In this document: positions 1 through 64,000 of the stretch, piece after piece
How positions within the stretch are numbered: position 1 is the stretch's first letter
How the letters are laid out: each line of letters starts with the position of its first letter
Assembly: GCA_000165345.1 (NCBI GenBank)
Contig: CM000435.1
Location: 672,001 to 736,000 of the forward strand
Length of the DNA stretch: 64,000 nucleotides
Reading direction: 5' to 3'
Translations under genes and position numbers: made by a program
The notes under the pieces: model-generated
Databases searched by the model: none
What the model was told of the DNA's origin: nothing
The model's input: the letters and a program-made list of their open reading frames with translations, nothing else

Positions 1-712
1 ATTCTTTCCATTCTTTTTGATCTGATATTATTTTTCCATATTTATTATTCCTAACTAATTTCCAGCTGAGCTTATTCGGATTCGAGTAAATATTTATCGA
101 GTCAAAAATAAACTCAGAATCCTCAAACCATACCTTTAATACTCGCGAATTATTTTCACAAAGTTGTTGAACAAACTTTCTAACAAACAGTTTTCTTCCT
201 CTTCTAAACCACTTTTCTTTCCATCTTCTGTTTTTTTTATAATCTACACCAATTAATTGGCCGAGTGATGCTCTATTGCAATTTTCAAACTTTTCACATA
301 GAGACAAACTCTGTTCATTACTATTTTCTCTTAATTCATTTTTTAAACACTGAAAATTAATATTATTTGGTGATTCGTCTTCGCTATAAGGCATTTGGGA
401 AATATTTGAATCTTTAGGAATATTTCTCTGTTCAATCCATTCTTCTTTCCAACTTTTGTCCCTTGCTTCTTTTTTCCCCCATAAAAGACCTTCATCGTTT
501 CCTTCCCAAGTTTCAATGTACTCATCATTTTCGAGAGTTTTTTTTTCTCTGGAATTGAGTGACAGGTTTAATTCATCTTTCAATTCATCGTCATAGTTTG
601 AAAAGTATAAACGGTCACCAAATGTTGATCTAATATTGTCATTAAATAATTGTTGTTCATTTTCAGCCGTCGAAATCGAGCTACGAAGGCTTTGAAATTT
701 TGAAAATTGCAT
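1..712 (-). CDS. Hypothetical protein, partial; the 3' end runs off the window. Translation begins MQFSKFQSLRSSISTAENEQQLFNDNIRSTFGDRLYFSNYDDELKDELN...
   Basis: Hand translation of the minus strand finds an ATG (reverse complement of 710-712) and an open frame to position 1. The track omits it, presumably because it is truncated at the window edge. The overlapping track ORF 343..528 lies in another frame. Confidence 0.4.
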   Translation of the reverse strand, partial: MQFSKFQSLRSSISTAENEQQLFNDNIRSTFGDRLYFSNYDDELKDELNLSLNSREKKTLENDEYIETWEGNDEGLLWGKKEARDKSWKEEWIEQRNIPKDSNISQMPYSEDESPNNINFQCLKNELRENSNEQSLSLCEKFENCNRASLGQLIGVDYKKNRRWKEKWFRRGRKLFVRKFVQQLCENNSRVLKVWFEDSEFIFDSINIYSNPNKLSWKLVRNNKYGKIISDQKEWKE

Positions 713-774
713 TAATATTTTAGAAAAATTTTAATAATATTAAATATAATTTAACATGTAAATCTGCTATTTCT

Positions 775-795
775 AAAAAAAAAAAAAAAAAAAAA
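775..795. repeat. Poly(A) homopolymer run (about 21 nt) in an intergenic spacer
   Basis: Direct reading of the sequence. Confidence 0.85.
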
Positions 796-877
796 TATAA
801 AAAAGAGCGATATAGACAATTCGAGCTTCAAGTAAAAGATTAATTTAGATACGAAGTAATAATTACCAAATAAATTC

Positions 878-3271
878 TTATTCGAAATTAAACTTCTTGG
901 AGTGGTTAGTTGAACCGAATATACTACTTTCATCAATTTTCGATAGTGCTTTGTCAAAATAACTAATTCTAGCAGCATAATCATTGGATTTATCAAGCAG
1001 AAAAAAATTATCACTTTTAGAATTAGGAATTTTTAAGTGAATAGATGGCTCAAAATCTTTACCAGTGCTTATTATATAAAATATACGTTGGTGTTCTCTT
1101 GAAATAAATTTCATTGAATTTACAAGATAGTAAATTGAGAGCCAAAATAATTTTGGTACGCTTTGTCTTACAAATTCTCTTTCAGCAATAATCAAAGCAA
1201 TTGTTTCTGAGCTAATTCCCTTACAACTGAACAAACAGCCGTTCATTGGCAATTCTCCTAATAATAAAGACAAATATTTATCAAGTTTTGAAACTAATAC
1301 TTGCATGTCTTGGGCTTTACCCGTCTGACAATTGATTTTTGTTTTCAAAAAATTATTTAAAATAATTTTTCTCTCAATTCCATGAATAATTGGGAAAATA
1401 AGATCAATTAACTTGGTTTTTCTTATAAAAAATTTAGATTCGAAATATTCTTTCTCATCTTCAAAATTTGAAACAAAATCTTTTAAACTATAGATTTCTC
1501 CTTGACTCATTCTTTTTGTGATGAAATATTCAAACTCTGTGAGCAAAGAAGGCAGCCCGGCCATTGTAATTTTAATTAAATTGCAAATATCTTGACTAAA
1601 ATTTAATTTTTTGATTAGAATTAAATCCAAACATTTGTTTTTTTTTTCGAAGTTACAAAAATCAATCATACAATAAACATTCTTGTTAATAATAATATTA
1701 AGATCAACAGCTGTCTTAACCTTATGAAATAACTCTTGGAATTTACCTGAAGCAAAGAGAATATATTTATCATCTATTTGCGAAATATTGATATTAGTTG
1801 TCATATTTACTTTATTTTCGCATTGAAATTTCCTAGAAATGGGTAAAGGTATAATTGGATTACGATTAATTATCACTAGATTAAACAAATTTCTTTTCAG
1901 AGTTGTAGAAACGCAGCCACTTTCAGGCGATCGCTTGGTTTCATTTATTTGTTTAATAAAGTCATTTCTTGGAATACCTTTATTGCAATTTCTACTTTTC
2001 ATTTTGGATAAGTTTATGATAATAGCAGCTGAGGGTATATCATTGATTCCCAATAAAATACTACCAAAATTTAAAGAATGATATACTTCTTGTAATAGCT
2101 TAAAACTATTCCTTCCGACAGGAGATGTCAGAGGAAATAACTTAATAGCAGTTGGACTCCAGTGAGAAGGCACAAAACCTATAATTTTCATAGAAATGTT
2201 ATCAACTAACCTATCCCATCCTTTTTTTTGAAACTCATTTTCCATAATTGCGATAATATTCTCCTGTTCTACCACCTCTCCTTCCTCTGAGTCAGATAAA
2301 TCTGTCGGGTCAATCTTTCTATCGATATACTCGTTGTAAGCATTTTTGTCCACATATTTCAATAAATAATTGTTTTTTTCTGCAAATAGTGTTAATATAG
2401 TATTTCCACCGAAGAATAGGTTTGAAAAATCTAACCTTAAAGTTAATAAGTTCAGCGAATTTGCAATTATTACATCAGAATAGCTCAGTAAACATCTTGA
2501 ATCTACACAAGATATTTTAATTTGATGATTACTTTGATTCGTAATAATAGTTGGTCTTTTATCACTACTTATAGAAAGAAGTACTTTAGAATATTTAATT
2601 ATTAAAATCAAATTGATTTTTATATTTCTTAGGTTGAAAAATTCTCTCTGTAAGTCATTAAAGCAAATGCTCAGTAACCCTTCAATAATTTTAATTGGCA
2701 TTGCATCATCTTCAGTTGATTCAAAAGATGAGTTAAATTCCATATTATTTTCCGGAATTATACTCCAAATAGTAATATTTTTATTTTCGTCACCGCATTT
2801 CTTTATGATGTTTCGTAAAATACTTACAAAGTTGACATTCAGTTGGCTATTAAATATTTGTTCAGTGTTTTGATGGGATTTTTTTTTTATTTCATTTTTA
2901 GTCATATTGGAAGAAATTTTTTCGAATTCCTTATCCGACTTTAACCATATATCAATTATAGACTGGTAAATTTGTCTGGAACTTAAGCATTCATCAATTT
3001 TATACAATTTTTCGTTTAATCTACTGGAGACAAAAAAGCCAAGCTTTCGCAAAAAAGTGTTAATTTGAAATTCATTGGAAATTATTCGAGAGAATACTCT
3101 AGATAAACTATCAATTGTTCTGTCATTGCAAGAAACAAATGGATATATAAGGTTATGCGAGTATCTTTCGAGGGTTTGATTATTGATTCTTCCTGAGATT
3201 AAATCGCTTTTAAGAAGTACCCAGTTTATTGGGGGGTGGTATTGTACAATGTGGACTTCATTCCCTATCAT
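878..3271 (-). CDS. Large hypothetical protein (797 aa)
   Basis: Long ORF with an ATG start verified at 3269-3271. Composition is coding-like. I recognise no family. Confidence 0.6.
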   Translation of the reverse strand: MIGNEVHIVQYHPPINWVLLKSDLISGRINNQTLERYSHNLIYPFVSCNDRTIDSLSRVFSRIISNEFQINTFLRKLGFFVSSRLNEKLYKIDECLSSRQIYQSIIDIWLKSDKEFEKISSNMTKNEIKKKSHQNTEQIFNSQLNVNFVSILRNIIKKCGDENKNITIWSIIPENNMEFNSSFESTEDDAMPIKIIEGLLSICFNDLQREFFNLRNIKINLILIIKYSKVLLSISSDKRPTIITNQSNHQIKISCVDSRCLLSYSDVIIANSLNLLTLRLDFSNLFFGGNTILTLFAEKNNYLLKYVDKNAYNEYIDRKIDPTDLSDSEEGEVVEQENIIAIMENEFQKKGWDRLVDNISMKIIGFVPSHWSPTAIKLFPLTSPVGRNSFKLLQEVYHSLNFGSILLGINDIPSAAIIINLSKMKSRNCNKGIPRNDFIKQINETKRSPESGCVSTTLKRNLFNLVIINRNPIIPLPISRKFQCENKVNMTTNINISQIDDKYILFASGKFQELFHKVKTAVDLNIIINKNVYCMIDFCNFEKKNKCLDLILIKKLNFSQDICNLIKITMAGLPSLLTEFEYFITKRMSQGEIYSLKDFVSNFEDEKEYFESKFFIRKTKLIDLIFPIIHGIERKIILNNFLKTKINCQTGKAQDMQVLVSKLDKYLSLLLGELPMNGCLFSCKGISSETIALIIAEREFVRQSVPKLFWLSIYYLVNSMKFISREHQRIFYIISTGKDFEPSIHLKIPNSKSDNFFLLDKSNDYAARISYFDKALSKIDESSIFGSTNHSKKFNFE

Positions 3272-3390
3272 TATTTATCAATTATCCCATCATGAAAAAA
3301 AAATTAAAGATACAATTAGAAAAATCGATTTAACATTAGGACTAAAAAAATTTTAACCGGATTTTTTTTTCAAAAATAGCGGGTATACTA

Positions 3391-3921
3391 TTAATCAGAA
3401 GGCCTATTTTGCAAAGCTTGCTGTTTAATTCTTCTATTATATTCTGCTCTATTATTTGAGTAAAGCTGATACGACTCAGCTTGAGCTGGGGATTTAATAT
3501 TTGGGTTATCTAAAAGATCTTGGATACCTAGCAAAATCTGTTTCATGGTAATTGAGGGTTTCCAATCTTCATCTTCATTTAGAATAGAAAGGCAAACCGT
3601 ACCTGAAGGATATATGTTAGGGTGAAACAGTGGTGGTTGAAAAATACACTTAGGAGGTTTTGCAGGGTAATCTTCAGGGAATGTTACATTTAGCGTATAT
3701 TCACCATTTTCCCAGAGAGTCTAGCATTATAGAAGTAAGAATGATTTTAATTAACAAATTAATTAACTTACCCCACTTTTACCCGGAATCTTGCATATCC
3801 ATTTCATCATATCTTGGCCTTCTCCATCCTCAGATGGAGCATATTTTGCAGAGAATCCAACTGGATGGTCCTTTCGCCATTCTGCTCTTTCTTGAGCAAT
3901 TCTCTTCCTCGAAAAACTCAT
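3391..3921 (-). CDS. UBC9: SUMO-conjugating enzyme E2 (UBC9), two exons: join(3391..3720, 3772..3921), with a 51-nt intron at 3721..3771
   Basis: Exon 1 reads [50 protein letters not shown]. The intron is GTAAGTTAATT...ATGCTAG, phase 0. Exon 2 reads [124 protein letters not shown] carries the E2 active-site Cys. The 159-aa product is collinear with UBC9 (RLAQERKAWRKDHPFGF...[16 protein letters not shown]...LLGIQELLNEPN). The gene is not in the ORF track. Confidence 0.8.
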
Positions 3922-4087
3922 TCTAGTAATTATCTTCGAAATAAATACAATTCATTAATTTAATTCTTACATATGTTTGTTTTCCCGGAATTTATTGGGC
4001 GATACGTATAGTTATTTTTATATTGGACAAAAAAAAAAGAAAAATCGAACAGAAATTAATGATTCAAAAACTAGACTAATAATGCCG

Positions 4088-6109
4088 CTAATACACTAAT
4101 AATAAGATATTAATTATAAGGCATATTCCATAATATGTTTTTTTCAAAAAAATATTGTATTCAGTAGATTTTTTTTGCGGTTTATTTATTTCTCCTGGAC
4201 CAGTAAGTAACAATTTATTTCCTGTGCATTTATCAGGCAAAGATTCTGATGAAACTTGACGGATAATACCAGGGTACCAAAACATGTCACACGAATCTGC
4301 TGAAACATTCATAAAACCACCAATTCCCCATGACACTCCCCAACTATTTTGTATTACATAATATTTATCGCCATTGTCATTTATTCCATACCCGATCATA
4401 ATTACTGCATGGTTCAGTTCAGAGTGAGTTGTGCATTTTGGTGCCTTATAAATTCCATCTGAATAGCTGCTAAAACCGGGTAAATTAGAATTAATACTTA
4501 ATGAAATTGACCCAACTTTCGGAAGTATTGTTGTCACAAAATCCCAGCCATCATCACCATTTAATGCAAGGCCAGTAAAAACATTATATTTGCTAATAGT
4601 TAAACAACCATTGCAAGCACTCGCCTTGCAACTACTAATTGAGTCGATATAAGGGTATTCATTCCAAGAACAAATGTAATTTCTCGGGACGTTTTGTTCA
4701 AGCAAGTAACTCCAACCATTCGAATAAAATCCGCCATCGCATCCTAAATTCCCAAAACTCATGCTGCAATCAATTATTTGTTGAGGAGATAGCGGCGCAG
4801 GCAGTACCAACTTTTGTATACAATTTGAAATACTTATTGATGCACTAACAACAAATGCATAGCATCCACCGCATTTACCCTGATCAAAAGGTATATATAC
4901 ACAGGAACCTCCATTTACATCGCGCGAATCAAAATATATATTTTTATTTGTTATCTCGCCAGTTTCATTAACTCCGTTACCAGCGTTCGAATTTTCTGTA
5001 TTCAACTCCTTTAAGATTTCATTTCCACTGCTGTGCGTGGGCTCAAGCTTTTGTACAGATCTACCTAACAGATTTTCAGATTGTATCTCTTTTCCTTCCG
5101 CAATAGATTCTTTCCAGCTATATCCGGTTACTTTATCCCCTAAATTCTTTGGAATAATTAATTTGGAAGGGGGGCGATCAAGCGATAATTGAGTCAATTC
5201 AAATCTTGCTTCTGGATTTGACTTGATTGCTGAAATAATCTCCTGAATTTTTATATTACAAATTTCTAAGGAAGATCTGTTCAGTCCTAAATTTGATTGA
5301 ACTTCAGAAACAAATATGCAGATACAATCTATAATTGATTGACTATTATCTTGATTATTTGTCAAATTTAATAGATTCATGGGACTTGAATTAATATTTG
5401 GAGTATCCAACAATCTGTCCATCCACGTGGTATTTGTTCTATAAATAGAGTTAAAAAACACCTCAGGTTGAATAATTATATCAAGGTGATTGTCCATTTT
5501 TCCAGAATTAGTTGCAATATTGATTTTAATTGTAGTATTTACAACTCTCTCATTCTCAGCTTTCAAGATGCTAGTAGAATTGTTATTTAAACCCTCATTT
5601 TCAAGCTCACGAGTCTTATTAAATAAGTAAAAAATCAAAGAGATCTTTTGAAGATATTTGTTCAGCTTCTCGTATTTACTTATACATTGATGAACATCAA
5701 TGGAAAAATTGAATACAAATGGATCGAAAAACTTAGAAGTCAAATTATCTTCTTCAACTAAACTATTATTTTTCTGGAAATCTTTTTCTATGAAATTTTC
5801 AGTGCGATGATCTACTAGTTTAGTGGAGCTTTGACTAGAATAGTTATTTGGAGAAAATATTTCAGTATTTGTTTCGTTTTTTTTTCCAATTAGTATGGAG
5901 TGGTCATCTTTTTCTTGCTTCAACGTACGACTCACACCGGATTCATTACCGTTCATGGAGTGGTTTCCATTATGTAATAAGTTACCATTTATTTTTGTGA
6001 TAATTGAGAGAAAACTAATAAAATTGATAAATACAATGAACTTATTCCATTTTCTTCCACATGACTTATTTGGAATTTGCAGGTCTTTCTCTGTGAACCC
6101 AATTTGCAT
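4088..6109 (-). CDS. Papain-family (C1) cysteine protease with an N-terminal signal-anchor (type II membrane) and a long pro-region; cathepsin-like
   Basis: The C-terminal catalytic domain has QGKCGGCYAF (active Cys), HAVIMIGYG (His) and NSWGVSWG (Asn). The hydrophobic N-terminal stretch is FIVFINFISFLSIITKI. The track start at 6145 is TTG, so I take the first ATG at 6107-6109 (MQIGFTEKD). Confidence 0.75.
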   Translation of the reverse strand: MQIGFTEKDLQIPNKSCGRKWNKFIVFINFISFLSIITKINGNLLHNGNHSMNGNESGVSRTLKQEKDDHSILIGKKNETNTEIFSPNNYSSQSSTKLVDHRTENFIEKDFQKNNSLVEEDNLTSKFFDPFVFNFSIDVHQCISKYEKLNKYLQKISLIFYLFNKTRELENEGLNNNSTSILKAENERVVNTTIKINIATNSGKMDNHLDIIIQPEVFFNSIYRTNTTWMDRLLDTPNINSSPMNLLNLTNNQDNSQSIIDCICIFVSEVQSNLGLNRSSLEICNIKIQEIISAIKSNPEARFELTQLSLDRPPSKLIIPKNLGDKVTGYSWKESIAEGKEIQSENLLGRSVQKLEPTHSSGNEILKELNTENSNAGNGVNETGEITNKNIYFDSRDVNGGSCVYIPFDQGKCGGCYAFVVSASISISNCIQKLVLPAPLSPQQIIDCSMSFGNLGCDGGFYSNGWSYLLEQNVPRNYICSWNEYPYIDSISSCKASACNGCLTISKYNVFTGLALNGDDGWDFVTTILPKVGSISLSINSNLPGFSSYSDGIYKAPKCTTHSELNHAVIMIGYGINDNGDKYYVIQNSWGVSWGIGGFMNVSADSCDMFWYPGIIRQVSSESLPDKCTGNKLLLTGPGEINKPQKKSTEYNIFLKKTYYGICLIINILLLVY

Positions 6110-6302
6110 TCTAATAAATTTCTGTTCGGGAGGAGAGCAATACAAATTAAATATTTAAGTTATTTCGCCTTAATGGCAACTAAGAAACAATATTATTAAT
6201 TTCATGAAACATTTTAGCCCCACGCAATTAGCGTGTGCATAGATGATGCCGCCAGAAAAAAAATGGTTAGGTCTGCAGAAAAATTCAGGAAAAAAAAACT
6301 AT

Positions 6303-8780
6303 TCAAATAATTGAATGAACAAGGGTATAAATTAAAGGCTCAGTCTGACTATTCTTTCTTAGGTGTGAGAAAATTTCCATAAATTGGTTGTTAACAGGAT
6401 TGCCTTTTACAGTGGAAAAATAGTCGACAATGTTATTGTCGGCAGTGCCATCTTCATCTATGAAGAAATCAGTGAGGACTATATTTGAAGAAATTGAGGA
6501 ATTTGAAATGATTGCTTCTATTTTCAGAATTATAATTAAGTGAAAGTTTGGGGATTCTTTGGATAAGCTGAGCAGTTCTTCCTTAAGGCGATAAGCGTTG
6601 ATTGAGCTCAAAAAATTTGGAGATAAAGTCTCTATTTCTTTGTATATTTGAGATATAAATTCTTCGGAACTTTTATATTCACAGTTGCTTATGGTTTTTG
6701 ACTTGCCAATAGCTGTATTACGAAAATTAAGTCCTGAAAGAATATTATTACAGTTGGATTTTGAATGATTATTAACAAGAGCAAAATTTTCAAGACTTAA
6801 GTTTTGTTCTGTAGAAATATAGCCTGATAACCCTCCGTCAAAATTTAATAGTTTCTCGCAATTAAATGATTGTTGTGTTCCGAAATCTACCTGATTAGAC
6901 TTATTTTCAATATCCTCATGAATATTAGTTGATTTTTGTATTAATACGTCCGCACTCAACTTCCAATTAAATAATGAGGAATGATTAATGTTTTGAAATA
7001 TTTGATATATTACTGAGTGCAGGATTCCCGGAATTTTCTTATTACGGTCTTTAATTCCTTGTCTATCATTATATTCGCTGATTCCATCGCAGATTGAGAC
7101 TATCCTGGCATCATTTGTGCCCCAGAAAGTTTGTCTTGAAGCTGCGGAATTTGATCCAACATTAGTAATAAAAATAGAGGAAATTTCAGAAATAGGGCTA
7201 TTATTGCTTTTTGATTTATCATGCAAATCACTCTTCTCACTAAAAACTAGTTTAATATTATTGAATAAATCATTAATTAAAAGCAAAATGTCCATTTCAA
7301 CTTCCTTTTGTTCGTTAATATCAACCAAGTAATACTTACTTTTCTCAACACAATTATTTAACGAGCTCATCTCAAATGGATTTTTTTCTGTTTCGGAGTC
7401 AATTTTTGAATATATTAATGATTGCCTTCTAATAATATTGTTTTTATAATGAATTTTTGGTTGGTAGCATGTACTCGACTGCGGCTCGTCGATTTTATCA
7501 ATAATATTTGAAATTTGTTTATCAATTATAGATAGATCAGTCAATAATAATGTTGAAGGCCTCTTGGTATCATCAAACTCGATTATCTTATCAAATCTAA
7601 TAGTTTCCTTGCCAATACTAAACTGAAACTTTTTAATATCAATTTTTAGTTTTACTTCATTTCCCACAAATCGATTTTTTTGAGAAATTGACTGATGGAT
7701 ATCCTTATTCTCAGTTTTATCTACAGCTATAGTTTTTTTTCCGCATGAAGGAATAGAAATATGAACTTTTGACAACTGTGGTATTTCAGATGAATATGTT
7801 CTACAAATAAACTTTGGATTTTTTGTAAGCTTATGCAGCCTAAATTGGAGTTGATTGATCAGTAATTTGTCATTTTGCAATAGTTTTTCTAAATTTAAAG
7901 AGTATTCAATAGATTTGTTGAATGGAACTTTTAAGTTTTGAAATATTAACTCTCCGTCATCCTTCTCTAACTCGTAAAATTCAATTGACTTTTCGCATTC
8001 CAAAATTTCTTTAGATATTAATTTAATTGTTTGTTCAATATCAACATTTTGTAGTTTAAAATCATCAATCGAACTTTTAATATAGTCCAAATCTTTCAAG
8101 TTATATAAATTACATTCCATTTTACTAATTTGGTTTTCCAGATTTATTATTTCGCATTTTAATGTTTTCTCAAACTCCTGTATTAGCTCAATTTCTTTAA
8201 AATATATAGAGTTGTTCTCATCGAGGTATTCCAGCTGGAGTTTAAGCTCAGATTCAATTAACTCGCTAAGTAGCAATTCTTGGCTAAGCTTGTTTTCTGC
8301 GGATTCTAATTTCAACTTGGTTTTTTCAAGTCTCAACTCTCTTTCTTTTATCAAACTTTGTTGTCTAATACTTAAACATTTACTTACATTATCTCTTTCG
8401 CTTTTAATATTTTGATTCGAAAGACTTGAGTTTTGAATTAAAGTATTTTTAGATATATTTTTAAGGTTAACTTGGCTACTTGATGATACTTTTTTTGTAA
8501 CAGTCTTTGAAGATTGCTTGATTTCTGTTTTAGTATTTTTACTTTGAACCTTATCTGATAAATATGCAACTCTTGGTACTCTGAAATTCATAGAACTTTG
8601 AGAATTAGCTTTACTTCTCAAAAGATTGTTCTCTTTGTTCTCATTCTTTAAAGATTTTGCTGGATTTAGTTTTTGCTTACTATCACTCAAATTATTTATG
8701 TCTGTTTTTATTTGGCTAGAAATTGTAGATGGTTTTTTCAAATTTGTAGGCCGAATCAAACACGGGATTTTAGATGACAT
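6303..8780 (-). CDS. Hypothetical coiled-coil protein (825 aa) with a Ser/Asn/Lys-rich N-terminus
   Basis: Long ORF with a verified ATG. The central region is heptad-rich (LQLEYLDENNSIYFKEIELIQEFEKTLK...). Confidence 0.55.
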   Translation of the reverse strand: MSSKIPCLIRPTNLKKPSTISSQIKTDINNLSDSKQKLNPAKSLKNENKENNLLRSKANSQSSMNFRVPRVAYLSDKVQSKNTKTEIKQSSKTVTKKVSSSSQVNLKNISKNTLIQNSSLSNQNIKSERDNVSKCLSIRQQSLIKERELRLEKTKLKLESAENKLSQELLLSELIESELKLQLEYLDENNSIYFKEIELIQEFEKTLKCEIINLENQISKMECNLYNLKDLDYIKSSIDDFKLQNVDIEQTIKLISKEILECEKSIEFYELEKDDGELIFQNLKVPFNKSIEYSLNLEKLLQNDKLLINQLQFRLHKLTKNPKFICRTYSSEIPQLSKVHISIPSCGKKTIAVDKTENKDIHQSISQKNRFVGNEVKLKIDIKKFQFSIGKETIRFDKIIEFDDTKRPSTLLLTDLSIIDKQISNIIDKIDEPQSSTCYQPKIHYKNNIIRRQSLIYSKIDSETEKNPFEMSSLNNCVEKSKYYLVDINEQKEVEMDILLLINDLFNNIKLVFSEKSDLHDKSKSNNSPISEISSIFITNVGSNSAASRQTFWGTNDARIVSICDGISEYNDRQGIKDRNKKIPGILHSVIYQIFQNINHSSLFNWKLSADVLIQKSTNIHEDIENKSNQVDFGTQQSFNCEKLLNFDGGLSGYISTEQNLSLENFALVNNHSKSNCNNILSGLNFRNTAIGKSKTISNCEYKSSEEFISQIYKEIETLSPNFLSSINAYRLKEELLSLSKESPNFHLIIILKIEAIISNSSISSNIVLTDFFIDEDGTADNNIVDYFSTVKGNPVNNQFMEIFSHLRKNSQTEPLIYTLVHSII

Positions 8781-9096
8781 TCTTCAGAAAATAATTATTA
8801 AGAGTTTGATTGAATATAGGTAAATATTCTATTAAAAAACATAATTTCATTTAACTTATCAAATCTAAATTTTACTCATCAAAGGGGGGGACAAAATTTT
8901 CATTTTTTTCCGGCATAATCTTTTAATAACCATGTCTAAAATAAATTCATTTCATTAATTGATACAATAAATTGGCTTAATATAATTAGAGGGATAATTA
9001 GAATTTAGGCAAACGAATTATGCGTAAAATGAGTACAGTAATCAAAAATTACTCTTGATCAATCTAACGAGCTTTAAAGCTAGTAAATAAAGCTTA

Positions 9097-9130
<34 letters not shown>

Positions 9131-9593
9131 CAGTTTAATACATCCGAAGAGCATTTATAATATAAACATTTTTTATCTGCCCATTAATCTCACACTTAAG
9201 AAGACTAGACATAAATTTATTTCACCCTTTTTTTATTTATTAAACCCAAGTCATAATTGATTAAATTGTTTTGCTATGTATAAATCATTCTTTCTTTGAA
9301 CATAAGTTTTGTTTTTGATAAAGTACTTTATTTGTTTTCGATTTTTTCCATATTTTATTAAATTTAAATAATAATTTTCATAGTTGATTAATCTACTTTT
9401 TTTGTATTGAAATATACATAGCGTTCATTATTGTTCACACATCGATTCCTCGAGAGAAAAATATTATGTCATAAATGGATGCTTATATCTAGAGTAGTAT
9501 TCATACATTAAATTCACTTAAACGTATAAATGGATCAAATGACCCATATTAAAGACTTACGGATCTTGGTGTTTTTTTAATTTAGAACAAAAA

Positions 9594-12500
9594 ATGAGAG
9601 AAATTGCCTTAAATAATATTGAATTAGAAAGACGGCCAAATTGGTGGAGAGGAAGTGAATCTGAAAATATTTTGGACCCATACTTTAAGAAGCCAATTTA
9701 CTCGGGCAAATCTAAGTTTAATTTTTTCCCAAAATTTTTAAAAGACAATATGAAATGGTTTAAAAATAGAATTCCATCAAATAATACTAATGACGATTAT
9801 TCTCAACTTAATGAGTATGATAAGAAGGCTATAATAGAATTTAGCAAACAGCAAAAAATAACTCAGGGACAAGAATCTTCACGATATAAATATATTTCGC
9901 CGTATTCTGAATATCTTTTGGAAAGATTAAAATGGAAGATTGCACTTCGAATTTACTACACACTAGATCCTAATGACAAAGGATATATAGAATTAGAACA
10001 TTCCAAGAAATTATTATTTGAAATGCTGAAGGTCGACACGGAAAAGGCACAAACACTCCTTTTGTTACTTGAAACTATTAAACCTTTCTATGCAAAGGAT
10101 GGATGCGTTGAAAAAAATGATATAATTATTTACTTGGCGAGGGAAATTTTCGATGACACAAGAGGGTATGGGCTTTTTTCAAAACTGAACAACATATTTA
10201 AAAATCCAATTAGTAGATCAAAAAAGCGGAATAATGATTGCTTTATCAATGGTTTTCAAGATGTTTATATGCCAAATAAAAAGCAAATATGTTTTTCTTC
10301 TGATCCAAACGCGATAAAGTTAAATGAAACAAATGTTAAGCAAAGTAATTCAAAAGACACAAATTATAATTGTACTTATTGTCAAAACAAAAATAAAGCT
10401 TGTATAACGTGCAAAATGAAAAAAAATTGCACTGGAAAATTAAGAGATCACATAAAGATCAGTGAAGATAGAAAAAGAAAGTTGATTGAGCGAATTAAAG
10501 AAGAAAAAAAAGAAATTAATGACAAAAATATGCTAGAATGCACATTTAAACCAGAAATTTTATGGCCAATTGGGAAATTTATAAATAAAAATAACAAAAG
10601 TTGGTTAAAGAACAAGAAGAATTTGAAAGGATCAAAGCTACCTCAAGAAAAAAAAAATGAAATATGCGGATATGAAATAATTAATGAGCAGAATATAGAA
10701 GATAAAAATATTCAAGTTTTTTTAAATCAAGGTTACTATTTTGATTCACTTAATAATTGGAATGGATATATACATGATAGTATTACAAATCAAGTTTATG
10801 TTATACATAAGGGATATTTTATGGATGATCACAATGTAGACAAAAATGAAATTTTCTATAGAAAAACAGACAAGGAGGAACAGAAGGAAATTCGGAATAA
10901 AATGCTGGATTCAATCATGAGGAAAATAAATATCGAGTTTCAAACTCTAGAAAATAATGAAAATGGCAATGAGAAAAAAAAATCATTAAATTTTGGAACA
11001 AAGAAATTAGTAGATAAACTTAGAGCTGAAAGAGAAACTGGAACTAATGACCCAAGATTAAATACACCAGAATTTACAATAGAAGTTAATCATCCTGAGT
11101 TCGTTGAGAAAATTGTTGATTTTAGTGAAATTAAGCCTTACAAAAATGTAACAAATCATGAAGATTCTGAAATCAAGAGAGAATATTCAACAAGCCCTTG
11201 TTATTATTATCTTCCAAGAGGATACGAAAGAATAGGTAATTGTTTTAATGAAATCCGGTTTAGGAGAAAACTTGATTTTTTAAAAGATAGTGTACGAGAT
11301 AACCGAAACATTGATACAAATAATAGTTCAAATCTGAAGGTGAAATCAAATTCATTTATAAACAAAGAATTTAATACGAAGAACAGTTCTTTATGTTTAG
11401 ATGAAAAGCCAGCTGGCTTAATCGAAGATACAAAAATGTCGAAAATTTTTAATAAATCAGCAAAAATTGATCCATCATCTCTAAAAGATTTAAATAAAAT
11501 TGTTGGTGCTGGCCAAAGTAAAAATGTTCAAGTTGAAAGTTTAGGAGGGTTAAAAAAAAATAATGGTTTAGATCAACACTTGCTCCTTAAAAGCCCATCA
11601 AAAAATGAGACGAACATAATTGGTTCTCATGTAAATGATGAAAGCGATTTTCAAAAAGGAAGTATTTTAGCTACCAAATTTAAGAAAGAATTAGAAGCTT
11701 CAATTAAAACAAAGAATAGTTTAAAAGTTTCATCAAAGATTGATTCCTCAATACATCTAATAAAAAAAGAAGCTGATACTTCAATTCAAACAAAGAGTAA
11801 CCTTAAAATTCCTCCAATAAAGAAAGAAGCTGATACTTCAATTCAAACAAAGAGCAAACTTAAAATTCCTCCAAAGAAAGATTTGTCAACACCTCCAGTA
11901 AAGAAAGAAGCTGATACTTCAATTCAAACAAAGAGCAACCTTAAAATTCCTCCAAAGAAAGATTTTTCAACACCTCCAATAAAGAAAGAAGCTGATACTT
12001 CAATTCAAACAAAGAGTAACATAAGAATTCCTCCAAAGAAAGATTTTTCAACACCTCCAATAAAGAAAGAAGCTGATACTTCAATTCAAACAAAGAGTAA
12101 CCTTAAAATTCCTCCAGTAAAGAAAGAAGCTGATACTTCAATTCAAACAAAGAGCAACCTTAAAGTTCCTCCAAAGAAAGATTTTTCAACACCTCCAATA
12201 AAGAAAGAAGCTGATACTTTAATTCAAACAAAGAAAAGCCTTGTTATTCCACCAAAGAAAGATTCCTCAGTACCTGTAATGAGCAAAGAAGCTGATACTC
12301 CAATCCCAATAAAGAATAATTTAAAAATTCCATCAAAAATAAATCCTTCGATGCCTCCAATAAAGAGAGTAGTTGTTACTTCGACTCAAGCAATGAACTG
12401 CCTTAAAATTCCACAAATGGAAGCAGCATCAGTACCTCCAATTAAGAAAGAAGTTGATACTTCAATTCAAACAAAAAAAAGCCTTATTATTCCACCAAAG

Positions 12501-13421
12501 AAAGATGCCTCAGTACCTGTAATGAACAAAGAAGCTGATACTTCAATTCAAACAAAGAGCAACCTTAAAATTCCTCCAAAGAAAGATTTGTCAACACCTC
12601 CAGTAAAGAAGGAAGCTGATACTTCAATTCAAACAAAGAGTAACCTTAAAATTCCTCCAAAGAAAGATTTTTCAACACCTCCAGTAAAGAAGGAAACTGA
12701 TACTTCAATTCAAACAAAGAGCAACCTTAAAATTCCTCCAAAGAAAGATTTTTCAACACCTCCAGTAAAGAAGGAAGCTGATACTTCAATTCAAACAAAG
12801 AGCAACCTTAAAATTCCTCCAAAGAAAGATTTTTCAACACCTCCAGTAAAGAAGGAAGCTGATACTTCAATTCAAACAAAGAGCAACCTTAAAATTCCTC
12901 CAAAGAAAGATTTTTCAACACCTCCAGTAAAGAAGGAAGCTGATACTTCAATTCAAACTAAGAGTAACCTTAAAATTCCTCCAAAGAAAGATTTTTCAAC
13001 ACCTCCAATAAAGAAAGAAGCTGATACTTCAATTCAAACAAAGAGCAACCTTAAAATTCCTCCAAAGAAAGATTTTTCAACACCTCCAGTAAATAAGGAA
13101 GCTGATACTTCAATTCAAACAAAGAGTAACCTTAAAATTCCACCAAAGAAAGATTTTTCAACACCTCCAATAAAGAAAGAAGCTGATACTTCAATTCAAA
13201 CAAAGAGTAACCTTAAAATTCCTCCAAAGAAAGATTTTTCAACACCTCCAGTAAAGAAAGAAGCTGATACTTCGATTCAAACAAAGAGTAACATAAGAAT
13301 TCCTCCAAAGAAAGATTTTTCAACACCTCCAATAAAGAAAGAAGCTGATACTTCAATTCAAACAAAGAGTAACCTTAAAATTCCACCAAAGAAAAATGGT
13401 TTAGTAACATCATTAAATTAG
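9594..13421 (+). CDS. Large Lys/Pro/Thr-rich tandem-repeat protein (1275 aa); unique N-terminal approx 700 aa, then about 22 copies of a 27-aa unit
   Basis: ATG verified at 9594. The C-terminal half is built of KKEADTSIQTKSNLKIPPKKDFSTPPV units (81 nt). There is no N-terminal signal peptide. Confidence 0.65.
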   Translation: MREIALNNIELERRPNWWRGSESENILDPYFKKPIYSGKSKFNFFPKFLKDNMKWFKNRIPSNNTNDDYSQLNEYDKKAIIEFSKQQKITQGQESSRYKYISPYSEYLLERLKWKIALRIYYTLDPNDKGYIELEHSKKLLFEMLKVDTEKAQTLLLLLETIKPFYAKDGCVEKNDIIIYLAREIFDDTRGYGLFSKLNNIFKNPISRSKKRNNDCFINGFQDVYMPNKKQICFSSDPNAIKLNETNVKQSNSKDTNYNCTYCQNKNKACITCKMKKNCTGKLRDHIKISEDRKRKLIERIKEEKKEINDKNMLECTFKPEILWPIGKFINKNNKSWLKNKKNLKGSKLPQEKKNEICGYEIINEQNIEDKNIQVFLNQGYYFDSLNNWNGYIHDSITNQVYVIHKGYFMDDHNVDKNEIFYRKTDKEEQKEIRNKMLDSIMRKINIEFQTLENNENGNEKKKSLNFGTKKLVDKLRAERETGTNDPRLNTPEFTIEVNHPEFVEKIVDFSEIKPYKNVTNHEDSEIKREYSTSPCYYYLPRGYERIGNCFNEIRFRRKLDFLKDSVRDNRNIDTNNSSNLKVKSNSFINKEFNTKNSSLCLDEKPAGLIEDTKMSKIFNKSAKIDPSSLKDLNKIVGAGQSKNVQVESLGGLKKNNGLDQHLLLKSPSKNETNIIGSHVNDESDFQKGSILATKFKKELEASIKTKNSLKVSSKIDSSIHLIKKEADTSIQTKSNLKIPPIKKEADTSIQTKSKLKIPPKKDLSTPPVKKEADTSIQTKSNLKIPPKKDFSTPPIKKEADTSIQTKSNIRIPPKKDFSTPPIKKEADTSIQTKSNLKIPPVKKEADTSIQTKSNLKVPPKKDFSTPPIKKEADTLIQTKKSLVIPPKKDSSVPVMSKEADTPIPIKNNLKIPSKINPSMPPIKRVVVTSTQAMNCLKIPQMEAASVPPIKKEVDTSIQTKKSLIIPPKKDASVPVMNKEADTSIQTKSNLKIPPKKDLSTPPVKKEADTSIQTKSNLKIPPKKDFSTPPVKKETDTSIQTKSNLKIPPKKDFSTPPVKKEADTSIQTKSNLKIPPKKDFSTPPVKKEADTSIQTKSNLKIPPKKDFSTPPVKKEADTSIQTKSNLKIPPKKDFSTPPIKKEADTSIQTKSNLKIPPKKDFSTPPVNKEADTSIQTKSNLKIPPKKDFSTPPIKKEADTSIQTKSNLKIPPKKDFSTPPVKKEADTSIQTKSNIRIPPKKDFSTPPIKKEADTSIQTKSNLKIPPKKNGLVTSLN
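11683..13400 (+). repeat. In-frame tandem array of 81-nt units (about 22 copies, some 54-nt short variants). The 3' copies are nearly identical and the central copies are degenerate.
   Basis: Repeats are directly visible in the nucleotide sequence (AAAGAAGCTGATACTTCAATTCAAACAAAGAG(C/T)AACCTTAAAATTCCTCCAAAGAAAGATTTTTCAACACCTCCA...) and in the protein (KKEADTSIQTKSNLKIPPKKDFSTPPV). Confidence 0.85.
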
Positions 13422-14314
13422 GAGGCTAGTAGTCAATTCCCAGGCAGAAATAACATAAAAGTTCACAATAAATTAGCTCAATAATAGATTAAGATAGGAC
13501 ATTAATTACCAATTAAACAATTTTAGACATAAAAACTATTTCTTGAAAATAATTTGGATAATATTTATTGGAATTAGCTTGAATAAAAGTTCGAAAAAAA
13601 TTCAAATATTAATTTCAGAGTAATAACTAGTTAACAATGACTAAAAATAAAGAATTTATTTTTGGGTTTAAAATAATAAATTTATTACCTTTTAGCTTTC
13701 TCGAGGAATGATAATATGTCTTGAAGATCATTACATTAATTCTAAGACGATTATTTCAAACTCAAGAATATTAAGCAAAGGAGACAATGACCACTTTAAT
13801 TGAAAGAATAAAACATATTCAATAGGTAGTTTAATAATTTCCTTTATAGTTAAATCGTAAAAAAATCAATATAATAACGGCCAACTTACAGCGTATTAGA
13901 AATAATCATCTTGGTCTAAATCTAAGATTAAGAAAAGAAGTTGCATTAGAGAATGAATAATTGCTTAAATCATGGAGATAGGAAATAAGGATAAATTCCA
14001 TTTGAAATTGAAGAGAGCTTTTACGAGAAATCGAATTGATGCCATCATATTATTAATAAATTAAGAAATTGTAAGTAAATTTCTTGATTTTATATAAGTT
14101 TATTAAACATGTGAATAAATATGAAAATGCTATGTATTTGAATTCATTTATTTTGCCCGGGGTGATAATTAGTTTTAATAAAAATGTAAAATAAAAAAAT
14201 TTGAAAAGAACAAAAAGGAATTTTTTGCATTCTTTTATTCTTGTTCAACCTATTTAAATATTTATAATTATAGTTATTGATAAGTTCTTATTTATATTTC
14301 CAAGTTTATTAGAA

Positions 14315-14761
14315 ATGCAGGATGAATTTGTTGATCACAAGTTGGAGACGGAATTATTTTCTATTCTATCTCCTGAACTATTAAATGAAATAATGATTGA
14401 GGAATTCCCTCACATAAGACTAGGACCTTCTGTTTCACAGGTTTTAACGACTTTGACAAACGGATTTATTCAAGACGTTGTTAAGAACTCATACATAATT
14501 TCTAAACACAAAAATCACTCCGAAGTCCAAGCTGATGATATACTAGTTTATTTAAGAATGAAATACCCTGATACTAAGCTAGAAGAGTTTTGTGAAACTA
14601 TTTCACAAAGGAAAGAAGGAAGGAGCGGAGCTGGCACTTTAGAAAGTGAGGAGGGCAATGCTGTAAGTAATAGTGGATTACTATCGATTAAATTATTTAA
14701 TACAGAGAGATTTAAAAGTAATTCAAAAATAATCAACAATTTGCGGAATAGTTCAATTTAA
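14315..14761 (+). CDS. Small histone-fold protein, TAF13-like (TFIID subunit 13 / SPT3-N-like)
   Basis: SQVLTTLTNGFIQDVVKNSYIISKHKNHSEVQADDILVYLRMKYPDTKL aligns with TAF13 ...ILEDLVIEFITEMTHKAMSIGRQGRVQVEDIVFLIRKDPRKF, giving a helix-loop-helix-loop-helix histone fold. ATG verified. Confidence 0.5.
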   Translation: MQDEFVDHKLETELFSILSPELLNEIMIEEFPHIRLGPSVSQVLTTLTNGFIQDVVKNSYIISKHKNHSEVQADDILVYLRMKYPDTKLEEFCETISQRKEGRSGAGTLESEEGNAVSNSGLLSIKLFNTERFKSNSKIINNLRNSSI

Positions 14762-14843
14762 GCCTGAAGGCAGATATAAGTTTTAACATTAAAGATAAGC
14801 GGCTCTTTTTATAATAATTACACGAAGTTTAGGAATTTTCAAA

Positions 14844-15860
14844 TTGTTATCAAAAATAGAAGAAAGAAGGATCAGCCAAAGGCTGAAGCAGATCAACATA
14901 GCAAAGAATAGCGTTGGATATCAAAGGTACACAACTGCGGTGAGAAAAAATGAAAGGAAGAGAGAGTTAAGTTTTACTTGGCATCCTTCTACCCCAGATC
15001 CATACTCAAATACAAGTAAATCATGCTTTTCAGGTAGATTAAAAGAATGGAAATTGAGATTACATCTTTGGGGAAATCTTGATGATCTAGAATATAGTAA
15101 TCTAATTCAAAACAACTTAAAATTCCCACCTGGAGCAAATTCAAACCCTTTTAGTAAAGTCAATTATTTTGAAAATATTTTAGATAATGGTAATGACAAT
15201 ACGAATGAGTCATCACTTAAGTTTATTAGGTTCTCTGAACTCAGAATCTCTCCAATTAGTTTTTCCGGACAAAATTCGTTAATCAAAACTAACAGAGGCG
15301 AACGAATTAGCAAATCAGATTCTCTAGTAAATTCGATCAAGTTGTCTAGAAAAATCTTGTTGCCAAAAGTAATGGATTGTGAGAAAAGCCATGATATTAT
15401 GAAATATATCACTCTTTTCATTCCAGATAATTACAAAGGCATGCTGATATGGAAATCAACTAATTTTATACGTCATTGTGATATTATCCTTACAGCACAC
15501 AAACACCGTCTGAAAATCTTAAAGCATGGTTTATCTCTATTCGAATTTAACAAGAGGTATAATATCGATGTTTCTGGGCTAGCACACAACTCAAACAATT
15601 TTCTGAAGGATATTCAAATTAGTATATCCGGTATTGATAGCAACTCTAATAAATTATGCAAATTAAGTGATAAGCCATATAAAAACATCTGTACTCTAAT
15701 AAGTCACCAAAAAATGATTAGTCATTTTTCAAAAAAAGTAGTTTTGACTCAAAACAAGTTATTTGGTTTCAGAGAGCAAGACGTATTCAAGCTGTCTTTT
15801 GCCTATCACCCTTCCTCTATCATTTACTACAAGATCCTAGAAAAGCTACATAAGAGTTAA
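14844..15860 (+). CDS. SLBP: Histone mRNA stem-loop binding protein (SLBP)-like RNA-binding domain protein. The 5' end is unresolved: the open frame has no ATG before the RBD.
   Basis: RLKQINIAKNSVGYQRYTTAVRKNERKRELSFTWHPSTPDPYSNTSKSCFSGRLKEWKLRLHLWGN matches the SLBP RBD ([22 protein letters not shown]...[31 protein letters not shown]). The track start at 14844 is TTG, the frame opens at 14799 after TAA, and the first in-frame ATG is about 175 codons downstream, after the RBD. Confidence 0.6.
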   Translation: MLSKIEERRISQRLKQINIAKNSVGYQRYTTAVRKNERKRELSFTWHPSTPDPYSNTSKSCFSGRLKEWKLRLHLWGNLDDLEYSNLIQNNLKFPPGANSNPFSKVNYFENILDNGNDNTNESSLKFIRFSELRISPISFSGQNSLIKTNRGERISKSDSLVNSIKLSRKILLPKVMDCEKSHDIMKYITLFIPDNYKGMLIWKSTNFIRHCDIILTAHKHRLKILKHGLSLFEFNKRYNIDVSGLAHNSNNFLKDIQISISGIDSNSNKLCKLSDKPYKNICTLISHQKMISHFSKKVVLTQNKLFGFREQDVFKLSFAYHPSSIIYYKILEKLHKS

Positions 15861-16086
15861 TTACACCAGCACCAATTTCTGTGATAGAATATGAATAATC
15901 CTATGCTCAACGTTTCTAATAAAAAGTCATTTGCGGGAATATTTTACGAATATCACAATATGAGGAAACTAATTTACTGGGTGGGGGGACTGAGGGGATC
16001 TTCCAAAACTTCCGGAACTAAGAGTTTTATATTTTTTACACAATTTTTTGAAAATATTTCTGTTTCAATTCTCGGGGTGTTTAATA

Positions 16087-17028
16087 ATGTGTCTAAGCGG
16101 AGAACATTCAGGTGCTGCATTGTACAAAGTAAATTCCAGTTTAAGTAATCGAAAAAACATTATTATTCACCCAATTGTGCTTTTATCAATTGTAGATCAT
16201 TATAATAGGATTGCAAAGGGTACTTCAAAAAGGGTAGTTGGCACATTGCTAGGAGAACTTCATGATGAAGATGGAATTCACGTTACAAATAGTTACGCTT
16301 TACCTTTTGAGGAGGATTCAAGGGACCCAATGGTTTGGTATCTAGATCACAATTATCATGAACAAATGTATTTAATGTTTAAAAAGATCAATACAAAAGA
16401 GAAAATCATTGGTTGGTACAGCACTGGCCCCAAAACCAAGGTTGTTGATATCGATATACATGAGTTATTTAGAAAATATTGCCCTGACCCATTATATTTA
16501 ATTGCTGATGTAACTGCGGATGATTTTGAATATTTGTCAAGTCCAATTAGCGCTTATTTTTCAATGGACGAACCCAATAGTGTCTTAAAGAAAAAGTTTG
16601 CGCATGTTCCATGTACGATTGGCGCATTCGAAGCAGAGGAAGTTGGTGTGGAACACCTATTGAGAGACCTTAAAAATACGTCAACCTCTACTCTTATTAC
16701 GCAAATTTCAGATACAATTAACTCTTGTAAAATACTTGTCTCTAAATTAAAAGAATCCAAAAACTATTTGAATGATATAGTTGAAGGTAGGATACCTCCA
16801 AATCACAGCATTATTTCTGTCCTTCAAGATATTTTTAACTTGCTTCCAGACTTGAGAGAGCCAGAAGCGATTTATGCATTTTCAAATAGGTATGCGGATA
16901 TGATTCTAACAATATATGGGATGAGTTGCTTACGTTCTGTGCTTTCTATGAATGACCTAGTCAATAATGTTTCCGAGAATAGGACAGCCTTTGAAGCGAG
17001 TATGAAAACTTGTAACTCTGATTTATAG
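16087..17028 (+). CDS. RPN8: 26S proteasome regulatory subunit Rpn8 (PSMD7), MPN domain
   Basis: [32 protein letters not shown]...[20 protein letters not shown] is nearly identical in pattern to human PSMD7 ([20 protein letters not shown]...[20 protein letters not shown]). The track start at 16048 is TTG, and the first ATG is 16087. Confidence 0.8.
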   Translation: [313 protein letters not shown]

Positions 17029-17160
17029 TTGATTATTAGAATATTAAGTATATTTCATTAATGCCTTTTTAACATTTAAATCTTCCTTTTACGCATATTG
17101 GCGCTAATTAACGTGCCACTGTAAAAAGAAATAAATAAGAATAAATGAGTCAAATAGTAA

Positions 17161-19164
17161 ATGTCTAGAGAAACGAGTAAGATCAGGTTTTTATCGCTCT
17201 CAAGGAGGTCATGTTTGAATGATGTAGTAAAAAATTTCATCATTCAATGCAGTAGCCATAGTGACCACGAGATAATTGCAAAGTTTGGAGAAATAAAGGG
17301 GTATTATTCCAGAATGAGCATAAATTTACCAGTTGCATGTGACTGTATTCTTGAACATGGCTCAAGCGATTACAAATTTGAAGAAAAAATTGGAAGAAAA
17401 CAGCAAAGCTATTTGATTGAAAGAATTATCCGAGCAAACAGAGAATCATGGCTGGTTGCAGAAAAAGTAGGCATTGATTTATTCTTCGAGGAAAAATATT
17501 CTAATGGAACAGTTTCAATTGATAACAATGGAGATAAGTCTTCATTTTGTGAACTGAACCTTGGCGAAGTCGTCGTTTATAAACCAAAATCTAAAGTTCA
17601 TTTTACTATTACTGGTATTTCAAGGTCAACGATTGATCAACCTAAATCAGATATTCCATTATCTAGATATAAAAAAAGCGTCATTAGCTGGAACTTTCAA
17701 AGAAAGTCTGGCAGTGCATATCCTTTTTGGGATTTAAAGATAATTAACGTAATAAGCTCCTCTGAAAGAAAGCGCAGAAGGGAAGAGCATTATGATATGC
17801 GCAATGACTTGACTGAAGGAAGTTCGCCAGATAGTTATTCGAAGGATGAAAATGACGACGAGGACGAGTATTGGATGGTTGTATTTTCAGGTAATAAGCA
17901 ACTGATATCCAAACATGTTGATTTATATAATAAAGGACAAATAAATGGACTAGATAGAATTACAAATGAGCTTATATATAATTCATCGCTCATAGCAAAA
18001 TATTTGGATGAAGCAATTTCTAGTAATTCTTGTAATATTTATCCCATAAGCTACTATTACCCAAATTTTTTTGGTGATATTACTACTTCAATTAGAGCAC
18101 ACTACAATATGAAAAAAATACAAAATGCTGATTATTCAATCATAGGGGGTTTGAGAAAGTATAATAATGAGGTAAAAAGAGCATTAATAGATCAATATTT
18201 TGAGAGACAATTGAAATATAGACAAAATAGGCATTTAAGCGTATTAGATTTAGCATGTGGGCATGGGCAAGACATACTTAAATTTAAAGGGAAGAAAATA
18301 AGTCGTCTTATCGGGATAGATATTTCTGCAGAAGAAATTTCTGAAGCAAGGCACCGTTTAAAGAGATACGAAAATTCTTTAAACTTCTCCGTTGAGTATC
18401 ATGTTGGGAATCTGCTTTCGAGAACAACATATTCAAAAATTTTGAAAAACTATACATTCGAAATTATTTCGATACAACTATCAATGCATTATATGCTTAT
18501 CAATGAGGAAACATCACTAGAATTTTTGAGGAACATATCAAACTATCTAAAACCTGGTGGGTTTTTTATTGGTTCTACAATTTCATGCGACCATATATTT
18601 TATTCTATGAAACAAAACTCAGTTAAGATAAACCTTAATGAAAACACCGAAGATGCTAACGATTCAAATGGAAACTTAAATAACACAAAATATGTGAGTG
18701 GAAACTCAATTTATAAAATTTCATTTAGTTGTGATGATTGGGATAAATATTTTTCAGACAATATTGATTTGGAGAGAGGAATCAAACTTTTCAGAACTGA
18801 GTGGGGTATTAAGTACGACTTCTGGTTAATTGAGCATATCAATCAATACGAATATGTTGTGCCTTGGGAGTCATTTTGCGGCCTTGCAAGCAAAGTTGGC
18901 CTAGAGCTTGTCCAGTATTCAGATTTTCCAAGTTTCACTGAATTTACACAAAAAAACTTTCCAAATATTAGATTCTCTAACTGGTTAAATAACCCCAAGA
19001 ATTCTGGGTTAATTACCCAACCTGAAAACGAAGTATTTGGTCTTTATTGTGTGTTCGCATTCAAGAAAATTGAAAATAGTAATATTAATTTAGATGAGCA
19101 AGGGATTACATGTGACTTTCAGTTATCTAAAAATTTGACATCCGGCTTTAAAATTAAGAGATAG
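17161..19164 (+). CDS. mRNA cap guanine-N7 methyltransferase (C-terminal half) with an approx 330-aa N-terminal extension
   Basis: AdoMet motif I is VLDLACGHGQDILKF (compare RNMT VLDLGCGKGGDLLKW), and the C-terminal GLYCVFAFKK matches RNMT GIYLVFAFEK. ATG verified. Confidence 0.75.
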   Translation: MSRETSKIRFLSLSRRSCLNDVVKNFIIQCSSHSDHEIIAKFGEIKGYYSRMSINLPVACDCILEHGSSDYKFEEKIGRKQQSYLIERIIRANRESWLVAEKVGIDLFFEEKYSNGTVSIDNNGDKSSFCELNLGEVVVYKPKSKVHFTITGISRSTIDQPKSDIPLSRYKKSVISWNFQRKSGSAYPFWDLKIINVISSSERKRRREEHYDMRNDLTEGSSPDSYSKDENDDEDEYWMVVFSGNKQLISKHVDLYNKGQINGLDRITNELIYNSSLIAKYLDEAISSNSCNIYPISYYYPNFFGDITTSIRAHYNMKKIQNADYSIIGGLRKYNNEVKRALIDQYFERQLKYRQNRHLSVLDLACGHGQDILKFKGKKISRLIGIDISAEEISEARHRLKRYENSLNFSVEYHVGNLLSRTTYSKILKNYTFEIISIQLSMHYMLINEETSLEFLRNISNYLKPGGFFIGSTISCDHIFYSMKQNSVKINLNENTEDANDSNGNLNNTKYVSGNSIYKISFSCDDWDKYFSDNIDLERGIKLFRTEWGIKYDFWLIEHINQYEYVVPWESFCGLASKVGLELVQYSDFPSFTEFTQKNFPNIRFSNWLNNPKNSGLITQPENEVFGLYCVFAFKKIENSNINLDEQGITCDFQLSKNLTSGFKIKR

Positions 19165-19210
19165 CCCTATATTTTCGGTTATTCGCAAAGCTATAATTAG
19201 CGCAATTGAT

Positions 19211-19223
19211 GCGGTACCGCCAT
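19211..19223. promoter_or_regulatory. GC box GCGGTACCGCCAT upstream of MCM5
   Basis: Direct reading. It is nearly identical to GCCGCTACCGCCAT at 33001-33014, upstream of the Cys-rich gene. Confidence 0.35.
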
Positions 19224-19315
19224 CCCCACATTTTTTTGAAATTATATTTCTGAATAATGCTGCAATATAAGCAAATTAATTAATAAATTTCGTGTGACTA
19301 TATAACCCTTTTATT

Positions 19316-21691
19316 ATGCAAAATTCAATAGGAACGATTTATTATAGCCATCCTACTCGAGATTTAGAAAAGGGCGATTGGAATAATGATACAGTAAATA
19401 GTTCAGTAGGTCTACTCTCATTAGAAGAATGTAGAAGTAAATTTAGCAATTTCATCAAAAACTTTAATCAAGGTGGAGAATATATTTACAGAGAGATGCT
19501 AATAAACAATATTTCTATTGGCGAATATACACTTAGACTCGAACTTCACCATTTGAGTATTGATGAGGTTTCTTGCTCAGAAATGGGAGAAAACACTGAG
19601 AATGCAAGTTATGATGGGAACCTTATAGATGGGCAAGAAAATGACTCTGATAATTTTGTTAATGGCGTAAGGACGAGCAATGAATTATGTTGTTTAATTC
19701 AATGTTTCAAGAATGCACCACTAAAATATATTCCAATTTGTGAAGGCGTATTAAAAGAAGTATATTTAGAACTTGTGGGAAAACATAAAAAAGAAATATC
19801 TGAGGAAGAGATTAACGAGATTGTTCCAGATATACAGTTACAAATTGTCTCAAATCAAGAGCCAACCTTAATTAGGGATCTCAGAAGTAATGTTATGGAA
19901 AAACTGGTCACCGTTCCTGGAATAGTTATCCAATCTTCAAAGCCTCAAAAGAAAGCCTCTAAGCTTAAAATTTTATGTCGCCAATGTAAGGGTACCAGAA
20001 ATATAAATATCCCAATTTGGCGTCAAGGTACAATGCTTCCAAGAGTTTGCAATACAACTCCAATAGGAGATGCACCAAAGTGCCCATTGGATCCATATTT
20101 TACTCTTTGCGATGAGTCTGAATACATTGATATACAAAGCATGAAATTCCAGGAACTTCCAGAACACGTTCCTACTGGAGACATTCCTCGTAATATTTCA
20201 CTACATATGACACGCGGACTTATAGACAAAGTGATTCCAGGAAATAGGCTCTATGTTGTAGGTGTGCTTTCTTCCACAGATAAGGAATCATCGAAGGCTC
20301 ATTCTAGCAGTAGAAATGGCTCTCTCAGAACATCCTATTTGTACGTTATTGGCGTAATGAACTATGGGAGTAGTTGGTCAAATAAAAATACAAATACTTT
20401 GATAAAGAACTCATCAATTAGCAACCAATACAATGAAATAGAAGAATTTCGTCGTATTTCATCTTTACCAAATATTCATGAGCTAATTGTTAACAGTATC
20501 GCCCCTGCAATTTATGGGAATGAAACAATTAAACAAGCAATAGCATGCTTACTTTTTAGCGGGAGTTCAAAGTGTCTACCTGATGGTAATAGAATTAGAG
20601 GTGATTTAAATGTTTTGTTGTTAGGAGACCCTTCAACAGCCAAATCTCAACTTTTGAAGTTTGTAGAACAGGTTGCCCCAATATGCATTTATACGTCAGG
20701 TAAAGGAAGTAGCGCCGCTGGTCTTACTGCTGCAATAGTTAAGGATCATGCGAATGGTGTGTATGCACTGGAGGGTGGAGCTATGGTACTTGCAGACGGA
20801 GGGGTCGTATGCATTGATGAGTTTGATAAAATGCGTGATGATGATCGTGTAGCTATTCATGAAGCTATGGAACAACAAACAATAAGTATTGCAAAAGCAG
20901 GAATTACGACTATTTTAAAAGCAAGGTGTTCTATATTGGCCGCTGCAAACCCCACTTTTGGTTCTTATGATGATAGCAAGGACTTAACACAACAACATGA
21001 TTTTGAATCTACGATTCTATCAAGATTTGACCTTATATTTTTATTAAAAGATGAAAAAAATGTTGAAAGAGATAAGCTAATAGCCTCGCATATTGTGGAG
21101 CTGCATTCTGGTATTAAAGGCAAGATTAACGGCGACTGCTCAGAATCTACTAACTCTCTCCAGTTCGAGCAACTGCAAAAGTACATTAATTACTGCAGAG
21201 AGTTTATCCATCCACGTTTATCTCTGGATGCTGCTGCGATACTAGAAAATTTTTATGTCAAAATAAGAGAAGATAACCGTGAAGATACGAACAAAGCAAG
21301 CAAAGATAGAATACCAATAACAGTTAGACAGTTAGAGGCAATCACAAGAATTGCAGAGAGCTTTGCAAAAATGGAAATGCAGAATATCGCAAGCGAGAAA
21401 CATGTCGAGATGGCTATCAAATTATTCAAAAATGCAACAATAGAAGCAATTAAATCAAATATTCTATTACTTGACAATCTATCGCCAGCAGAGCAATCTG
21501 CTATTATCGATGCAGAGGTTGCTATAAAAAATAGGATTCCAATAAAAGCAAGGGCAGGAAAAGCGACAATAGTCAAGGATTTGGCGTTAATTGGATATGA
21601 CCCATATTATTTAACAAAAGCCATGAAGATCCTTATCCAAAAGGGTGACCTGATCGAAAGATCAGATTTTTCTATATTCAGGGTTAAGTAA
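19316..21691 (+). CDS. MCM5: DNA replication licensing factor MCM5
   Basis: Walker A is [16 protein letters not shown], Walker B is [43 protein letters not shown], the arginine finger is ILSRFDLIF, and the C4 zinc finger is CRQCKG...[13 protein letters not shown]. The closest pattern is MCM5 ([48 protein letters not shown]). Confidence 0.85.
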   Translation: [791 protein letters not shown]

Positions 21692-21717
21692 TTTGTCAAT
21701 ACATACCTTTCGGTTTT

Positions 21718-22669
21718 TTATTGTTCATCGTCTGAAGATCGAAATTCAAATTTGTAAGAAACGCCTTGAAAAGGACTAATTGCTGTGCTTTCAGATGAAG
21801 AAACTGTTACATTAGGATAATAATTAGCATCTTGAAAGCTTCCAAGTGAATATAGAGGAAGATTTGAGCTATCTTCCATTATATGAAATGATCCAATGCC
21901 ATTTAATTCTTCTATCTGTATTCTTCTTGCAAGCTCTTCATCCGAGATTTCTGTGCGTAGAATGTTTGACTCACGATTTTCAATCTGCGATATACTTCCA
22001 TGGCATTCAGTATTAGCAGTCTCCATATTAACCGTAGTATCTATGTTTCTTGGTCGCTGGCGCCTGCCTTGGCAATTTTGTCTAGACGAATGGGCAATTA
22101 ATGAATGAGTCCACGACTTGAATGAGCTAATTATCCCTGAACTCTGATTTGAAGTGCTCTTCTTTGGATTCCTTGATCTGTTCATCTTGATTTTGTTTGC
22201 CAAGGAGCCATTCGCATTCTGCGCAGTGTGGTCCGACGAGGAGTTTTCTATAGATGCATTAGTTTTTTCACGAGCTTCCCCTCTTTGTAATGCTAGTTGA
22301 TTAAGGTCTGTATCTAATTCAAAAGATTCAGCTAAATTGCTATTAAATTCATTATCATATCCTGGATACCGGCTATTCATCTCGTGATTCGACCTTTGCG
22401 CTTCCGAAGATGAAGTGGGGCGATTTACTATAAAGTTATTTGAACAATTAACTCTACTAGCGCCTAAGCTTGCATCCTCCTGATTTGATCTAGCCGAAAG
22501 GGACACCGACCCATCCGTAAGGACCCCCTTTTGATTAAGATATTTTTTCCTTTGTTTATCTCTATATTCGGCTATTTCCGATTCAATATCATAGCTTTGT
22601 TGTAATTCTATAAGCTCGATTCAAGTCGAAAGTTGTAAAAAGTAGCAACTTACTTTGGCCATTATGCAT
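21718..22669 (-). CDS. Ser/Asn-rich hypothetical protein; proposed join(21718..22607, 22654..22669) with a 16-nt first coding exon and a 46-nt intron
   Basis: The track start at 22504-22506 is GTG, and the frame stays open upstream to 22620 with no ATG. An upstream ATGCATAATGGCCAAA is followed by GTAAGTTGC...GCTTATAG and, in phase 1, joins exactly into the ORF frame (MHNGQK|LQQSYDIESEIAEYRDKQRKKYLNQKGVLTDGSVSLSARSNQ...). Confidence 0.45.
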
Positions 22670-22861
22670 ATTTGAATAGCGCGAGGGAGCTATAAATTTA
22701 AGAACTACACGTCGGTATAAGCTAAATATCAAATAAAAAATGAAAAATGATCCGAGTATTTTGCAATATCACGAACTTCCACTTAACAATGTCTTTTCGG
22801 CGGCAATTAATTAGAATCACTGAATTAGAAATGAAGAGAATATTAGTTAAAAACTAGGTTA

Positions 22862-24469
22862 TTATTGGTTAATAGCTATATTATATTTAGTGATACAGCG
22901 CTTTGGGTTTACATAATTTTTGTCCTTCATTATTCTTACTTTACAAACAGATATTGACGTGGATGCACATAGATCTATAGGTAAAAAGTTAGATTGGTTA
23001 GTACTAAATTCAAGTACAGCCGTTTCTGAAGGAGATAGTTGAGGAATGTCCCAAGAATAACTGTTTTTATTTGATTCGAATGCGCCGAGATTTGTGTTAT
23101 ATGTAGATACAAATGTCAAGGGAATATTTAATTTAAAATTAGTTATTGATTGGGAGGGTTCGATTTCGATAGTAACATTTGTATACCCATTTCCTGCGTC
23201 GAGAGGCCAGTAGGAAAAAGAAAATGGAAGCTCAATTTGATTATTCTGGAAGTGGGATGATGGTCTCCATTTAACAAGTGGCATCAGAGTGTTTACTGGC
23301 AGCGTGCAATTTATGCCATCCTTTAATTCCAAGATACCGCAATCTTGGAATTTTTCCTTATTAAGGTTTGGGTGAGTCTTAAATTGAAATCTGGGGTCTT
23401 CAGTTATTGAATACTCAGGAAAGGCTTCTGAAGGCAAAGCAACTTGAAAAGTTCCTTGAATTTCAACTTTAGATTGAATCTTTCCATCAACACTGAGTGA
23501 AAATTCGATCTTCTCCTCAATCAATGAGCAATCATCTTCAGTATACTTAATATCCAGGGTGTTGCATATATTTTCTTTTAATTTAAAATCTGAATGATTA
23601 TCCATAACTTTTGATGGAAGACTAATATTTGGTTTCGATTCTGTGATTGGTTTCTTTTTCCCAATAAGCATCCCTTTTCCTGGAGCGTTCATGGATTGAA
23701 TAGCTGTTGATTCGTTTACAAACATCCCAAAGTTTCGGCTATCTCCCGCTGGATCTGAATTGTTAACTAGATTATTATCGTTCCTCGAAATATTTTTTAT
23801 TGGGCCAATTCCTACAGACTGAGCTATCTTACCGACTCCAACAGATTCTGCGAACGCTGCAATCCCAGATAATGAGGACTTTACAATATTGTTATTTGAA
23901 TTTGTAGATGCATAGTTCGATTGGTTAAATGCCTCATTTGTTACCCTCTCTTTATCGAGCCTATTTGCGATATGCCTTCTGCGTTCTTTTTCTTCATTTT
24001 CCTTGTTCTGCCTTATCAACTTATGCAGCTTTTCTTCTTGAGATTCCATTTCAAGGCACGTTTTTATTTGACTCAAATTTATTGATTCTCTATACCCAAA
24101 AGAAACAATTTCATCAAAGGCGAAAATGACATCAAAGCAATTATTTGCAATTAAATCTTCCGTTATTGGAGGGGGGTTATTACAACAATCGTATAGTACT
24201 TGACAAAATAATTGCAATGTGTCCATATCTTCAATTATATTAGAATTAATGGGTGTCATCAAGATAAGATAAATATTATCGATTGCTTGATATATAAACC
24301 TAATGTTATCGATCTCCATATAGGTATATTCACTGCTTAAGCAAAATTGCTCAATTTTTTTAATAAATCTATTCAAGTAAGCTTCAACATCGCCTCTTGT
24401 CATTTCAACAAATTGTCTTGATAAGAGAATTTTTCTATTACTAACAATTGATGCAGAAAAAACCACCAT
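22862..24469 (-). CDS. COPD: Coatomer subunit delta (COPD/ARCN1): longin-like N-terminus plus mu-homology domain
   Basis: [35 protein letters not shown]...[33 protein letters not shown] matches ARCN1 [36 protein letters not shown]...[33 protein letters not shown]. The track start is TTG, so I use the ATG at 24467-24469. Confidence 0.8.
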   Translation of the reverse strand: [535 protein letters not shown]

Positions 24470-24849
24470 TGTGTACAATGGATACCTTACTATTGTCAAG
24501 CTTACAATATTCTGGTGTCTTTTCTTTGATACCTTACTATTAGATAATATTCTGGAGATATCTTAGCAATTCTACTTTTATAATTTTTGATGTGAGGGTA
24601 AAAAGCCGCATGGCGTAAAGAACGCGCAAATCCACTTGAATGTTTAAATAAATTCAATCTAAAGAATTCTTAAATAGCTTAATTTCGAAGTTTCTGCTCA
24701 AATGCTACAAAAAAATCATGGGTTCGGACTGATTATATTTGATTAAAATAGTATCTTTGATTATTGTTTTTATTTTTCATGGAGTCTTACGCTATACGAC
24801 TTTCTTTCACAGTAAGGTATTTATTTCTCCATAATTAAAACTCATCAAT

Positions 24850-26052
24850 ATGAATACCAAAAACTCGAATAACTCAAGAATCTTTGTTGACGGTGTATTT
24901 GACCTAATGCATGCTGGCCACTTTAATGCGTTAAGGAAAGCAAAGCAATTCGGAAATGAATTGGTAGTTGGTATAAATTCTGATCTTGATTGCTTCAATT
25001 TAAAGGGATGTTATCCTATTTATAACCAGGATGAACGTGGAGAGCTTATGAAAGGCTGCAAATGGGCTGATGAAATTGTTATCGGAACTCCGTACATAGT
25101 TGAGGGGAGCTTACTAAATCAATTAAACTGCGAATTTGTTGCGCATGGCGATGACCTTGTATTATGTTCAGATGGGACTGATCCATATAATGAGCCAAGA
25201 ATATTGGGTAGGTTAAAAATATTTCAAAGAACTGAAGGTGTAAGCACAACTTCAGTTATGACTCGTATTTTTCGTGTTTTGGGCCTAGAACTTGAAGATA
25301 TTCTGCCGTTGAATAAATTTGATAATTCTGGTATGAATGGAAAAGAAAACTTTATTGCATCAAAAATTGACAAATTCCTTGATGGAGATTATTCTCCTTG
25401 CCAAAGTTTGATCTCTGCAAGTAGAGTTTTAAGTTTTGCCTGTGGAATAGCATCTGCAAAGCAAGTATATAACTCAAATCCCAATGTTACGTATATTGAT
25501 GGAAGCTTCGATATCTTTCATATCGGTCATTTGAGATTTCTTGAAAGAGTGAAAAAAATTTTTGGTGGAGTCTTAATAATTGGAATTTATGATGACTCAA
25601 CAGCTCAATTGATTTATGGAGATGGGTTTCCAATACTTAAAATGATGGAAAGAGCACTAACACTATTATCTATGCGTGTTGTGGATGATGTAATATTTGG
25701 AGCTCCAATAAAGATTACAAAAAAACTTATAGAAACTTACAAAATTAATAATGTTGTCTCTTGCAAGATTATAGAAAACTATGTCAGTTCTGAACATCTA
25801 AAAAAAAACAATTTTGATTCAGAAAATTCAGCAGAATACGCATCAAAGCTGGAGGAATTTTGCTATGAAATTCCAAAAAAGATGGGAATATTTTGCAATA
25901 CTACTATTCTTAAAAAAGAAGAAATTTGTACTAACCGTGATATATTTTCACGCATCATGAATAGAAGAGACTCTATCTTGTATGTTATCAAAAAAAGGTG
26001 GGCAAAGGAACTAAGTTTTTATGAAAACGAGGTAAATACTAAGCTACATTGA
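24850..26052 (+). CDS. Ethanolamine-phosphate cytidylyltransferase (ECT/PCYT2-like), tandem cytidylyltransferase domains
   Basis: Two HxGH-type nucleotidyltransferase motifs (DGVFDLMHAGHFNALRKA and DGSFDIFHIGHLRFLER) plus RTEGVSTTSVMTRI; collinear with PCYT2. Confidence 0.8.
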   Translation: MNTKNSNNSRIFVDGVFDLMHAGHFNALRKAKQFGNELVVGINSDLDCFNLKGCYPIYNQDERGELMKGCKWADEIVIGTPYIVEGSLLNQLNCEFVAHGDDLVLCSDGTDPYNEPRILGRLKIFQRTEGVSTTSVMTRIFRVLGLELEDILPLNKFDNSGMNGKENFIASKIDKFLDGDYSPCQSLISASRVLSFACGIASAKQVYNSNPNVTYIDGSFDIFHIGHLRFLERVKKIFGGVLIIGIYDDSTAQLIYGDGFPILKMMERALTLLSMRVVDDVIFGAPIKITKKLIETYKINNVVSCKIIENYVSSEHLKKNNFDSENSAEYASKLEEFCYEIPKKMGIFCNTTILKKEEICTNRDIFSRIMNRRDSILYVIKKRWAKELSFYENEVNTKLH

Positions 26053-26071
26053 CTAGCTGAAATTTTTAAAA

Positions 26072-27112
26072 CTAGTGAATGCCCTCTATAAAGCTACATA
26101 AATGGCATTTATCACCATCTATACAAGCATAATCAATCAATATATCATAATTCGAATAACTGCTTTGATAGCAGCAATCAGGTTCAGTTATTATTGGAAT
26201 TACTAAAGGTGTTTCCCAGCCAAAATAAACATTCAAGTCTTTGAATAAATATCTTTCAACTTCTTGGCGGTAAGAGTTGTTCTCAGAGCGAGAAATCGCA
26301 TTTATTTCAGTATTTTTATCATCAACACCGAGATCTTCAATCGCAACTACCTGCTGTGTAGTTCTCTTCTCTTCTCTATTATGATATTTACTGTTCAAGA
26401 TATCCAGTATCTCTTTATTCAGATAAGGCTTACTTTCCCTGCAATTGTTATTCTCTCCGCTATTGTTTCTTTTATAAGGTTGAAGCTTAGTTTTTTTTTT
26501 GCCTTCAACCGCATTTTCTATTCTTTTTTTAATCGGTATCCCTTGCTCCTGTGAGATGTTCTCTTTACGTGAAGTATCAGAGCAATTATAATCGGTATTT
26601 TGATTGTAATCCTGGATATTTGAACGATTATATGTCGAACTTTGAGTATCGCTGGAATGATTGCTTTTATATTTAGAACTTAAAATTGTGCTCGAATCGC
26701 TAAACAAGCTGGTTGATGAATTATCTGAAAATGTTTCATTCAATGAAGGGCTAGAATTGGAATTGATAGCTGTTTTATTCTCAATCTTCGTTGTAGATTT
26801 GCTAAGTTTGTACTCGAACTTTGATCCTTGTCTTTCTTGACTATTACAATTATTTGAGTCATGGCTCATGTTGTCCGGCGAAGAACTCATGCAATTAGAA
26901 GAAATATGTTCGTTACTTGAATTTACAATTGAATCCAAGTAAGTATTTTCGAAAGAAACATTTATCCCTTTAATTTTCTCATTTTCACATTTCTTTGAGC
27001 CGGCTTTCTTTCGACTAAAAATCCTATGTTTGGCATTGTTCATTGAGAATACTTTGTATTTGCCTTTAAGATTAGAAAAAAAAGAATTGTGTTTCTTGTC
27101 CATATTCATCAT
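26072..27112 (-). CDS. Hypothetical Ser/Asn-rich low-complexity protein (346 aa)
   Basis: ORF with a verified ATG. The Cys-containing C-terminal segment reads DCCYQSSYSNYDILIDYACIDGDKCHLCSF. No family recognised. Confidence 0.45.
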   Translation of the reverse strand: MMNMDKKHNSFFSNLKGKYKVFSMNNAKHRIFSRKKAGSKKCENEKIKGINVSFENTYLDSIVNSSNEHISSNCMSSSPDNMSHDSNNCNSQERQGSKFEYKLSKSTTKIENKTAINSNSSPSLNETFSDNSSTSLFSDSSTILSSKYKSNHSSDTQSSTYNRSNIQDYNQNTDYNCSDTSRKENISQEQGIPIKKRIENAVEGKKKTKLQPYKRNNSGENNNCRESKPYLNKEILDILNSKYHNREEKRTTQQVVAIEDLGVDDKNTEINAISRSENNSYRQEVERYLFKDLNVYFGWETPLVIPIITEPDCCYQSSYSNYDILIDYACIDGDKCHLCSFIEGIH

Positions 27113-27217
27113 TAATCTTGGGACTAGAGCTCAATATCATCAACAAAATAATATGGGTTTAACCCCATGAAAAGTTAAGGCAATCAAGCTGTTAAACTTT
27201 ATTTTTTAAATTATATT

Positions 27218-27718
27218 TTACCTTTTCTTTTCCATTGAACTTCCACGCAGAATATTGTTCAGAAAATTTACTTGTTCGCACAAATGTTTATTTGGAGAGG
27301 AGTTAATAGGTGCATATAATAAAGAATCGCCAACCTGTGAAACGCACATATCATTACAAATCTCCAAATTCGGGGGAAGGCTTGACTTTAATGAAATTAT
27401 ACAATTGTTACCTATTTTTACGTTCTTATTTACTCTGGATCCCACTTCAAAACTATTATTATCGCCTATAGATAAGGCACTGTCAACTTCACATCTTACA
27501 TGGAACCAGTTGTTATTACCAATTGGCATTTTGTTAATAGTCTTGTTAACAATTTTAACAGATTCTTCTATTATATTATTCTTTCCTATTATAATTCCGC
27601 CAACTCCACCATCGATTAACGCAGAAGGGTGGACTATACATCCTTCATCTAACTCAACGTTTCCAGAAATATTCGATTCCTGACAAATAAGTGAAGCTAG
27701 ATTCTTATTTTCTTGCAT
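27218..27718 (-). CDS. Hexapeptide-repeat (left-handed beta-helix) protein, dynactin subunit p27 (DCTN6)-like
   Basis: IVHPSALIDGGVGGIIIGKNNIIEESVKI and IGDNNSFEVGSRVNKNVKIGNNCII resemble DCTN6 ([42 protein letters not shown]). Confidence 0.55.
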   Translation of the reverse strand: MQENKNLASLICQESNISGNVELDEGCIVHPSALIDGGVGGIIIGKNNIIEESVKIVNKTINKMPIGNNNWFHVRCEVDSALSIGDNNSFEVGSRVNKNVKIGNNCIISLKSSLPPNLEICNDMCVSQVGDSLLYAPINSSPNKHLCEQVNFLNNILRGSSMEKKR

Positions 27719-27830
27719 GAATCAACTATAATTTAGGAAAATTATATCTTCTCAAAACTGCATATTTACCTGAGTTGAAAAAGCAATGCTTGGTATATCC
27801 GCTATTGGAAACGAATTCGCTACCGAGATC

Positions 27831-27845
27831 AAAGGCGCGCGATTT
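27831..27845. promoter_or_regulatory. GC-rich palindromic box AAAGGCGCGCGATTT (E2F-like GGCGC core) in a divergent promoter
   Basis: An isolated GC-rich element in 70% AT intergenic DNA. Similar GGCGCC / GCGCGCCAT boxes recur upstream of most genes here. Confidence 0.35.
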
Positions 27846-28263
27846 GTGGGGTATATTTATTTATTCTGTATTTTGTAGTGAAAGAATTGCAAATACTCCC
27901 TGATCAATTTAACTGAACAACTGTATTCGTTGATTATCTTTAGTTTTGATATTCTAATTTGAGCTTTTATTTTTGAAAACTTATTCGATTTTTTATTAGA
28001 TCTCGATGTGGAATATTTAAGCCTATTCTAAACGTGATTAATGTCTCGCGCAATGAAAAGTGACTGAAAAAGGAGTAAGCGATAAATTATTAAATTGAAG
28101 GGCAATTTATGACAGGTTAACTTCATTTATATTGCTTATATTAACTATTGTATTAATCTTGGAGAATAGTTTGTAAATATGTAATGTTATTTAGGGAATT
28201 ACATCAAATATTAACTTCATATGAAGAGGCTCATGTTCTTTATTTTTGAACGATCACGTATCT

Positions 28264-29595
28264 ATGGAAGAATTAATTAATGATATTGAAAACATTTCAA
28301 TAAATAGTAATAATGTTGATGAATCGAATACTAAGGATCCCGAAAAAAATGATAATTTTTTTGATTATGAAATTTTATTACCAACTAGGAACCAATTAGA
28401 AGATGATTCTATTCTTTCATTAACGCCAGTTAAGGACAATGATAAGGAACTATTTAAAAATTGTATTCTTTGTAGAGATTATTCAAGCCCAATTTGTAAA
28501 GAATGTTCAAAACATAATTCAAAAACTTCAAGGAAAAGCAAACTCAAAAAAAATAAAATTATCCCAGATGGTAAAGTTAAAGCACTCGCAATGCAATTTG
28601 AAAATATTCTGCCAGAAGTAACAAATAGTAGTCCGAGCTTTTCTATTGTAAATGATAATTTCATGTTAGAGAAGAGCGAGCCTGCGCATTTTCAAGCTGA
28701 TATTTCAATAAATTCAATAATTGAGCATACAAATGTAGATAATAGAGATTATTTGAACACTAGTTTACTTGGGGACCAAACTAATATTCTTAGTATAGAT
28801 TCCGAAAACGACAATGCAAAGTCTAAAATGGCAAAAAATCAATTGACTCCAATTATAGACCCAAATTTGTGCGAAAAAATTGACCCAATAAAAGCAATTA
28901 TTACATCTTCAAACAGTTATATCAATATCGTTGGAAATACAGAAATTGGAAATTGTGCATCTGCTGATACCAAAGTTAGATCAATTGCGACAGAAATTAA
29001 CCATTTATTTGAATGTGGTTTTCCAGAAAACGATTTAATATTTGATCAATTTGAATCATTGAATCCACTAGAGCAGAGGGCTCTACTGCTGAAATGGATT
29101 ACCGAAATTCTGAAAACATCGGAAGCAAGCTCCAAATTATCAAATAATGAATTCAAAGAGATAATAAAAATTTTAAAAAGTATTGTGGATGAGTTAGAAC
29201 GCAATGAAACGTATAAAATATCCAAAAGTTCCCCAAATAACAACTCAACAGAGTATCAGTCAATTCTCAGCCATGTTTTTGATGAAAAGGATGAAAGATT
29301 AATCATTAAAAGAAATGGCATACAAATCCCTAATACTAAGAACTCAATAAAACTGGTGAATTCCAAGTTACAAATAAATATTAGTATTCCTGAAGACGAA
29401 GAGATAGAAGAGGAACGCATCAATGAACTAATATTAAATAAGTATATTTACTCAAGTAGCAACTTCGAATCAAATTCAATAATTATTGACGAAAATAGCC
29501 TGAGCCCAAAATCTGAAATAGTTTTAGATGATGAGGAAATAGTTGGAAACTCAATCAAAGAAATTGGGAATAACTTTTTTGGGTTTTTCAAATAA
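28264..29595 (+). CDS. Hypothetical protein (443 aa)
   Basis: ORF. The track start at 28246 is TTG, and the first ATG is 28264. No family recognised. Confidence 0.45.
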   Translation: MEELINDIENISINSNNVDESNTKDPEKNDNFFDYEILLPTRNQLEDDSILSLTPVKDNDKELFKNCILCRDYSSPICKECSKHNSKTSRKSKLKKNKIIPDGKVKALAMQFENILPEVTNSSPSFSIVNDNFMLEKSEPAHFQADISINSIIEHTNVDNRDYLNTSLLGDQTNILSIDSENDNAKSKMAKNQLTPIIDPNLCEKIDPIKAIITSSNSYINIVGNTEIGNCASADTKVRSIATEINHLFECGFPENDLIFDQFESLNPLEQRALLLKWITEILKTSEASSKLSNNEFKEIIKILKSIVDELERNETYKISKSSPNNNSTEYQSILSHVFDEKDERLIIKRNGIQIPNTKNSIKLVNSKLQINISIPEDEEIEEERINELILNKYIYSSSNFESNSIIIDENSLSPKSEIVLDDEEIVGNSIKEIGNNFFGFFK

Positions 29596-30425
29596 TATGG
29601 TAATAAATGTTGTATTTAATCAATTTTCTTTCTTGGAATAACTTCGTAAATCCAACTCAATTTTTTAAGTATTCTTTAGACAAAGTTGTTGCCTTATATT
29701 CAAACACTTGTTTAAAGTTAACTTAATATTTTCTCGTAATTATTTTTTCATCTATTCTCATCAAACTGCATTGACAATTTAAACATTTTTTGAACCTCTG
29801 GTTTATTATTTGAATTTTTTTTCTCTAGCAATGTTGAATGAACAATAATATTAAGTTTAATCTTATATTTTAATATTAAGCAAATTGCATATCTTTTCGA
29901 ATGAAAAGTGCGAAAAAATAAATAAGCTGGGAATATTTTGTGTAAATAATATCTAGGAATAATAATTATAAATTTATAAGTCTATCGGCTTTATTACAAC
30001 TATATTGAATCCATTAAAACTGATTATTTGGATAACTGAAATATTAGTTAAAAAAACATGTATTATCATTCCTAAATATTAATAAATTTTCATTTAAAAA
30101 GCTTGCTCATGTTAAATTGAACTAAATCCAAAATTGTTGATATTTAACCAAAGTTGAAGAAATATTATTGTTTGGGGCAACAAATTCTAGATATTGAAAA
30201 GAAGCTACAAAAAGAATGGAAATAATTAAAATGGTTGATCAATTCAAACGACACTATTTAATAAATTGTAGAAAAATTCAAGAGGTCAATCTAAATAAAT
30301 ATTTTACGTAAACCATTAAATTTAATTGGCATTAAATCAATAATTTTCAAAACAATGCCAATTCTATTAAGAAAAAAATATTTATTTTCTTTTCAATGAT
30401 TAATTTAAGAATAATTTGATTAACG

Positions 30426-31572
30426 TCAATAGCTCGTTTTAATTTCAATATTTTCAATTGACTTTAAAATGCTATCTAAACCTTTTATTAACCCTATAAA
30501 TAATTAATGAAAAATAATATAAAATAAATAACATACCTTCATTCATCAAAAAATCTTCTTCGTTCTTTCTGTTTTGTTTCAATGCATGCGTGAAATCCAA
30601 CCATCTAATGTCGCATTTTTCAACGTTTAACCTGAATTTATAATTAGACAATCAAATATTCCTCGACTTACAACATAGAACTAGTTTTTTTTGTAATATA
30701 TTTTCTTACCTATCGAAAGCTAATACAATTGAGGTTGCAATAAATCTATAACTTTTTTGCCTTTCCAACCAGAATTTCAGCAGCTCAACTTTTTTTCTTG
30801 TTAATCTAATCAAGTTCGGCGAAAGTTTTAGAAATTCAGACAAAAGTTTCATTGTTTCATTAGAAGTTAATTCTTTACCTCTTTGTCTCGAAATTGTAAT
30901 TTTATCACTAATTAGTCCTTGTATTCTAATTCCAATTTCATATTGGCATGAGTTGTTAATTATCATATACTGTTTAATAGATTTACGTAAAGACTTTAAT
31001 TTATAAAGCATGCCATTCATGAATTCAGTTTTTTCCGGGATACGTTCAATCTTACAAAAAATATCGTTGAACTCTTGTACTAGATCTTCATCTGGGAATG
31101 TTTTAGTAAAAACTTCTCTTAAGTTATAAATAGAATCATTCTTAGATTCTCCTATCCAAGATGTTCCCAATTTCAAATCAATAATGTTAATATTCGAATA
31201 TCCGCTCAAAAAATTTTTCATTTCGATTGCAGATTCAATTTTGAAGTGTTGTAAATTGTGCATTTTTTTATTTAATATTGAATTAATAAAAGATTTCCTT
31301 AAATATATTTTTTTTGATTTCTTTCCAACTTCAATAATAAGCACAAATCTGATAAACTTAGGAATAATATCATGACGTTTGAGGAGATGTTGTTTGTTAA
31401 TGGAACTATAAAAATCCAACTCATTGCAATTATCATTCTTTAATATCTTATAAATATACTTGTTATCTTTAGTAGTTAATAATAGAGTTGATCCCATAAA
31501 TCTTTCATTCTTTTCAGTGGAAAGAACCTGAAAAGGAAAGAGCTCAAAACTATTTATGCTTGAACAAAACAT
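30426..31572 (-). CDS. Inositol polyphosphate kinase (IPK family; IPMK/IP6K-like), three exons: join(30426..30493, 30537..30631, 30710..31572)
   Basis: Exon 1 carries the IPK inositol-binding motif NIIDLKLGTS (PxxxDxKxG) and the SSLLF-type motif SIVLAFD. The track ORF stops there at an AG|GTAAGA. Downstream exons restore the conserved C-terminus: RWLDFTHAL is the IDFAH catalytic motif and NEG|GLIKGLDSILKSIENI is the GYLxGLxNLI motif. The introns are 78 nt (GTAAGA...TTCAG) and 43 nt (GTATGT...TTTATAG), with consistent phases. Confidence 0.7.
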
Positions 31573-32241
31573 AAGTTATTGAATTTATTTGTGCAGATTG
31601 AATATACTAATATATTATATTTCTAATCGACAGCAACTAAAACTTTTTATGCGTATTTTAATTCTTACATTCGATGCTCGAAATTATGTGACATCTTTTT
31701 TAAAATATTTTTTTAATTTATATAGTTGTGACCAACATTAATGAAGTTTATAAATTTACATTTAGATTATTTTGAACTTCATTTTGTGAATAAAATGTAA
31801 TTAGTACAGACAAATATTATTCTCACTATTCTTTAATCAAATCGAAATAACCAACCTACACAACTAAATCCAATACGAAAATAAATTTTGATAATCTTTG
31901 ATGGCACTGCGCTAATTATGTTCTCAAAATATTAATAGTCAAAATTAAAATTTTCAATCAATTATTGCAACCTATGATGATTTCCTTTGCAATTAAATAT
32001 TCGAATATATATATATATTTACATTTTTTCGCAGTAATCTAGAACGAAATATTTTTCAATTCAATAATTGGAGCAAAGATGGAAAGTAATAAGAGATCGA
32101 GTAAAAATAAATTTAATGGTAATTTAATAATTGATAATAAGTATATGAATATGTATTTATATAAATTAAAATAGCTAAAGATACCACACAAAAATGAATG
32201 GTTATGCGTGGTGAAATATTTCAAAATTCAAACAAAAATGT

Positions 32242-32898
32242 TTATTCAGATCCAATTTCATTGTCATCGATACTTTCTTCTGAACTGTCTAAACCGTTAT
32301 CTGTGAAACCAATGTTCAATTTAGATTTTGTAGTGCAAGCGAAAAATAAGATCTTTTGGGACTTAGTGTCATAAAAAAAGTAATCAAATGAAAACAAAGA
32401 CCCATCATCCAAAAATGGACTTAGTTCGTCATTCCCCATTAATCTATACGAGTATATTTCCGTATATTTAATTTCGACGGCATCTCTAATGTTTTCCCAC
32501 AACTCTAAAAGAAAACTAGGATAAATTCTTTCTACAATACTTGAAAGGTGATAGTTAATATTATTGTATACAATAGAAAAGCTCTTCTCTTTGAATAAAT
32601 TATCTGGTTTTATTAAGCTAAATTCATAATCTGGAAAACATTGATTCATTGTACTGATCAAGTTCACCAGTAACTCACGAACATCTTGACGTTGGACAGG
32701 CCCAATAGGAGAGTTTGAAATCCATTGAGGTGATACACACACTTCTCGATCAACTCTTTCACTTAAATCACACTCTTCAACAACTTTTTCAGAGCAAGTG
32801 AATAACTCAATCCTTCCATTCAAAATTCGATCACCTACATCTAAGTTACTTAATAGTACTGACAATCGGTTTAATCCTGAATGCTCTAAGAAACGCAT
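32242..32898 (-). CDS. MAF1: Maf1, repressor of RNA polymerase III transcription
   Basis: MRFLEHSGLNRLSVLLSNLDVGDRILNGRIELFTC...IYSYRLMGNDELSPFLDDGSLFSFDYFFYDTKSQKILFFACTTKS matches Maf1 boxes (MKLLENSSFEAINS...IGRIESYSCK; CDIYSY...[27 protein letters not shown]). Confidence 0.8.
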   Translation of the reverse strand: MRFLEHSGLNRLSVLLSNLDVGDRILNGRIELFTCSEKVVEECDLSERVDREVCVSPQWISNSPIGPVQRQDVRELLVNLISTMNQCFPDYEFSLIKPDNLFKEKSFSIVYNNINYHLSSIVERIYPSFLLELWENIRDAVEIKYTEIYSYRLMGNDELSPFLDDGSLFSFDYFFYDTKSQKILFFACTTKSKLNIGFTDNGLDSSEESIDDNEIGSE

Positions 32899-33000
32899 TC
32901 TAGCCTTATTTTTCCAAGTATTTGTTCATAGTTATGTGTATTTGTTTCTTTGAAATAAATACCTTTACTTTAGACTTTATGATCTCAAATATAATTGTAT

Positions 33001-33014
33001 GCCGCTACCGCCAT
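33001..33014. promoter_or_regulatory. GC box GCCGCTACCGCCAT in the Maf1 / Cys-rich-gene divergent promoter
   Basis: Direct reading. It parallels the box at 19211. Confidence 0.35.
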
Positions 33015-33112
33015 AATTAGAATGCTTAATTAAATATCGTTATTTTACTAAAATTTTTTCTGTAATTTGCTAACAGTTTGAAACCTGAATATTAATTTTT
33101 TGGCGAACTGAT

Positions 33113-33133
33113 TTTTTTTTTTTTTTTTTTTTT
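33113..33133. repeat. Poly(T) homopolymer run (about 21 nt) in the Maf1 / Cys-rich-gene divergent promoter
   Basis: Direct reading of the sequence. Confidence 0.85.
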
Positions 33134-33285
33134 AAATAAAAATGAACCCGCATTTTATCCCTCCATTTTTAAGCGGACTATATGCAACCAGTAAAGAGTA
33201 AACATTTTTAGTTGTAAATTTTTAATACGAAATTTAAAGTATTTGCTCAAATTCAGAAAGTGTTAGTTAAAGTCGTTTAATAATC

Positions 33286-33900
33286 ATGCCTTCAAATAAT
33301 ATTTGCTCCCCGATAACAAATTCAAATGATGAAAATTCAAATGCGTTAATCTCATCTGGGTGTAAGTCAACTGATTGTCATTGCGAAGGTAATGGGGTCG
33401 TAACCACTCATACTACATCACCAAACGTCACCCAGAAATGCTACATTACTAATTCAGGCTGTCATGAAGCAATTGTAACAACAACAACACAAGAAGTAAA
33501 AAGGCACAAATGTCCACCAAAAATCCAAAAGATTCACGAACATATTAGCCAACCTATAAACTATAATTGTTCGTCTCAATTAGGAAACGTGCCATGCAAT
33601 ATAATGATGAACCCATGCGCGTGTAGTGTTTCAAGAAGCTCATGCCACAGGACTAATCATTGTAACTGTAGTAATGGAAGTGTTCAGTTTATGTGCTGTA
33701 ATAAGTACGCAAATAGTGGATGTGGATGTTCATGTTGTTGCTGTTCTACATCGAGCGTTCAGACTACGTTATATCCTGTATATATGTCGTTCCCATATAA
33801 TCAGGGCAGAAATATCAATGTTCCCTACACAGTTTATTCAACGCCATTAAGCCATACATACAATCCACTCACAGATAATCAATACTCTTATCAATATTAA
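33286..33900 (+). CDS. Small Cys-rich protein (204 aa; Cys clusters CSCCCC, CxC, then a Tyr/Pro-rich tail)
   Basis: ORF with a verified ATG. It has about 30 Cys, including GCGCSCCCCSTSS and CHCEGNG; the C-terminus reads YPVYMSFPYNQ...YSYQY. Confidence 0.5.
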   Translation: MPSNNICSPITNSNDENSNALISSGCKSTDCHCEGNGVVTTHTTSPNVTQKCYITNSGCHEAIVTTTTQEVKRHKCPPKIQKIHEHISQPINYNCSSQLGNVPCNIMMNPCACSVSRSSCHRTNHCNCSNGSVQFMCCNKYANSGCGCSCCCCSTSSVQTTLYPVYMSFPYNQGRNINVPYTVYSTPLSHTYNPLTDNQYSYQY

Positions 33901-34023
33901 TGCGTAGACTTAATTAAGATATCAAGTAGACTAATTTTAATTCGATCCTAATAGCCCTATGTTTTCTAGTTTTTCTACTTGTGTTTTATTAGAGCCTTAG
34001 AAAAGCATATATGTATTGTAGGG

Positions 34024-35418
34024 TTATCCACATCTTCTAATCCATGTTGGGGAACTCGAGCACCAGAATACGCCTTCGGGCGAATCGCAGCAACTGCATT
34101 TTTGTATGCCTGAGAATGAGAGATGGCCTAAAACCAAATTGAACTTAGTGTACAATGGCTTATATAACAAAAACAAAAACCCAATAGTTAGTAACGATAA
34201 TAATAACAGTAAAGAGATAACCCTGACAGTTTGAACACCGCCGCTGCATGCGCAATTTGCTGGGATAAAGCGTCCTTTAACATATTCATTTTTAGCTTCG
34301 TTATCAGAAATAGAATCTACTATTGAAGTTTCTTCAAACTGGCTTTTGGAATGACCGACTTCAACATCAGTTGGCTTAATTTGAAGTGAAAGCTGAACAT
34401 TATCTTGACTTGGCAATTGAATCGTATTTTTTCCTGAAGATTTTATTGATTTACGTAAAGCTTTGGATTTTCTTGAAAATGACTCCATGCTTGCAAAGGA
34501 CCATAATAATCCTGCAACAAATCCACCGATATGGGCCCAATTATCTGTGTTTGACATGAAACTTAAGGAAATCCCTATTAAAGAGGCAATAATAACTAAT
34601 AGAACGTATAAAAATTGCCACCGAGAATTTCTCCAATTTTCTAATAGTAATACAATAATCCCTGCCAAAAGCGCAAAGAAGCAAGCTGATGAGCCGGCAG
34701 AGATTGTGCACGGATCCAAGACTGCAGAGGCTAAATTACCAGAAATACCACCCAATAAGTAAAGTATCGCATATCTCCATATAACCCAGCGAGTCTCTAG
34801 AATAATGCCAAGTATTATTTGACATGAAAGATTAATGAAGAGATGGATAAATCCAGTGTGAAGCCAAAATGACCAAAAGAGTCGAGCCAACTGCCCATTT
34901 CTAACGAGATTCGTATCTAATGCTCCCATATCAAAAACTACCTGAGGAGGAGGTCCAAACAAATATCCATCAGGTATTTTTATAATAGAATAACCGTTCG
35001 TAAGCTGGCTAATTACTAGCTCTTGTATAAAAACAAAAATAATACTAGATGCAAAAAAGGTTGTAGCCAAATATGAAACCTTAAGCCTTGCTACACTTGA
35101 GTCACCGCCAATACAACAAAACATCGTTAGAAAGAGTGAATTCCTAGGTGTGTGTTTGCCACGTTTAATTTCAATCGTTCTTCCATTTTTTAGTGAACTT
35201 TTACCTTCAATATTTTCTTCTGATTTTGGTTGTACAACATGATTTTTGGAACTATCACTTTCATCAAATTTAAATGATTCTGTGGTTATATCCAACTCCT
35301 TACTATTACCTTCTTTAGATAGCACTACCGAACTATCTTCACTTAAGGGCATCTGTTGATTCATTAACTCTGTATGACTATTTAAAGACTGAATATCAAA
35401 AATCTTTCTGTCAGACAT
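34024..35418 (-). CDS. ROM: Rhomboid-family intramembrane serine protease (7 TM) with an approx 120-aa cytosolic N-terminus
   Basis: Multiple TM helices. TM4 is ISAGSSACFFALLAG (GxSx catalytic Ser; compare GlpG GLSGVVYAL) and TM6 is WAHIGGFVAGLL (catalytic His; compare AHIAGLAVGL). Confidence 0.75.
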   Translation of the reverse strand: MSDRKIFDIQSLNSHTELMNQQMPLSEDSSVVLSKEGNSKELDITTESFKFDESDSSKNHVVQPKSEENIEGKSSLKNGRTIEIKRGKHTPRNSLFLTMFCCIGGDSSVARLKVSYLATTFFASSIIFVFIQELVISQLTNGYSIIKIPDGYLFGPPPQVVFDMGALDTNLVRNGQLARLFWSFWLHTGFIHLFINLSCQIILGIILETRWVIWRYAILYLLGGISGNLASAVLDPCTISAGSSACFFALLAGIIVLLLENWRNSRWQFLYVLLVIIASLIGISLSFMSNTDNWAHIGGFVAGLLWSFASMESFSRKSKALRKSIKSSGKNTIQLPSQDNVQLSLQIKPTDVEVGHSKSQFEETSIVDSISDNEAKNEYVKGRFIPANCACSGGVQTVRVISLLLLLSLLTIGFLFLLYKPLYTKFNLVLGHLSFSGIQKCSCCDSPEGVFWCSSSPTWIRRCG

Positions 35419-35532
35419 GAATACATCAAATAAATTAAATTAGTGGCAACTCCTTAGCACACGCACAAAAGGCATAGTACTTGAATAGATATTAATTTTA
35501 CTAACCAGTTACTTGACGGAACGTAGAACAGT

Positions 35533-35547
35533 GTCGCGCGCCATATT
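35533..35547. promoter_or_regulatory. GC box GTCGCGCGCCATATT about 115 nt upstream of the rhomboid gene
   Basis: Direct reading. It shares GCGCCATAT with the box at 57976. Confidence 0.35.
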
Positions 35548-35824
35548 ACGTAAATGCTAAAGGCTAGATATTCATTAATCTAATACCGAAATTGTTTAAC
35601 ATGTGCATAAAGATGTACAATATGTTTTGTCATTTTACATTGTAGTCAGTTTCCAAGAAATCATTTGAATTGAACAGACCCAGTAAAAGCAAGTATTTAG
35701 AAGAAAATATTAACTTTTATAGAAAAAATTGATAGTTTAGAATATTTATTTACGATAAATTATTAATATTAGGTTTAGTTTGAGTTTTTAATTGAACTCA
35801 TAGTTTGCGTATCTTATTGTTTCC

Positions 35825-38473
35825 TTACATATTACAGAGCTTCCTTACCCACTTTATATTACTAATAATATCTGGGTCCCTAGAAGTCTCGCCAACTGTA
35901 CAAATGTTTTCGAGAATAGATCTTTTGTCCTTGGAAAGTAAATATTGAATAAGCTGCCCATTAAACGCAGTTATCAAATCGCCGACTAGCGCTGTGGCGT
36001 TCTTCAAGTTTGAATCATTAGGAAATTCGCCGCTATAATCGTTGACGATATTATCAATAAACTGAATAATGCTGGGAACATAGGGCCCTAATATTTCTAG
36101 TCTTTTTGCATCCTTCATTCCATATACAATCCCAGTATATCCTTGTAAAACAGCTTCTCTAAGTTCGCCTAAATACTCTATCCAGTCTTCACTATTAACT
36201 GGGCCGTCATTGTACTGCGTAATTGAAGCTTGTTGAAATAATTGCAATACTGATATTGCGTATGGAATAAAGTCCTCCCCCAAATTCATTGAAATATCTC
36301 CGAGTGCAATTATTGCTAATGGCTTAACTTTCCTATCTACATCGTTTTTAGCCAACAAAGCGCACAAAGTCTTGATAATAATTTCCAAAGATGGATTAAT
36401 TCCTTTTCCAACTGATCTAACCAAATCGCCAACAAGTTCTATAGAATATTTGCACGTATCGAGCTCATCATAGCCTTGAATTAGAGGGATTATTATAGAT
36501 ATGCACTCGTTTACATATGGAGAGAAGTCATGGGACATTGCTACAATAAGAGAAGTCAAAGAAAGAATAGATTCTTCGGACGAACCACCCTGTCGTAAAA
36601 GCTCGAAGTACAATCGAAGTAGTATTTGCGAATACTGAAGTGTTAGTCTTTTCCCAAGCTTTGTAGTTAATGCATATAGTGCCCCACAAATTAGTTGTAT
36701 ATTTAGAACTGCTGCATCAGATCTTGGAATAGGATTTTTTTCCATTAACTTTTGTAGACCAATATCTTCGCCAATAATTAGTTCATGCGCTAAATTCACC
36801 AAATTCATATCATTGTCTGCCCCAGAATTAGCCACAACCATTGATAAAGCATTAAAACATGCTTGTTTCATATTGTTTTCATCAGAGTTTTCCCTTTTAA
36901 ATGCTTGTAATAAACTTTGAACAATATAAGGAAACCAAATATCTAAAACCTTTTGTCCGCCTTCTACATACTGAGAAGATTCCGCAATTTGATGTATTAT
37001 CCAACAAATATTTGTACAGACACGAGGCTCATCTGCCAATAGTCTCTGCAATAATAATGACAATAAACCGTTAGAATGCTCAACAGATTGTTGAGGAGGA
37101 AGGCCTAGCAATGGAAAAATAATAGTTGGGTGAAACGTAACAATTCTTCCAATCGTCCATGCGCAAGTATCTCTTACAGCTACAACATTGTCATTTAAAG
37201 CCTGACATAAATTTGTTACCGATGTTTCAACAATAGGTTGCATTTTTTGAATACTGGGGCCTTCAAGAATGCTTCCATAAGCCAAAACAGCAGCCTCTCT
37301 ATTATGCCAATTTGAATGAGAAAAGTTAGAATGAATAAACCCGAGCGTGGGTTCTAAGATATTATCACCAAGAAGTTGAGAGCAAAGCGTTAAACAAGCT
37401 CCGGCTGCTTTAGAAACCGTCCAACTTTCCAGGTCATCATCATCATTCTGTCTTAATAACGTCTCCAGCATCACAGGTATTAACGCCGCCTGGACTTGGG
37501 AAATGTAGTGCATACAACTTGTACTTGGCGATGTATTATTGTGCTCATCCTCGAGCGACAATTCGATCTCTAAATCTGCAATAGTGTTCCAAAATTCAAT
37601 ACAGCAAATAGAAACTGGTTCATATACCCCTTTAATCCCCTTTATGGTCATTGGAGTCAATACTGATAAGTATGAACCCAAGTAATCATAATATTCAGTA
37701 GCTATAGAGACTAAGCATTCGTAAGCCGCAGTTTGAAGAAGCTCTCTTTTATTTCCTTCTGTCCCACATAAAGTGCACAAAACTTGAAAAATTAAATTTC
37801 TTTCCATCTCATTTGAAAAGTTACTCCTTGCAAAATACAATGCATAGTAAAATGATTTGGTTGCTGCCAAGGCAGTTTCTGAGTCAGGGTCATTCATACC
37901 TTGAACAATTGCAGTTAAAATTTGGTTGCTAATATCTTCTGTAATTATTAGGGACGAAACCTCATTTTCTAGTATTTTTGAATCTTCGCACAAATATCCC
38001 AAAGCCGTTAATGAGGAGCGTTTATATATAATTGACATTTTGTTGTCAGAGTTATTTTGAACAAGTCTGATTAAATATGGAAGAAGTTCGGGCCATCTTT
38101 TACATGGAAGTTCTACACGCCCAAGCTTTGCAATTACTTGGCAAGACGCGCCTCTAACACTTGCAACTGGACTCAAAATAGACTCTAATACTAACGCCTT
38201 AATTTTTGATGTAACATTTTGTGGGAGAGATATCCACATTCCTCTTCTTTCAATATCTATTCTGGGTTCAATCCCTGAAACTGCATTCTTTAATAGTAAT
38301 CCGGCCAATTGGCGAGACAACTCTGGCTTACTCTCATTAAACAGCTCCTCAGCTAAAAGTGTCAAATATTCTCCTATATTTTGCTCTTGGGCAGCTTGAA
38401 GCTGCTGCTCAGCATTTTTTCTAATTGACTCTACTGAATTGTGGCAGTTTAACAGTACTTGGGTTAGATCCAT
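35825..38473 (-). CDS. KPNB1: Importin subunit beta-1 (karyopherin beta)
   Basis: MDLTQVLLNCHNSVESIRKNAEQQLQAAQEQNIGEYLTLLAEELFNESKPELSRQLAGLLLKNAV parallels the importin-beta N-terminus ([29 protein letters not shown]...AGLQIKNSL). It has HEAT-repeat character and, at 882 aa, is importin-beta length. Confidence 0.85.
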   Translation of the reverse strand: MDLTQVLLNCHNSVESIRKNAEQQLQAAQEQNIGEYLTLLAEELFNESKPELSRQLAGLLLKNAVSGIEPRIDIERRGMWISLPQNVTSKIKALVLESILSPVASVRGASCQVIAKLGRVELPCKRWPELLPYLIRLVQNNSDNKMSIIYKRSSLTALGYLCEDSKILENEVSSLIITEDISNQILTAIVQGMNDPDSETALAATKSFYYALYFARSNFSNEMERNLIFQVLCTLCGTEGNKRELLQTAAYECLVSIATEYYDYLGSYLSVLTPMTIKGIKGVYEPVSICCIEFWNTIADLEIELSLEDEHNNTSPSTSCMHYISQVQAALIPVMLETLLRQNDDDDLESWTVSKAAGACLTLCSQLLGDNILEPTLGFIHSNFSHSNWHNREAAVLAYGSILEGPSIQKMQPIVETSVTNLCQALNDNVVAVRDTCAWTIGRIVTFHPTIIFPLLGLPPQQSVEHSNGLLSLLLQRLLADEPRVCTNICWIIHQIAESSQYVEGGQKVLDIWFPYIVQSLLQAFKRENSDENNMKQACFNALSMVVANSGADNDMNLVNLAHELIIGEDIGLQKLMEKNPIPRSDAAVLNIQLICGALYALTTKLGKRLTLQYSQILLRLYFELLRQGGSSEESILSLTSLIVAMSHDFSPYVNECISIIIPLIQGYDELDTCKYSIELVGDLVRSVGKGINPSLEIIIKTLCALLAKNDVDRKVKPLAIIALGDISMNLGEDFIPYAISVLQLFQQASITQYNDGPVNSEDWIEYLGELREAVLQGYTGIVYGMKDAKRLEILGPYVPSIIQFIDNIVNDYSGEFPNDSNLKNATALVGDLITAFNGQLIQYLLSKDKRSILENICTVGETSRDPDIISNIKWVRKLCNM

Positions 38474-38523
38474 TTATCTGCTTCACAATCTGAGAAATTA
38501 AAACAATATTGAAATTTTTTGCC

Positions 38524-38546
38524 TATATATATATATATATATATAT
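38524..38546. repeat. (TA)n microsatellite upstream of the importin-beta gene
   Basis: Direct reading of the sequence. Confidence 0.9.
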
Positions 38547-39116
38547 TATATTGCACCTATTTAGTTTTAATATAAGTGGATGTTAAACCTTTAAATTAAT
38601 AATTGTTAAATAATTTATTCAATTAATCCGCTTTTACGCCAGATATGGGGTAATAAGAGGGGGAAACTAATAAATAAATTTCTTTTGAACCAAATAAAGT
38701 TTTTTTAAAACATTAACTATCAAAGAAAGATTAAAATGATTATTTCTTGTAATTATTTCTAAAATAACTAATTTATTATCAACATTTGTCCGAACAGAAT
38801 ATTCTAAACTTCTAATAGCATTCAAAAATTTTATTTTTCAAAATATAATCAATTTCTATCAAATTTTATCAATATTTTATTCTTTGAAACGAATGATTAT
38901 TATATGCTGAAACATCATTAATGTTTTAGTTTTTATTTGAATTTAGATGATCTTTGAATCAACAATATAACGTTACCGCCAGCTTAGCCATAGTAGATAG
39001 ATTTGCGTATTGGTTATTATATTGCATGTAGAAATTTCTCTTATTGGATTAATCAAAAAATAATTATCATAATGGATTAATTTATAAATTCTTGGCTAAT
39101 TTATTTGTGGTTTCAA

Positions 39117-42100
39117 ATGATAAACCCGATAACGCTACTAAATGCAAACATAAAAACTCCAAAGATTTTTAATAAGAAAAAAAAAGATAATGAGAATCAA
39201 GATAATGATGATGCTGAAGTAATTGTCAAAAAGACTCCAGATGATACCGATGAGGTAAGTATATAATTAATATTGTTTTCCATTATTATTCTTTTAGAAT
39301 GCAGTAGAGCTTGAAAGACCTCAATTTATCGATGAACTAGCAAATGTTCCAGTATTGAGTATGGACGATTTTATAAGCAAATATGTTGAAGAAGATGAAG
39401 CTATTGATAATGAATATGAATCTGTTGACGAACTTGATGCGATAAATTTTGAAGAAAATAATTCTGGTACTAATGGTAAGCTTCCAAGAATTTATATTAT
39501 TAGAACTCATTAAGTATTTAGACAAGTCATATATGCTTCAAAGGAGATGGAAAGTCGTAATATGGGACTTAAGCATTGAAAACTTATGTGATGAAGAGGC
39601 CAGCGTATTTATAGAAATAGATTTTGGAACATCGAGAGAGGAATTTCGCGTGCAACTTGAGTCAAAAGAATATATCTTGTCAAATGGAGAACTCAAACAT
39701 CGCCTGAGAACACCAATTGTGCATAGCCTCCTTAAAGATAAGCCTCAAAAAATAAAGTTTCATCCTTCTTTTGAATATAGAGGCTCTTATTATGATATTG
39801 AAAAAGAAAAACTCAAGCTTTCTGCCTGGAAATATCATAATTTTAGACTTAATACATTAGACGCGATGTTTGAAATCAAATTAAATACATGCGCAAATTC
39901 TGATCTTCAGCATCAGTGCTACTTGATGAGATTAGGTGATGGTCATACATTGGAAAAGGTTTATAGGATTTGTTTCAATCTATACTTCCAGGAAATTTAT
40001 GATTTTCAGCTTTCACTTGATCGATTTGAAATAAAGGAACTATTAACTCATGATAATATTATGGACAGAGTTAGTTCTCTAAAAAAAAAGGCCGTTGAAA
40101 AAGTTCCTTTTAATAATAATTCTTTCTTTGAAATAGATACTGAAATTAATTCAAATGAATTCTTGTCAGAATTTACCATTATTGAAAATACTGAATTTGA
40201 AAGTATCAATAAAAGTAGATATCGAAATTTATTGGGAAATAACAATAGGATAGGTAATGATCCAATTAAAAAAATATTTCAATATATTTCCTTTAATTAT
40301 AGTGAAAATGAAATGGGGAATGTATTAACCGAAAAATCTAAAGCTAATAGTAAAACATTGAATTTAGAAAGTTCGATAAATGAACAAGAGAATAAAGGGA
40401 AAATCGAATCCAATATAGTTGATCAAAGAAAAGGAATCTGGGATACTTTCTTGGGGTTTATTGGCCTGCTAAAGGAAGATCAAAAAGATAATATTCAAAA
40501 ACTTGATAGTTTATTAATAGAAGCAGAACTAGACCAAGCAAAACTCCATCCTGCTAATTGTAGCCCAAGATTAAAAATTAACATAACCTGGCCTACAACG
40601 TTGAAAAATTATACTATGTATAGCAACATACAAAAAGGTACCAATTGGCCTGTATGGGAAAACCTAGGATCAATTTATTTGCGAGGAACAATAGCAGATT
40701 TGGAAAATTGTTTTATTGATATAGATGTCATTGATAATAATAAAGACAAAACAATAAACTCACAGGCAAGAACTCATATCCCACTAAAAGGATTGATCGA
40801 GACTAATACAGTTATTGAATCAAATCTATCTGAACCTCTGTGGTTAGCAGAAAAAGTAAAAAAAACTGAAGAGCGTAGAATACTTGCTACTTGGGAATTT
40901 GGGATGATTACAGGAAATATTTCATTCAAGAATTATCCTTCACAACGGCAGAAAGGGAATTTTATTCATTTTGTAAAAGATAGATTATATTTAATGATTA
41001 AAATAATCAAAGTTGACAATATTATAACTTTTGAGAATTTAGAAAATACTCTAGTTAACATTTCAATCACTCATCAAGGGTTAACCTCAAAGTCTAATTC
41101 CAATATTTGTAGCAGTTTAAAAGACAGACCAATAGATGATTACATTATTTTACCATTGCAGTTACCACCAATATCAGAACTTTACTTTTTTCACTTAGAG
41201 AGTTTGGGAGAGATTTATATAGACTTATGGGTTACTTCAGATAATCAAAGCGGTTCTAAAATGCAACATGCAGGATTTACTTCGTTCACAATTTGGGACA
41301 CAATATTTTCTATCAAAGGCGCAAAAAGACCAACATCAGAAAGATATTATAGTTCTTATACATCTGGCTCAAATGAAAAGTTAAAGGTAAGAGTATTGGA
41401 ACAAGAAGTCCCGTTAAAATTCCTTTTCCCAACAGATAGAGTTGCTAATATTTCCTTTGAAGCATTTATTACTCCAGATATATTATCTATAAAACCAAAG
41501 GGTAATCAAGCAATTTGTTCAAAAGATACTGGAATATCTGAAAAAATTGACATTTTTTTAAGAAGTCGAGTAGAACTTTCACCGAGTCAAGCACCAAAAG
41601 TATATCAAAACGAAAAAGCTTCTATTGAGGTAACATTAATTAGTAAACTAGGCACAGGAATAATTGGGAGATTCTTTATATTTTCTTCTTTTAATCATAG
41701 AGGAAATGAGCTTATGCTTACACAATTCGTTAGACCAATTCCTGCGCCAAGTGGTATTATTACTCCAAGAGCAATATTTCATTTTGTAAGATGCATCCCC
41801 TTCATTAATACAAGTTTTAGAGAACCTCCAAAAAGAACAAGAGACAAGTTTAACAATGAAACGTCTAAAAATGATTCTTTAAAAAGGGGTAGTCAAGAAT
41901 CCAAAAGCGCATATTCGTTTGATAAGTCACATTATTGGTTCACCCCAGACTTTACACTACTGAGTAATGGGGGTGGAGTTATTGACCATTGCCTTTTGCA
42001 TGTTTCCTTATTGTTAAAGCAAAAAATTCAAGCTTTCGTATGTATTGGCACAGTTGCTGGGGGGCATTTTCATTCTTGGGTAATGTCATGGCACTTCAGC

Positions 42101-44437
42101 GAAGTAGATAATAGCACATATATCAAATTCTGGGAAGTAACAACAGGACAAATCTATATACTAAAAAATAGGTTTATTTCCCAACAAAGAGCTCGCGAGG
42201 TCACTTTGAGATTTAGGAAGAGGGAACGCCTTTTATCTGCCGGAGTTGAGCCACAAAGTAATAGTGCACATATAAAGACGATAAAACTACCATATAGAAG
42301 TATTGACACTATTTTTAATGAAATAAATATTTGGTATAATGTTCAAGAAAATATAAATCCGGGGTCAATATTTTTTGATCTATGGAATGGTTCATTATTT
42401 ATTTCGTGTACGAATACGCCTTTAGTTCATAATCCTGGGTTCCGAAGCCAGCCATATTCATCAATATTAAACAAATCAACCATTAAAAATATGAAGAATC
42501 TATTAAAAAATATACTACATTATGAGATTCAATCTCGTAGGAGTGCACAGAATCTCGGAACAAGATGGAATATGGACCCAACGTTAAATCTTTTTTTGGA
42601 AAAAGGTCTGGAAATCATAGAGCTTTCCGAAATATCGAGCGAAGAAGAATATCCTGACGTTATGACAAAATTTAGTGACTGGAAGTTTGCCATGGAATCA
42701 AAAGTTCCATTAATGCATAGAGTGTTGGGATTTCCACTCTCATTTAATCATGCAAACCCAAAAATAATTGCGGAAACAGTTTTAGGGAAACTTGAAATTT
42801 TATTTACAAGAGATAAATCAGCAACTTTGACTATTGCAGTTTTAATTAATGGCTATCCAAATCATGTTTTGTGTTGTAGAATATTCATTTTGGTTATTCA
42901 AAAAGTTAGCGAAAGAGAAAGGAAAAAAATTTTGGAAAGGCAAGAGAAAAAAAAATTGAAACAGGAGAAATCATTTAAAAACGAGAAATCAAATTCATTA
43001 AAGTTAGATTTAAAAAGTTCTAAATTTGAAGAAAATAATGATATTAGCCAGGCTAACATTAATTATCAAGATGGATTTAACATAGAAAATAATAATCAAA
43101 TTATTAGCGAAGACACAAAAAAAGATGTACATAGTAGTGTTCCATTGGTGACTGCTGACTTCATAGGTATATTAGACAAAGAAAATAAGATGATACGGAA
43201 AAGAAGAGTAGCCTTACCTGAAGGTAGCATTTCTGGAAATCTTTGGATTTCAAAAAAAATTAAGGATGATGGAAATTTTCGGTACTATATTGAAGGAATT
43301 GAAAATTCTGTCAGTGAAAGTTTAAATATATCAAAAAATAGAGTATGTGCAACTGAGTTGAATTATGAAGGTCAAAGAGTGGGGTTTGCCATTTTACCTG
43401 GTCTAAATGATGATGAAATGAGTCCTTTAGACTTGATGTATGAAATGGCTTTAAAGGTGGACGAATTATTGAAATCAGACAAAAACTTTATCGAATTTAC
43501 CGGGGGGGATGCTGTACTGGAATGGGATTATGAACAAATGGAAAGTGGAGGAGAGGATGAGGAAGCGATCCAATACATAGAAAATGAAGATAATTCTGAT
43601 GTCCAATCAGAAATAAGCGAATTTGAAGAAGACTTGAGCGAAGAAGAGCTTGATGAAACACTTGAAAGTGAATCAGAAGAAAACACAGAAAATATTGAGT
43701 CAGAAAATGAAGACGATATAAATTGTTTAAGTTCTAATAGTTCTAGCTCAATATCGAATACATTTTCGAGCTTGGTCGAAGAAAATGAACAAAATACAAC
43801 TTCAAGACATCTATTGAAAAGAGAATCAAATGAAGATTTCAATTCCGATATTTCAAATGGATTTTCTGATACTTCAGTAAAAAATGGAATAAAAACAGTA
43901 AGGTTTGAAGTAAAGGAGAATTCTGATAATTTAAATAGTTCAAAAAATAACCTCAAAACCAAAATAAGTTCAAGTGTTTCTGAAAAAAAGAATCTGAAAA
44001 GGTTTACAAAAACGGGGAAATATATAATTTATAGACGCCCAGAATATGAACAATCAAAAATAGTTAGCAAAGAGCTCATAAATTCCGATACAATTACTAG
44101 CGACTTATCAGTATTTCCGGCTGCAACATTAGCAATTAGCTTAGCAAGAGGCCATTCTGAGATAAGAGAAAGCGGATTGTTAAGTGCAAACAAGGAGACA
44201 TATTACAACATAGAAAAAAGTAGGTACATCAAAAAAACAGATAACTCTGGAAATAAAATGCTTACTCATTCGAGTTCAAACGACTTACTTTCTAATATGT
44301 TTTATAAAGGAAACTATAATGCATTTGCGCAAACATTAAATAAAAAAAATTCAACAAATAATGAAATGATTAACTCAATAAAGGCTAACAAACGTTCAAT
44401 ACCTAGAGCAAACTCTATTACCTTTAGAAGAAACTAA
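39117..44437 (+). CDS. Large hypothetical protein (about 1750 aa) with C2-like beta-sandwich region(s) and an acidic Glu/Ser-rich C-terminal segment; proposed join(39117..39254, 39298..39475, 39504..44437)
   Basis: The track ORF 39449..44437 starts at an ATG inside proposed exon 2 but in a different frame from that exon (through intron 2, its frame is the same as exon 3's). Upstream lie two in-phase exons: MINPITLLNANIKTPKIFNKKKKDNENQDNDDAEVIVKKTPDDTDE | GTAAGTAT..CTTTTAG (43 nt) | NAVELERPQFIDELANVPVLSMDDFISKYVEEDEAIDNEYESVDELDAINFEENNSGTN(G) | GTAAGCTT..ATTATTAG (28 nt) | ELIKYLDKSYMLQRRWKVVIWDLSIENL... C2-like segments include RWKVVIWDLSIENLCDEEASVFIEIDFG. Confidence 0.5.
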
Positions 44438-44533
44438 AAAATTCCGAATTTATGTATTATTTATAATTTCAATTTGTTGCCGCATTATCAATTTGTAAAA
44501 AAGACTAAATTTTCCCTCGATACTGAAAACAAA

Positions 44534-46489
44534 ATGAATAATGAACTTAATACTACCATAAAAAATATTTTAAAAATAAATGAAATTCAAAATGACGATC
44601 TTGCTTTGATGTTATCAAGATATATTCAGAAAAACTTTTTAATAAATACAAATAATGATTTTTTTGCAGACGGGGAATATATTCATGAAGAAATAATTAA
44701 GGTATCTATTGCAATTGTGGCAAATTGCAATTTAATTTCCAGCACAAATATTAAAGGGAGAGACAATATTTTAATTAACAGTGAGAGAGTTCCTATTTAT
44801 ACAAATTATATTGAATTTGAGAATTTTAAAGATTTAAATAATTGGATGATTAATCTATATGATCGAATACTTTTCTCGAAAAAAGATTCTTTTCAAACTG
44901 AAAATATGGTTGAAGAAAAGATGCAAAAATTGATAAATGAATTGAATAATTGTGAAATAATCCCATTTGAACTGCCAATAGACTTTATTACGTCAATTTA
45001 TAATTCAGGGACAATATCGTCAGGTAAAATAGTTGATTATTTAAGATCAATGTATTTATTATTTAATGCAGATGACGGAAATATTTTAAAGCATGAACCT
45101 GAAGTTAAAGATAATATTTTTCACGAAGATATTTACATATATAACGACGAGTTAACTGAATATCTTTCTGATGATCAAGAATTAAAAATAAATAATATTG
45201 GAAATCAAGGATCTTTCTCAAAAACAGTTGAAACCGAACTTTGCGAGCCTAGTATTAACTTAAATCTTAGGGTTAACTTTTCTATTGGCAAATTTTTTGA
45301 AAAAATGGAAACTGATTTAAAAACTTTAGAAGACATCGCTTTAATATTTTTTGGAACAATAAGTTCGACTTCTGAACATATGAATAATCTAGATAAAAAA
45401 GATATACTTTTAAATGTTTTTTATAAAAACCAATTAATTCACTTAATAAAACAAAATATTAATAGTATTAATATTTCAAATCGATTTTTACTCATTAAAG
45501 TTTTACATAGAGGAAATTTTGGCCAAGTTTATGTTGGGCTTGACTTGCTATCATTTAAGTTAGTTTGTTTAAAAAGGCTTATGGGAAGCTTGTCGGATGA
45601 TCAGTATTTAAGAAACTCTATAATTGAAGCAAATTATCTTAACATTCTGAGTAAATCTTCAGTTTCAAAGTTTGTGCCCCATTTTATTGATGTTGTAGTG
45701 AATTATAATGATATATTTATTGTTTCAGAGCTTCAAGGTAAAAATTTACTGTCTTTTATAGAAGATGATTCAGCAAAAATGTATTTAACTTTAGGCAGAA
45801 TTCAGAGGATTATTAATCAATTATTAGTTTGCATTAAACACCTTCATGAATCACTTAAATTAATTCATTGCGATATTAAACCAGAAAATATAGTTATTGC
45901 AGGTATTGATACACAAGACATTTTTGGATATTTAAACAATACAAACTTTGACAAAAAAGACGAGATAAATATTAAATTGATTGATTGGGGAAGCTGTTTA
46001 AGCATTTACCAAGCGTCAAATACTAGAAATTCTTATATCCAGAGCAGGTATTATCGATCTCCCGAAATCTGTTTAGGACTAGCCTACAACGAGAAAATTG
46101 ATATTTGGAGTGTTGGATGTGTAATGGCAGAATTAGTGCTTAGAAAGCCACTTTTTGACCATAATAGTTCAACTCAACAATTGCTAGCAAACATCATTAC
46201 AACGATAGGTAAAAAAATACCAATACGGATGATAAATAATTCTTCAATAATAAATCACTTTATTACTCATGACGGACATTTATTCGATAAAAACTTAAAC
46301 AAAATTAGACTTTTTACTACATTAAAGGAAAATTCCATACATAAGAACAGAATAAATGAGTTGTTTTCGAACAATGATCCTTTATTTGTAGATTTATTAA
46401 ATAAGCTTCTCTGCATTGACCCCGATGAAAGACTTTCTGCATCACAAGCATTGAGCCATCCTTGGTTCAGTTATAATTATCACAATTAA
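44534..46489 (+). CDS. CMGC-group protein kinase, DYRK-like, with an approx 330-aa unique N-terminal region
   Basis: Catalytic motifs are HRGNFGQVYVG..VCLKRL, HCDIKPENIV, LIDWGSC, YIQSRYYRSPE (DYRK-type activation loop) and DIWSVGCVMAEL. The track start at 44474 is TTG, and the first ATG is 44534. Confidence 0.75.
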   Translation: MNNELNTTIKNILKINEIQNDDLALMLSRYIQKNFLINTNNDFFADGEYIHEEIIKVSIAIVANCNLISSTNIKGRDNILINSERVPIYTNYIEFENFKDLNNWMINLYDRILFSKKDSFQTENMVEEKMQKLINELNNCEIIPFELPIDFITSIYNSGTISSGKIVDYLRSMYLLFNADDGNILKHEPEVKDNIFHEDIYIYNDELTEYLSDDQELKINNIGNQGSFSKTVETELCEPSINLNLRVNFSIGKFFEKMETDLKTLEDIALIFFGTISSTSEHMNNLDKKDILLNVFYKNQLIHLIKQNINSINISNRFLLIKVLHRGNFGQVYVGLDLLSFKLVCLKRLMGSLSDDQYLRNSIIEANYLNILSKSSVSKFVPHFIDVVVNYNDIFIVSELQGKNLLSFIEDDSAKMYLTLGRIQRIINQLLVCIKHLHESLKLIHCDIKPENIVIAGIDTQDIFGYLNNTNFDKKDEINIKLIDWGSCLSIYQASNTRNSYIQSRYYRSPEICLGLAYNEKIDIWSVGCVMAELVLRKPLFDHNSSTQQLLANIITTIGKKIPIRMINNSSIINHFITHDGHLFDKNLNKIRLFTTLKENSIHKNRINELFSNNDPLFVDLLNKLLCIDPDERLSASQALSHPWFSYNYHN

Positions 46490-46754
46490 TCTAGATAAAA
46501 TTTTTATTAGTTCTTTCTGGCGATGTATAAAATCGCGAATAATAACTTTACCAATTATTTGGATTCACTATTTTGCATATTTATGGAGGGGTTAGATTTG
46601 ATTTTTTTTGAGGGGAGCTGGTTTATTTTTTAAATAATTCTTCTACTAAGAAGAATAATGTAATTAATAAGATATCATACTATTTCCAAGTTAATTGATT
46701 GGAAAATACTATATTTTACCCATAAATATTACTCAAAACTTTGATCGGTTAGTT

Positions 46755-49700
46755 ATGAATGTATCTTTCCCGACCATTTCAAAGATAGTAAAACAAGAAG
46801 AAAATAATTATGTATTTTTTGGTGAAAAGGTAAGCTAATCATATTTTAATTTTATAGCCAGTACATTCAATCATTTTAGATAAGTATTCGTGCCTGCAGC
46901 CAAAGCTGTGAATATCTAACGGTTTTTCAAGATAATGAATTTTGTGGGGAAAACTACAAACTGGGACTTTCAAACTTGGGCAGTTTTGAACATTTTGATT
47001 CAATATATAAAAGAAGTGGTTTTGGAGAAAAGTTCAAATTTTACCGAAATTTATTTTTAAATTCAGAATTTTATTTATTAAAATTAGATCATTTGTTAAT
47101 TAATTCTTGTAATGAAAAAGAGCATATTCAATATGGTGATCAATTCTATATATCATCTTTTATTCATGACGAAGTGTTTATAGTTGGATTTGAACAAACT
47201 TCTGGTAAATTTATCTTATCTAAATTTGAAGAAATTTCTAAATCTCTGAATAATAATAACGGATCAAATGATTTCCTCATAAAGAAATATCAGTGGTCAC
47301 TAGAAAAAATAGCAATTACAAAAGATGAGTCAATCCTAGGAGGGATTAGTAATTCCTCCATTCCAAACGCGCATTCGGTGAAATATAATGAAATATTCAC
47401 AATTAAATTCAATGGTGAGCACATTGTTTCTACTAACGCAATTAATACTAACTTAAAAATGCAATTCAGCCAATTGTCTATTGGTAATACTTCTATCTCT
47501 GGAAGAGGTAGCTATTGGACAATCATTCCATTAAAAATTGAAGGAACGGTATATCCAAACTGGTTTTTGATGAAGGAAATTCTGAAAAATAAGAAAAATA
47601 ACACTCTGAAATTTTTGGATAGCAAAATAATTGAAAAGCTGATTTATAATCAGTCTAATTGCTCTAAAGTAAAAATAGAACCAATTCAATTGGAAACTTT
47701 CGAATTAGTTCTGAATCGCCCAATTGGTTGGGATAAACCTAGTATTAATTTTTCTGAAAATAAATTGACTTTAAATACTTCAAATAAATTTCTATCAAAA
47801 TCTGTAATTTCGCTTCCTAGTATTACTGGTTTTGTATTTGACCATATGGAGATTGGCATAAATAACACTATAAAGCATAATATAATTCCGAATAATCTCA
47901 GTAGTTTTTCAGTAAAAATACAGGAACAATTAATACTTGAAGATATTTTGAACTGTTTAATATGTAATAATGGTAATTACATCAAAGTTACTGAACAAAT
48001 AATTGAATTTTTTCACAACTGTGAGCATCTAGATTTTGTCTCAGAAGATTTATATATATTTGAAATCAATTCAACTTGTAATGAAAAATATCTGAATCTG
48101 CATTTTATTTCTGGAAGAGAAGGGATATCAGCATTTTCCCACCAAATTTTTGATGATCCCAGTAATTTACAATATATATATAAAGATATGATTAACAATA
48201 AAATTCTTGAAGAATCAAAGCCTGAAAATACTTTGGATGATTTACTTGAAATAAAGAACATTTTGCCTGCGAATATTATCAAAAAAAATCCTTCTCTTTA
48301 TCCGCTTTCGTACAAAACTTTAGAACTATCTTCTTTGCATAGAAGAATAAGGAAGTTTTTAAAGGTTCACGAGAGTGGCAATTCTCAATTTGGAATTATT
48401 TCAAACACATTATGTGATTCTTTCCGCGAACTTTTGAAGCATTTTATGATTAAAATTACAAAGTTTGAATCATACCTAAGAAAAGGGCAGCTCACAGTTC
48501 AAAATATATGTACATACTCTCAACAGGCGTTAATTACTTTAAAAGCTTTGGATTTAATCTCAGCTCAAGTCTTACATAAAAAAGGGTGTGAAATTATTGA
48601 CCAAGTATATAAAATTGCAAATAACGAATTTAAAGGCGAAGAATCATCTCAGAAAATTGCAAATTTTGTTTTCAATCAAGTTTTTCTTTCTTGGTTTAAA
48701 CACTTTTTAACGCCCTGGTTAAAATTTGGAACTGTTTTTGATCATTTTTCAGAATTTATTGATTACAATTTAAGTACTAAAAAAAAAAAGTTTAATAAAG
48801 AAAATATTCACTCGAAAAATTTTTACAGAGAAAAAGAAAGAAAAATATATTTTATACTTCCTTCATTTATGCATGAATTAGTTGAGAAAGTCAATTATAT
48901 TGGCTTAGTTAGTCATTTTGTTTCTCATATCAACCATTTGCATAGTCAAAATCTGTCTTTTGACACAGTGAGGGAAAATAGAGTGTTAAATTGTAAAAAA
49001 TTAGAAAATACATTGGAACAAATGTTACACTCTCTGAGCAATAAATCTGATTTAATAAGAAATGAAGAAGTTAAATTATATATCAACGCAATGTTTTTTG
49101 AATCACAACTATTAATTTACAGTGTTTGCAACTCAATTACCGATGTCAGTTATTGCATTAATAAATTCTATGAAATATTTTTTTGTGCAAATGATTCTCT
49201 CATTCAAGAATTCATCGAACACATTCACAAGTTAGGGTTTAGAGGGGAAAGAGCTGACTGTAATTCGTCTAGTAATATCACACGTAAATGGAGTGAACTT
49301 ATGGTTAAATATTATGGAGTATTAAATGATTCAGATAAATCTGATCGATTTGTTTGTAAAGTTGAGAAAAATTTGATTACAGAATCGGTAACAGAGGAGT
49401 TATTTAATCCTGTAAAGTGGGAAATAAAATCAGTTTTATTTGAAGAAGATTTTAAGTTTATACAAAAAGATAAACAAAATATCTCATGTTCGGATGCATT
49501 CAAATATTTAACAATTGAATTTCATGAAATAAAGACATTCGGTTTGATTTGGCCTAGAGAATTGCTGTGTAAATACGAGTTAATTTTTAGATTAGTTTTC
49601 CATTTAAAATATATTAATTATTTGCTTAACAATATTTGGATACTACATCAAACTTCAAATAATTTGGACTGTGAAATGAGCAAAAAAAAGCCTAATGTTT

Positions 49701-50410
49701 CAATTAGTGGGTTAATATATAAGTCTTACTTTTTAAGACAAAAAATGCTTTTGTTAACAACAGGAATTTTAGAATACATCTATCAAGATATAATTATACC
49801 TAAATGGGGCAAAATGATGCAAAATATAAAAAATATTTCAACTTTGGAAGAACTAAATTCGTATCAAGACCGTTTACTCAATGAAATACTAACACTATGT
49901 TTCTTCTCAGAGGGAGAACTATTACATTCACTATATATGATTTTGTCGCTTTGTTACCTATTTGCTAGCCACTCCAACCTACTGAATATTTATGGGTTTT
50001 GCGAATTAGAAAAAAAGATTTCACACAAAATAACAGGAACAAAAAACGAAAAATATGAGGAGAATGCGCATATTTCAACATATGGCAGAAATCTTTGTAA
50101 AAAAGGCGAATTTGAGAGGTCAAACGACATATTTTGCACCAACACGCATATCAAGGGTTTACTAATCGATACTACATATATTAATTTGGTAGAAAAATTT
50201 AGTTCAAAATTTGAATCGCTTCTTTCCAGATTTTTCAACAATATATCCAACTGCAAGAGCAAAAACATTAATCTAATAAATAAATTATTGTTAAAGTTGA
50301 ACTTTAACAGCTTCTACATAGGAAAAATTCCTGCCAGCGTTGAAACTTGGGGGGAATACACACTGAATGAAAATTCCTCATGCGATGAATTAATTGACGA
50401 AAGCGGATAG
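46755..50410 (+). CDS. Gamma-tubulin complex component (Spc97/Spc98 GCP family)-like protein; proposed join(46755..46829, 46880..50410)
   Basis: A GRIP1-like motif, FNQVFLSWFKHFLTPWLKFGTVFDHFSEFI, matches the GCP signature P-[YW]-L-x-x-W-[IL]-x-x-G-x-[LI]-x-D-x-[YF]-x-EFF. The track start at 46976 is TTG and there is no ATG for about 160 codons. Upstream exon MNVSFPTISKIVKQEENNYVFFGEK, then GTAAGCTAATC...CATTTTAG (50 nt, phase 0), joins exactly at the first codon after the in-frame TAG. Confidence 0.55.
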
Positions 50411-50697
50411 ATTTCCAATCAAACGAGTTTCACCATAGTTAGAAATTTATTAACTAACACACTACGATATTATGAATTCTTGTTTGTTGAAATACTTGTG
50501 GGTAGATGATCTTGTAGCGCTGGCAGATTGGCGCATATTTAAGATATTATGACGTCTCAATAGAGTTTATTAATGCGATTGTTAGTTTCCAAATAAGGTT
50601 CAAGTGGATGCTTTAGGCAATAATATTATATCGTATATTTTTCAATTGAGAAATTGGTATTTTTTATTATTACAATTATCTGTTGGAAGCTGTGAGC

Positions 50698-51477
50698 ATG
50701 CTTAATACAAATTCACTCTTTCTATTATGCTGTATAGCATTTATTTTATTAGGAGAACTTTATGCAGTTAACCTATCATGCGACGCTAGGCTAAGGGAAT
50801 GCGAAGTTGAAGTTAAATCTCTTCTCAAAAAAAATAGTGAATGCTCTTCTGATTTGGATTCATTAAAAGCGGAAGTCTCTCACCTTTCGGAAATCATCTC
50901 ACAGTACGAAAGAAATGTTAACTTTACTCAGGATTCTCACCACACAATATCATGGAGAGTAGCAGCCAACCAGTTGAAGAACTTTTCAATATTTTTCAAA
51001 GGTCTTATTACTGCATCATATAGCAATATTCCTAAGGAATTGGACTTGCAGATTAGATCTATTTACAGCAAAATTTTCGTTTATTTAGATCCTGCAATTG
51101 AAAAGTATTCTGAAGCGTATCCATTAGTTTGTCAGCATATAAAAAGTTATATGAATAGATATATCAATTTATTGAATCCCTACATTGATTATATGTTGGT
51201 TTATTCAGAGTTTATCAATGAAAAATTGGATGGATACGTTTCTAGAATTGAATCTTTTGAGCCAAATATCGTAGGAACTATCCCAAAGAGCCTCCATGAT
51301 AGAGTTTTTTACATATTATGCGCATTTTTGGCATTATATGTTGCTATGGAATCAATTTGTATCGCTTTAAGACTCTTATTTAGATGTTGCGGAATTAAAT
51401 GCGGCTCTTCTTGTACAAATAAGAAGAACATTAAATCGCCTACGTCGAAATCTACGCCTAGTAACAGAAGAAAATAA
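50698..51477 (+). CDS. Hypothetical secreted/membrane protein: N-terminal signal peptide, C-terminal TM helix and short Cys-rich tail
   Basis: MLNTNSLFLLCCIAFILLGELYA is signal-like, and VFYILCAFLALYVAMESICIAL looks like a TM helix, followed by RCCGIKCGSSC. The track start is TTG, and the first ATG is 50698. Confidence 0.45.
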   Translation: MLNTNSLFLLCCIAFILLGELYAVNLSCDARLRECEVEVKSLLKKNSECSSDLDSLKAEVSHLSEIISQYERNVNFTQDSHHTISWRVAANQLKNFSIFFKGLITASYSNIPKELDLQIRSIYSKIFVYLDPAIEKYSEAYPLVCQHIKSYMNRYINLLNPYIDYMLVYSEFINEKLDGYVSRIESFEPNIVGTIPKSLHDRVFYILCAFLALYVAMESICIALRLLFRCCGIKCGSSCTNKKNIKSPTSKSTPSNRRK

Positions 51478-51562
51478 TACCTTAAGTTTTTTTTGAGTGT
51501 GGCGATTATATTATTCTGCTAAATGAATTTTAGGTACTATCGATAAGTGTTTTTTTGTTAAT

Positions 51563-53560
51563 TTAAATCTGATTATTTAATTTATAGTTCTTATGCCCTA
51601 TAATATTTGCAAGTTCTATGCTTGCGTTGATCATTTCTGATGATCTCAGTTTATCTTGAATTATGGGGTGTCGTAGAATGTCATCGGTGTTTGGTCTATT
51701 TACTGGGTTTGGGTCCAACATTGACCTAATTAAGAACTTTATTTCATTAGTTCTGTTAGGAACATTTGGAAACTCTAGGCTATTCATTCCTTTAAAAATA
51801 GCCTTGATGCACTCCTCTGGGTCTTCCGGATCAAGCCCATTTCTTGTATCAACTCTGAATGGAACTTGATTATAGCACATTTTGTAAACTGTAATCCCCA
51901 ATGACCAAATATCGCTATAGATGTTATATTCTCCAATAAAGTTGCCGTTCTCATCTTTTGTGAGAAGTTCTGGAGCAGTATATTCCACTGTTCCTGTAAA
52001 ACCATGACGCTGATTTGACAAGATAGTGCATTCTTCCTGATCATCTGACAAAATATTTTGACCTTCAGGCATAATTGAATTAAAATCTGGAATAATTTCT
52101 GATGAAAATAACTTAAAATTTACATTTTTTAAAACTTGCGCAGTTCCAAAGTCTGAAAGTAACGCCTGACAAATAGGCTGTTCAAGAAATTTATCAAAAG
52201 TAATGTGAAGTAAGATATTAGACGGCTTTAGATCTCGATGTAATATTCCTCTATGGTGTAAATGCTGCAAACCAAAGATAATATCGAAAAAAATTTTCCA
52301 TATATGATTTTCATCCATGTATTTTTCTGAGAAATAATTATAATCAAAGTTTAATTCATCACCAATGTATTTTCCATTGCTTTTTGAAAAAGATAAAAGA
52401 TAATTAGCTCTATGTTCATGTTCTTCATAACTTTTTACGTTTCCGCTAAATGTTGGAGCAGAATAAATTAAGGTATCAAGCGACCCAGAGTTACAATATT
52501 CCATTAATTGAAAAAGCCAAGGTACCTTAGGACAAAACTCATTTGAACTGTACATTTCTAACCAGGAATGCCTATATTGCACGATGTTTGGGTGATGCAA
52601 TAATTCACGGATTTTTACTTCTCGCAATACTGCTGAAAGCCAATTTTTATCGTCTCCAACGGGAACTTTTTTTATGGCATATTTTGCTAATGTAATCCCA
52701 TCAAGTACATGGGCGCAAAGATATACTTGACCAAAACTACCACTTCCAAGCTTTCTAATCTCTACAAAGAATTTTTCATAATAGCCTGTCATTAACAAAT
52801 CAGAATTGAGGTTAATTAAGTTATTTATTTCCGCATCAATTCCTTTTGGAGGTTTTATTGTATTAAATTCTAGAATATCTCCTTCATTATTAGCTTCTTT
52901 TGAATCAAAGTTTTTTTCGACAAGGTTATTCATTACAGAATATTGAAGTCTACTTATGCCACTTCTAATATTGATTTGGCGATATAGTTCTTCTAAGAAA
53001 AAAAAGTAATTCTGGTTATCAACACTGTAATTTGCGTACCTTCCATTGAAACGTTTATTTAATTTATCACTAATATCAGAAACATTTCCAAATTCACTAT
53101 TATCTGAGTTATTAAGAAGTGTTTTTGATTTTTCTACTTGAGATTCATTCCCAATGTTAAAGCTGTCGTACCCACGGTTTCTTTGCTCTTGTAAGTTTTT
53201 CAGATTGAATAAATTATCTTCACTGGTTGATTGTTTAAAGCTATTAGAAAAAAATTTGTGTGGTATAATTCTACCACACATTGGGCAATGTAAATTAAAA
53301 TATCGTGATGCAATTGCGAGATTTTCTGGATTAGATCTCTGTATTATTTCATCATGAATTTTTTTATCTTCATTTGTAGAATCAAATAATCTGTTGTATG
53401 GAATTAATGAAGTTGTTAATGAGCTTTCATTATGAGTTATATTTATGTCAGATATAGAATTTTGCTGGCTCTCGAACATTCTGCTCACCATAGTTTGTGG
53501 TGAAATAAAATAAGACATATTGCTTGCATATTTTTTTATATCATTTGCACTTGAGTTCAT
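51563..53560 (-). CDS. Ser/Thr protein kinase with an N-terminal CxxC element and a large insert in the catalytic domain
   Basis: Catalytic motifs LGSGSFGQVY, AIKKV, HRDLKPSNILL, DFGTA, GTVEYTAPELL and DIWSLGITVY. The N-terminus reads LHCPMCGRIIPHKF. The track start at 53602 is TTG, and the first ATG is 53558-53560. Confidence 0.75.
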   Translation of the reverse strand: MNSSANDIKKYASNMSYFISPQTMVSRMFESQQNSISDINITHNESSLTTSLIPYNRLFDSTNEDKKIHDEIIQRSNPENLAIASRYFNLHCPMCGRIIPHKFFSNSFKQSTSEDNLFNLKNLQEQRNRGYDSFNIGNESQVEKSKTLLNNSDNSEFGNVSDISDKLNKRFNGRYANYSVDNQNYFFFLEELYRQINIRSGISRLQYSVMNNLVEKNFDSKEANNEGDILEFNTIKPPKGIDAEINNLINLNSDLLMTGYYEKFFVEIRKLGSGSFGQVYLCAHVLDGITLAKYAIKKVPVGDDKNWLSAVLREVKIRELLHHPNIVQYRHSWLEMYSSNEFCPKVPWLFQLMEYCNSGSLDTLIYSAPTFSGNVKSYEEHEHRANYLLSFSKSNGKYIGDELNFDYNYFSEKYMDENHIWKIFFDIIFGLQHLHHRGILHRDLKPSNILLHITFDKFLEQPICQALLSDFGTAQVLKNVNFKLFSSEIIPDFNSIMPEGQNILSDDQEECTILSNQRHGFTGTVEYTAPELLTKDENGNFIGEYNIYSDIWSLGITVYKMCYNQVPFRVDTRNGLDPEDPEECIKAIFKGMNSLEFPNVPNRTNEIKFLIRSMLDPNPVNRPNTDDILRHPIIQDKLRSSEMINASIELANIIGHKNYKLNNQI

Positions 53561-53855
53561 TATTAAATATATAGCAACGTAAAGATTATAATTAAAAACC
53601 AAAAGTATGTATTAATTAATGATCAATTATACATTTTTTTAAATGATTTCTCTATATCTATTAATTGTTCGATAGTTTAACTTATTCAACTTACATGCGG
53701 TATAAAAATATATTGCAGTTGTGTGGGGATCTTATCAAAGAAAAGTATTCGAAATTTTTTTTAATTAGTAAATAATAATCAAATAAAATAATAACACAGA
53801 AGTTTATGTTCGGCCATTAAAATATCTAACTTTAATTTTATTATCAGAATTTAAA

Positions 53856-55916
53856 ATGGAAATATGCGATGTAATTTGGCTATTATCAATTGGTTTTAAG
53901 TTCAAAGAAAAAATTTTGATTGGAAATTCAGACCTTGAAACTAAGACTATAATAGATAATATGTTTAGATACGAGAAAATCAATGATAATAAATTCTATA
54001 GAGAGATTTCTAGCTCTGAAATTAAAGTAATTCACAGTATTTTTGCACAAATTAATAAGCAATTCGAATTTTCGTTCAAAAGCTCTCCTCATGATTTCAA
54101 ATTGTTAATTTGTCACATAATAGATAAAATACTAATAAATTATAATATTTTAGCAGGAGATACCGATTGCCAATATTATTCAAATAATAATAACAAGTTA
54201 ATGAGACTAGATTTATTTCCAAATCCATACATTTATGGTAACAAATTATTTCTTTATCTGTATAGACTGAAAGTTATTTGCACAGAAAAGCTTGGTTATT
54301 ATGAATGGTCGAACCTACTATCAGAGTTAAATTTAATAATTGAAAAGTACGAAGCGATTAAAGAGATATCAAATCATGTATCTTTTTATGATTCGTTCAA
54401 TGATTTTCTCATTTCTGACTTGGAAAGAATTATTTTAGTTAATAAAAAATCATCTTTAACATTTAATATACTGCAAAATAGCCATGTATTTGGCAATTTA
54501 TCAAAGTTTTCCATATTTTTGAGAGGAATCAATCTCTTAAAAACACCAGAAATGAAAAAGCTAGGTCAACAATATTTATTAAAATCAATTTCAATACAAT
54601 CTTTATCAAAAGTAAATTTCGATAGTTTTAAGTTTTTGGTTGATAAAGCTAATATTTTTCAAAGCGACCAACTGTTTCAAATATATTGTACCATTTCAAT
54701 GTTCATGAATTCAAATGATTTTAGAAACTCTATAAAGTATATTATTCGTGCAGAAAGATTATTAAGAAATCTTTCAAAGTCAGCAAGTATTGGTGCCATT
54801 GTTTTGATAAAAATTTATGTATTAATTTCCAAGCTCTACTTATTAATGCGCAATATAAATGCTAAAGATGGAAGATTTTGTCTATATAATTCTAAGTTTA
54901 ATATATTTGATTGTTTGCCTTACATAATTATTTCTACGTTGGAATTAATTCATTCCGAGATATTGGAAAACTCGAAGTTTCTAACAAAAGAAGAACAGGA
55001 TAAAATTCTTGATCATTTATCTGAATATATTTGCCACTTACAATCAGATTATCCGTCATTATTAACTATGAAGTTTGTTGAAAGTTATCCCAGTGGAGAG
55101 CCTTCAAATAGCCGATATTTGTGTTTGAAAGTTGATAAAAATAAAAAAAAGAATTTAAATTCATTCTTTCCAATTTACAATATTTTTTCATATTTAAATA
55201 CTGCAGAAAATGATCAAGTAAATTATTTATTTGAAGTTAATTCTTTGATTTGCTGGAACAAATTAATTCCTAATTTTCTGCTTTGCTACTCGGAAGTTAA
55301 CTCGATATATAACGAAAATATATATAATAATATTTTTCTTTCACAGCTTGCAGATCAGTTATCATATTACATTCAGATTCTAAACACTTCTAACTCAGAA
55401 TATGCAAAAGCTTTTCCAAAAATTAAGATTGCGGAGTTATGCTTATTTATTAGCCTTTACTCATACTATGCTAAGGATGAAGTATCGAAAGTTTCTGAAT
55501 TTATACTACGAGGTTCAGAAATACTAGAATCTTGTAGTGAGTCATTCAATGTTTGCTCTATTAAGTGCATATTCGCCTATATTGATCTACTAATACATTT
55601 AAGAAGTTCAAATGATATATCAAATATCGAATCACAACTTGGAAGAATTATCAGAAATGGTAAAATGGCTTTTAAATTTATTTATTCAAATCAAACGATT
55701 CCAATGTACAAAAAAAGAGCAGTTAACTTAGCTTTTATTCAGGCATTAACACTATTAATTCTGATAAAGAACGACTTTAGCGCACTGGAAAGCGACGAGT
55801 TAAATATGCATTTACAGTTTGAAAGAAATGAAGTGGTTGAGGAATCCTATATAGATGGTAATATAATCATTTCTAAGTATATCTCTATTACTAGATCACT
55901 AAATAATTGTATTTAG
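53856..55916 (+). CDS. Hypothetical protein (686 aa)
   Basis: ORF with a verified ATG. Its composition suggests an alpha-helical repeat protein. No family recognised. Confidence 0.5.
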   Translation: MEICDVIWLLSIGFKFKEKILIGNSDLETKTIIDNMFRYEKINDNKFYREISSSEIKVIHSIFAQINKQFEFSFKSSPHDFKLLICHIIDKILINYNILAGDTDCQYYSNNNNKLMRLDLFPNPYIYGNKLFLYLYRLKVICTEKLGYYEWSNLLSELNLIIEKYEAIKEISNHVSFYDSFNDFLISDLERIILVNKKSSLTFNILQNSHVFGNLSKFSIFLRGINLLKTPEMKKLGQQYLLKSISIQSLSKVNFDSFKFLVDKANIFQSDQLFQIYCTISMFMNSNDFRNSIKYIIRAERLLRNLSKSASIGAIVLIKIYVLISKLYLLMRNINAKDGRFCLYNSKFNIFDCLPYIIISTLELIHSEILENSKFLTKEEQDKILDHLSEYICHLQSDYPSLLTMKFVESYPSGEPSNSRYLCLKVDKNKKKNLNSFFPIYNIFSYLNTAENDQVNYLFEVNSLICWNKLIPNFLLCYSEVNSIYNENIYNNIFLSQLADQLSYYIQILNTSNSEYAKAFPKIKIAELCLFISLYSYYAKDEVSKVSEFILRGSEILESCSESFNVCSIKCIFAYIDLLIHLRSSNDISNIESQLGRIIRNGKMAFKFIYSNQTIPMYKKRAVNLAFIQALTLLILIKNDFSALESDELNMHLQFERNEVVEESYIDGNIIISKYISITRSLNNCI

Positions 55917-55944
55917 AAAGATAAATTAACATATATACATTTAT

Positions 55945-57609
55945 TTAATAGTATGCTCCTCTACCTTGATAATTACAATAATGGTTGTAAACCTCTGAAT
56001 TGTTACTTGGAATATAGTATTGATTGTGCATCGAATAGTTGGACCATTTTCCTGTATTATAATCTGACATATAATATCCTGAGCTTTGAATATCTTCAGA
56101 TTCAGGAGCATAATAGTAAACAGTTTGTGTATTTGATACATCGTATGAAAATTCTGGGTATTGACTCCCGATCCTTTTACTTTCAACATAGTCGGGGCGG
56201 TGAGTATTAAGTGAGTAATATTCATCGTATGAAATTTGATTAACCGACATATCGTTGATAACTTCGTTTCTTAAACCATCTATAAACTGCGCTCCTTTAG
56301 ACTGCACAGAATTAACAATGCTAAGATCACGATGGGTTTGACTCAGTTGGTTGTCATAATGGCGTTGAAAGTGCCGATTAGAATGATCATAATGCACACC
56401 TTTTTGTGAATAATGGTAGTTGTCATTTTGGTATTCATTTGAATTATTTGCGACTTCATTAGTCCGAATATTATCAAACTTATCTAAACGATCTCCGCAC
56501 ATTTTTGAGTTATTGGAAATTGCTCTAGGCAAAAACTCCTTCGCATTAGGATTGAAAGAAAACTTTGACTTGCGGCTCTTAGATAGGGAATCTTTATTTG
56601 AAAGCTCCTCAGTAGCTTCTGAATGTTCATCATTTGTTTTAGGTTGATTGAGTTCATATACTGATTCATTTTGTAATTTGCTATTAACGCCTTTATTCGA
56701 ATTACTTTGCTCAGTAATGTCTCTATGCACAGAACTAAAATTCATTTCTTCATCATTTTCGAAATTGTTTACAGATGCATTTTTTTGTTCCATCTCGATT
56801 TCACTTGCAAGAATCTCTGCTTTTCTCTTTTCCTCTTCAGATATTTCATTATAATCCAGCGGTGTTGTATACAAATTCTCATCAAAAGTACCCTGAATTC
56901 CGAATTTATTGAGATTTTCTTCAAATTGATCCCAACGATCAATGGGTTCACTACCTAGAATATCCTCAATAATATCTGAACTATGATCCTCGGACATCCA
57001 TGGTTTCAATATGCGTTCGTGCACGTGCCTATCGTCATGACTTATCTCGTTATCAGTCCTAAATGCGTTAATTCCACATATTTTGTTCCCCTTTAATTCC
57101 CCAGAAACTGAATCAAATCTTGTAGGTATTCCATTTGTATTCGTTGTAGAAAGCCTATAAACTGAACCAAGTGGAAACATACAATAGTCCTCAATGGGTT
57201 TTGAAAGCTCATTACTGTATAATTCATGTATTCTTCTACAAAAACGAATACAAACAAACTGTTCGTTACTCCCCTCCTTTTTACTAATTGAGTGAAAAAT
57301 GCCATGATATACTCTGTTGTCAATAAGCTTCAATTCAACTTCACTACCAATCAAAACCAGTATGAATACAGCAAATTCTGTGGAATTACCATTTGTTACT
57401 TCTGCATTTGCAATTCTATCTGAAATTAAGCCACTTCTTGCTTGAATACTATTTGATTCATAGTTTCTTTGAAATGGTTTATTGTTCTTCTTTTTTATGT
57501 TGTATTGATTAAAGCTTTTGTTCATCATGCTTGAGCTTTTCCCATTACTAATTTTAGAGTTTTTTGATTGGTTTCTTAAAACTTTTATATTTGGCTCATT
57601 TGAGTCCAT
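55945..57609 (-). CDS. Ataxin-2 / Pbp1-like protein (Lsm plus LsmAD domains)
   Basis: Lsm-like segment FAVFILVLIGSEVELKLIDNRVYHGIFHSIS, then the LsmAD-like signature IDRWDQFEENLNKFGIQGTFDENLYTTPLD (compare ataxin-2 [26 protein letters not shown]). ATG verified. Confidence 0.6.
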   Translation of the reverse strand: MDSNEPNIKVLRNQSKNSKISNGKSSSMMNKSFNQYNIKKKNNKPFQRNYESNSIQARSGLISDRIANAEVTNGNSTEFAVFILVLIGSEVELKLIDNRVYHGIFHSISKKEGSNEQFVCIRFCRRIHELYSNELSKPIEDYCMFPLGSVYRLSTTNTNGIPTRFDSVSGELKGNKICGINAFRTDNEISHDDRHVHERILKPWMSEDHSSDIIEDILGSEPIDRWDQFEENLNKFGIQGTFDENLYTTPLDYNEISEEEKRKAEILASEIEMEQKNASVNNFENDEEMNFSSVHRDITEQSNSNKGVNSKLQNESVYELNQPKTNDEHSEATEELSNKDSLSKSRKSKFSFNPNAKEFLPRAISNNSKMCGDRLDKFDNIRTNEVANNSNEYQNDNYHYSQKGVHYDHSNRHFQRHYDNQLSQTHRDLSIVNSVQSKGAQFIDGLRNEVINDMSVNQISYDEYYSLNTHRPDYVESKRIGSQYPEFSYDVSNTQTVYYYAPESEDIQSSGYYMSDYNTGKWSNYSMHNQYYIPSNNSEVYNHYCNYQGRGAYY

Positions 57610-57975
57610 TATAATTAATTTAATATTGATAGCTCTGTATTGGCCAAAGTTAGTTACAAAAATATCCTTAATAATTCTTTTTTCACTCCGAAAGCTAATG
57701 TTTAAATAATTCAGTTAAACAACTGAATTAAATCATTAAATTCAGAATGAACCGTAAATTTGCTTTAAATCTATAATTTATAGTACAAATATAAATTTAT
57801 ATTGACCATTAATATGAAGTATAATCTACTAGAACTTGTGATTTCCAAACTAATCCAAGTTTAAATAACTGAAATAACGAGACAATTAAAGAGGCGCCAA
57901 CCCGACTCAAACATCGAGAAGTGTGTAATCTAAAAATTTTACTTGAATTACTGAAATATTTCTTCTTTAGGGCAA

Positions 57976-57998
57976 TGGCGCCATATAGTTTTCGCCCC
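57976..57998. promoter_or_regulatory. GC boxes TGGCGCCATATAG and TTTTCGCCCC in the ataxin-2-like / S1-nuclease divergent promoter
   Basis: Direct reading of the sequence. Confidence 0.35.
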
Positions 57999-58107
57999 TC
58001 CAAAACCCTTTTATTAAATTGGAACAGAATATTAGAATAAGGAAATTATAAACTGAAAAGAGAATAGAAATTATTATATATTTATGTCAAATTAATATAA
58101 ATTACAC

Positions 58108-59358
58108 ATGTTAGTCTTTCTTTCAATTAAATGCACGATTAAAGTATTATTGTTGTTGGGCCAGGTATTGGCATTTGATGCAGAAGGGCATAGTGCAATC
58201 GGAATGACCACTATATCTGGCCTTCAAAATAACTTTTCGCAAAAACTCAGAAGGTTGATGAATGGAAAAGATATTGTTGATATTTCTGGCTGGGGGGAAA
58301 GGGTCTCAAAAAAACACCCCTCAACTCTTCCTTTCCACTTTCAAGGACAAAGTAAAGGCGATTATTTTAAGAATGGAGAACTTGGAAACGATTTTAAAGA
58401 AAAGTTTATTTTGAAGTCAGATAGTAATTGTAAACATACTGGGCATTGCCTTGTACCAATGATTAAGCATTTATATTACCGATTAATCGGAGATAATTCA
58501 AAATTTAAAATAAATTATCCTGAAGGCATACAATTAACTGACTCGGACTCGATAAAATTTCTAATTAATTTAATTGGAGACCTTCATCAGCCCATGCATT
58601 TTGGGTTTATTGAAGATGGTCTTGGAAGGGAAATTAAGGGAATGATGAGTATTAATGGGACAAATGAACGATTATCATTATTTGAAATTTGGGAGAGTGG
58701 CATAGCACGAAAATTAAAAACTGAAAAACCTCAATTTTGGTTTGGCGGATGGACACATATTTTGGCAATAAGAGATATTTTTGACAAGGAATTACTCCTC
58801 TGGAAAGAGAGAGGTATAGAAATGATCAATGACTGGGCTAAAGAAAATTTTGAAATAGTTACTAATGAAATTTACTTTCATCCAATATCAAAGCAACCAA
58901 TCATTGATAATTTTAACGTTGACGTTACATTAGAATTTGCATGGCTTGAAATTTTTCGAAGTAGAATATTAATTGCAGGTGCTAGATTATCAATAATTTT
59001 GAATGATATTTTAAAGTTAAGAGAAGGTAAAGAAAAGCCGTTTCGAGTAACAAATTCATTATTATTATCGAGCGATGAAGATATTAGCCATAATATTTCT
59101 GACCCTATAATTGGTATTAACGTTAACAGGAAACAGACTCTTGAAATCAACGTATTTGGCAAAAAGATAGGTATTTCAGTTTGGATCAGAAATTTGATCA
59201 TAAATCTAATAATAATATTAATTTGTTTGGCAGTTCTTGCGTATATATCAATTTTCAGACTAAGAGACAATTACTCCATTTTAAACAATGCTCAGTTGCC
59301 AGTATCTGAAGTAAAAACAAAAAGTGTTCAGATGAAGCAAACATCAGCTATTGATTGA
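58108..59358 (+). CDS. S1/P1-family nuclease with an N-terminal signal peptide and a C-terminal TM anchor
   Basis: AFDAEGHSAIG (compare P1 WGALGHATVA) and FLINLIGDLHQPMHFGF (compare P1 FLVHFIGDMTQPLH). The signal-like N-terminus is MLVFLSIKCTIKVLLLLGQVLA and the C-terminal TM is LIINLIIILICLAVLAYISIF. Confidence 0.7.
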   Translation: MLVFLSIKCTIKVLLLLGQVLAFDAEGHSAIGMTTISGLQNNFSQKLRRLMNGKDIVDISGWGERVSKKHPSTLPFHFQGQSKGDYFKNGELGNDFKEKFILKSDSNCKHTGHCLVPMIKHLYYRLIGDNSKFKINYPEGIQLTDSDSIKFLINLIGDLHQPMHFGFIEDGLGREIKGMMSINGTNERLSLFEIWESGIARKLKTEKPQFWFGGWTHILAIRDIFDKELLLWKERGIEMINDWAKENFEIVTNEIYFHPISKQPIIDNFNVDVTLEFAWLEIFRSRILIAGARLSIILNDILKLREGKEKPFRVTNSLLLSSDEDISHNISDPIIGINVNRKQTLEINVFGKKIGISVWIRNLIINLIIILICLAVLAYISIFRLRDNYSILNNAQLPVSEVKTKSVQMKQTSAID

Positions 59359-59532
59359 TCTAATATTTTTTGGGCGTTATAGATATCAGGTAATATGAAG
59401 TTATTCATGAAATCTTATTTAGAATTGAAATTTCAAAGAAATATTCATAAAGTTCAGGTTTTATATTTTATCAAAAGTAATACATAAAAGCACAGTAATT
59501 TTAGATTTTTCAATTTAGTTTTAGGAATAAAT

Positions 59533-61263
59533 TTATTTTTTCTTATGCTCAATAATTTGACTGTTAGTTGCCATTTCCTTCCCCATTTCTTTGAGAATGA
59601 TATTACAATCCCATCTTTCGAAAACAACCTCAATTATACAAGCATTTTCAGGGTTTTCAAGAGCAAATTTCAAAGATTTATGGAATTCACCTTCAGTTTT
59701 GCAAATGAATGATGGTATATTTGGAAAACCAAAAGTTTTTGGCAATTTAGAGTATTTCCAATTTGCAATATTGTTATAAGTGTCATCGCAAATTACGCGT
59801 TCTATGGTGTATCCGTCGTTATTTATAATTACAATTATGGGGTTCAGGCAATTTCTAAAAATTGTTGATAAATCTTGAACAGTTACTTGTAGGCTCCCAT
59901 CTCCAATGAAAGAAAATACTCGTTTCTTGCTTGCTATGCATAACCCAAGAGTCGCCCCAACTGTATATCCTATAGATCCAAAGAAACTCTGACCAAAAAA
60001 TTGAGAATTCTTTGTTAGCATCAACTCCAATCCACTAAATAGAGAAATACCTGTTTCTGCAAGAACATTTACTGAATCAGGTAAGGAGGATGCTACTATG
60101 TCGAACATTCTATCAATACTAAGATTTCTTACTGGCTCCAAGCCTAGACCCTTATTTTTTCTATGAGTGAATAGATGCATTGCTTGTGGATAAGGCGGCG
60201 TAGAACCAGAAAAGTTGTACTGTTTAAGTTCTCCTGCTTTGTACAAATTTATCATTCTTTGAATAATGTCTTCAACATAAACTTCTTTAAATTCCTGTTC
60301 CCCAATTTTCGACTTCCCTAAATGATTATAAACCATACAATGTTTAGGCAATTTTTCTGAAAAGAAACCTGTATTGAAGTCCATCATTTTTTCTCCGAGC
60401 ACTATTAAACAATCACTTTCTTCAACGTATTGTTTTACATGTGGATTGCCCTTCTCACCCAAATATATACCCATATATTGAGGATGCTGTTCATCAATTG
60501 TTGTTTTCCCCATTATCATTGCTGAAAAAGGAATTTTTGATATTTCTAATAATTCATTCATTGACTCTGTAGTATGAACTCTTAATAATTCATATCCTAG
60601 TATGAATACGGGCTGCTTTGCGTTTTTAATCAATTGAACAGTTTTCTTCATAACTGCATCTAGTTCAGAAATATTGCTTCTCGAGATTGGTTTTTTCAGT
60701 GGACTTTCAGGTCTTTTAATATATTCATTGACTAAATCTGCGCATAAACATATATATACTGGCTTACTTAATGTAACACATTTAAGCAACGCATTATCAA
60801 TAATTTCAGCAGCTGTTTCTTTTTCTGCAACTTTCACGGCTGAAGCCGTCACTTGCTCGAACATCTTTAATGTCTTAGAATAATCAAATAGTGTGTGATG
60901 TAATAAAGTTCCATTTTTATGGTGCTTCGATATTGGTGCAGAACAAATATGAACTACTGGAACATCTTCTGCAAACGAACCTGCAGTAGCATTAATTGCG
61001 CTTAATTCTCCAACTACAAATGTTGTAGACAATGCTCCAATACCTTTAACTCTTGCATAAGCATCAGCAGCATAGCCTGCATTGAGCTCGTTACATGTTC
61101 CAATATATTTTATTTCGCTGTCCATTACAACATTTAGAAATGAAAGCGCATAGTCACCAGGCACTCCAAAGATGTGATCGCATCCTAACTCTCTTAATCG
61201 GATACACAAGTATTCAGCAACATTTACCATTTCATTACTTGAACTTTCTATAATTGAATTCAT
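59533..61263 (-). CDS. PDC: Pyruvate decarboxylase-like thiamine-diphosphate-dependent 2-oxoacid decarboxylase
   Basis: N-terminus [43 protein letters not shown] (compare yeast Pdc1 YLFERLKQVNVNTVFGLPGDFNLSLL..NELNAAYAADGYARIKG). The TPP motif is [38 protein letters not shown] (Pdc1 [38 protein letters not shown]). Confidence 0.85.
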   Translation of the reverse strand: [576 protein letters not shown]

Positions 61264-61475
61264 TTTAAAGTAAAAATATAATATATTTTGTATTTAATAA
61301 TTCGGAATAAGTTGTAGAATTATCCTTGTAAATAATTATGAAAATAATAAATTAAATTTAGCGCATGCAATACTTTCAATAAAAACCCCACTAAATAGCG
61401 CATGCAACGATACATTCACATGAAAATTAAAGTTCGATTAATATTTATATTTATTATTATTTTGAATTATCTGCG

Positions 61476-62669
61476 TTATTTTGAATAATTCATTTTATAA
61501 ATGTAATTTATGTACCTATTTATATTATTTTTGAAAAGCCATGCAACAAATGTGTCTAGCAACGACATTATTGAATAAATCCCTCCAACAATGGCACAAA
61601 AAGATGTAATTAAGTGAGATATTGGAACCCTCTTGTAAATCTTCTGCAATAAAAATGGTTGAAAATCGTAAACAATAAAAATTCCAGGAAGCCCTGACAA
61701 TTCACCATTTTGCACGTGAACATCTCTTTCTCTTTCTGTAAATGCATACTGATTCCCATAGAGATTAACTTCACCATTACCTGAAAAATATTGAGTTGGT
61801 ATTAGTTTTACATAGTAGTGAAACATCTTTGTACCTTTGTGTACAAATTTTTGAATATTTTCTAATGGGGAAAACAAAAAAGGTATTTTATCTGAGCCAA
61901 ATCTTAATTCATGAATTATATGGCTTGTGTTAAACCCTCTAGAAACATCATTCATATTGAATTCATGAACATGCTTTCCATTTTTTATAGTTGCAGTTCC
62001 TAGTGCGACATGAATATTTCCTGAAACCTTGTTTACCTGCATTCTTCCGTTGATTCTGCATCCTACTTTCTCAATACATTGGGGTGCCTTACTTACAATA
62101 TCTAAATACGACCATCCTTTGGATCGATATGCAGTTTTTAGAGAATCACAATCATTACAACATAAAAATTCATTAGTTTCTGCCCCATAGCAGCTCATGC
62201 ATTCAATCTTTAAATCATTTTGTTGGTTATATTTAATATTACGCACTTCTTGTCCATTCAAATCAATCGGAATTTTGACCATATATTCTTTCGAATCTAC
62301 TTGATTTTCGCCAACATAATCCACACTATCAACGGAAATTTCTTCGCATCTCAATCTTGGAAAGGTAATATCTAGCATAATGTCTAATTTGTTATTAATT
62401 GTATTATCCACTCCTATATTATCTATCATTTCACCTTTAAAATACTTGAAAATTTCATTTAATGTTAGAAAAAACACAATAATATATACGAGTAGAGAAA
62501 TAATGCTCCTACTTGTTGACTTAACACAATAATCTTCATGTATTTTTCCATATATATCTATTTTCTTAACTTTTGTTTGCAAAGCTTCATTAGTTTTCAC
62601 TATATTTCCTAAAACTATATCTCTTTTTCTCTGTCGTAGAGTAGAACTTTCACCATAGGTTGCTTCCAT
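61476..62669 (-). CDS. ERGIC/Erv41/Erv46-family ER-Golgi cargo receptor-like protein (two TM helices flanking a luminal domain)
   Basis: N-terminal KKIDIYGKI (compare ERGIC3 FDAYPKT) followed by a TM helix, a luminal Cys-containing domain (CMSCYGAE..CCNDCDS) and a C-terminal TM (ITSFCAIVGGIYSIMSLL). Confidence 0.55.
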   Translation of the reverse strand: MEATYGESSTLRQRKRDIVLGNIVKTNEALQTKVKKIDIYGKIHEDYCVKSTSRSIISLLVYIIVFFLTLNEIFKYFKGEMIDNIGVDNTINNKLDIMLDITFPRLRCEEISVDSVDYVGENQVDSKEYMVKIPIDLNGQEVRNIKYNQQNDLKIECMSCYGAETNEFLCCNDCDSLKTAYRSKGWSYLDIVSKAPQCIEKVGCRINGRMQVNKVSGNIHVALGTATIKNGKHVHEFNMNDVSRGFNTSHIIHELRFGSDKIPFLFSPLENIQKFVHKGTKMFHYYVKLIPTQYFSGNGEVNLYGNQYAFTERERDVHVQNGELSGLPGIFIVYDFQPFLLQKIYKRVPISHLITSFCAIVGGIYSIMSLLDTFVAWLFKNNINRYINYIYKMNYSK

Positions 62670-62953
62670 GATTTAAAGTGGCAATACAAAAATTCTTGTT
62701 TTTTAATGCAATCTTTAAATAGTAAAATCTATTCTTTTCCCGGTTAATCAATTTGCCTCTCAAAAACTGCTGCCACTCAACACACAACAAAGGCGCGTAA
62801 AAAAAGAATATACAAGATTAATATCAAAAATTTAATCAGTTTAAGTATTAGTTTTACCATTTTTCTTTAAAATAAAAATTGGAATTATATATTTTTACTC
62901 AAACTATGTTATTTCTGAAGTTCTAATTAAATAATATTTTTTTAAGGTGAAAA

Positions 62954-63517
62954 ATGAATGAGTTAGATCAAGAATATGTTCAGGAAAAGATCCATGAATT
63001 TTTGGATGACGAACGCCTGATCAAGAGTATTAAGAGTTATTTAAGGATTCATATTACAAAGGCTTTAAGGAAAAAAAGTAATATAAAATTTAATTTGCTT
63101 CAAGATGAAAAACTTGTGATTTTATTTAAACTTATTCATGAATTTTTAAATTTTTATGAAATAAATAATACTTGCAGGATGTTAGAAGAGGAATGTGCTG
63201 ACATTTTTCAAGTGAATATAGAAGCATTTGATGATAGGCTAGGCGAATTAGGAGCTTTAAATGGTGGCTCAGAATGCAACACAAAAATTGAAACTCTACT
63301 TGAAAATAAATTGTTTTGTAGAGAAAAATGCGAAATTGACGAAGTTACAAATACAGTGTTAATTGAGGCAAGTAATTGTATTGAGTCTTTACAAGATGAA
63401 ATTAAAACGTTACACAATGCTTACTTTGAGCAAGTAAATACAGCTAGAGAAATCATGGAAAAGAAAGTATCAAATATAGAGAAATTATATTTAGAATCCC
63501 TACTTAGAAATGATTAA
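62954..63517 (+). CDS. Hypothetical protein (187 aa), helical
   Basis: ORF with a verified ATG. No family recognised. Confidence 0.45.
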   Translation: MNELDQEYVQEKIHEFLDDERLIKSIKSYLRIHITKALRKKSNIKFNLLQDEKLVILFKLIHEFLNFYEINNTCRMLEEECADIFQVNIEAFDDRLGELGALNGGSECNTKIETLLENKLFCREKCEIDEVTNTVLIEASNCIESLQDEIKTLHNAYFEQVNTAREIMEKKVSNIEKLYLESLLRND

Positions 63518-63768
63518 ATAGCGATAATTGGTTATTCAATGTCTGAAAGTTATTTCTGTGATATGAAGATATTCGTTGAATGTTTATTGGCTGGTTTATT
63601 TATTAAAGAAAAGACTTAATTGGATACAAGTCTATTTTTTTTTTTTTTTTTCTTTACTAAAGTTTTATTTAGAAATTGCTATTAAACTATTAATAACAAT
63701 AACTTTCGTATTTATCTATTAATAAATTAGTTTATGCTGATAATTAAAATTTTAAAATTTACATGAAT

Positions 63769-64000
63769 TCATAATTGAACCATTTTTCTTCCACAATAGT
63801 TCAATTCCATCGTTTTCTTTATTTTTTGGATTTCAGATATTCTCTTTCCATTGGAAATTTTTTCGTTCTCGCTCAATTCATTTTCTAAATTAGATCCTAT
63901 TACGTAATCATCAAAAATGTAGTATTCAAAGAATACATAGTAAATTCCACTGTTCCTAATTAACTTTCCCTGTAAATCAAAAACATTAATAGCATAAACT
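63769..64000 (-). CDS. Partial ORF (C-terminal about 77 codons; the 5' end lies beyond the window end)
   Basis: Hand translation of the minus strand is open from the window end to TGA (reverse complement 63769-63771): ...FDLQGKLIRNSGIYYVFFEYYIFDDYVIGSNLENELSENEK... Confidence 0.3.
   Translation of the reverse strand, partial: VYAINVFDLQGKLIRNSGIYYVFFEYYIFDDYVIGSNLENELSENEKISNGKRISEIQKIKKTMELNYCGRKMVQL

Follow-up and report, generated by a model that had tools for sequence, protein, structure and literature searches.

A complete UBC9 gene of Cryptosporidium parvum assembled across one 51-nt intron and missing from the open reading frame track

Does the minus strand of this stretch of Cryptosporidium parvum DNA carry a complete gene for UBC9, the SUMO-conjugating E2 enzyme, although the accompanying open reading frame (ORF) track lists none? 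To our knowledge, UBC9 is to be expected in every eukaryote. A reading of the letters alone (the sequence-only reading) had proposed that the gene at positions 3391-3921 of the window, which is the whole stretch of 64,000 nt analyzed here, is found only by splicing. Two exons joined across a 51-nt intron of the form GTAAGT...CTAG were said to encode a 159-aa protein collinear with UBC9, neither exon was said to give an ATG-initiated ORF of the 60 aa needed for the track, and the 88-aa plus-strand ORF listed in its place was called spurious. Our follow-up analysis bears out this proposal. The region 3391-3921 (minus strand) is almost certainly the single-copy C. parvum UBC9 gene, with one phase-0 GT-AG intron of 51 nt and a 159-aa SUMO E2 of the UBC fold as its product.

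Every element of the proposed two-exon splice was present where it had been placed (Table 1). Scripted assembly of exon 1 and exon 2 yielded an in-frame coding sequence (CDS) of 480 nt for 159 aa. When read unspliced, the intron introduces four in-frame stops; it has GT...AG ends, and its removal gives an uninterrupted UBC9 reading frame. The GC content is 0.43 and 0.36 in the two exons vs 0.20 in the intron. The ATG-initiated ORFs on the minus strand comprise 52 aa (3763..3921) and 51 aa (3391..3546), both below 60 aa, in line with the absence of the gene from the track. A neighbouring GT in AAAAGTGGGG was looked at as a possible alternative junction. We accepted the 3772^3720 join because the alignments with Plasmodium falciparum and human UBC9 cross the junction without a gap and the cDNA contig L008, described below, matches it exactly.

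Table 1 Features of the UBC9 locus in window coordinates
Feature	Position	Strand	Remarks
UBC9 exon 1	3921..3772	(-)	150 nt, from the ATG (3921..3919) to codon 50 (GGG); identical boundary in all orthologous loci
N-terminal helix and strands beta1-beta2 (product of exon 1)	3772..3921	(-)	
Canonical U2-type spliceosomal intron GTAAGTTAATTAATTTGTTAATTAAAATCATTCTTACTTCTATAATGCTAG	3771..3721	(-)	51 nt, phase 0, GTAAGT...TGCTAG, GC 0.20
UBC9 exon 2	3720..3391	(-)	330 nt, codons 51-159 and TAA stop (3393..3391)
HPN motif codons (His83-Pro84-Asn85)	3616..3624	(-)	Aligned with human UBC9 H83-P84-N85
Catalytic cysteine codon TGC (Cys93)	3592..3594	(-)	Aligned with human UBC9 Cys93
5' UTR	3922..3974	(-)	53 nt or more, deduced from nt 1-53 of cDNA contig L008 (sibling species)
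65-nt segment GTACGG...AAACAG	3602..3538	(-)	Second 'intron' in WRK33457.1 and QOY40602.1; judged coding, Gly90-Gln111 including Cys93
Spurious antisense ORF	3660..3926	(+)	88 aa, TTG start; from the ORF listing

The joined translation matched the Pfam family UQ_con (PF00179) with an E value of 3.1e-47 and a score of 160 bits (cut-off 27), residues 7-151 being aligned to positions 1-139 of the 140 profile positions. The UQ_con domain is common to all E2s, and the named top database relatives are called either UBC9 or, more generically, ubiquitin-conjugating E2 ('ubiquitin conjugating enzyme' in several sources), apart from a few 'hypothetical protein' entries. Such generic evidence would also suit a gene for a ubiquitin-conjugating rather than a SUMO-conjugating E2. 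Nevertheless, we consider a ubiquitin E2 extremely improbable. In a search against all PDB chains, the 28 best matches were without exception UBC9, Hus5 or SCE1 (190-271 bits), whereas the best non-UBC9 E2 reached 111.7 bits, and the UBC9 chains of the PDB are set apart from all its other E2s by roughly 80-160 bits. The best match was P. falciparum UBC9 (4jue/4m1n; E value 1.9e-80), which was aligned without gaps over residues 1-159, so that the joined peptide aligns over its full length with UBC9 orthologues, as proposed. The identity to human UBC9/UBE2I (PDB 1Z5S, 1A3S, 1KPS; the sequence used is identical to 1Z5S chain A) was 61% over 152 residues with a single one-residue gap, vs 35% to UBE2D2. 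In comparison with ubiquitin E2s, UBC9 carries one insertion in the beta1-beta2 loop and a second one, of two residues, after the active-site Cys at E98-E99-D100-K101 of the human protein. Both UBC9-type insertions are present here: in the alignment with UBE2D2, the six residues PSEDGE (29-34) face a gap, as do two residues within NEDEDW. The 8-residue length excess over other E2s was also visible in the PDB alignments.

The SUMO E2 assignment also agrees with existing records, and the 159-aa UBC9 product is already known and long deposited. Residue for residue, the same protein is found in EAZ51584.1 (C. parvum Iowa II) and in CUV07270.1 and PPS94743.1 (C. hominis), and the UniRef entry A0A0S4TIP2 of identical sequence carries the name SUMO-conjugating enzyme UBC9, which is a further argument against a ubiquitin E2. 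Near-identical orthologues of 159 aa occur in C. ubiquitum, C. canis, C. meleagridis, C. felis, C. muris, C. andersoni, C. serpentis and C. bovis.

In human UBC9, the residues N85, Y87 and D127 position and activate the substrate lysine, P128-A131 contact the psi-K-x-E motif, and the basic surface of the N-terminal helix (R13, K14, R17, K18 and H20) serves the binding of the E1 and the non-covalent binding of SUMO. In the Cryptosporidium protein, whose numbering coincides with that of human UBC9 from residue 36 onward, the HPN motif is followed by the catalytic Cys eight residues downstream, in a position-for-position match to human H83-P84-N85 and C93. N85, Y87 and P128-A129-Q130-A131 are likewise conserved, and R12, R16, K17 and H19 of the basic N-terminal helix are equivalent to human R13, R17, K18 and H20. 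The differences from the human enzyme comprise one extra residue in the beta1-beta2 loop, Ala in place of K14, and Ser in place of D127. P. falciparum UBC9 and Schizosaccharomyces pombe Hus5 have Ser at position 127 as well, which shows that D127 is not universal in the UBC9 family; judging from these sequences, Ser127 would be a lineage-common variant and not a defect.

The closest biochemically characterized counterpart is found in Plasmodium. P. falciparum UBC9 (PDB 4JUE, 4M1N) also has 159 aa, and its HPN/Cys93 active site is the same; it likewise carries Ser127, and Ala where human UBC9 has Lys14. The representative of the Plasmodium cluster shares 73% identity with Cryptosporidium UBC9. 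The structure 4M1N is that of PfUbc9, and the P. falciparum protein is a biochemically active SUMO E2 in vitro (PMC8224225), whereas the Cryptosporidium protein is known here from its sequence. Following the 73% identity with this active enzyme and the 61% identity with human UBC9, we infer the same enzymology. By homology, Cys93 would receive SUMO from the Aos1/Uba2 E1 in thioester linkage and would then pass it on to substrate lysines in psi-K-x-E motifs, an E3 being optional, while Asn85 and Tyr87 are predicted to organise the active site. UBC9 has been reported in all apicomplexans examined, C. parvum included (Ponts et al. 2008, PMC2408969), and the cognate SUMO and Aos1/Uba2 E1 were also reported for apicomplexans including C. 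parvum (PMC2408969).

The exon-intron structure recurs in the related genomes. In every orthologous locus the intron is located directly after codon 50 in phase 0, as determined from the deposited gene span minus 480 nt. It measures 51 nt in C. parvum, C. hominis and the genome L006 of a sibling species, 53 nt in L001 and C. bovis, 56 nt in C. ubiquitum, and 89 nt in C. muris, and all orthologous introns compared have GT...AG ends and a GC content of 0.20-0.25. Introns occur in 10.8% of the C. parvum genes and have a mean GC content of 22% (PMC4637869), a value that the GC content of 0.20 in the UBC9 intron fits. Relative to the window, identity in the four more distant species was 82-94% for the CDS and 49-79% for the intron; for C. 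hominis and L006, the respective values were 99% and 96-98%. The C. hominis gene has the same 531-nt span as that of C. parvum and differs by five synonymous substitutions in the CDS and two substitutions in the intron. Synonymous and non-synonymous codon changes against the four more distant species numbered 30/0, 47/1, 76/6 and 63/10, respectively, which points to strong purifying selection on both UBC9 exons.

These comparisons also bear on the question of whether the locus could be a decaying pseudogene, in which two short ORFs are the remains of a disrupted UBC9 and the 'intron' is an insertion with stops. Such a pseudogene would have the features noted above for the unspliced DNA, namely four stops in the frame and no piece that reaches 60 aa. 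However, all Cryptosporidium genomes examined have the interruption after the same codon, with canonical GT..AG ends, both exons are under strong purifying selection, and a spliced transcript was seen in a sibling species. Hence, a pseudogene is vanishingly improbable.

The transcript evidence stems from the Logan contig L008 (run SRR33220295), which contains an uninterrupted 480-nt UBC9 ORF and reads GGGTAAAAGTGGG directly followed by ACTCTCTGGG across the predicted junction. On both sides of the junction it is 100% identical to the genome L006, minus exactly the 51-nt intron, and it thus displays precisely the 3772^3720 join of the sequence-only reading. L006 represents a sibling species with 97.6% identity to the window, and its intron differs by one base from that of the window. 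Nucleotides 1-203 of L008 map to window positions 3974..3772. The last 22 nt, CCCCATGTACTCTGCGTTGATA, are non-genomic; reverse-complemented, they match the 3' part of the Smart-seq template-switch oligo (TSO) AAGCAGTGGTATCAACGCAGAGTACATGGG, and this tail identifies the library as cDNA. In the sibling species, the counterpart of the intron 3771..3721 is thus absent from the mature transcript. In C. parvum, the pre-mRNA would accordingly contain one 51-nt intron, located between codons 50 and 51, and splicing would leave a 480-nt CDS that is translated into the 159-aa protein.

Two further features of L008 were recorded. From nt 534 to 1117 (window 2828-3390) the contig runs from the UBC9 stop through a 119-nt spacer into the next gene, and the TSO sequence occupies the end opposite to the one expected of a sense mRNA. 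This orientation of the tail may stem from overlapping or read-through transcripts, the 5' end of an antisense RNA, or strand invasion by the TSO.

GenBank models from at least two recent C. parvum assemblies differ from the structure described here. WRK33457.1 (99 aa) is annotated on a C. parvum record that is identical to the window, and QOY40602.1 comprises 62 aa. Both share the locus and the first intron with the 159-aa model and remove another 65 coding nt, which leaves them with the same frameshifted tail and without the catalytic Cys. For WRK33457.1, the gene span of 416 nt (L012 1501-1916) equals 300 + 51 + 65, and deletion of window positions 3602..3538 gives its 99-aa protein exactly. 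The two-intron structure could be regarded as the true one, in which case the product would be a truncated protein that has lost Cys93: it was deposited for two assemblies, C. parvum possesses the GT and AG where they are needed, and the donor falls at a genuine intron position of the Plasmodium orthologue. Still, this second intron is poorly compatible with the comparative data. GA stands in place of its donor GT in five of the seven lineages compared, namely C. hominis, L006, L001, C. bovis and C. ubiquitum, and its acceptor AG reads AA in four species. With a GC content of 0.37 the segment is exon-like, and it lacks a pyrimidine tract. All differences within the segment (7-10 nt against the four more distant species, 2 each against C. 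hominis and L006) are synonymous and affect third codon positions, except for three synonymous first-position changes. Moreover, the cDNA contig L008 retains the 65 nt, and a truncated product would be left without Cys93 and half the UBC fold. A truncated protein as the true product is thus highly improbable, and the 65-nt second intron was rejected for the main product on the comparative and cDNA evidence.

Based on the GC content, the unconserved GT and AG, the exclusively synonymous substitutions and the retention in L008, we judge the 65-nt segment to be coding and the models WRK33457.1 and QOY40602.1 to be annotation errors. The one-intron splice of the sequence-only reading is exactly right and better than the truncated model of one recent C. 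parvum genome. WRK33457.1 and QOY40602.1 need correction, as they could mislead pathway inventories or drug-target lists built on them.

The numbers and positions of UBC9 introns vary among apicomplexans. Three introns interrupt the Plasmodium gene (L013 501-1346), two of them in phase 0 (after codons 49 and 117) and one in phase 1 (after CDS nt 268), compared to one in Cryptosporidium; two introns were found in Theileria (L015 501-1094) and none in Gregarina. In Cryptosporidium numbering, the first Plasmodium/Theileria intron separates K49 from G50 and precedes the Cryptosporidium intron (between G50 and T51) by one codon. This offset may reflect an ancestral intron that has slid or, equally compatible with the sequences, independent events. 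The second Plasmodium intron (after CDS nt 268) is located at exactly the AG/GT where the false C. parvum donor lies (window 3603/3602).

There is also a slim chance that the 65-nt segment is occasionally removed alongside the regular product. The synonymous change from GGA to GGT at Gly90, shared by C. parvum and C. muris, may have created a usable cryptic donor, so that a fraction of the UBC9 transcripts would lose the 65 nt and an unproductive, frameshifted isoform would tune the SUMO E2 levels. If true, such an isoform would explain why two evidence-based annotations chose the truncated model.

The antisense 88-aa ORF on the plus strand covers the intron and part of both UBC9 exons. A profile search of this ORF yielded no Pfam match, and the equivalent frame contains 5-6 stops in each of the four more distant species (L001, C. 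muris, C. bovis and C. ubiquitum). We rejected it as a gene for lack of a family match and because its frame is broken in these species; translation of the strand opposite a conserved gene produces this artefact, and calling it spurious was correct. More generally, a prokaryote-style ORF track misses about 10% of the Cryptosporidium genes, those with short introns, and reports antisense artefacts instead. The locus offers no new biology: C. parvum was already credited with UBC9 in 2008, and the 159-aa product is deposited in identical form. Its only value lies in the correction of annotations and in a reminder that bacterial-style ORF tracks fail on protist genes with short introns.

The window was 100% identical to the C. 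parvum record CP141124.1 over the 3416 nt compared, and by offset it should correspond to about CP141124.1:712880-776879, as extrapolated from these 3.4 kb. A second assembly was 99.9% identical to it, and the C. hominis loci about 97.2%. The gene order is kept in all loci: a Peptidase_C1 gene is followed by UBC9 and then by an unannotated protein of ~797 aa. The cathepsin-like Peptidase_C1 gene directly upstream of UBC9 (window 4088-6145, minus strand) is given in the ORF track with a TTG start and 685 aa, whereas the deposited models start at an ATG 12 codons downstream and comprise 673 aa. Directly downstream of UBC9 lies the 797-aa ORF (window 878-3271, minus strand), which occurs at the same place in all Cryptosporidium loci and for which no Pfam family is recorded. 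Neither tRNA genes (tRNA scan) nor Rfam families at the gathering threshold (Rfam scan) were detected in the 64-kb window. The C. parvum-like assembly L002 (GCA_048859185.1) is missing 290 bp at window positions 9104-9393 and is 99.93% identical elsewhere. The breakpoint adjoins an (AT)14 microsatellite (9100-9127), and this intergenic 290-bp difference reflects either a structural variant or a discrepancy between the assemblies.

What the first reader, a model, noticed from the sequence alone, without database searches (positions are those of the whole stretch)
14315..15860. SLBP-like RNA-binding domain ORF has no ATG and sits 82 nt downstream of a histone-fold (TAF13-like) ORF: missing 5' exon or histone-fold/SLBP fusion?
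The SLBP RBD (RLKQINIAKNSVGYQRY...HPSTPDPY...LKEWKLRLHLW) is unmistakable. Its open frame runs from a TAA at 14796-14798 with no ATG until about 175 codons in, after the RBD, so the track start is a TTG. The only upstream ATGs lie inside the adjacent histone-fold ORF. Three splice models keep frame: (a) donor GTGAGG at 14646 (phase 1) to acceptor TTTAG|G at 14832, fusing the histone-fold ORF to the RBD and giving about 450 aa; (b) mini-exon ATGCT (14658-14662) plus the perfect donor GTAAGTAAT at 14663, to AG at 14826-14827; (c) the same mini-exon to AG at 14865-14866, giving MLRISQRLKQIN.... None uses both a consensus donor and a good acceptor, and the implied introns (165-204 nt) are longer than the 43-78 nt introns seen elsewhere in the window. 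A protein joining a histone-fold domain to a histone-mRNA-binding domain would be novel. Alternatively a frameshift or assembly error hides the start.
Basis: partly seen in the sequence, partly recalled or inferred. Interest (0 to 1): 0.75.

Follow-up and report, generated by a model that had tools for sequence, protein, structure and literature searches.

The report
ATG-less SLBP gene beside TAF12-like gene
In Cryptosporidium, the gene for the histone-mRNA hairpin-binding protein (SLBP) has no ATG before its RNA-binding domain in nearly every species examined, and it most likely starts at a conserved TTG codon rather than being spliced onto the neighbouring TAF12-like histone-fold gene.

Summary
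The window is Cryptosporidium parvum chromosome 7. ORF 14315-14761 is cgd7_2880, a histone-fold protein that resembles TAF12, not TAF13. The frame 14799-15860 is cgd7_2890, with a clear SLBP RNA-binding domain and no in-frame ATG until 15372.

I compared 13 Cryptosporidium species. All have the same layout, and 12 of 13 lack an ATG before the domain. The frame offset between the two ORFs varies (0, 1 or 2), so a frameshift or assembly error is excluded.

Their ATG or donor sites exist only in C. parvum (and C. hominis), and all three delete a conserved peptide.

No donor or acceptor is conserved in position or phase. None of the usable donors is GTAAGT, which starts 84% of C. parvum introns. 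C. ubiquitum has no usable GT at all. Two RNA-seq-guided re-annotations keep two genes. Public models disagree, with at least seven different structures.

Best explanation (confidence about 0.45): two separate genes, with SLBP translated from a conserved near-cognate start. This is TTG at 14844 in 10 of 13 species and ATA or ATT in the rest. A conserved GC box lies about 40 nt upstream.

Main rival (about 0.27): a TAF12-like/SLBP fusion made through an atypical phase-1 intron. Transcript or proteomic data are needed to decide.

The parts
14315..14761 (+). cgd7_2880: a 148-aa TAF12-like histone-fold protein with its own conserved ATG and stop codon.
   Evidence: ORF listed. 100% identical to EAK90300.1 / XP_628455.1. 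Gene ID. Met1 is invariant in 11 orthologues. All 11 orthologues hit Pfam TFIID_20kDa. The only PDB sequence hits are human TAF12.
14360..14566 (+). Histone-fold region, residues about 16-84.
   Evidence: Aligned to human TAF12 chain 1h3o_B over profile positions 16-84. The AlphaFold2 model shows a helix-loop-long helix-loop-helix pattern at low confidence. The top Foldseek hit is 1h3o_B.
14681..14716 (+). Conserved C-terminal motif LSIKLFNTERFK (F128 and E131 invariant).
   Evidence: Alignment A1. Also present in C. andersoni as QQFNSDRLRK.
14717..14761 (+). Basic tail of the upstream ORF plus its stop codon. The frame stays open 9-22 codons past the motif in every species.
   Evidence: Run-length test against a stop density of 0.089 per codon in the spacers gives P about 0.003 for 7 lineages. 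The tail shares a K/R-K/R-hydrophobic pattern in distant lineages.
14762..14843 (+). 82-nt spacer between the two ORFs, non-coding. Either an intergenic or inter-cistronic region, or (in the rival view) part of an intron.
   Evidence: It contains indels and poorly alignable sequence, and the frame offset varies between species.
14799..14803 (+). Conserved GC box (GCGGC) in an AT-rich spacer, a candidate promoter element resembling the core of an E2F site.
   Evidence: A single GCG[GC] occurs in the spacer of 12 of 13 species, and 37-45 nt upstream of the candidate start in 10 of them. The chance of one in a shuffled spacer is 0.01-0.13. E2F-like motifs are typical of C. parvum promoters and of regions between cistrons.
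14844..14846 (+). TTG, the candidate non-AUG start codon of the SLBP-like protein.
   Evidence: Invariant in 10 of 13 species including C. andersoni, and replaced by ATA or ATT in the other three. A purine at -3 is found in all. An in-frame stop lies 1-6 codons upstream in 9 species, and three of these have no AG between the stop and the TTG. Of 14 invariant-Leu columns in the same species, only 1 keeps a single codon.
14844..15860 (+). cgd7_2890: SLBP-like protein, 338 aa if it starts at the TTG.
14859..15077 (+). SLBP RNA-binding domain, including the HPSTPDP and WKLRLHLWGNL motifs.
   Evidence: Pfam PF15247, residues 21-93 of the frame that opens at 14799. PDB hits 4tux and 4l8r. pN/pS is 0.03-0.27 while pS is 0.43-0.88.
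14718..14859 (+). Rival explanation: candidate phase-1 intron GTAATT...AATAG, 142 nt. The alternative acceptor TTTAG at 14832 gives 115 nt.
   Evidence: Implied by the chipmunk genotype I model and the C. hominis UKH1 model. The donor is not GTAAGT and is not conserved in position.
14663..14668 (+). Perfect GTAAGT inside the upstream ORF (codons Val-Ser). It is probably a chance occurrence.
   Evidence: Present only in C. parvum and C. hominis. No direct in-frame acceptor exists. The public model needs a 28-nt mini-exon that contains a stop codon in chipmunk genotype I.
15372..15374 (+). First in-frame ATG. It is the start of the 162-aa model in the curated IOWA-ATCC and BGF annotations, which leaves the RNA-binding domain outside any CDS.
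   Evidence: The position of the first Met varies from 100 to 294 among species.

Best explanation
There are two separate genes.

cgd7_2880 (14315-14761) is a complete, independently translated TAF12-like histone-fold protein that ends at its own stop codon.

cgd7_2890 is a stand-alone SLBP-family protein. Its reading frame has no AUG upstream of the RNA-binding domain, so translation begins at a conserved near-cognate codon. In C. parvum this is UUG at 14844-14846, in an AAA-UUG context. The product is about 338 aa, with the RNA-binding domain almost at the N-terminus.

The mRNA either starts in the 82-nt spacer, downstream of a conserved GC box (14799) that looks like the core of a C. parvum E2F-type promoter element, or it is the downstream cistron of a TAF12-SLBP dicistronic transcript.

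Shown by the data:
- The RNA-binding domain is translated.
- The absence of an ATG is conserved.
- The TTG and the GC box are conserved.
- There is no conserved or consensus splice site.

Inferred, not shown:
- That ribosomes actually initiate at the UUG.
- Where the transcript starts.
For: 1. The RNA-binding domain is under strong purifying selection, with pN/pS of 0.03-0.27 at near-saturated synonymous divergence. It must therefore be translated. Yet 12 of 13 species have no in-frame ATG before it, and the first Met position varies from 100 to 294.

2. TTG is invariant in 10 of 13 species, including the most distant one, C. andersoni. Xiaoi and ryanae have ATA at or next to that position. 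The Logan species L011 has ATT, although by the conserved TCAAAAAT motif that ATT may sit one codon downstream of the position homologous to the TTG. All have a purine at -3. In the same species, only 1 of 14 invariant-Leu columns keeps one codon, and TTG makes up only 19% of Leu codons.

3. An in-frame stop lies 1-6 codons upstream of that codon in 9 species. In the Logan species L008, C. ubiquitum and C. andersoni there is no AG between the stop and the TTG, so splicing cannot bring the conserved K-L-x-S codons into frame there.

4. The intron alternative fits poorly.
- 84% of C. parvum introns begin with GTAAGT (PMC2483917).
- No GTAAGT-like donor is conserved in the tail of the upstream ORF, and 8 of 13 species have none within one mismatch in its C-terminal third.
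- Candidate donors and acceptors move and change phase between close relatives.
- C. ubiquitum has GC where C. parvum has GT, and no other GT before the stop.

5. The upstream ORF keeps an open, basic tail of 9-22 codons and then a stop in all lineages (P about 0.003). Its relatives outside the genus are short proteins without an SLBP domain, and two of them are named TAF12 in their source records.

6. Two RNA-seq-guided re-annotations, one with manual curation of every gene, keep two genes (models).

7. A single GC box sits 37-45 nt upstream of the candidate start in 10 species from two clades whose spacers are otherwise unalignable. E2F-like motifs mark C. parvum promoters and 160 of 201 regions between cistrons.

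8. Spliced-leader trans-splicing, which could otherwise supply an AUG, was not found in C. parvum.
Against: - No transcript, ribosome-profiling or peptide evidence was available.
- I know of no report of non-AUG initiation in Cryptosporidium, and exclusive non-AUG starts are rare in eukaryotes.
- The prior for an ATG-less ORF lying just downstream of a same-strand ORF favours an unrecognised intron.
- Every species except C. ubiquitum has at least one frame-compatible GT...AG pair, and 10 of 13 have a phase-1 pair.
- Annotators of at least nine species predicted fused models.
- The TTG could instead be conserved as a Leu/Ile codon, or as part of a 3' splice-site region. The codon-invariance baseline is only about 1 in 14.
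- ATGs are not depleted in the spacer overall.
- The GC box does not match the full E2F consensus.
- The first AUG downstream of the UUG is out of frame at +109 in the parvum-to-canis group (+76 to +79 in the others), so UUG initiation would be inefficient.
Confidence: 0.45

Rival explanations
1. TAF12-like/SLBP fusion made by splicing. A phase-1 intron runs from a donor in the tail of the upstream ORF to an acceptor just before ERRISQ. In C. parvum the donor is A|GTAATT at 14718 and the acceptor is AATAG| at 14859 or TTTAG| at 14832. The ATG at 14315 then initiates a protein of about 467-476 aa that joins a histone fold to an SLBP RNA-binding domain. An unspliced isoform that yields the 148-aa protein alone could exist alongside it.
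For: - The two ORFs lie on the same strand, 82-290 nt apart, in all 13 species, and the downstream one has no ATG.
- Frame-compatible GT...AG pairs exist in 12 of 13 species.
- 10 of 13 species have a phase-1 donor (mostly A|GT) together with a phase-1 acceptor.
- The acceptor position 14 nt before the Ser codon is shared by the parvum group and the distant Logan species L011, and arguably by C. andersoni.
- Fused models have been deposited for C. hominis, chipmunk genotype I, C. ubiquitum, C. canis, C. felis, C. xiaoi, C. bovis, C. andersoni, C. muris and C. serpentis.
- Intron lengths of 111-300 nt are within range for the genus, where the mean is 84-99 nt.
Against: - None of the usable donors is GTAAGT, although 84% of C. 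parvum introns start with it.
- The donor position differs in almost every lineage, and the phase differs in L009 and C. ryanae. C. ubiquitum has no GT.
- With this many GT and AG dinucleotides, a compatible pair is expected by chance.
- The deposited models contradict each other. Three C. canis isolates have three different junctions.
- Two RNA-seq-guided annotations did not merge the genes.
- In xiaoi and ryanae the only available donor would remove the conserved tail.
- A conserved GC box at fixed spacing is unusual inside an intron.
Confidence: 0.27
2. Downstream cistron of a dicistronic mRNA. The TAF12-like ORF and the SLBP ORF are transcribed together. After terminating at 14759-14761, ribosomes resume scanning the AUG-free 82-nt spacer and reinitiate at the UUG. 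This is a variant of the best explanation and differs only in how ribosomes reach the UUG.
For: - About 10% of C. parvum genes lie in polycistronic transcripts with short regions between cistrons, and those regions carry E2F-like motifs.
- The C. parvum spacer contains no ATG.
- The upstream ORF is short, at 148 codons.
Against: - It is not known whether this gene pair is among the 201 polycistrons, because the supplementary tables were not available.
- From general knowledge, reinitiation after a 148-codon ORF, and at a non-AUG codon, is expected to be very inefficient.
- Spacers in several other species do contain ATGs.
Confidence: 0.1
3. A different, unrecognised ATG-bearing 5' exon, or one of the reader's mini-exon models or the public 467-aa two-intron model, supplies the start.
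For: - C. parvum has ATGCT followed by a perfect GTAAGTAAT at 14658-14671.
- A 467-aa two-intron model that uses the GTAAGT at 14663 and a 28-nt mini-exon has been deposited for C. parvum, C. hominis and isolate 43IA8.
- Another GTAAGT lies at 14071, upstream of the first ORF.
Against: - The ATG at 14658 is absent in C. hominis and in all other species.
- The GTAAGT at 14663 is limited to C. parvum and C. hominis.
- The mini-exon contains a stop codon in chipmunk genotype I.
- All of these models delete the conserved FNTERFK motif.
- No ATG-bearing exon conserved across species was seen in the spacer.
Confidence: 0.08
4. Sequencing or assembly error, or a pseudogene: the true start is hidden by an indel, or the RNA-binding-domain ORF is not expressed.
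For: The original GenBank entry is flagged 'partial'.
Against: - The same ATG-less structure occurs in 13 independently sequenced species, with frame offsets of 0, 1 and 2.
- The RNA-binding domain and the 250-aa C-terminal region stay open and are under purifying selection.
Confidence: 0.02

Closest known systems
Metazoan SLBP / histone RNA hairpin-binding protein (human SLBP in PDB 4L8R and 4QOZ; Drosophila SLBP in 4TUX)
   Same: The RNA-binding domain matches Pfam PF15247 at 83.9 bits. It aligns with the solved domains over about 68 residues, including the RxKQI-x-GKN, HPxTP and W-x-x-x-LH-x-W motifs.
   Different: - The domain sits at, or within about 10 residues of, the N-terminus, or after a histone-fold domain if the proteins are fused.
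- It carries a 5-residue insertion before HPSTP.
- It is followed by a genus-specific region of about 250 aa with no recognisable fold (mean pLDDT 38).
- The gene has no AUG before the domain.
- Binding to histone mRNA was not tested.
TAF12 (TFIID 20-kDa subunit; histone-fold partner of TAF4 and ADA1; PDB 1H3O chain B)
   Same: TAF12 is the best Pfam match for all 11 orthologues and the only source of PDB sequence hits. The alignment covers the whole histone fold, including the KH(K/R)xxxxxxxxD motif. Remote relatives are short proteins without an SLBP domain, and two of them (spider proteins) are named TAF12 in their source records.
   Different: - The score is below Pfam's gathering cut-off (24.4 against 27 bits).
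- The protein has an extra conserved C-terminal helix or motif (FNTERFK) and a basic tail.
- The structural model is of low confidence.
- No partner protein or complex membership was tested.
Eukaryotic genes that initiate only at near-cognate codons, for example the GUG start of vertebrate EIF4G2/DAP5 (cited from my own knowledge, not checked here)
   Same: A conserved near-cognate codon in a favourable context (purine at -3), no upstream in-frame AUG, and conservation of the non-AUG state across a whole clade.
   Different: - Initiation here is inferred from sequence only.
- The codon is UUG, AUA or AUU rather than the more efficient CUG or GUG.
- I know of no precedent in Cryptosporidium or in the SLBP family.
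C. parvum polycistronic transcripts (Xiao et al. 2025, bioRxiv 10.1101/2025.01.17.633476)
   Same: Same-strand neighbouring genes of unrelated function, a very short spacer, and a GC-core motif resembling an E2F site in that spacer.
   Different: - It is not known whether cgd7_2880 and cgd7_2890 are among the 201 polycistrons.
- Downstream cistrons in that study were reported to have Kozak-like AUG starts, whereas this one has no AUG.
Deposited fused gene models (for example XP_067200252.1 chipmunk genotype I, OLQ17956.1 C. hominis UKH1, XP_002139630.1 C. muris)
   Different: They are computational models that disagree on the junction. None is backed by evidence I could find. The curated C. 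parvum annotations keep two genes instead.

Membership tests
SLBP family (Pfam PF15247, SLBP_RNA_bind) | RNA-binding domain matches the family HMM above the curated cut-off. | tested here: met
   83.9 bits against a cut-off of 27, E=8.1e-24. All orthologues carry PF15247.
SLBP family (Pfam PF15247, SLBP_RNA_bind) | Sequence similarity to experimentally solved SLBP RNA-binding domains, including the HPxTP motif. | tested here: met
   4tux_A at E=2.5e-9 and 4l8r_C at E=1.3e-7. HPSTPDP aligns with HPRTPNK.
SLBP family (Pfam PF15247, SLBP_RNA_bind) | Binds the 3' stem-loop of histone mRNAs, and such stem-loops are present on the organism's histone genes. | not tested
   Rfam, which includes the histone 3' stem-loop family, found nothing in the window, but I did not identify any histone gene there. 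Binding cannot be tested with these tools.
TAF12 (Pfam PF03847, TFIID_20kDa) | Histone-fold domain matches the family HMM above the curated cut-off. | tested here: not met
   24.4 bits against a cut-off of 27 (E=4.4e-5). However, all 11 orthologues hit this family at E<=0.01 and it is the top family for each.
TAF12 (Pfam PF03847, TFIID_20kDa) | Histone fold (helix-loop-long helix-loop-helix) closest to TAF12 among solved structures. | tested here: inconclusive
   A profile search of the PDB returns only human TAF12 (E=0.006 and 0.017). The AlphaFold2 model has a mean pLDDT of 55. The top Foldseek hit is 1h3o_B at E=0.027, followed by H3 histones.
TAF12 (Pfam PF03847, TFIID_20kDa) | Pairs with TAF4 or ADA1 and is a subunit of TFIID or SAGA. 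| not testable with these tools
   No interaction data are available.
   13.7 bits against a cut-off of 27, E=0.064. No orthologue reaches E<=0.01.
Cryptosporidium spliceosomal intron joining the two ORFs | GT...AG boundaries that keep the reading frame without introducing stops. | tested here: met
   Frame-compatible pairs exist in 12 of 13 species, but none exists near the end of the upstream ORF in C. ubiquitum. Given the number of GT and AG dinucleotides, this is expected by chance.
Cryptosporidium spliceosomal intron joining the two ORFs | Strong 5' splice-site consensus GTAAGT (84% of C. parvum introns; PMC2483917). | tested here: not met
   Usable donors are GTAATT, GTAAAG, GTAAAA, GTGAAA, GTAAGG, GTAGAT, GTATTA and GTATTC. 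The only GTAAGT (14663) is confined to C. parvum and C. hominis and has no direct in-frame acceptor.
Cryptosporidium spliceosomal intron joining the two ORFs | Intron position and phase conserved among orthologues. | tested here: not met
   The donor moves in nearly every lineage. The phase is 0 in L009 and C. ryanae and 1 elsewhere. The acceptor TAG becomes TTG or TCG in L009 and L010.
Cryptosporidium spliceosomal intron joining the two ORFs | Spliced junction seen in transcripts. | not testable with these tools
   No transcript data could be reached. Indirectly, two RNA-seq-guided annotations keep two genes, and no spliced ORF appeared among the database proteins.
Non-AUG-initiated eukaryotic ORF | A conserved, translated domain with no in-frame AUG upstream in any orthologue. 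| tested here: met
   12 of 13 species have no such ATG. The only exception, C. ryanae, has ATGs inside T-rich, low-complexity sequence.
Non-AUG-initiated eukaryotic ORF | A conserved near-cognate codon in a favourable context, bounded upstream by an in-frame stop. | tested here: met
   TTG in 10 species and ATA or ATT in 3 (in L011 the ATT may be offset by one codon from the TTG position), a purine at -3 in 13 of 13, and a stop 1-6 codons upstream in 9.
Non-AUG-initiated eukaryotic ORF | Direct evidence of initiation, such as ribosome profiling with initiation inhibitors, an N-terminal peptide, or mutagenesis. | not testable with these tools
   None available.
C. parvum polycistronic transcript | Same-strand neighbours with a short region between cistrons that carries an E2F-like motif. 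| tested here: inconclusive
   The spacer is 82 nt and has a conserved GCGGC or GGCGG box, but the full E2F consensus (TTTGGCGGGAA or TTGSCGCC) is not matched.
C. parvum polycistronic transcript | Single long reads that span both ORFs. | not testable with these tools
   The supplementary table listing the 201 polycistrons was not available.

The most novel reading that the evidence does not exclude
A real fusion protein that joins a TAF12-type histone fold to an SLBP histone-mRNA-binding domain. It would be produced in all Cryptosporidium species through an atypical, non-GTAAGT, phase-1 intron whose donor has drifted along a flexible linker. An intron-retaining isoform that gives the free 148-aa histone-fold protein might exist alongside it. 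Such a protein would physically link a histone-like or TFIID/SAGA module to histone-mRNA metabolism.
Probability: 0.25. Interest if true: 0.7.

Novelty: new variant of a known kind. Interest (0 to 1): 0.5.

Why it matters
SLBP is the central factor for processing, translation and turnover of replication-dependent histone mRNAs. In Cryptosporidium its RNA-binding domain is strongly conserved, yet the public record has no consistent way of expressing it. The best-curated C. parvum annotations start the gene at an internal ATG and leave the domain outside any CDS, while other annotations invent mutually incompatible introns.

If the conserved UUG start is real, it would be the first genus-wide obligate non-AUG start that I am aware of in Cryptosporidium. 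It would point to translational control of histone-mRNA metabolism in a parasite that relies on E2F-type cell-cycle promoters. It would also show that ATG-only gene callers and curation rules lose real proteins in this genome.

If the fusion is real instead, it is an unprecedented domain architecture. In either case the locus needs a corrected gene model, and one simple experiment can decide between the two.

Tried and rejected
Rejected by comparison with 12 other species. The sites are not conserved and a conserved motif would be deleted.
- Public 467-aa two-intron model. Rejected as a conserved solution for the same reasons, and because its mini-exon contains a stop codon in chipmunk genotype I.
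- Frameshift, assembly error or pseudogene. Rejected.
- Search for a species with one continuous ORF, or with an ordinary ATG start. None was found among the 13 loci. C. ryanae's ATGs lie in T-rich, low-complexity sequence.
- Search for spliced transcripts among database proteins. Only stop-to-stop or TTG-called ORFs appeared in Logan contigs. The word-index search is leaky: one search missed known fused models. This absence is therefore weak evidence.
- Two scans of JGI metagenome contigs for Cryptosporidium DNA or transcripts. The first found nothing and the second gave only two chance bacterial matches.
- ATG depletion in the spacer as a signature of a 5' leader. Not significant.
- Literature search for the gene IDs, for SLBP in Cryptosporidium, and for non-AUG starts. 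Nothing specific was found. Davila Lopez & Samuelsson 2008 was not available. Supplementary tables of the polycistron paper were not available.
- Structure prediction of the SLBP-like protein. Too low in confidence (mean pLDDT 38) to identify the C-terminal region, so no fold search was run on it.
- Hairpin at 14872-14886. It pairs in 98.5% of cells, but varies too little to be significant (88 of 500 shuffles reach the observed value).
- Rfam scan of the window. No hits.


Full report
**What is in the sequence**

Every coordinate in the finding is correct.
- An ATG-initiated ORF runs from 14315 to 14761 (148 aa).
- A TAA at 14796-14798 opens a frame that runs to 15860.
- The first ATG/GTG/TTG in that frame is TTG at 14844, 82 nt after the upstream stop.
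- The first in-frame ATG is at 15372, downstream of the RNA-binding domain.

The downstream frame carries a clear SLBP RNA-binding domain. Pfam PF15247 scores E=8.1e-24, 83.9 bits against a cut-off of 27. It also aligns with the solved Drosophila and human SLBP domains.

The upstream ORF is a histone-fold protein, but its best and only consistent family is TAF12. All 11 orthologues hit PF03847 at E<=0.01, and the C. parvum score of 24.4 bits is just under the cut-off of 27. The only PDB sequence hits are human TAF12. TAF13 scores E=0.064.

**Where it comes from, and what the databases say**

The window is Cryptosporidium parvum Iowa II chromosome 7. The two ORFs are cgd7_2880 (EAK90300.1, 148 aa) and cgd7_2890 (EAK90626.1, 'SLBP family of RNA binding proteins, partial', 353 aa). 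The 353-aa entry is simply the stop-to-stop frame.

The public record disagrees with itself:
- a 353-aa 'partial' protein;
- a 162-aa protein starting at the internal ATG, in the manually curated IOWA-ATCC and BGF annotations, which leaves the RNA-binding domain outside any CDS;
- a 467-aa two-intron fusion with a 28-nt mini-exon;
- a 476-aa one-intron fusion (C. hominis UKH1);
- fusions with other junctions in chipmunk genotype I, C. ubiquitum, C. felis, C. xiaoi, C. bovis, C. andersoni, C. muris and C. serpentis;
- three different junctions in three C. canis isolates;
- unfused models in C. ryanae, C. tyzzeri and C. meleagridis.

The gene structure is unresolved.

**Comparative data**

I retrieved the locus from 12 further Cryptosporidium species, including the distant gastric species C. 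andersoni and four unnamed species from Logan assemblies. All 13 show the following:
- The TAF12-like ORF (142-148 aa) has an invariant Met1. It lies directly upstream of the SLBP frame on the same strand.
- The SLBP frame has no ATG before the RNA-binding domain. The only exception is C. ryanae, where the ATGs lie in T-rich, low-complexity sequence.
- The first Met falls anywhere from residue 100 to 294.
- The frame offset between the two ORFs is 0, 1 or 2 depending on species, and the spacer has indels. This rules out a frameshift or assembly error.
- The RNA-binding domain is under strong purifying selection, with pN/pS of 0.03-0.27 and pS of 0.43-0.88. It is translated. The question is how.

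- The ATG at 14658, needed for models (b) and (c), is AAC-GCT in C. hominis and absent elsewhere.
- GTGAGG at 14646 and GTAAGT at 14663 exist only in C. parvum and C. hominis.
- All three models, and the public 467-aa model, delete the peptide LLSIKLFNTERFK. This peptide is conserved as protein in all 13 species, with F128 and E131 invariant.

**Is there any intron?**

A fourth model is implied by the chipmunk and UKH1 annotations: donor A|GTAATT at 14718, and acceptor AATAG| at 14859 or TTTAG| at 14832 (phase 1, 142 or 115 nt). It keeps the conserved motif. Twelve of 13 species have some frame-compatible GT...AG pair. Several points count against a real conserved intron:
- Irimia & Roy report that 84% of Cryptosporidium introns start with GTAAGT (PMC2483917). 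None of the usable donors in any species is GTAAGT, and 8 of 13 species have nothing within one mismatch in the C-terminal third of the upstream ORF.
- The donor sits at a different place in almost every lineage. The phase is 0 in two species and 1 in the others. The C. parvum acceptor TAG is TTG or TCG in two close relatives. C. ubiquitum has GC where C. parvum has GT, and no other GT before the stop.
- The tail and the purine-rich head contain many GT and AG dinucleotides, so a compatible pair is expected by chance.
- Downstream of the conserved motif, the upstream ORF stays open for 9-22 further codons and then stops in every lineage. This is unlikely for intron sequence, given 0.089 stops per codon (P about 0.003 for 7 lineages). 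The tail also keeps a basic-hydrophobic pattern in distant lineages.
- Two RNA-seq-guided re-annotations, one with manual curation of all genes, kept two genes.
- Trans-splicing was not detected in C. parvum.

**A positive alternative**

In the SLBP frame, the codon TTG at 14844 is invariant in 10 of 13 species, including C. andersoni.
- It is replaced by ATA in xiaoi and ryanae, and by ATT in a Logan species (L011). In L011, judging by the conserved TCAAAAAT motif, the ATT may sit one codon downstream of the position homologous to the TTG.
- All three codons are near-cognate start codons, and all have a purine at -3.
- In the same 10 species, only 1 of 14 invariant-Leu columns keeps one codon, and TTG makes up only 19% of Leu codons.
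- An in-frame stop lies 1-6 codons upstream in 9 species.
- In three species (TAA TTC AAA TTG in two of them, TAA TCG AAA TTG in C. andersoni) there is no AG between the stop and the TTG. Splicing therefore cannot bring the conserved K-L-x-S codons into frame there.

The spacer also holds a single GC box (GCGGC, GGCGG or GCGC) in 12 of 13 species. It lies 37-45 nt upstream of this codon in 10 of them, across two clades whose spacers are otherwise unalignable. The chance of one such box per shuffled spacer is 0.01-0.13. GC-core motifs resembling E2F sites, together with poly-T, are the hallmark of C. parvum promoters. They occur in 160 of 201 regions between cistrons in polycistronic transcripts. 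The match to the full E2F consensus is only partial.

**Conclusion and weights**

- Best-supported reading (about 0.45): two genes. One is an independent TAF12-like protein. The other is a stand-alone SLBP-like protein of about 338 aa, initiated at the conserved UUG and transcribed from a promoter in the spacer.
- Mechanistic variant (about 0.1): the same UUG start, reached from a dicistronic mRNA.
- Main rival (about 0.27): a TAF12-like/SLBP fusion through an atypical phase-1 intron, 14718 to 14859 or 14832.
- Other upstream exons: about 0.08.
- Sequencing error or pseudogene: about 0.02.

The weak points of the preferred reading are the complete lack of direct evidence for initiation, the rarity of exclusive non-AUG starts, the modest statistical weight of the TTG invariance, and the absence of ATG depletion in the spacer.

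**Comparison with known systems**

The RNA-binding domain is a clear member of the SLBP family, but binding to histone mRNA was not tested. The upstream protein works like, and probably is, a divergent TAF12, although it scores below Pfam's cut-off. Outside the genus its relatives are short proteins without an SLBP domain, and two of them are named TAF12 in their source records. Clade-wide conservation of a non-AUG start has precedents elsewhere, such as EIF4G2 (from my own knowledge). I know of none in Cryptosporidium or for SLBP.

**Scores**

I rate this as a new variant of a known kind, with interest 0.5. It is a real, conserved and unresolved anomaly with a clear and cheap decisive experiment, but the proposed mechanism is still an inference.

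Noticed in passing
window 14872-14886: TCAGCCAAAGGCTGA, which encodes I-S-Q-R-L at the start of the RNA-binding domain, can form a 6-bp hairpin. The block, including its wobble positions and the minority codons AGG and CTG, is invariant in 10 of 12 species even though synonymous sites elsewhere in the domain are near saturation. C. andersoni shows one compensatory pair change. There is too little variation for significance.
   Followed up: partly
window 14315-14393: The BGF annotation (WRK33461.1) starts the TAF12-like protein at Met27 (122 aa). However, Met1 and the first 26 residues are conserved in all 11 orthologues, so the 148-aa form is more likely to be correct.
   Followed up: partly
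window 9594-13421 (+): A 1275-aa ORF whose C-terminal two-thirds is a long array of repeats of about 28 residues (KKEADTSIQTKSNLKIPPKKDFSTPPV). The orthologous upstream genes in other species have no Pfam hit.
   Followed up: no
window 17161-19164 (+): A 667-aa protein with a strong mRNA cap guanine-N7 methyltransferase domain (E=7.9e-49). It also has a weak N-terminal match, below the Pfam cut-off, to the RNA triphosphatase beta family (PF02940, E=4e-4, residues 28-129). This may be a triphosphatase-methyltransferase fusion.
   Followed up: no
window 16048-17028 (+): A proteasome/eIF3-type MPN (JAB plus MitMem_reg) gene. The ORF finder's TTG start gives 326 aa. Orthologue models are 313 aa, which corresponds to the ATG at 16087.
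   Followed up: partly
window 14071-14076: A perfect GTAAGT lies 244 nt upstream of the TAF12-like ATG, in C. parvum and C. hominis only. It could be a 5'-UTR intron donor or a chance occurrence.
   Followed up: no
window 15100-15857 (+); alignment A2/A4: The roughly 250 aa after the RNA-binding domain contain genus-wide invariant motifs (ISPI, TLFIP(D/E)xYRGxQxWKSxNFIRxCD) but match no Pfam family. AlphaFold2 confidence is very low (mean pLDDT 38). This appears to be a Cryptosporidium-specific SLBP extension of unknown fold.
   Followed up: partly

Follow-up and report, generated by a model that had tools for sequence, protein, structure and literature searches.

Short GC-rich boxes with a GGCGC or CGCGC core in the promoters of Cryptosporidium parvum chromosome 7 match a motif already published for this organism, are enriched in non-coding DNA, are restricted to intergenic gaps that contain a promoter, and are maintained at orthologous promoters of related species. 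These boxes are likely to be promoter cis-elements of the published Cryptosporidium E2F-like family and, as such, would be read by an E2F–DP heterodimer.

The box phenomenon itself is already known, as an E2F-like upstream motif described in the C. parvum literature between 2003 and 2013. As cited in PMC3734150, the motif was first noted by Bankier et al. (2003), as over-represented in the non-coding DNA of chromosome 6. The E2F motif, TGGCGCCA or [C/G]GCGC[G/C], and GGCGGG were subsequently reported as the most over-represented motifs upstream of C. parvum genes (motifs 3 and 4; Oberstaller 2013, PMC3734150). Of 200 co-expression clusters, 161 have the E2F motif upstream (PMC4117751), and this motif ranks first both among sporozoite ATAC-seq peaks and among polycistron spacers (10.1101/2025.01.17.633476). 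A review from 2025 gives the consensus as [A/T][C/G]GCGC[G/C][A/T] (PMC12246861), i.e., W-SGCGCS-W. The upstream region of MCM5 (cgd7_2920), which lies in the DNA analysed here, was already included in the 2007 motif study of Mullapudi et al. (PMC1779779), in which the comparison was made with C. hominis only, where intergenic regions are 95% identical.

The window and the comparisons

The window (the whole stretch of 64,000 nucleotides that was analysed) is a part of C. parvum chromosome 7 around MCM5, the chromosome being known because the MCM5 gene at 19316–21691 is cgd7_2920 (PMC1779779). The Abd1 cap methyltransferase, S1/P1 nuclease, rhomboid protease and dynactin-6 proteins of the window are 100% identical to those of C. 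parvum Iowa II. The window has 30.6% G+C, is about 80% coding, and contains about 31 genes, nearly without introns and separated by spacers of 20–1100 nt. It contains no tRNA genes, which were considered as another origin of GC islands.

Genes were defined by open reading frames and masked, giving about 12.5–12.7 kb of non-coding DNA to compare with 51 kb of coding DNA. The null model consisted of 500 dinucleotide-preserving shuffles of each non-coding segment (100 shuffles for W-SGCGCS-W). Promoter regions (n = 23) were intergenic regions with at least one promoter, after gene models had been refined by orthologue annotations. A strict box was one with a GGCGC or CGCGC core; the relaxed type adds GGCGG and GCGGG. 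The GCGC sites at 22398, 22460 and 47369, which after orthologue-based correction of gene models probably belong to coding exons, were left out of the set of promoter boxes. For comparison between species, 12 syntenic loci were found with MCM5, importin-beta and pyruvate decarboxylase (PDC) as anchors, in C. ubiquitum, C. felis, C. ryanae, C. muris, C. canis, C. bovis and C. andersoni.

Position of the boxes in the window

The boxes with a GCGC core, together with those closest to them, are as follows.

15930..15939, TTTGCGGGAA, in the upstream region of JAB/Rpn8; no other sequence in the window comes nearer to the canonical TTSSCGC form of the E2F site.
17097..17107, ATTGGCGCTAA, of the TTGGCGC half-site type, 60 nt before the ATG of the Abd1 cap methyltransferase gene.
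24620..24638, GAACGCGCAAATCCACTTG, where ATCCACTT is joined directly to a CGCGC core; in a bidirectional promoter, 155 nt from a 535-aa gene and 226 nt from a cytidylyltransferase gene.
27831..27845, AAAGGCGCGCGATTT, two overlapping SGCGCS cores (GGCGCG and CGCGCG), 117 nt upstream of the ATG of the dynactin-6/hexapeptide gene (27718, minus strand) and 429 nt upstream of a 443-aa gene (28264, plus strand).
28047..28051, CGCGC, 216 nt upstream of the ATG of the same 443-aa gene.
35533..35547, GTCGCGCGCCATATT, a box of the form CGCGCGCC in the rhomboid protease promoter, 118 nt ahead of the start codon (35418, minus strand).
50517..50536, TAGCGCTGGCAGATTGGCGC, GCGC and TTGGCGC paired at a distance of N7, with the ATG of a 259-aa gene about 170 nt downstream.
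57892..57899, AGGCGCCA, a second exact W-SGCGCS-W in the bidirectional promoter of the S1/P1 nuclease and ataxin-2-like genes.
57975..57984, ATGGCGCCAT, a perfect palindrome of 10 bp that includes the published consensus TGGCGCCA without mismatch; in that same bidirectional promoter, 130 nt from the S1/P1 nuclease ATG and 369 nt from the ataxin-2-like gene.
57989..57998, TTTTCGCCCC (reverse complement GGGGCGAAAA), a G-rich box adjoining the palindrome and more G-box-like than E2F-like.
62789..62800, AAAGGCGCGTAA, a GGCGCG core with an exact W-SGCGCS-W at 62791–62798, in a bidirectional promoter, 124 nt from the ERV/ERGIC gene and 161 nt from a 187-aa LisH gene.

All ten sequence strings quoted in the original prediction, which was made from the DNA letters alone, are in place, one of them (GATTGGCGCAT) beginning at 50526 rather than 50527. 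The distance that had been predicted, 50–300 nt upstream of start codons, agrees with the measured 60–220 nt to the nearest ATG. The prediction's list is heterogeneous, in that only some of its boxes fit W-SGCGCS-W exactly, and it lacks the boxes at 57892 (AGGCGCCA), 28047 (CGCGC), 15930 (TTTGCGGGAA), 38974 (TACCGCC) and 33147 (CCCGC). That such boxes mark nearly every promoter is too strong a statement, because strict boxes occur in 8 of the 23 promoter regions and are absent from the first 16 kb of the window; the count rises to 14 of 23 when GGCGG and GCGGG are added, and to 17 of 23 for regions with a strict box, GGCGG/GCGGG or a G-box. Similarly, the boxes had been described as almost the only GC-rich islands outside coding sequence, which also goes too far: among the 38 non-coding runs of G/C of at least 5 nt, 18 are boxes (10 strict, 8 of the GGCGG/GCGGG type), and the remaining 20 are of other types (8 G-box-like, 12 other). 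Thus, the observation is partly confirmed: the boxes are enriched and conserved, yet less pervasive and less exclusive than had been stated.

Enrichment in non-coding DNA

In the non-coding DNA of the window, [CG]GCGC[CG] has 7 overlapping matches (at 5 loci) as against 0.86 expected, and none of 500 shuffles reached 7. Counts of TGGCGC/GCGCCA (6 vs 0.96 expected) and of GGCGC/GCGCC (10 vs 2.8 expected) were likewise equalled in none of 500 shuffles, and GCGC occurs 20 times vs 8.5 expected from dinucleotide shuffles. The 51 kb of coding DNA is at expectation for the same words (3 vs 2.4, 3 vs 4.1 and 10 vs 10.4), so the boxes are not equally frequent in coding and non-coding DNA after base composition has been normalised, the outcome that would have refuted the original prediction. 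In raw counts, CGCGC occurs 11 times in 12.5 kb of non-coding DNA vs 4 times in 51 kb of coding DNA, and GCGCC 10 times in each. Words with a GCGC core are therefore denser in non-coding DNA, although this DNA is poorer in G+C (26% vs 32%). The control words GGCC, CCGG and GCCG/CGGC were not enriched in the same shuffle test.

For the published 8-mer W-SGCGCS-W, the count over the whole window is 6 vs 1.35 expected (0 of 100 shuffles); three of the exact sites are non-coding (57892, 57976 and 62791) and three are coding, the numbers per window being small. Non-coding SGCGCS cores are at 27834, 35535, 57893, 57977 and 62792, and the boxes at 17097, 50526 and 24620 have five of the six core positions (GGCGC or CGCGC). 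When all non-coding 6-mers were ranked against a Markov expectation, GCGCCA (6 vs 0.86) and GCGCTA (8 vs 1.56) both ranked high, and after correction for multiple testing (2080 words) CCCCAC alone survives, which GCGCCA and GCGCTA would not. As the 6-mers with GCGC do not pass an unbiased ranking by themselves, the case stands on the targeted test together with conservation.

Conservation and promoter specificity

Gene order is identical at the syntenic loci, and the intergenic DNA is AT-rich and mostly diverged. In the non-coding DNA of each of the seven other species, GGCGC/GCGCC is 3–10 fold enriched (observed/expected 5/1.1, 9/1.6, 4/0.75, 8/0.76, 4/1.4, 12/1.2 and 5/0.54), and in coding DNA it is at or below expectation. 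With all eight species pooled, there are 27 boxes in 21.4 kb of divergent gaps (1.26 per kb) and 28 boxes in 28.0 kb of tandem gaps (1.00 per kb), counts which are not independent, due to shared ancestry; coding sequence has 35 boxes in 230 kb (0.15 per kb). Convergent (3′–3′) gaps have no boxes in 9.7 kb over the eight species, and none in 1.6 kb in the window alone. For the nine promoters named in the original prediction, 26 of the 35 orthologous promoter–species pairs have a strict box, where 4.7 would be expected from shuffles, and a member of the wider family in 32 of 35, where 8.75 would be expected.

The conserved box positions lie within otherwise diverged AT-rich spacers (alignments A1–A3). 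Well-conserved cases are the following: C. parvum, C. canis, C. felis and C. bovis all have an unchanged ACGCGCC at 62791 (alignment A1), and the corresponding promoter of C. andersoni has GGCGGGC and GCGCCAA; the box at 35535 has the same position in four species, as GGCGCGCG, GCCCGCG, GCGCGC and CGCGCGG, between the flanks TTACGTAA and GTCAAGTAAC, both of which are invariant (alignment A2); CGCGCAAATCCACTT at 24623 is identical in C. parvum, C. ubiquitum, C. felis and C. ryanae, and is missing from C. muris; and GGCGC at 17100, in a tandem spacer of 132 nt (130–220 nt over five species), is present in the orthologous spacer of all four other species examined (GGCGC, GGCGCCC, GGCGCG and GGCGC), with an expected probability of 0.00–0.18 per species. 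At 50528, C. canis and C. felis retain GCGCCAA-N7-GCGC; in C. bovis the sequence is GGGCGCC..GGCGCC.

In the promoter shared by the S1/P1 nuclease and ataxin-2-like genes, the box at 57976 is kept as CGGCGC in C. canis, GGCGC in C. felis and GGCGCC in C. bovis. The position orthologous to 57892, which adjoins a conserved ..aattgtctc, has GCCGCC in C. canis, GCCGC in C. felis and CCCGCC in C. andersoni. The G-rich box at 57989 keeps GGGGCG in C. canis and is degenerate in C. felis and C. bovis.

Not every box is kept in each species, and in C. muris boxes are often at other positions of the promoter. The box at 27831 is represented in C. ubiquitum by CGCGGG + GTGGGG in the same place, is lost in C. 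felis, and is replaced in C. ryanae and C. muris by other boxes elsewhere in the same promoter; at 27834 this pattern across species looks like site turnover. Its neighbour at 28047 is CGCGCG in C. ubiquitum, within a conserved block (aaacgtgattaat..gtctCGCGC), and is lost in C. felis. The GCGGGAA of the box at 15930 is kept in C. ubiquitum, and the orthologous promoters of C. ryanae and C. muris have GGCGCC. Over the eight species, the comparisons are evidence that individual boxes are held in place by selection.

Identity of the boxes and the factor that would read them

The C. parvum E2F-like motif (PMC3734150) and the boxes share the organism, the core, the over-representation and the location upstream of an ATG or in short spacers, including those of tandem or polycistronic runs; nothing essential differs between them. 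The core of the motif family is found as SGCGCS or exact 8-mer sites, as the GGCGG type at 19211, 33001 and 38974, and as GCGGGAA at 15930. With the E2F–DP site of animals and plants, TTTSSCGC (e.g., TTTGGCGGGAAA and TTTCCCGCC), the boxes share a symmetric CGCGCG/GGCGCC core, a promoter-proximal position and the presence upstream of MCM5, but the flanking run of T is mostly missing or reversed. The canonical TTTSSCGC 8-mer has no exact match in the window; the 7-mer TTSSCGC has non-coding matches at 15933, 17098, 50528 and 57894. A further difference is that, instead of a cell-cycle regulon, housekeeping genes with diverse functions carry the Cryptosporidium motif. The pocket protein (Rb), a partner of E2F, is reported to be absent in apicomplexans (PMC3734150).

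Cryptosporidium is the sole apicomplexan that has retained E2F/DP, the C. parvum genes being cgd1_1560 and cgd6_1430 for E2F and cgd7_3650 and cgd8_1850 for DP; according to the same review, most of the components are without functional validation (PMC12246861). Among the open reading frames of the window of at least 100 aa, no E2F or DP Pfam domain was found, and autoregulation via an E2F/DP gene inside the window was rejected on this ground. The original prediction had taken the boxes to be E2F/DP-type elements of apicomplexan genes in general. Enrichment, promoter specificity, conservation and the literature agree with the E2F/DP type; the generality does not stand, and the E2F reading holds only because the window is from C. 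parvum (PMC12246861).

If the boxes are E2F sites, an E2F–DP winged-helix heterodimer would sit on the near-palindromic CGCGCG/GGCGCC core, with one CGC half for each subunit. The boxes, often in short bidirectional promoters or in spacers between tandem genes, would then be occupied and active: they would probably mark a nucleosome-free region and probably drive transcription, chiefly in sporozoites and early asexual stages.

Alternatively, the boxes are functional but are read by another factor, e.g., an untested ApiAP2, a C2H2 zinc finger, or a Myb/SANT or CXC-type protein, and “E2F-like” describes a resemblance. The lack of the TTTSSCGC 8-mer in the window and the frequent reversal of the A/T flanks (AAA..TTT at 27831) would fit such a factor, and the conserved composites (CGCGCAAATCCACTT at 24620, TACCGCCATCCCCAC at 19215) suggest other or additional partners. 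However, the only apicomplexan to keep E2F/DP is also the one with promoters dominated by the motif, and the C. parvum AP2 domains tested by protein-binding microarray (PBM) bind TGCAT, CACACA and the G-box, not GCGC, none of them binding the E2F motif (PMC4117751). A factor other than E2F/DP is therefore considered unlikely.

Variant forms and neighbouring elements

Three boxes of the GGCGG type contain TACCGCC (GGCGGTA).

19211..19229, GCGGTACCGCCATCCCCAC, TACCGCC, at 19215, adjoining a CCCCAC G-box; the MCM5 (cgd7_2920) start codon lies about 100 nt downstream.
33001..33014, GCCGCTACCGCCAT (reverse complement ATGGCGGTAGCGGC), in the bidirectional promoter of Maf1 and a 204-aa gene; TACCGCC at 33006.
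38974..38980, TACCGCC (GGCGGTA), upstream of the CEP76-like gene.

In non-coding vs coding DNA, GGCGGTA/TACCGCC occurs 3 vs 1 times in the window and 11 vs 4 times over all loci, with 3.4-fold less non-coding DNA. The variant is conserved among C. ubiquitum, C. felis and C. ryanae. Upstream of MCM5, TACCGCC(A/T)TCCCCACA is kept in C. ubiquitum and C. felis, and the orthologous promoters have GGGGCGC + CCCCAC in C. ryanae and GGCGGTA + CCCCAC in C. muris (alignment A4). In the Maf1 promoter, C. ubiquitum and C. ryanae keep GGCGGTAGCG(G/C)C; where three species have GGCGGTAGCGG, it is replaced in the alignment by GGCGCC for C. felis and by GGCGC for C. muris, so that GGCG is invariant and GGCGGT swaps with GGCGCC (alignment A3). 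In the CEP76 promoter, GGCGGTAAC is kept in C. ubiquitum.

The original prediction had proposed two sub-families. One of them, TACCGCC, holds as a conserved variant; the other, “GCGCCATAT”, is unsupported, as its ATAT flank is not conserved in orthologous promoters and is the A/T flank of the known consensus. Thus, the interpretation given with the prediction is partly supported, being right for Cryptosporidium and for one of its two sub-families. The swaps between GGCGGTA and GGCGCC at the same promoter position suggest interchangeable forms rather than separate families.

The boxes are accompanied by two other kinds of element. In the non-coding DNA of the window, no 6-mer is more over-represented than the G-box CCCCAC/GTGGGG, with 9 occurrences vs 0.5 expected; AAGTGG occurs 9 times vs 2.6 expected. 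The G-boxes are separate elements near the GCGC boxes, at 19224, 27846 (GTGGGG, directly after the box at 27831..27845), 15981 and 53723, and the ApiAP2 G-box core G[T/C]GGGG is absent from the GCGC boxes. In the PDC promoter, the GCGC at 61361 and 61398 (TAGCGCATGCAA, twice) is part of TGCATGCGC; these sites were rejected as E2F boxes, only TGCATG(C), i.e., the AP2_1 motif, being conserved in orthologues. The ApiAP2 G-box (G[T/C]GGGG) and AP2_1 (TGCATGCA) are like the boxes in being GC-containing islands in AT-rich promoters, enriched and conserved in the window; unlike the boxes, they have another sequence and are bound by AP2 proteins, as determined by PBM (PMC4117751). The G-box and AP2_1 accompany the GCGC boxes without being variants of these.

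Perhaps the list of boxes mixes at least two families: E2F-type boxes (GGCGCC/CGCGCG) and GGCGGTA (TACCGCC) with a factor of its own, with the G-box and ATCCACTT explaining a further part. The excess of GGCGGTA/TACCGCC in non-coding DNA and its conservation as a 7-mer of three C. parvum promoters could be read in this way, as could the excess of CCCCAC and AAGTGG, and the PDC promoter, where conservation is limited to TGCATG. Against this, the Maf1 series, and the TACCGCC of MCM5 that becomes GGGGCGC in C. ryanae, are as would be expected if a single factor accepted either form of the site, and sites of the GGCGGG type have already been classed as E2F-like (motif 4, PMC3734150); a mixture of families is thus judged quite improbable. 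Least probable of all, and effectively refuted, is an artefact of chance or base composition, in which short GC words were chosen by eye on an AT-rich background: absolute numbers are low in a single window, several listed boxes are a 5-mer core only, and the exact 8-mer has three sites each in coding and non-coding DNA, but no shuffle among 500 matches the non-coding counts, GC control words are flat, the enrichment is repeated in seven other species, boxes are maintained at orthologous promoters far above expectation (26 of 35 vs 4.7), and 9.7 kb of convergent gaps have none.

The boxes take several forms (TGGCGCCA, CGCGCGCC, GGCGGTAGCGGC and CGCGCAAATCCAC), and different factors may read different forms, such as GGCGCC, TTGGCGC, CGCGCAAATCCAC and TACCGCC. 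A more speculative reading, on balance rather doubtful, is that the GGCGGTA/TACCGCC box and the composites of fixed spacing are distinct, undescribed modules, each with a specific pair of factors, and not generic E2F sites. The composites are TACCGCC(A/T)TCCCCAC (MCM5), CGCGCAAATCCACTT (24620), and TTACGTAA-N-GCGCGC-N-GTCAAGTAAC (rhomboid promoter). If this were true, footprinting of the compact Cryptosporidium genome across the genus could define a promoter grammar beyond the published motifs.

Significance

A known motif has been found again from raw sequence, which in itself is no new biology. What is added is the positional conservation of individual boxes at these promoters in eight species, the exclusion of boxes from 3′–3′ gaps, and GGCGGTA as a conserved variant that exchanges with GGCGCC at the same promoter position. 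The sites at 57976, 62791, 35535, 17100 and 24623 are well-conserved candidates for binding and mutagenesis work. Among the major causes of diarrhoea in children is Cryptosporidium, a parasite whose control of gene expression is poorly understood. Its dominant promoter element is believed to be the E2F-like box, and E2F/DP is a peculiarity of this lineage among the apicomplexans.

Other short promoter elements

After removal of the ORF-defined genes with the first gene mask, the non-coding 6-mer with the strongest over-representation in the window was the G-box CCCCAC/GTGGGG, with nine copies against a composition-based expectation of 0.5.

G-box CCCCAC/GTGGGG: 3771, 6218, 15981, 19224, 27846, 53723 and 61386

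This element is the ApiAP2 G-box motif, which is already known, and in the window it is frequently directly adjoined by a GC box. In the MCM5 promoter, the order TACCGCC(A/T)TCCCCACA and the spacing are unchanged among C. parvum, C. ubiquitum and C. felis. CCCCACA at 53723, in a promoter without a GCGC box, has been kept in five species.

In the rhomboid protease promoter (35480–35560), the GC box is flanked by the palindrome TTACGTAA (35546) and by GTCAAGTAAC, both of which are invariant in the four species of alignment A2, the alignment of this promoter. TTACGTAA is similar to sites of the bZIP/PAR type. Non-coding DNA also contains more CGTAAA than expected (15 copies; 5.4 expected).

Another element, ATCCACTT / AAGTGGAT, is shared by unrelated promoters in the window (24631, 38574, 50602 and also 22778); the copies at 24631, which is fused to CGCGCAAA, and at 50602 are conserved in four species. 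AAGTGG occurs nine times in non-coding DNA, where 2.6 are expected. The shared element may be the published “unknown” motif (A[T/A]G[T/A]GGA.A) or an initiator-like element.

Longer conserved promoter blocks

At about 33140–33180, in the bidirectional promoter between Maf1 and the 204-aa gene, lies a second composite that is conserved: CCGC-N8-GGAGGGATAAAAT-GCGGG with a long A-run after it. The composite is discernible in each of the five species compared, C. muris among them. A long conserved block, with two C-runs and GGCG/GCGG, lies upstream of importin-beta; C. ubiquitum and C. ryanae have it in near-identical form, C. muris in part.

About 38640–38690, minus-strand reading: CCCCCTCTTATTACCCCATATCTGGCGTAAAAGCGG, upstream of importin-beta

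Assignment of coding and non-coding DNA

Simple ATG-to-stop ORFs under-call several genes (14315–15860, 21718–22620, 38474–39472 and 46880–47458). Judged by the gene calls of their orthologues, the SLBP-domain gene, the gamma-tubulin complex gene and the 264-aa gene after MCM5 have introns or upstream exons, and the CEP76-like gene has 5′ exons within an apparent 1-kb “intergenic” region. The GCGC words at 22398, 22460 and 47369, initially tallied as non-coding, are probably coding.

TGCATGC elements and the largest convergent gap

The pyruvate decarboxylase promoter contains a repeated element.

61355–61410: TAGCGCATGCAA, present twice, 37 nt apart

Reading these copies as E2F boxes was rejected, as only TGCATG(C) within them has been kept in C. 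canis, C. felis, C. bovis and C. andersoni; they are the AP2_1 (TGCATGCA) motif. TGCATGC (30583) and TTACGTAA (30304) are also found inside a convergent gap that has no ORF of at least 100 aa, tRNA or GC box.

29596–30705: largest convergent gap in the window, 1.1 kb, 22% G+C

This gap may conceal a small gene or a non-coding RNA.

Follow-up and report, generated by a model that had tools for sequence, protein, structure and literature searches.

The locus on the minus strand between positions 31572 and 30426 of the window (the whole 64-kb stretch of DNA that was analysed, from Cryptosporidium parvum chromosome 7, 30.6% GC) is almost certainly a three-exon, spliceosomally processed gene for a 341-residue protein of the IPK/'PDKG' family, with a predicted kinase activity. 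According to the mechanism that we propose, two short, AT-rich introns of the GT-AG type (78 and 43 nt) would be removed from the minus-strand transcript, and each exon would contribute its own part of the enzyme. Exon 1 would supply the ATP-grasp-like N-lobe, the DxKxG substrate/catalytic motif and the SSLLF-type strand, exon 2 a strand bearing the putative metal-binding aspartate (D300 in LDFTH), and exon 3 a C-terminal helix that would pack against the C-lobe. The three-exon model is already known and is present in current C. parvum annotations. The initial annotation, which had spoken of the rescue of a catalytically complete enzyme, was therefore right in that splicing restores the IPK domain and the catalytic Asp, and wrong in presenting this as a new rescue.

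Exon-intron structure and gene records

Exon 1 (31572..30710, minus strand) is 863 nt long and ends in phase 2; it comprises codons 1-287 and two nucleotides of R288. Its 3' end reads GCT TTC GAT AG/GTAAGA, the slash marking the splice junction. When the sequence is read through without splicing, it forms a 288-codon ORF (31572..30706, minus strand) whose peptide ends in ...ATSIVLAFD-R-stop and whose TAA codon (30708..30706) falls within the splice donor, an overlap that had been pointed out at first reading. Any phase-2 intron whose donor begins with GTAA will, if left unspliced, read AGG TAA, and the 288-residue ORF is therefore best regarded as an artefact. Intron 1 (30709..30632, minus strand) is a phase-2 intron of 78 nt with 23% GC; it begins with GTAAGA, ends with TTCAG and carries a branch-like CTAAT 12 nt upstream of its 3' splice site. 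Exon 2 (30631..30537, minus strand; 95 nt) extends from the third base of R288 to the first base of G320, and its translation is (R)LNVEKCDIRWLDFTHALKQNRKNEEDFLMNE(G). It is followed by intron 2 (30536..30494, minus strand), a phase-1 intron of 43 nt with as little as 9% GC, which runs from GTATGT to TTATAG and has a branch-like TTAAT 10 nt upstream of its 3' splice site. Exon 3 (30493..30426, minus strand; 68 nt including the TGA stop at 30428..30426) encodes (G)LIKGLDSILKSIENIEIKTSY, the C-terminal helix of the IPK fold.

Both introns have GT-AG termini, and each combines a consensus-like donor with a branch-like site. The coordinates first proposed for the 78-nt and 43-nt introns and for the exons behind them were reproduced, and the splice phases, 2 and then 1, agree in a joined coding sequence of 1026 nt (341 codons plus stop). 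Forty nucleotides 3' of the TGA, the sequence has an AATAAA hexamer (30381..30386, minus strand) that might possibly serve as a polyadenylation signal, such hexamers being common at 25-30% GC. Peptides such as CDIRWLDFTHALK and GLDSILK are unique to exons 2 and 3.

Two more general points of the initial annotation held in part. It had described the region downstream of the long ORF as ORF-free; exon 2 in fact lies within an ORF of 59 residues (30472..30651), which falls just below a 60-residue cut-off. It had also remarked that the genome uses short introns that an ORF track cannot see, which is correct and is established knowledge: the C. parvum intron count was raised to 688, in about 10.8% of the genes, by Isaza et al. 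in 2015 (PMC4637869). The mean intron length is 99 nt and the GC content 22% (PMC4637869).

The gene in the window is identical to that of CP141124.1, where the annotated gene span is 1147 nt, the sum of 1026, 78 and 43. The joined protein equals, residue for residue (100% identity, 100% coverage), the 341-residue protein of four recent C. parvum annotations: QOY40617.1, WKS78986.1, WRK33472.1 and KAL5367614.1 (CPHLJ_7g2990). The first of these is CPATCC_003496 of C. parvum IOWA-ATCC, the same gene, with three exons and a span of 1147 nt. Orthologues of the same length are deposited for C. meleagridis (POM82737.1) and C. hominis (KAL3127091.1). The 7g2990 locus tags suggest that this locus is cgd7_2990. 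A full-text literature search for cgd7_2990 turned up no paper, and in the supplement of PMC4637869 this tag appears in the dN/dS table only, with a dN/dS of 0.085. Scanning the entire 64-kb window for Rfam families and tRNAs gave no matches.

The IPK domain and its relatives

We then asked how much of the kinase domain is carried by each exon. The comparison of the joined and single-exon products with the Pfam IPK profile (PF03770; 190 positions, gathering score 22.2 bits) had been set beforehand as a check of the spliced model. The single-exon protein scored 52.3 bits and covered positions 2-136 of 190, in line with the earlier remark that the ORF ends too early for an IPK. Adding exon 2, with intron 2 read through, brought the score to 64.3 bits (positions 2-178), and the three-exon protein reached 72.0 bits and positions 2-189. 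The 53 added residues are thus worth 19.7 bits and fill profile positions 137-189, exon 2 contributing 12 bits and exon 3 a further 7.7 bits as the coverage end moves from 178 to 189.

The motifs, whose definition (PxxxDxKxG) and roles are taken as in PMC12694804, are distributed along the exons. Exon 1 contains the N-lobe, the motif IxxxDxKxG (I128, D132, K134, G136), the inositol-phosphate-binding helices and the SSLLF-type strand TSIVLAF. The SSLL(F) strand is present as the variant T-S-I-V-L; ATSIVLAF is invariant across Cryptosporidium and aligns with ASSLLFVY of human IPMK and SSSVLFVY of Entamoeba histolytica IP6KA (EhIP6KA). Exon 2 brings LDFTH, which aligns with IDFAH in the structures of human IPMK (5W2G) and EhIP6KA (4O4B) and is identical in every orthologue that includes exon 2. 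The IDFAH-type motif that had been read in this exon was thus found at the position claimed. Likewise, exon 3 aligns with the C-terminal helices of human IPMK and EhIP6KA, as had been proposed.

The first residue of the PxxxDxKxG motif is the variable one. D132, K134 and G136 are invariant in nine of nine Cryptosporidium orthologues. The proline position is occupied by Ile in C. parvum (I128), C. hominis, C. meleagridis and C. ubiquitum and by Leu in C. canis and in a Cryptosporidium assembled from run SRR18693150 (hereafter the SRR18693150 taxon), and the proline is kept in chipmunk genotype I, C. felis and C. andersoni. Another apicomplexan IPK, Plasmodium falciparum IPMK1, likewise has the hinge Pro of its PDKG motif replaced (QxxxDxKxG; PMC12694804), although with Gln, whereas Cryptosporidium has Ile or Leu. 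With I128 in place of the proline, a normal catalytic competence of the C. parvum kinase is not guaranteed.

An AF2 model built on an alignment of nine orthologues gave an overall pLDDT of 71.2 and a pTM of 0.71. In this model exon 2 forms beta-strands at residues 294-298 and 304-306 (pLDDT 72-86) and exon 3 a helix at residues 319-340 (pLDDT 81-86). A Foldseek search of the PDB with the model returned IP6K, IP3K or IPMK for all of the best 46 matches (E-values from 6e-9 to 1e-5), and the alignments with IPK-family entries extend over about 320 columns. The protein shares the IPK fold with human IPMK (5W2G/6M88) and yeast Ipk2 (2IEW), with Foldseek E-values of 1e-7 to 2e-8, TM-scores of 0.6-0.7 (normalised to the target) and alignment of the DxKxG, SSLLF-type and IDFAH-type motifs; it differs from them by a sequence identity of only 14-15% and by Ile128 in place of the Pro of PxxxDxKxG. 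EhIP6KA (4O4B-4O4F) is the best match both by sequence profile (E 6.7e-6) and by Foldseek (E 5.7e-9), and exons 2 and 3 of C. parvum align with its segments YNCKMIDFAHN and DGFLFGLNNLKSILEDI. The identity to EhIP6KA is 17%, and IPMK and IP3K score practically as well, so that this is no proof of IP6K activity.

Similarity to characterised IPKs is low overall, with 14-17% identity in structural alignments and phmmer E-values of about 1e-4. At the level of the subfamily, the PDB profile scores are 28.5 bits for EhIP6KA and 27.1 bits for human IPMK, and the Foldseek E-values for IP6K, IP3K and IPMK lie within one order of magnitude. The protein belongs to the IPK family, and from these motifs we infer that it would phosphorylate inositol phosphates in an ATP-dependent manner, with a substrate choice that may be IPMK-like or IP6K-like.

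Conservation and alternative gene models

The locus of C. parvum was compared with those of chipmunk genotype I, C. canis, C. ubiquitum, C. felis, C. andersoni and the SRR18693150 taxon (7 taxa in all; the splice sites of C. andersoni were read by hand). The order Rhomboid, 204-residue gene, Maf1, IPK and then a convergent gene of about 440 residues is common to the compared taxa. In all 7 taxa intron 1 has an AG/GTAAG donor and a YAG/AAG acceptor at the homologous codon position, and intron 2 is a GT..AG intron that interrupts the same Gly codon in phase 1. Intron 1 measures 78 nt in C. parvum and 81, 80, 76, 79, 77 and 151 nt in the others; intron 2 measures 43 nt in C. parvum and 43, 43, 46, 41, 45 and 104 nt in the others. 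Because the lengths of intron 2 range over 41-46 and 104 nt across taxa, the differences are not multiples of three. Five taxa have an exon 2 of 95 nt, C. felis one of 92 nt and C. andersoni one of 89 nt, so that indels occur in frame only.

The same pattern is seen at the nucleotide level. In the four taxa closest to C. parvum, identity to the C. parvum sequence is 81-85% for exon 2 and 85-95% for exon 3, and 48-69% for intron 1 and 53-73% after the stop codon. Over the 47 codons of exons 2 and 3 in five taxa, the variable sites number 9, 8 and 22 at codon positions 1, 2 and 3, respectively; 14 codons vary synonymously only, and 12 have amino-acid changes, roughly half of these in the NRKNEE loop. 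Judged from these substitutions, exons 2 and 3 are evidently under purifying selection in the spliced frame. Moreover, joining the orthologous exons in chipmunk genotype I, C. canis and the SRR18693150 taxon raised the PF03770 scores from 51-53 to 67-71 bits, a gain of 16-18 bits, and brought the coverage back to positions 2-189 in all three rebuilt orthologues. Taken together, the conserved splice sites, the drifting introns and the third-position bias indicate functional spliced exons, and not a relic or a chance match.

These data bear directly on the gene models that have been deposited for this locus. The single-exon form is the one found in C. parvum Iowa II (2004 annotation; EAK90312.1/XP_628466.1 = UniProt Q5CYB4, which stops at the TAA of intron 1), and 288-residue-type records also exist for C. 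hominis (CUV07285.1, PPS93990.1), C. tyzzeri (TRY50712.1), C. canis and chipmunk genotype I. Were the 288-residue ORF the true product, the downstream similarity would be the decaying relic of former exons. Run-level assemblies, which contain unspliced sequence only, would agree with this: five contigs from public run assemblies (Logan) that carry the 288-residue ORF, some of them as short as 1.0 and 2.1 kb, follow the genome perfectly through both introns; as genomic DNA or unspliced RNA, they are uninformative about splicing. However, the annotations behind the 288-residue form are largely ORF-based or transferred, and the product would be devoid of the IDFAH Asp and of a quarter of the Pfam domain. 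The bias by codon position and the in-frame indels of the downstream exons are at odds with decay, as is the preservation of the splice sites as far as the gastric species C. andersoni. The RNA-seq-based CPATCC re-annotation (Baptista et al. 2022), in which the introns added were 100% supported by RNA-seq according to a genome-wide statement (PMC8744675), has three exons at this locus. We therefore consider a genuine single-exon gene extremely improbable. An equally slender chance is left to a transcript from which intron 1 alone is removed, intron 2 being retained, to yield a 340-residue protein ending in ...NEGMLFILYYFSLIIYRVNKRFR. The read-through frame is open for 21 codons, and one deposited orthologue, the cubi_02971 model of C. 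ubiquitum, is so modelled. Such a protein nevertheless scores 64.3 instead of 72.0 bits, its Pfam coverage ending at 178 of 190, and the read-through peptides differ between C. parvum (MLFILYYF...) and C. ubiquitum (MQFIVVFCS). The length of intron 2 changes by 2-3 nt from one species to another, whereas exon 3 is conserved at 85-95% DNA identity, together with its GLIKGLDSIL helix and the AG that precedes it.

The remaining alternative concerns the 5' end. In the 342-residue record OLQ17965.1 of C. hominis TU502_2012, an extra mini-exon (ATG at 31694, GTAAGA donor at 31668, AAATAG acceptor ending at 31550) replaces the N-terminus MFCSSINS by MSHNFEHRI. Two deposited C. hominis proteins use this mini-exon, the window encodes ATGTCACATAATTTCGAGCATCGAAT followed by the GTAAGA donor in the correct phase, and a block of roughly 20 nt around it has been kept in four other taxa. 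Against this, chipmunk genotype I, C. canis, C. ubiquitum and the SRR18693150 taxon have no GT at the donor position, and in C. canis the ATG and the frame are missing too. Furthermore, all taxa share, at the protein level, the MC/MF... N-terminus that starts at 31572, and it is from 31572 that the four recent C. parvum annotations and CHM_7g2990 begin. A gene with the mini-exon is thus very unlikely; an element of the 5'-UTR or promoter, or a short uORF, would better account for the conserved upstream block. As a recurrent motif of the window this block, AATTTCGAGCAT, is not enriched, with 13 matches at two mismatches or fewer against 13.7 expected, one match being exact. The three-exon gene starting at 31572 is therefore the model that we retain.

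Implications for the enzyme and for public records

As far as biology is concerned, the gene model brings nothing new, since it has been in GenBank for years for C. parvum, C. hominis and C. meleagridis. Its practical value lies in the clean-up of public records that hold a truncated or mis-spliced protein. The models in need of correction are ELE39_001186 and OJ253_2315 as well as cubi_02971, TRY50712.1, CUV07285.1 and PPS93990.1. The 288-residue XP_628466.1/Q5CYB4 is devoid of the catalytic Asp, as are the records of C. tyzzeri, C. canis, chipmunk genotype I and some C. hominis strains, and read-through of intron 2 deprives the C. ubiquitum model of its C-terminal helix. The case also illustrates that real short introns can be recovered in a first-pass reading from the sequence and a knowledge of motifs alone.

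In a eukaryote-wide survey, C. parvum was found to have one IPK, one PPIP5K, no IPPK and no ITPK (PMC8024741). Our homologue search returned one orthologue per species only, which is consistent with the sole IPK-family gene reported there. One could imagine that a regulated retention of intron 1 yields a conserved kinase-dead form of 288 residues without D300, acting as a scaffold or a dominant-negative beside the active 341-residue enzyme, and, separately, that a sole IPK which has lost the hinge Pro in the C. parvum lineage, in a genome reported to be devoid of IPPK and ITPK, has an unusual substrate range; we regard these speculations as very doubtful. The in-frame TAA is indeed found at the first codon of intron 1 in seven of seven taxa (AG/GTAAG, phase 2). 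This is simply the outcome of any phase-2 GTAA donor. Given the single IPK of the survey, the 341-residue three-exon product would be the only IPK-family enzyme of the parasite, and modelling, expressing or targeting this enzyme from the truncated records would amount to working on a dead fragment.

Orthologous gene models and their repair

Several deposited orthologues of the three-exon inositol polyphosphate kinase (IPK) gene carry faulty models. The deposited proteins ELE39_001186 (C. sp. chipmunk genotype I), OJ253_2315 (C. canis) and TRY50712.1 (C. tyzzeri) stop after 288 aa at the TAA within intron 1, and the same truncation is found in the deposited IPK orthologue of some C. hominis strains. 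The deposited C. ubiquitum model, cubi_02971, retains intron 2 as coding sequence and also takes an internal Met as its start, although the full N-terminus (MCCSSANSCELFPF...) is encoded 5' of that residue. Applying the two introns of the C. parvum gene would correct all of these models; the orthologous loci are L001 3001-3867, L002 3001-3867, L003 3001-3940 and L006 1707-2573. Two large insertions mark the 446-aa orthologue of the gastric species C. andersoni (L005 3001-4653); they fall in the N-lobe and in the region of the inositol-phosphate-binding helix. The introns of this orthologue lie at the same two positions and are longer (151 and 104 nt). These features leave 57 nt of the annotated span unexplained, which indicates a third intron in that model.

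Sequences flanking the IPK gene

About 100-120 nt 5' of the IPK start codon lies a conserved block of about 20 nt, AGATGNNACAYAATTTCGAGCAT (31669..31694, minus strand). It is kept in C. parvum, chipmunk genotype I, C. ubiquitum and the Cryptosporidium assembled from run SRR18693150, is partial in C. canis, and does not recur as a motif within the window. The C. hominis TU502_2012 annotation gives this block the role of a 5' mini-exon; its splice donor is not conserved. In C. parvum it can also be read as a 9-codon uORF (MSHNFEHRM followed by a stop). Possible roles of the block are a gene-specific element of the 5'-UTR or promoter, or a uORF.

On the 3' side, the IPK gene converges with a 449-codon plus-strand ORF (28246..29595), and the 830 nt between the two 3' ends (29596..30425) contain no long ORF. 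This gap is longer than the mean intergenic length of C. parvum, about 550-590 nt (PMC4637869), and Rfam and tRNA scans returned no Rfam match and no tRNA within it.

Two further plus-strand ORFs

The ORF at 9594..13421 encodes a Lys/Pro-rich, repeat-rich product of 1275 aa, in which about 16-20 tandem copies (11698..13394) of an 81-nt (27-aa) PPIKKEADTSIQTKSNLKIPPKKDFST-like unit match at 87-93%. Between Maf1 and the Rhomboid gene, a 204-aa Cys-rich ORF (33286..33900; CxC/CC-rich) keeps its syntenic position in all intestinal species examined, and its orthologues have no Pfam match on record.

The hinge position of the PxxxDxKxG signature

The region of this IPK-family signature lies at 31177..31203 on the minus strand (residues 124-132 onward; motif I128-G136). 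Four species (C. parvum, C. hominis, C. meleagridis and C. ubiquitum) have Ile at the hinge position, C. canis and the SRR18693150 taxon have Leu there, and chipmunk genotype I, C. felis and C. andersoni have the Pro. The hinge Pro of Cryptosporidium IPK is lost in a lineage-specific manner, a loss that resembles the QxxxDxKxG variant of Plasmodium IPMK1 (PMC12694804).

Follow-up and report, generated by a model that had tools for sequence, protein, structure and literature searches.

One open reading frame in the 64,000-nucleotide stretch of DNA that we analysed (the window) is a real protein-coding gene, cgd7_3010 of Cryptosporidium parvum, which is conserved, constrained and genus-restricted. 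Its mRNA is extremely abundant in sporozoites, and its product is a small cysteine- and histidine-rich protein without secretion signals. We tentatively read it, with less than even confidence, as an intracellular metal- and thiol-buffering protein of the sporozoite, a proposal that draws on sequence conservation and expression.

A conserved single-exon gene

The reading frame runs from ATG to TAA (stop codon at 33898-33900), encodes 204 aa and begins at the first ATG following a stop, without any upstream in-frame extension (Table 1). The window is AT-rich eukaryotic DNA (30.6% GC) in which no Rfam or tRNA match was found anywhere. Downstream of the frame lies a minus-strand rhomboid, which is CpRom2 (cgd7_3020, Q5CYB1; PMC13095730), and published expression tables give the order cgd7_3000 (Maf1), cgd7_3010, cgd7_3020 (PMC6877471); the frame is therefore cgd7_3010. 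Its protein is UniProt Q5CYB2, EAK90310.1 and CPATCC_003498, annotated as 'cysteine-rich protein' or 'hypothetical protein CPATCC_003498', and an identical gene is present on the 1.36-Mb C. parvum chromosome CP141124.1 (GCA_035232765.1). The gene is already known in that it is annotated and present in expression tables; in our literature search, no paper text named cgd7_3010, Q5CYB2, CPATCC_003498, EAK90310 or cubi_02973.

A word-indexed search of 5.8 billion proteins matched only Cryptosporidium orthologues of cgd7_3010, from C. hominis, C. meleagridis, C. tyzzeri, chipmunk genotype I, C. ubiquitum, C. canis, C. felis, C. ryanae and C. xiaoi, together with some metagenome copies. An exhaustive HMM scan of 1.84 billion cluster representatives yielded a single new orthologue, C. 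andersoni cand_019760 (E=1.6e-47), and no relative outside Cryptosporidium was found in this profile scan of 1.84 billion proteins. A bacterial surface-repeat protein that reached E=5.6e-4 in the HMM scan aligns to the low-complexity tail and was considered spurious; a profile search with the tail only gave no matches. The OrthoMCL group of cgd7_3010 holds three taxa only (Table S1, PMC6536522).

The gene order in C. parvum, Maf1(-), cgd7_3010(+), rhomboid CpRom2(-), importin-beta(-), is kept in C. meleagridis, C. ubiquitum, C. canis, C. felis, C. ryanae and the gastric C. andersoni. By the Nei-Gojobori method, dN/dS of cgd7_3010 is 0.071 against C. meleagridis and 0.066 against C. ubiquitum, similar to Maf1 (0.03-0.05), while the rhomboid is looser (0.15-0.20). 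The gene is thus under strong purifying selection (dN/dS ~0.07).

Protein architecture

The earlier note had put the cysteine content at about 30 in 204 aa; we counted 22 (10.8%), alongside 9 His, 12 Tyr, 13 Pro and 2 Phe. Even so, the enrichment is far beyond chance: across the window ORFs of at least 150 aa (n=31) cysteine averages 2.07%, the second richest after cgd7_3010 has 4.6%, and the binomial probability of at least 22 cysteines in 204 residues is 4e-10. Fourteen of the 22 have another cysteine at most two residues away, in the contexts CHC, CAC, CNC, CC and CGCSCCCC, and six adjoin a histidine. The motifs that the note had singled out are all present, namely CHCEGNG (residues 31-37), CNCSNGSVQFMCCNKY (126-141) and GCGCSCCCCSTSS (145-157), as is the Tyr/Pro-rich tail, STSSVQTTLYPVYMSFPYNQ...YSYQY (residues 154-204), with 9 Tyr and 5 Pro in 51 residues.

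Hydropathy agrees with the note that the protein lacks both a signal peptide and a TM helix: no 19-residue window exceeds a Kyte-Doolittle mean of 0.66, and over the first 20 residues the mean is -0.99. By the same measure, neither feature was found in any of 14 orthologues, and the thiols should therefore reside in a reducing compartment. Cysteine totals range from 20 to 24 across the 14 orthologues and are odd (21, 23) in several species, which, together with the CCCC run, argues against an obligatory all-disulfide fold.

Table 1. Features of the cgd7_3010 locus, in window coordinates (res, residues)
Feature	Position	Strand	Basis and properties
GC-rich element CCCGCATTTTATCCCTCC-ATTTTT-AAGCGGAC	33147..33178		conserved; 108-139 nt before ATG
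Complete single-exon CDS, C. parvum cgd7_3010	33286..33900	+	204 aa, 22.4 kDa, pI 8.0
Polar acidic leader, Asn/Ser-rich, res 1-25	33286..33360	+	alignment, hydropathy; pI 4.05
Gapless Cys/His module, res 26-95	33361..33570	+	alignments; 78% mean pairwise identity
Fast-evolving, indel-prone Cys-rich spacer with CAC/CNC/CC motifs, res 96-145	33571..33720	+	alignment
Cysteine string C-G-C-S-C-C-C-C, res 146-153	33721..33744	+	genus-wide conservation
Near-invariant tail motif, res 154-185	33745..33840	+	81% identity (res 148-185); dN/dS 0.016-0.022
Variable Tyr/Pro/Asn/Gln-rich C-terminus, res 186-204	33841..33897	+	48% identity
Rhomboid CpRom2	34024..35418	-	464 aa

From C. parvum to C. andersoni, 19 Cys/His positions do not vary. 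In the leader, M1, S3, C7 and N14 are invariant genus-wide; this segment is not hydrophobic and is therefore not a signal peptide. The gapless module, which includes GCHEA-(I/V)(I/V)-TTTTQE and HKCPPK...HEH, carries C26, C31-H32-C33, C52, C59-H60, H74, C76, H84, H86 and C95 without exception across the genus. These ligand-type residues (7 Cys and 5 His) would suffice for up to three tetrahedral sites, and the module is a candidate structural zinc-binding beta module. A 'CH...VTT...KC' unit seems to occur twice in it (31-52 and 59-76), but this resemblance was not significant when compared with shuffled sequences (p=0.14).

Beyond the module, identity falls to 39% with indels (residues 96-147), and the cysteine columns at 111, 113, 120/121, 126, 138 and 146 are kept in 8-9 of 9 species. 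The 58-residue segment 96-153 is 24% Cys with two aromatic residues, and in C. andersoni the variable Cys-rich part contains a His-rich insertion, HYGHHHHGHHHHGHY (HHHHGHHHHGH). The cysteine string that ends this segment occurs in the genus also as CNCSCCCC, CCCCC and CNCCC; it is a candidate metal-thiolate cluster or multi-palmitoylation site.

The tail motif reads S-T-S-(S/T)-V-Q-T-T-L-Y-P-x-(Y/F)-M-x-x-P-x-x-Q-G-(R/K)-x-I-x-(V/I)-P-Y-T and is probably a linear motif for binding a partner. Within it, 13 of 14 orthologues have an R/K-x4-PY element (residues 175-181) that fits the C-terminal half of the PY-NLS consensus, and a phi-G/A/S-phi-phi motif (MSFP) lies upstream of PY in 12 of 14. A PY-NLS for transportin/Kap-beta2 is defined by R/K/H-x(2-5)-PY behind a hydrophobic or basic motif, within a disordered stretch of overall basic character; here MSFP lies closer to PY than this rule provides, and the tail has a pI of 6.5. 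The variable C-terminus retains a QY-x-YQY-type end in which Y200 and Y202 are invariant.

Family and fold searches

Pfam searches with the full protein, three segments and eight orthologues returned no significant family, and NCBIfam and PDB sequence-profile searches with the full protein and the N-module returned no significant match. With the profile scan returning Cryptosporidium orthologues only, the statement of the earlier note that it recognised no family is borne out, and a match to a known family, the outcome that it had set in advance as speaking against its reading, did not appear for cgd7_3010. No metallothionein or zinc-finger Pfam model matched any segment or orthologue, even at E<=10. 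The only match in the PDB profile search with the N-module was a bacterial protein, 6grv_A 'Metallothionein', at a non-significant E=1.4 (11.9 bits over 16 residues).

A match to Golvesin_C (PF25275) scored 17.7 bits against a gathering cut-off of 31.6 and covered profile positions 34-79 of 132. It was seen in 4 of 9 orthologues, the four closest, and is not purely compositional, since it is missing from all nine shuffled controls. As this match is both sub-threshold and partial, we treated it as a probable chance match; our search of the golvesin literature found nothing on the Golvesin_C domain.

AlphaFold2 gave a pLDDT of 33.6 for the full length and 47.6 for the N-module, the latter with low-confidence beta-hairpins. 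Foldseek with the N-module model found nothing in the PDB at E<=0.001 (best 2.3). Both models are of too low quality to be interpreted. The lack of an autonomous predicted fold is the outcome expected of a metal-dependent or disordered apo-protein. AlphaFold2 usually recognises zinc modules when given a deep alignment; because the cgd7_3010 alignment is shallow, we take its failure as uninformative and not as supportive.

Expression in the transmission stage

In excysted sporozoites, cgd7_3010 stands at log2 CPM 13.30, 13.13 and 13.14, compared with 7.8 at 24 h and 8.0 at 48 h (Tandel et al. 2019, PMC6877471). From these data we computed ~9,000-10,000 CPM in sporozoites, 41-fold over the 24/48 h values. 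Among sorted cells, log2 CPM is 10.8 in asexual stages, 9.07 in females in vitro and 8.57 in females in vivo, with a female versus asexual log2FC of -1.73 (PMC6877471). The gene is also in the list of the 50 most expressed oocyst/sporozoite genes, together with glutaredoxin, thioredoxin/glutathione reductase, a GST-domain protein, translation factors and RNA-binding proteins (Matos et al. 2019, Table S1, PMC6536522). By qRT-PCR, expression peaks at 2 h (geometric mean 5.8e-3) and reaches its minimum at 72 h (7.5e-4), with values that exceed those of neighbouring genes by orders of magnitude (Mauzy et al. 2012, PMC3305300). Transcription, whose absence the note had set beforehand as speaking against its reading, is thus heavy in three published datasets. 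The suggested link to wall-forming stages did not hold: the maximum is in sporozoites, the minimum is at 72 h and females lie below asexual stages. cgd7_3010 is missing from the supplements of the AP2-F paper. An abundant sporozoite mRNA does not by itself reveal the role of the protein.

These data also bear on whether the frame is a chance ORF or a mis-annotation with no protein product, for which we see next to no likelihood. Protein-level detection of cgd7_3010 was not found, the protein being missing from sporozoite extracellular-vesicle proteome supplements, and to that extent the idea has something in its favour. Against it, dN/dS is 0.05-0.07 over five species pairs, the ORF is intact, colinear and syntenic in 7 of 7 species examined, and mRNA is very high in three independent studies. 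We conclude that purifying selection across the genus effectively refutes a chance ORF.

A possible metal and thiol buffer

The buffering proposal can be spelled out as follows. cgd7_3010 would be a non-secreted Cys/His-rich protein of which at least the mRNA is stored up in the sporozoite within the oocyst; its conserved thiolates and imidazoles would bind metal ions, most likely Zn2+ and possibly Cu+. Residues 26-95 may form a small beta-rich module stabilised by up to three Cys/His metal sites, and residues 96-153 may act as a metallothionein-like segment, constrained at ligand cysteines only and terminating in the CxCxCCCC string. The near-invariant Tyr/Pro tail could then serve as a partner-docking or targeting motif, resembling a PY-type import signal. 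Such a protein might work as a metal store and a thiol/redox buffer in the dormant, exposed transmission stage and in the first hours after invasion.

Metal binding is favoured because the Cys/His positions are invariant while the residues between the cysteines diverge (39% identity, with indels), a pattern typical of metal-thiolate proteins. The conserved Cys/His positions, together with the poly-His insertion of C. andersoni, keep the metal-binding half of the note's interpretation plausible; the His-rich run may itself be low-complexity drift. Buffering is the best match to the data taken together, since the protein has conserved Cys/His, shows constraint on ligands and not on spacers, is non-secreted, has no autonomous predicted fold, and is massively expressed in the dormant infective stage along with thiol-redox enzymes.

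The obvious comparison is with metallothioneins. Classical metallothioneins have ~15-30% Cys and low molecular weight, avoid aromatic residues and His, hold d10 metals stoichiometrically in thiolate clusters and are induced by metal, and ciliates, which are also alveolates, have long multi-domain ones. Like these proteins, cgd7_3010 is small and non-secreted, has clustered CxC/CC/CCC motifs, focuses its conservation on cysteines while the spacers drift, and has no autonomous predicted fold; its expression is very high, alongside redox genes, and its segment 96-153 approaches their composition in being 24% Cys with two aromatics. Unlike them, it matches no metallothionein model, has a mass of 22.4 kDa and a whole-protein Cys content of 10.8%, contains 12 Tyr, 2 Phe and 9 His, and carries two parts foreign to metallothioneins, a separate, strongly conserved Cys/His module of candidate beta type and the conserved Tyr/Pro tail. 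cgd7_3010 is therefore at most metallothionein-like in its working and is a member of no metallothionein family, and the failure of several formal metallothionein criteria is one reason why our confidence in a metal buffer stays low.

A bolder version of the proposal, which we think rather unlikely, is that cgd7_3010 would be the first apicomplexan metallothionein-like protein, an independently evolved, genus-specific, two-part Cys/His metal/thiol buffer with which the sporozoite is loaded at a very high level. A 2021 review of apicomplexan metal storage describes vacuolar transporters, but neither ferritin nor a cytosolic storage protein that binds metal (PMC7612242). If cgd7_3010 were a metal/thiol buffer, it would fill this gap in apicomplexan metal biology and offer a testable molecular handle on sporozoite longevity; it could help the oocyst stage to withstand environmental, oxidant (including chlorine) and metal stress for months, and could supply zinc at invasion.

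Cryptosporidium is a leading cause of childhood diarrhoea and is transmitted via a disinfectant-resistant oocyst/sporozoite stage. cgd7_3010 is a top-50 transcript of that stage, constrained, found in every Cryptosporidium species examined and not found in the host or other organisms. Even if it is not a buffer, its restriction to the genus and its high expression in sporozoites make it a reasonable candidate for diagnosis or intervention. As an orphan it is well supported and belongs to an important stage of the pathogen, with no surprising mechanism in hand.

Alternative explanations

S-palmitoylation of the cysteine string is the main rival to metal binding. Here cgd7_3010 would be a peripheral zoite membrane protein whose CxCxCCCC string, perhaps with Cys7, is acylated by DHHC enzymes and whose tail recruits a partner; the anchor would lie at the inner membrane complex, the plasma membrane or an organelle, as for cysteine-string protein or SNAP-25. 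We judge this improbable. A compact cysteine string is kept genus-wide in a protein with neither TM helix nor signal peptide, as in multiply S-acylated anchors (CSP-alpha/DNAJC5, SNAP-25 and acylated pellicle proteins of apicomplexans, among them ISPs and ARO), expression is maximal in the invasive zoite stage, and the near-invariant tail adjoining the string resembles an interaction motif. CpARO is reported to show that zoites of C. parvum make use of acylation anchoring (PMC13432881). However, the string holds only 6-8 of the 22 cysteines, and acylation leaves unexplained the other conserved cysteines, which pair with conserved histidines over a 70-residue module. The flanks of the string are polar (NSG...STSS), without a hydrophobic, basic or myristoylation element for initial membrane affinity. 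Unlike the known anchors, cgd7_3010 has no J-domain (no DnaJ match), SNARE or armadillo domain and no N-terminal Gly for myristoylation, and most of its cysteines lie outside the string and co-vary with His. Palmitoylation does not exclude metal binding by the N-module, and a zinc-stabilised N-module is equally compatible with a different rival, to which we assign a low probability: a zinc-finger-like regulator in the nucleus or in RNP granules. Its Cys/His module would bind nucleic acid or protein, R/K-x4-PY would be a transportin-type PY-NLS, and the Tyr/Asn/Gln-rich end would promote condensation; such a regulator could serve the sporozoite's programme of stored mRNA or of early invasion. 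The 12 invariant Cys and His of the gapless module and the wide conservation of R/K-x4-PY with its upstream hydrophobic motif of the M-S-F-P type are in line with such a regulator, as is the company of translation factors and RNA-binding proteins in the top-50 oocyst/sporozoite list. Yet cgd7_3010 matches none of the known zinc-finger or nucleic-acid-binding models, its tail is not basic, and the basic residue is missing in one orthologue. The published PY-NLS rule has a longer spacing from the hydrophobic motif to PY than is found in cgd7_3010, and a regulator would not usually account for ~1% of the mRNA pool.

The tail had also invited the suggestion of dityrosine cross-links, as in oocyst or spore walls. 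cgd7_3010 would then be a structural cross-linker of the oocyst wall, or of another rigid structure, via disulfide and dityrosine bonds, which we consider very unlikely. High Cys with a Tyr-rich tail (9 Tyr in 51 residues) and a transcript abundant in oocyst-derived material speak for it, and the Cys-rich COWP1-9 and the Tyr-rich Eimeria GAM56/GAM82 are likewise linked to transmission stages. But COWPs and GAM proteins carry signal peptides for secretion, arise in female wall-forming bodies and consist of repeated Cys domains, whereas cgd7_3010 has a signal peptide in no orthologue, no internal repeats by the shuffle test above (p=0.14) and no type I/II Cys-rich repeats homologous to COWP1; both large protein searches returned orthologues only, with no similarity to COWPs. 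Most of 69 female-expressed candidate wall genes have a signal peptide, and female wall-forming bodies are the site of COWP1 production (PMC6877471). The maximum of COWP transcripts falls at 48-72 h (published expression data), while cgd7_3010 is down in sorted females with its minimum at 72 h. The odd cysteine totals of several species also count against a disulfide cross-linker. Moreover, the oocyst walls of Cryptosporidium are not known to show the UV autofluorescence by which dityrosine walls are recognised in Eimeria, Cyclospora and Toxoplasma. The wall suggestion therefore fails on routing (no signal peptide), timing (an opposite stage profile) and homology (none to COWPs), and the analysis removes an attractive but unsupported interpretation of cgd7_3010. 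Animals have cytosolic cross-linkers, such as the ultra-high-sulfur keratin-associated proteins, sperm SMCP and SPRR/LCE, which are non-secreted, have CC/CCC motifs, are Pro/Tyr-rich and are stored for a resistant end-stage structure. cgd7_3010 is similarly non-secreted, with CC/CCC motifs and Pro/Tyr-rich segments, but has no homology to these proteins. They are built of repeats and act in dying or oxidising compartments; no structure comparable to their targets is known in sporozoites.

A conserved element upstream of the gene

A GC-rich element, CCCGCATTTTATCCCTCC-ATTTTT-AAGCGGAC, precedes the coding sequence in an otherwise AT-rich and divergent intergenic region and occurs once in the window. 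Its core recurs unchanged in C. meleagridis, C. ubiquitum and C. canis and almost unchanged in C. felis and C. ryanae, and is degenerate in C. andersoni. Its CCCGC...GCGG could be imagined as a hairpin; because every position is invariant, there is no covariation by which to test this. The second half of the element resembles the E2F-like motif TTTGGCGGGAAV (PMC3734150), and we consider the whole a probable promoter or 5'-UTR element.

A conserved GC-rich element upstream of cgd7_3010

The intergenic region that separates cgd7_3010 from Maf1 contains a GC-rich block whose two halves, CCCGCATTTTATCCCTCC and AAGCGGAC, are joined by ATTTTT. C. meleagridis, C. ubiquitum, C. canis, C. felis and C. 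ryanae preserve this block nearly base for base, and it can still be recognised in C. andersoni, while the intergenic DNA that flanks it is divergent between species. It occurs only once within the 64-kb window.

The second half of the block resembles the E2F-like motif TTTGGCGGGAAV of C. parvum (PMC3734150); in C. ryanae the corresponding stretch reads TTTTGGGCGGAAA. Gene clusters with the E2F motif only have a published expression peak at 2 h post infection, and cgd7_3010 transcript also peaks at 2 h post infection, matching these reported clusters.

Two further features lie in the same intergenic region. C. meleagridis, C. ubiquitum and C. ryanae retain the GC block GCCGCTACCGCC, located ~100 nt from the Maf1 start, and C. 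canis has a near-identical version. This block may be a Maf1 promoter element or one shared by both genes. The 22-T run varies in length by species: C. meleagridis has a shorter one, and in both C. ubiquitum and C. canis it is broken up.

Coordinates of features at the cgd7_3010 locus and at the C. andersoni orthologous locus (L005)
Feature	Coordinates	Context
GC-rich block CCCGCATTTTATCCCTCC-ATTTTT-AAGCGGAC	window 33147-33178	108-139 nt 5' of cgd7_3010 ATG
GC block GCCGCTACCGCC	window 33001-33012	divergent intergenic region common to Maf1 and cgd7_3010
22-T run	window 33112-33133	just 5' of conserved element 33147-33178
Golvesin_C (PF25275) match	window 33709-33846	cgd7_3010 residues 142-187
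CpRom2 (cgd7_3020)	window 34024-35418	
IPK (cgd7_2990)	window 30706-31572 and upstream	
IPK/Maf1 region	window ~28246-32898	
434-aa gene	L005 3226-4530	between IPK gene and Maf1
HYGHHHHGHHHHGHY insertion	L005 6409-6453	cand_019760 residues 137-151, within variable Cys-rich segment

Features of the cgd7_3010 protein

A Pfam match to Golvesin_C extends over the Cys string of cgd7_3010 and its conserved tail. The match is sub-threshold (E=0.004; 17.7 bits versus a 31.6-bit cut-off) and limited to profile positions 34-79 of 132. Four of 9 orthologues show it, and none of nine composition-matched shuffles does.

The orthologue from the gastric species C. andersoni, cand_019760, has 24 Cys and carries the His-rich insertion HYGHHHHGHHHHGHY. 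This insertion could be a lineage-specific gain of metal-binding capacity or a simple low-complexity expansion.

Neighbouring genes

The adjacent rhomboid gene CpRom2 is stage-regulated in the same direction as cgd7_3010, with ~12.6 log2 CPM in sporozoites versus ~8.2-9.1 at 24/48 h (PMC6877471). Its dN/dS is 0.15-0.20, a rate of evolution two to three times that of cgd7_3010.

In C. parvum, IPK directly adjoins Maf1, and a 443-aa gene with no Pfam match lies on the IPK side away from Maf1. In C. andersoni, it is a 434-aa gene, also with no Pfam match, that lies between the two. These two gene orders hint at a minor local rearrangement that would distinguish the gastric from the intestinal lineage. 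The C. parvum record gives the called IPK product as 341 aa, encoded over 1,147 bp, whereas the longest IPK ORF in the window is 288 aa, so that cgd7_2990 appears to contain an intron; introns are uncommon in the C. parvum genome.
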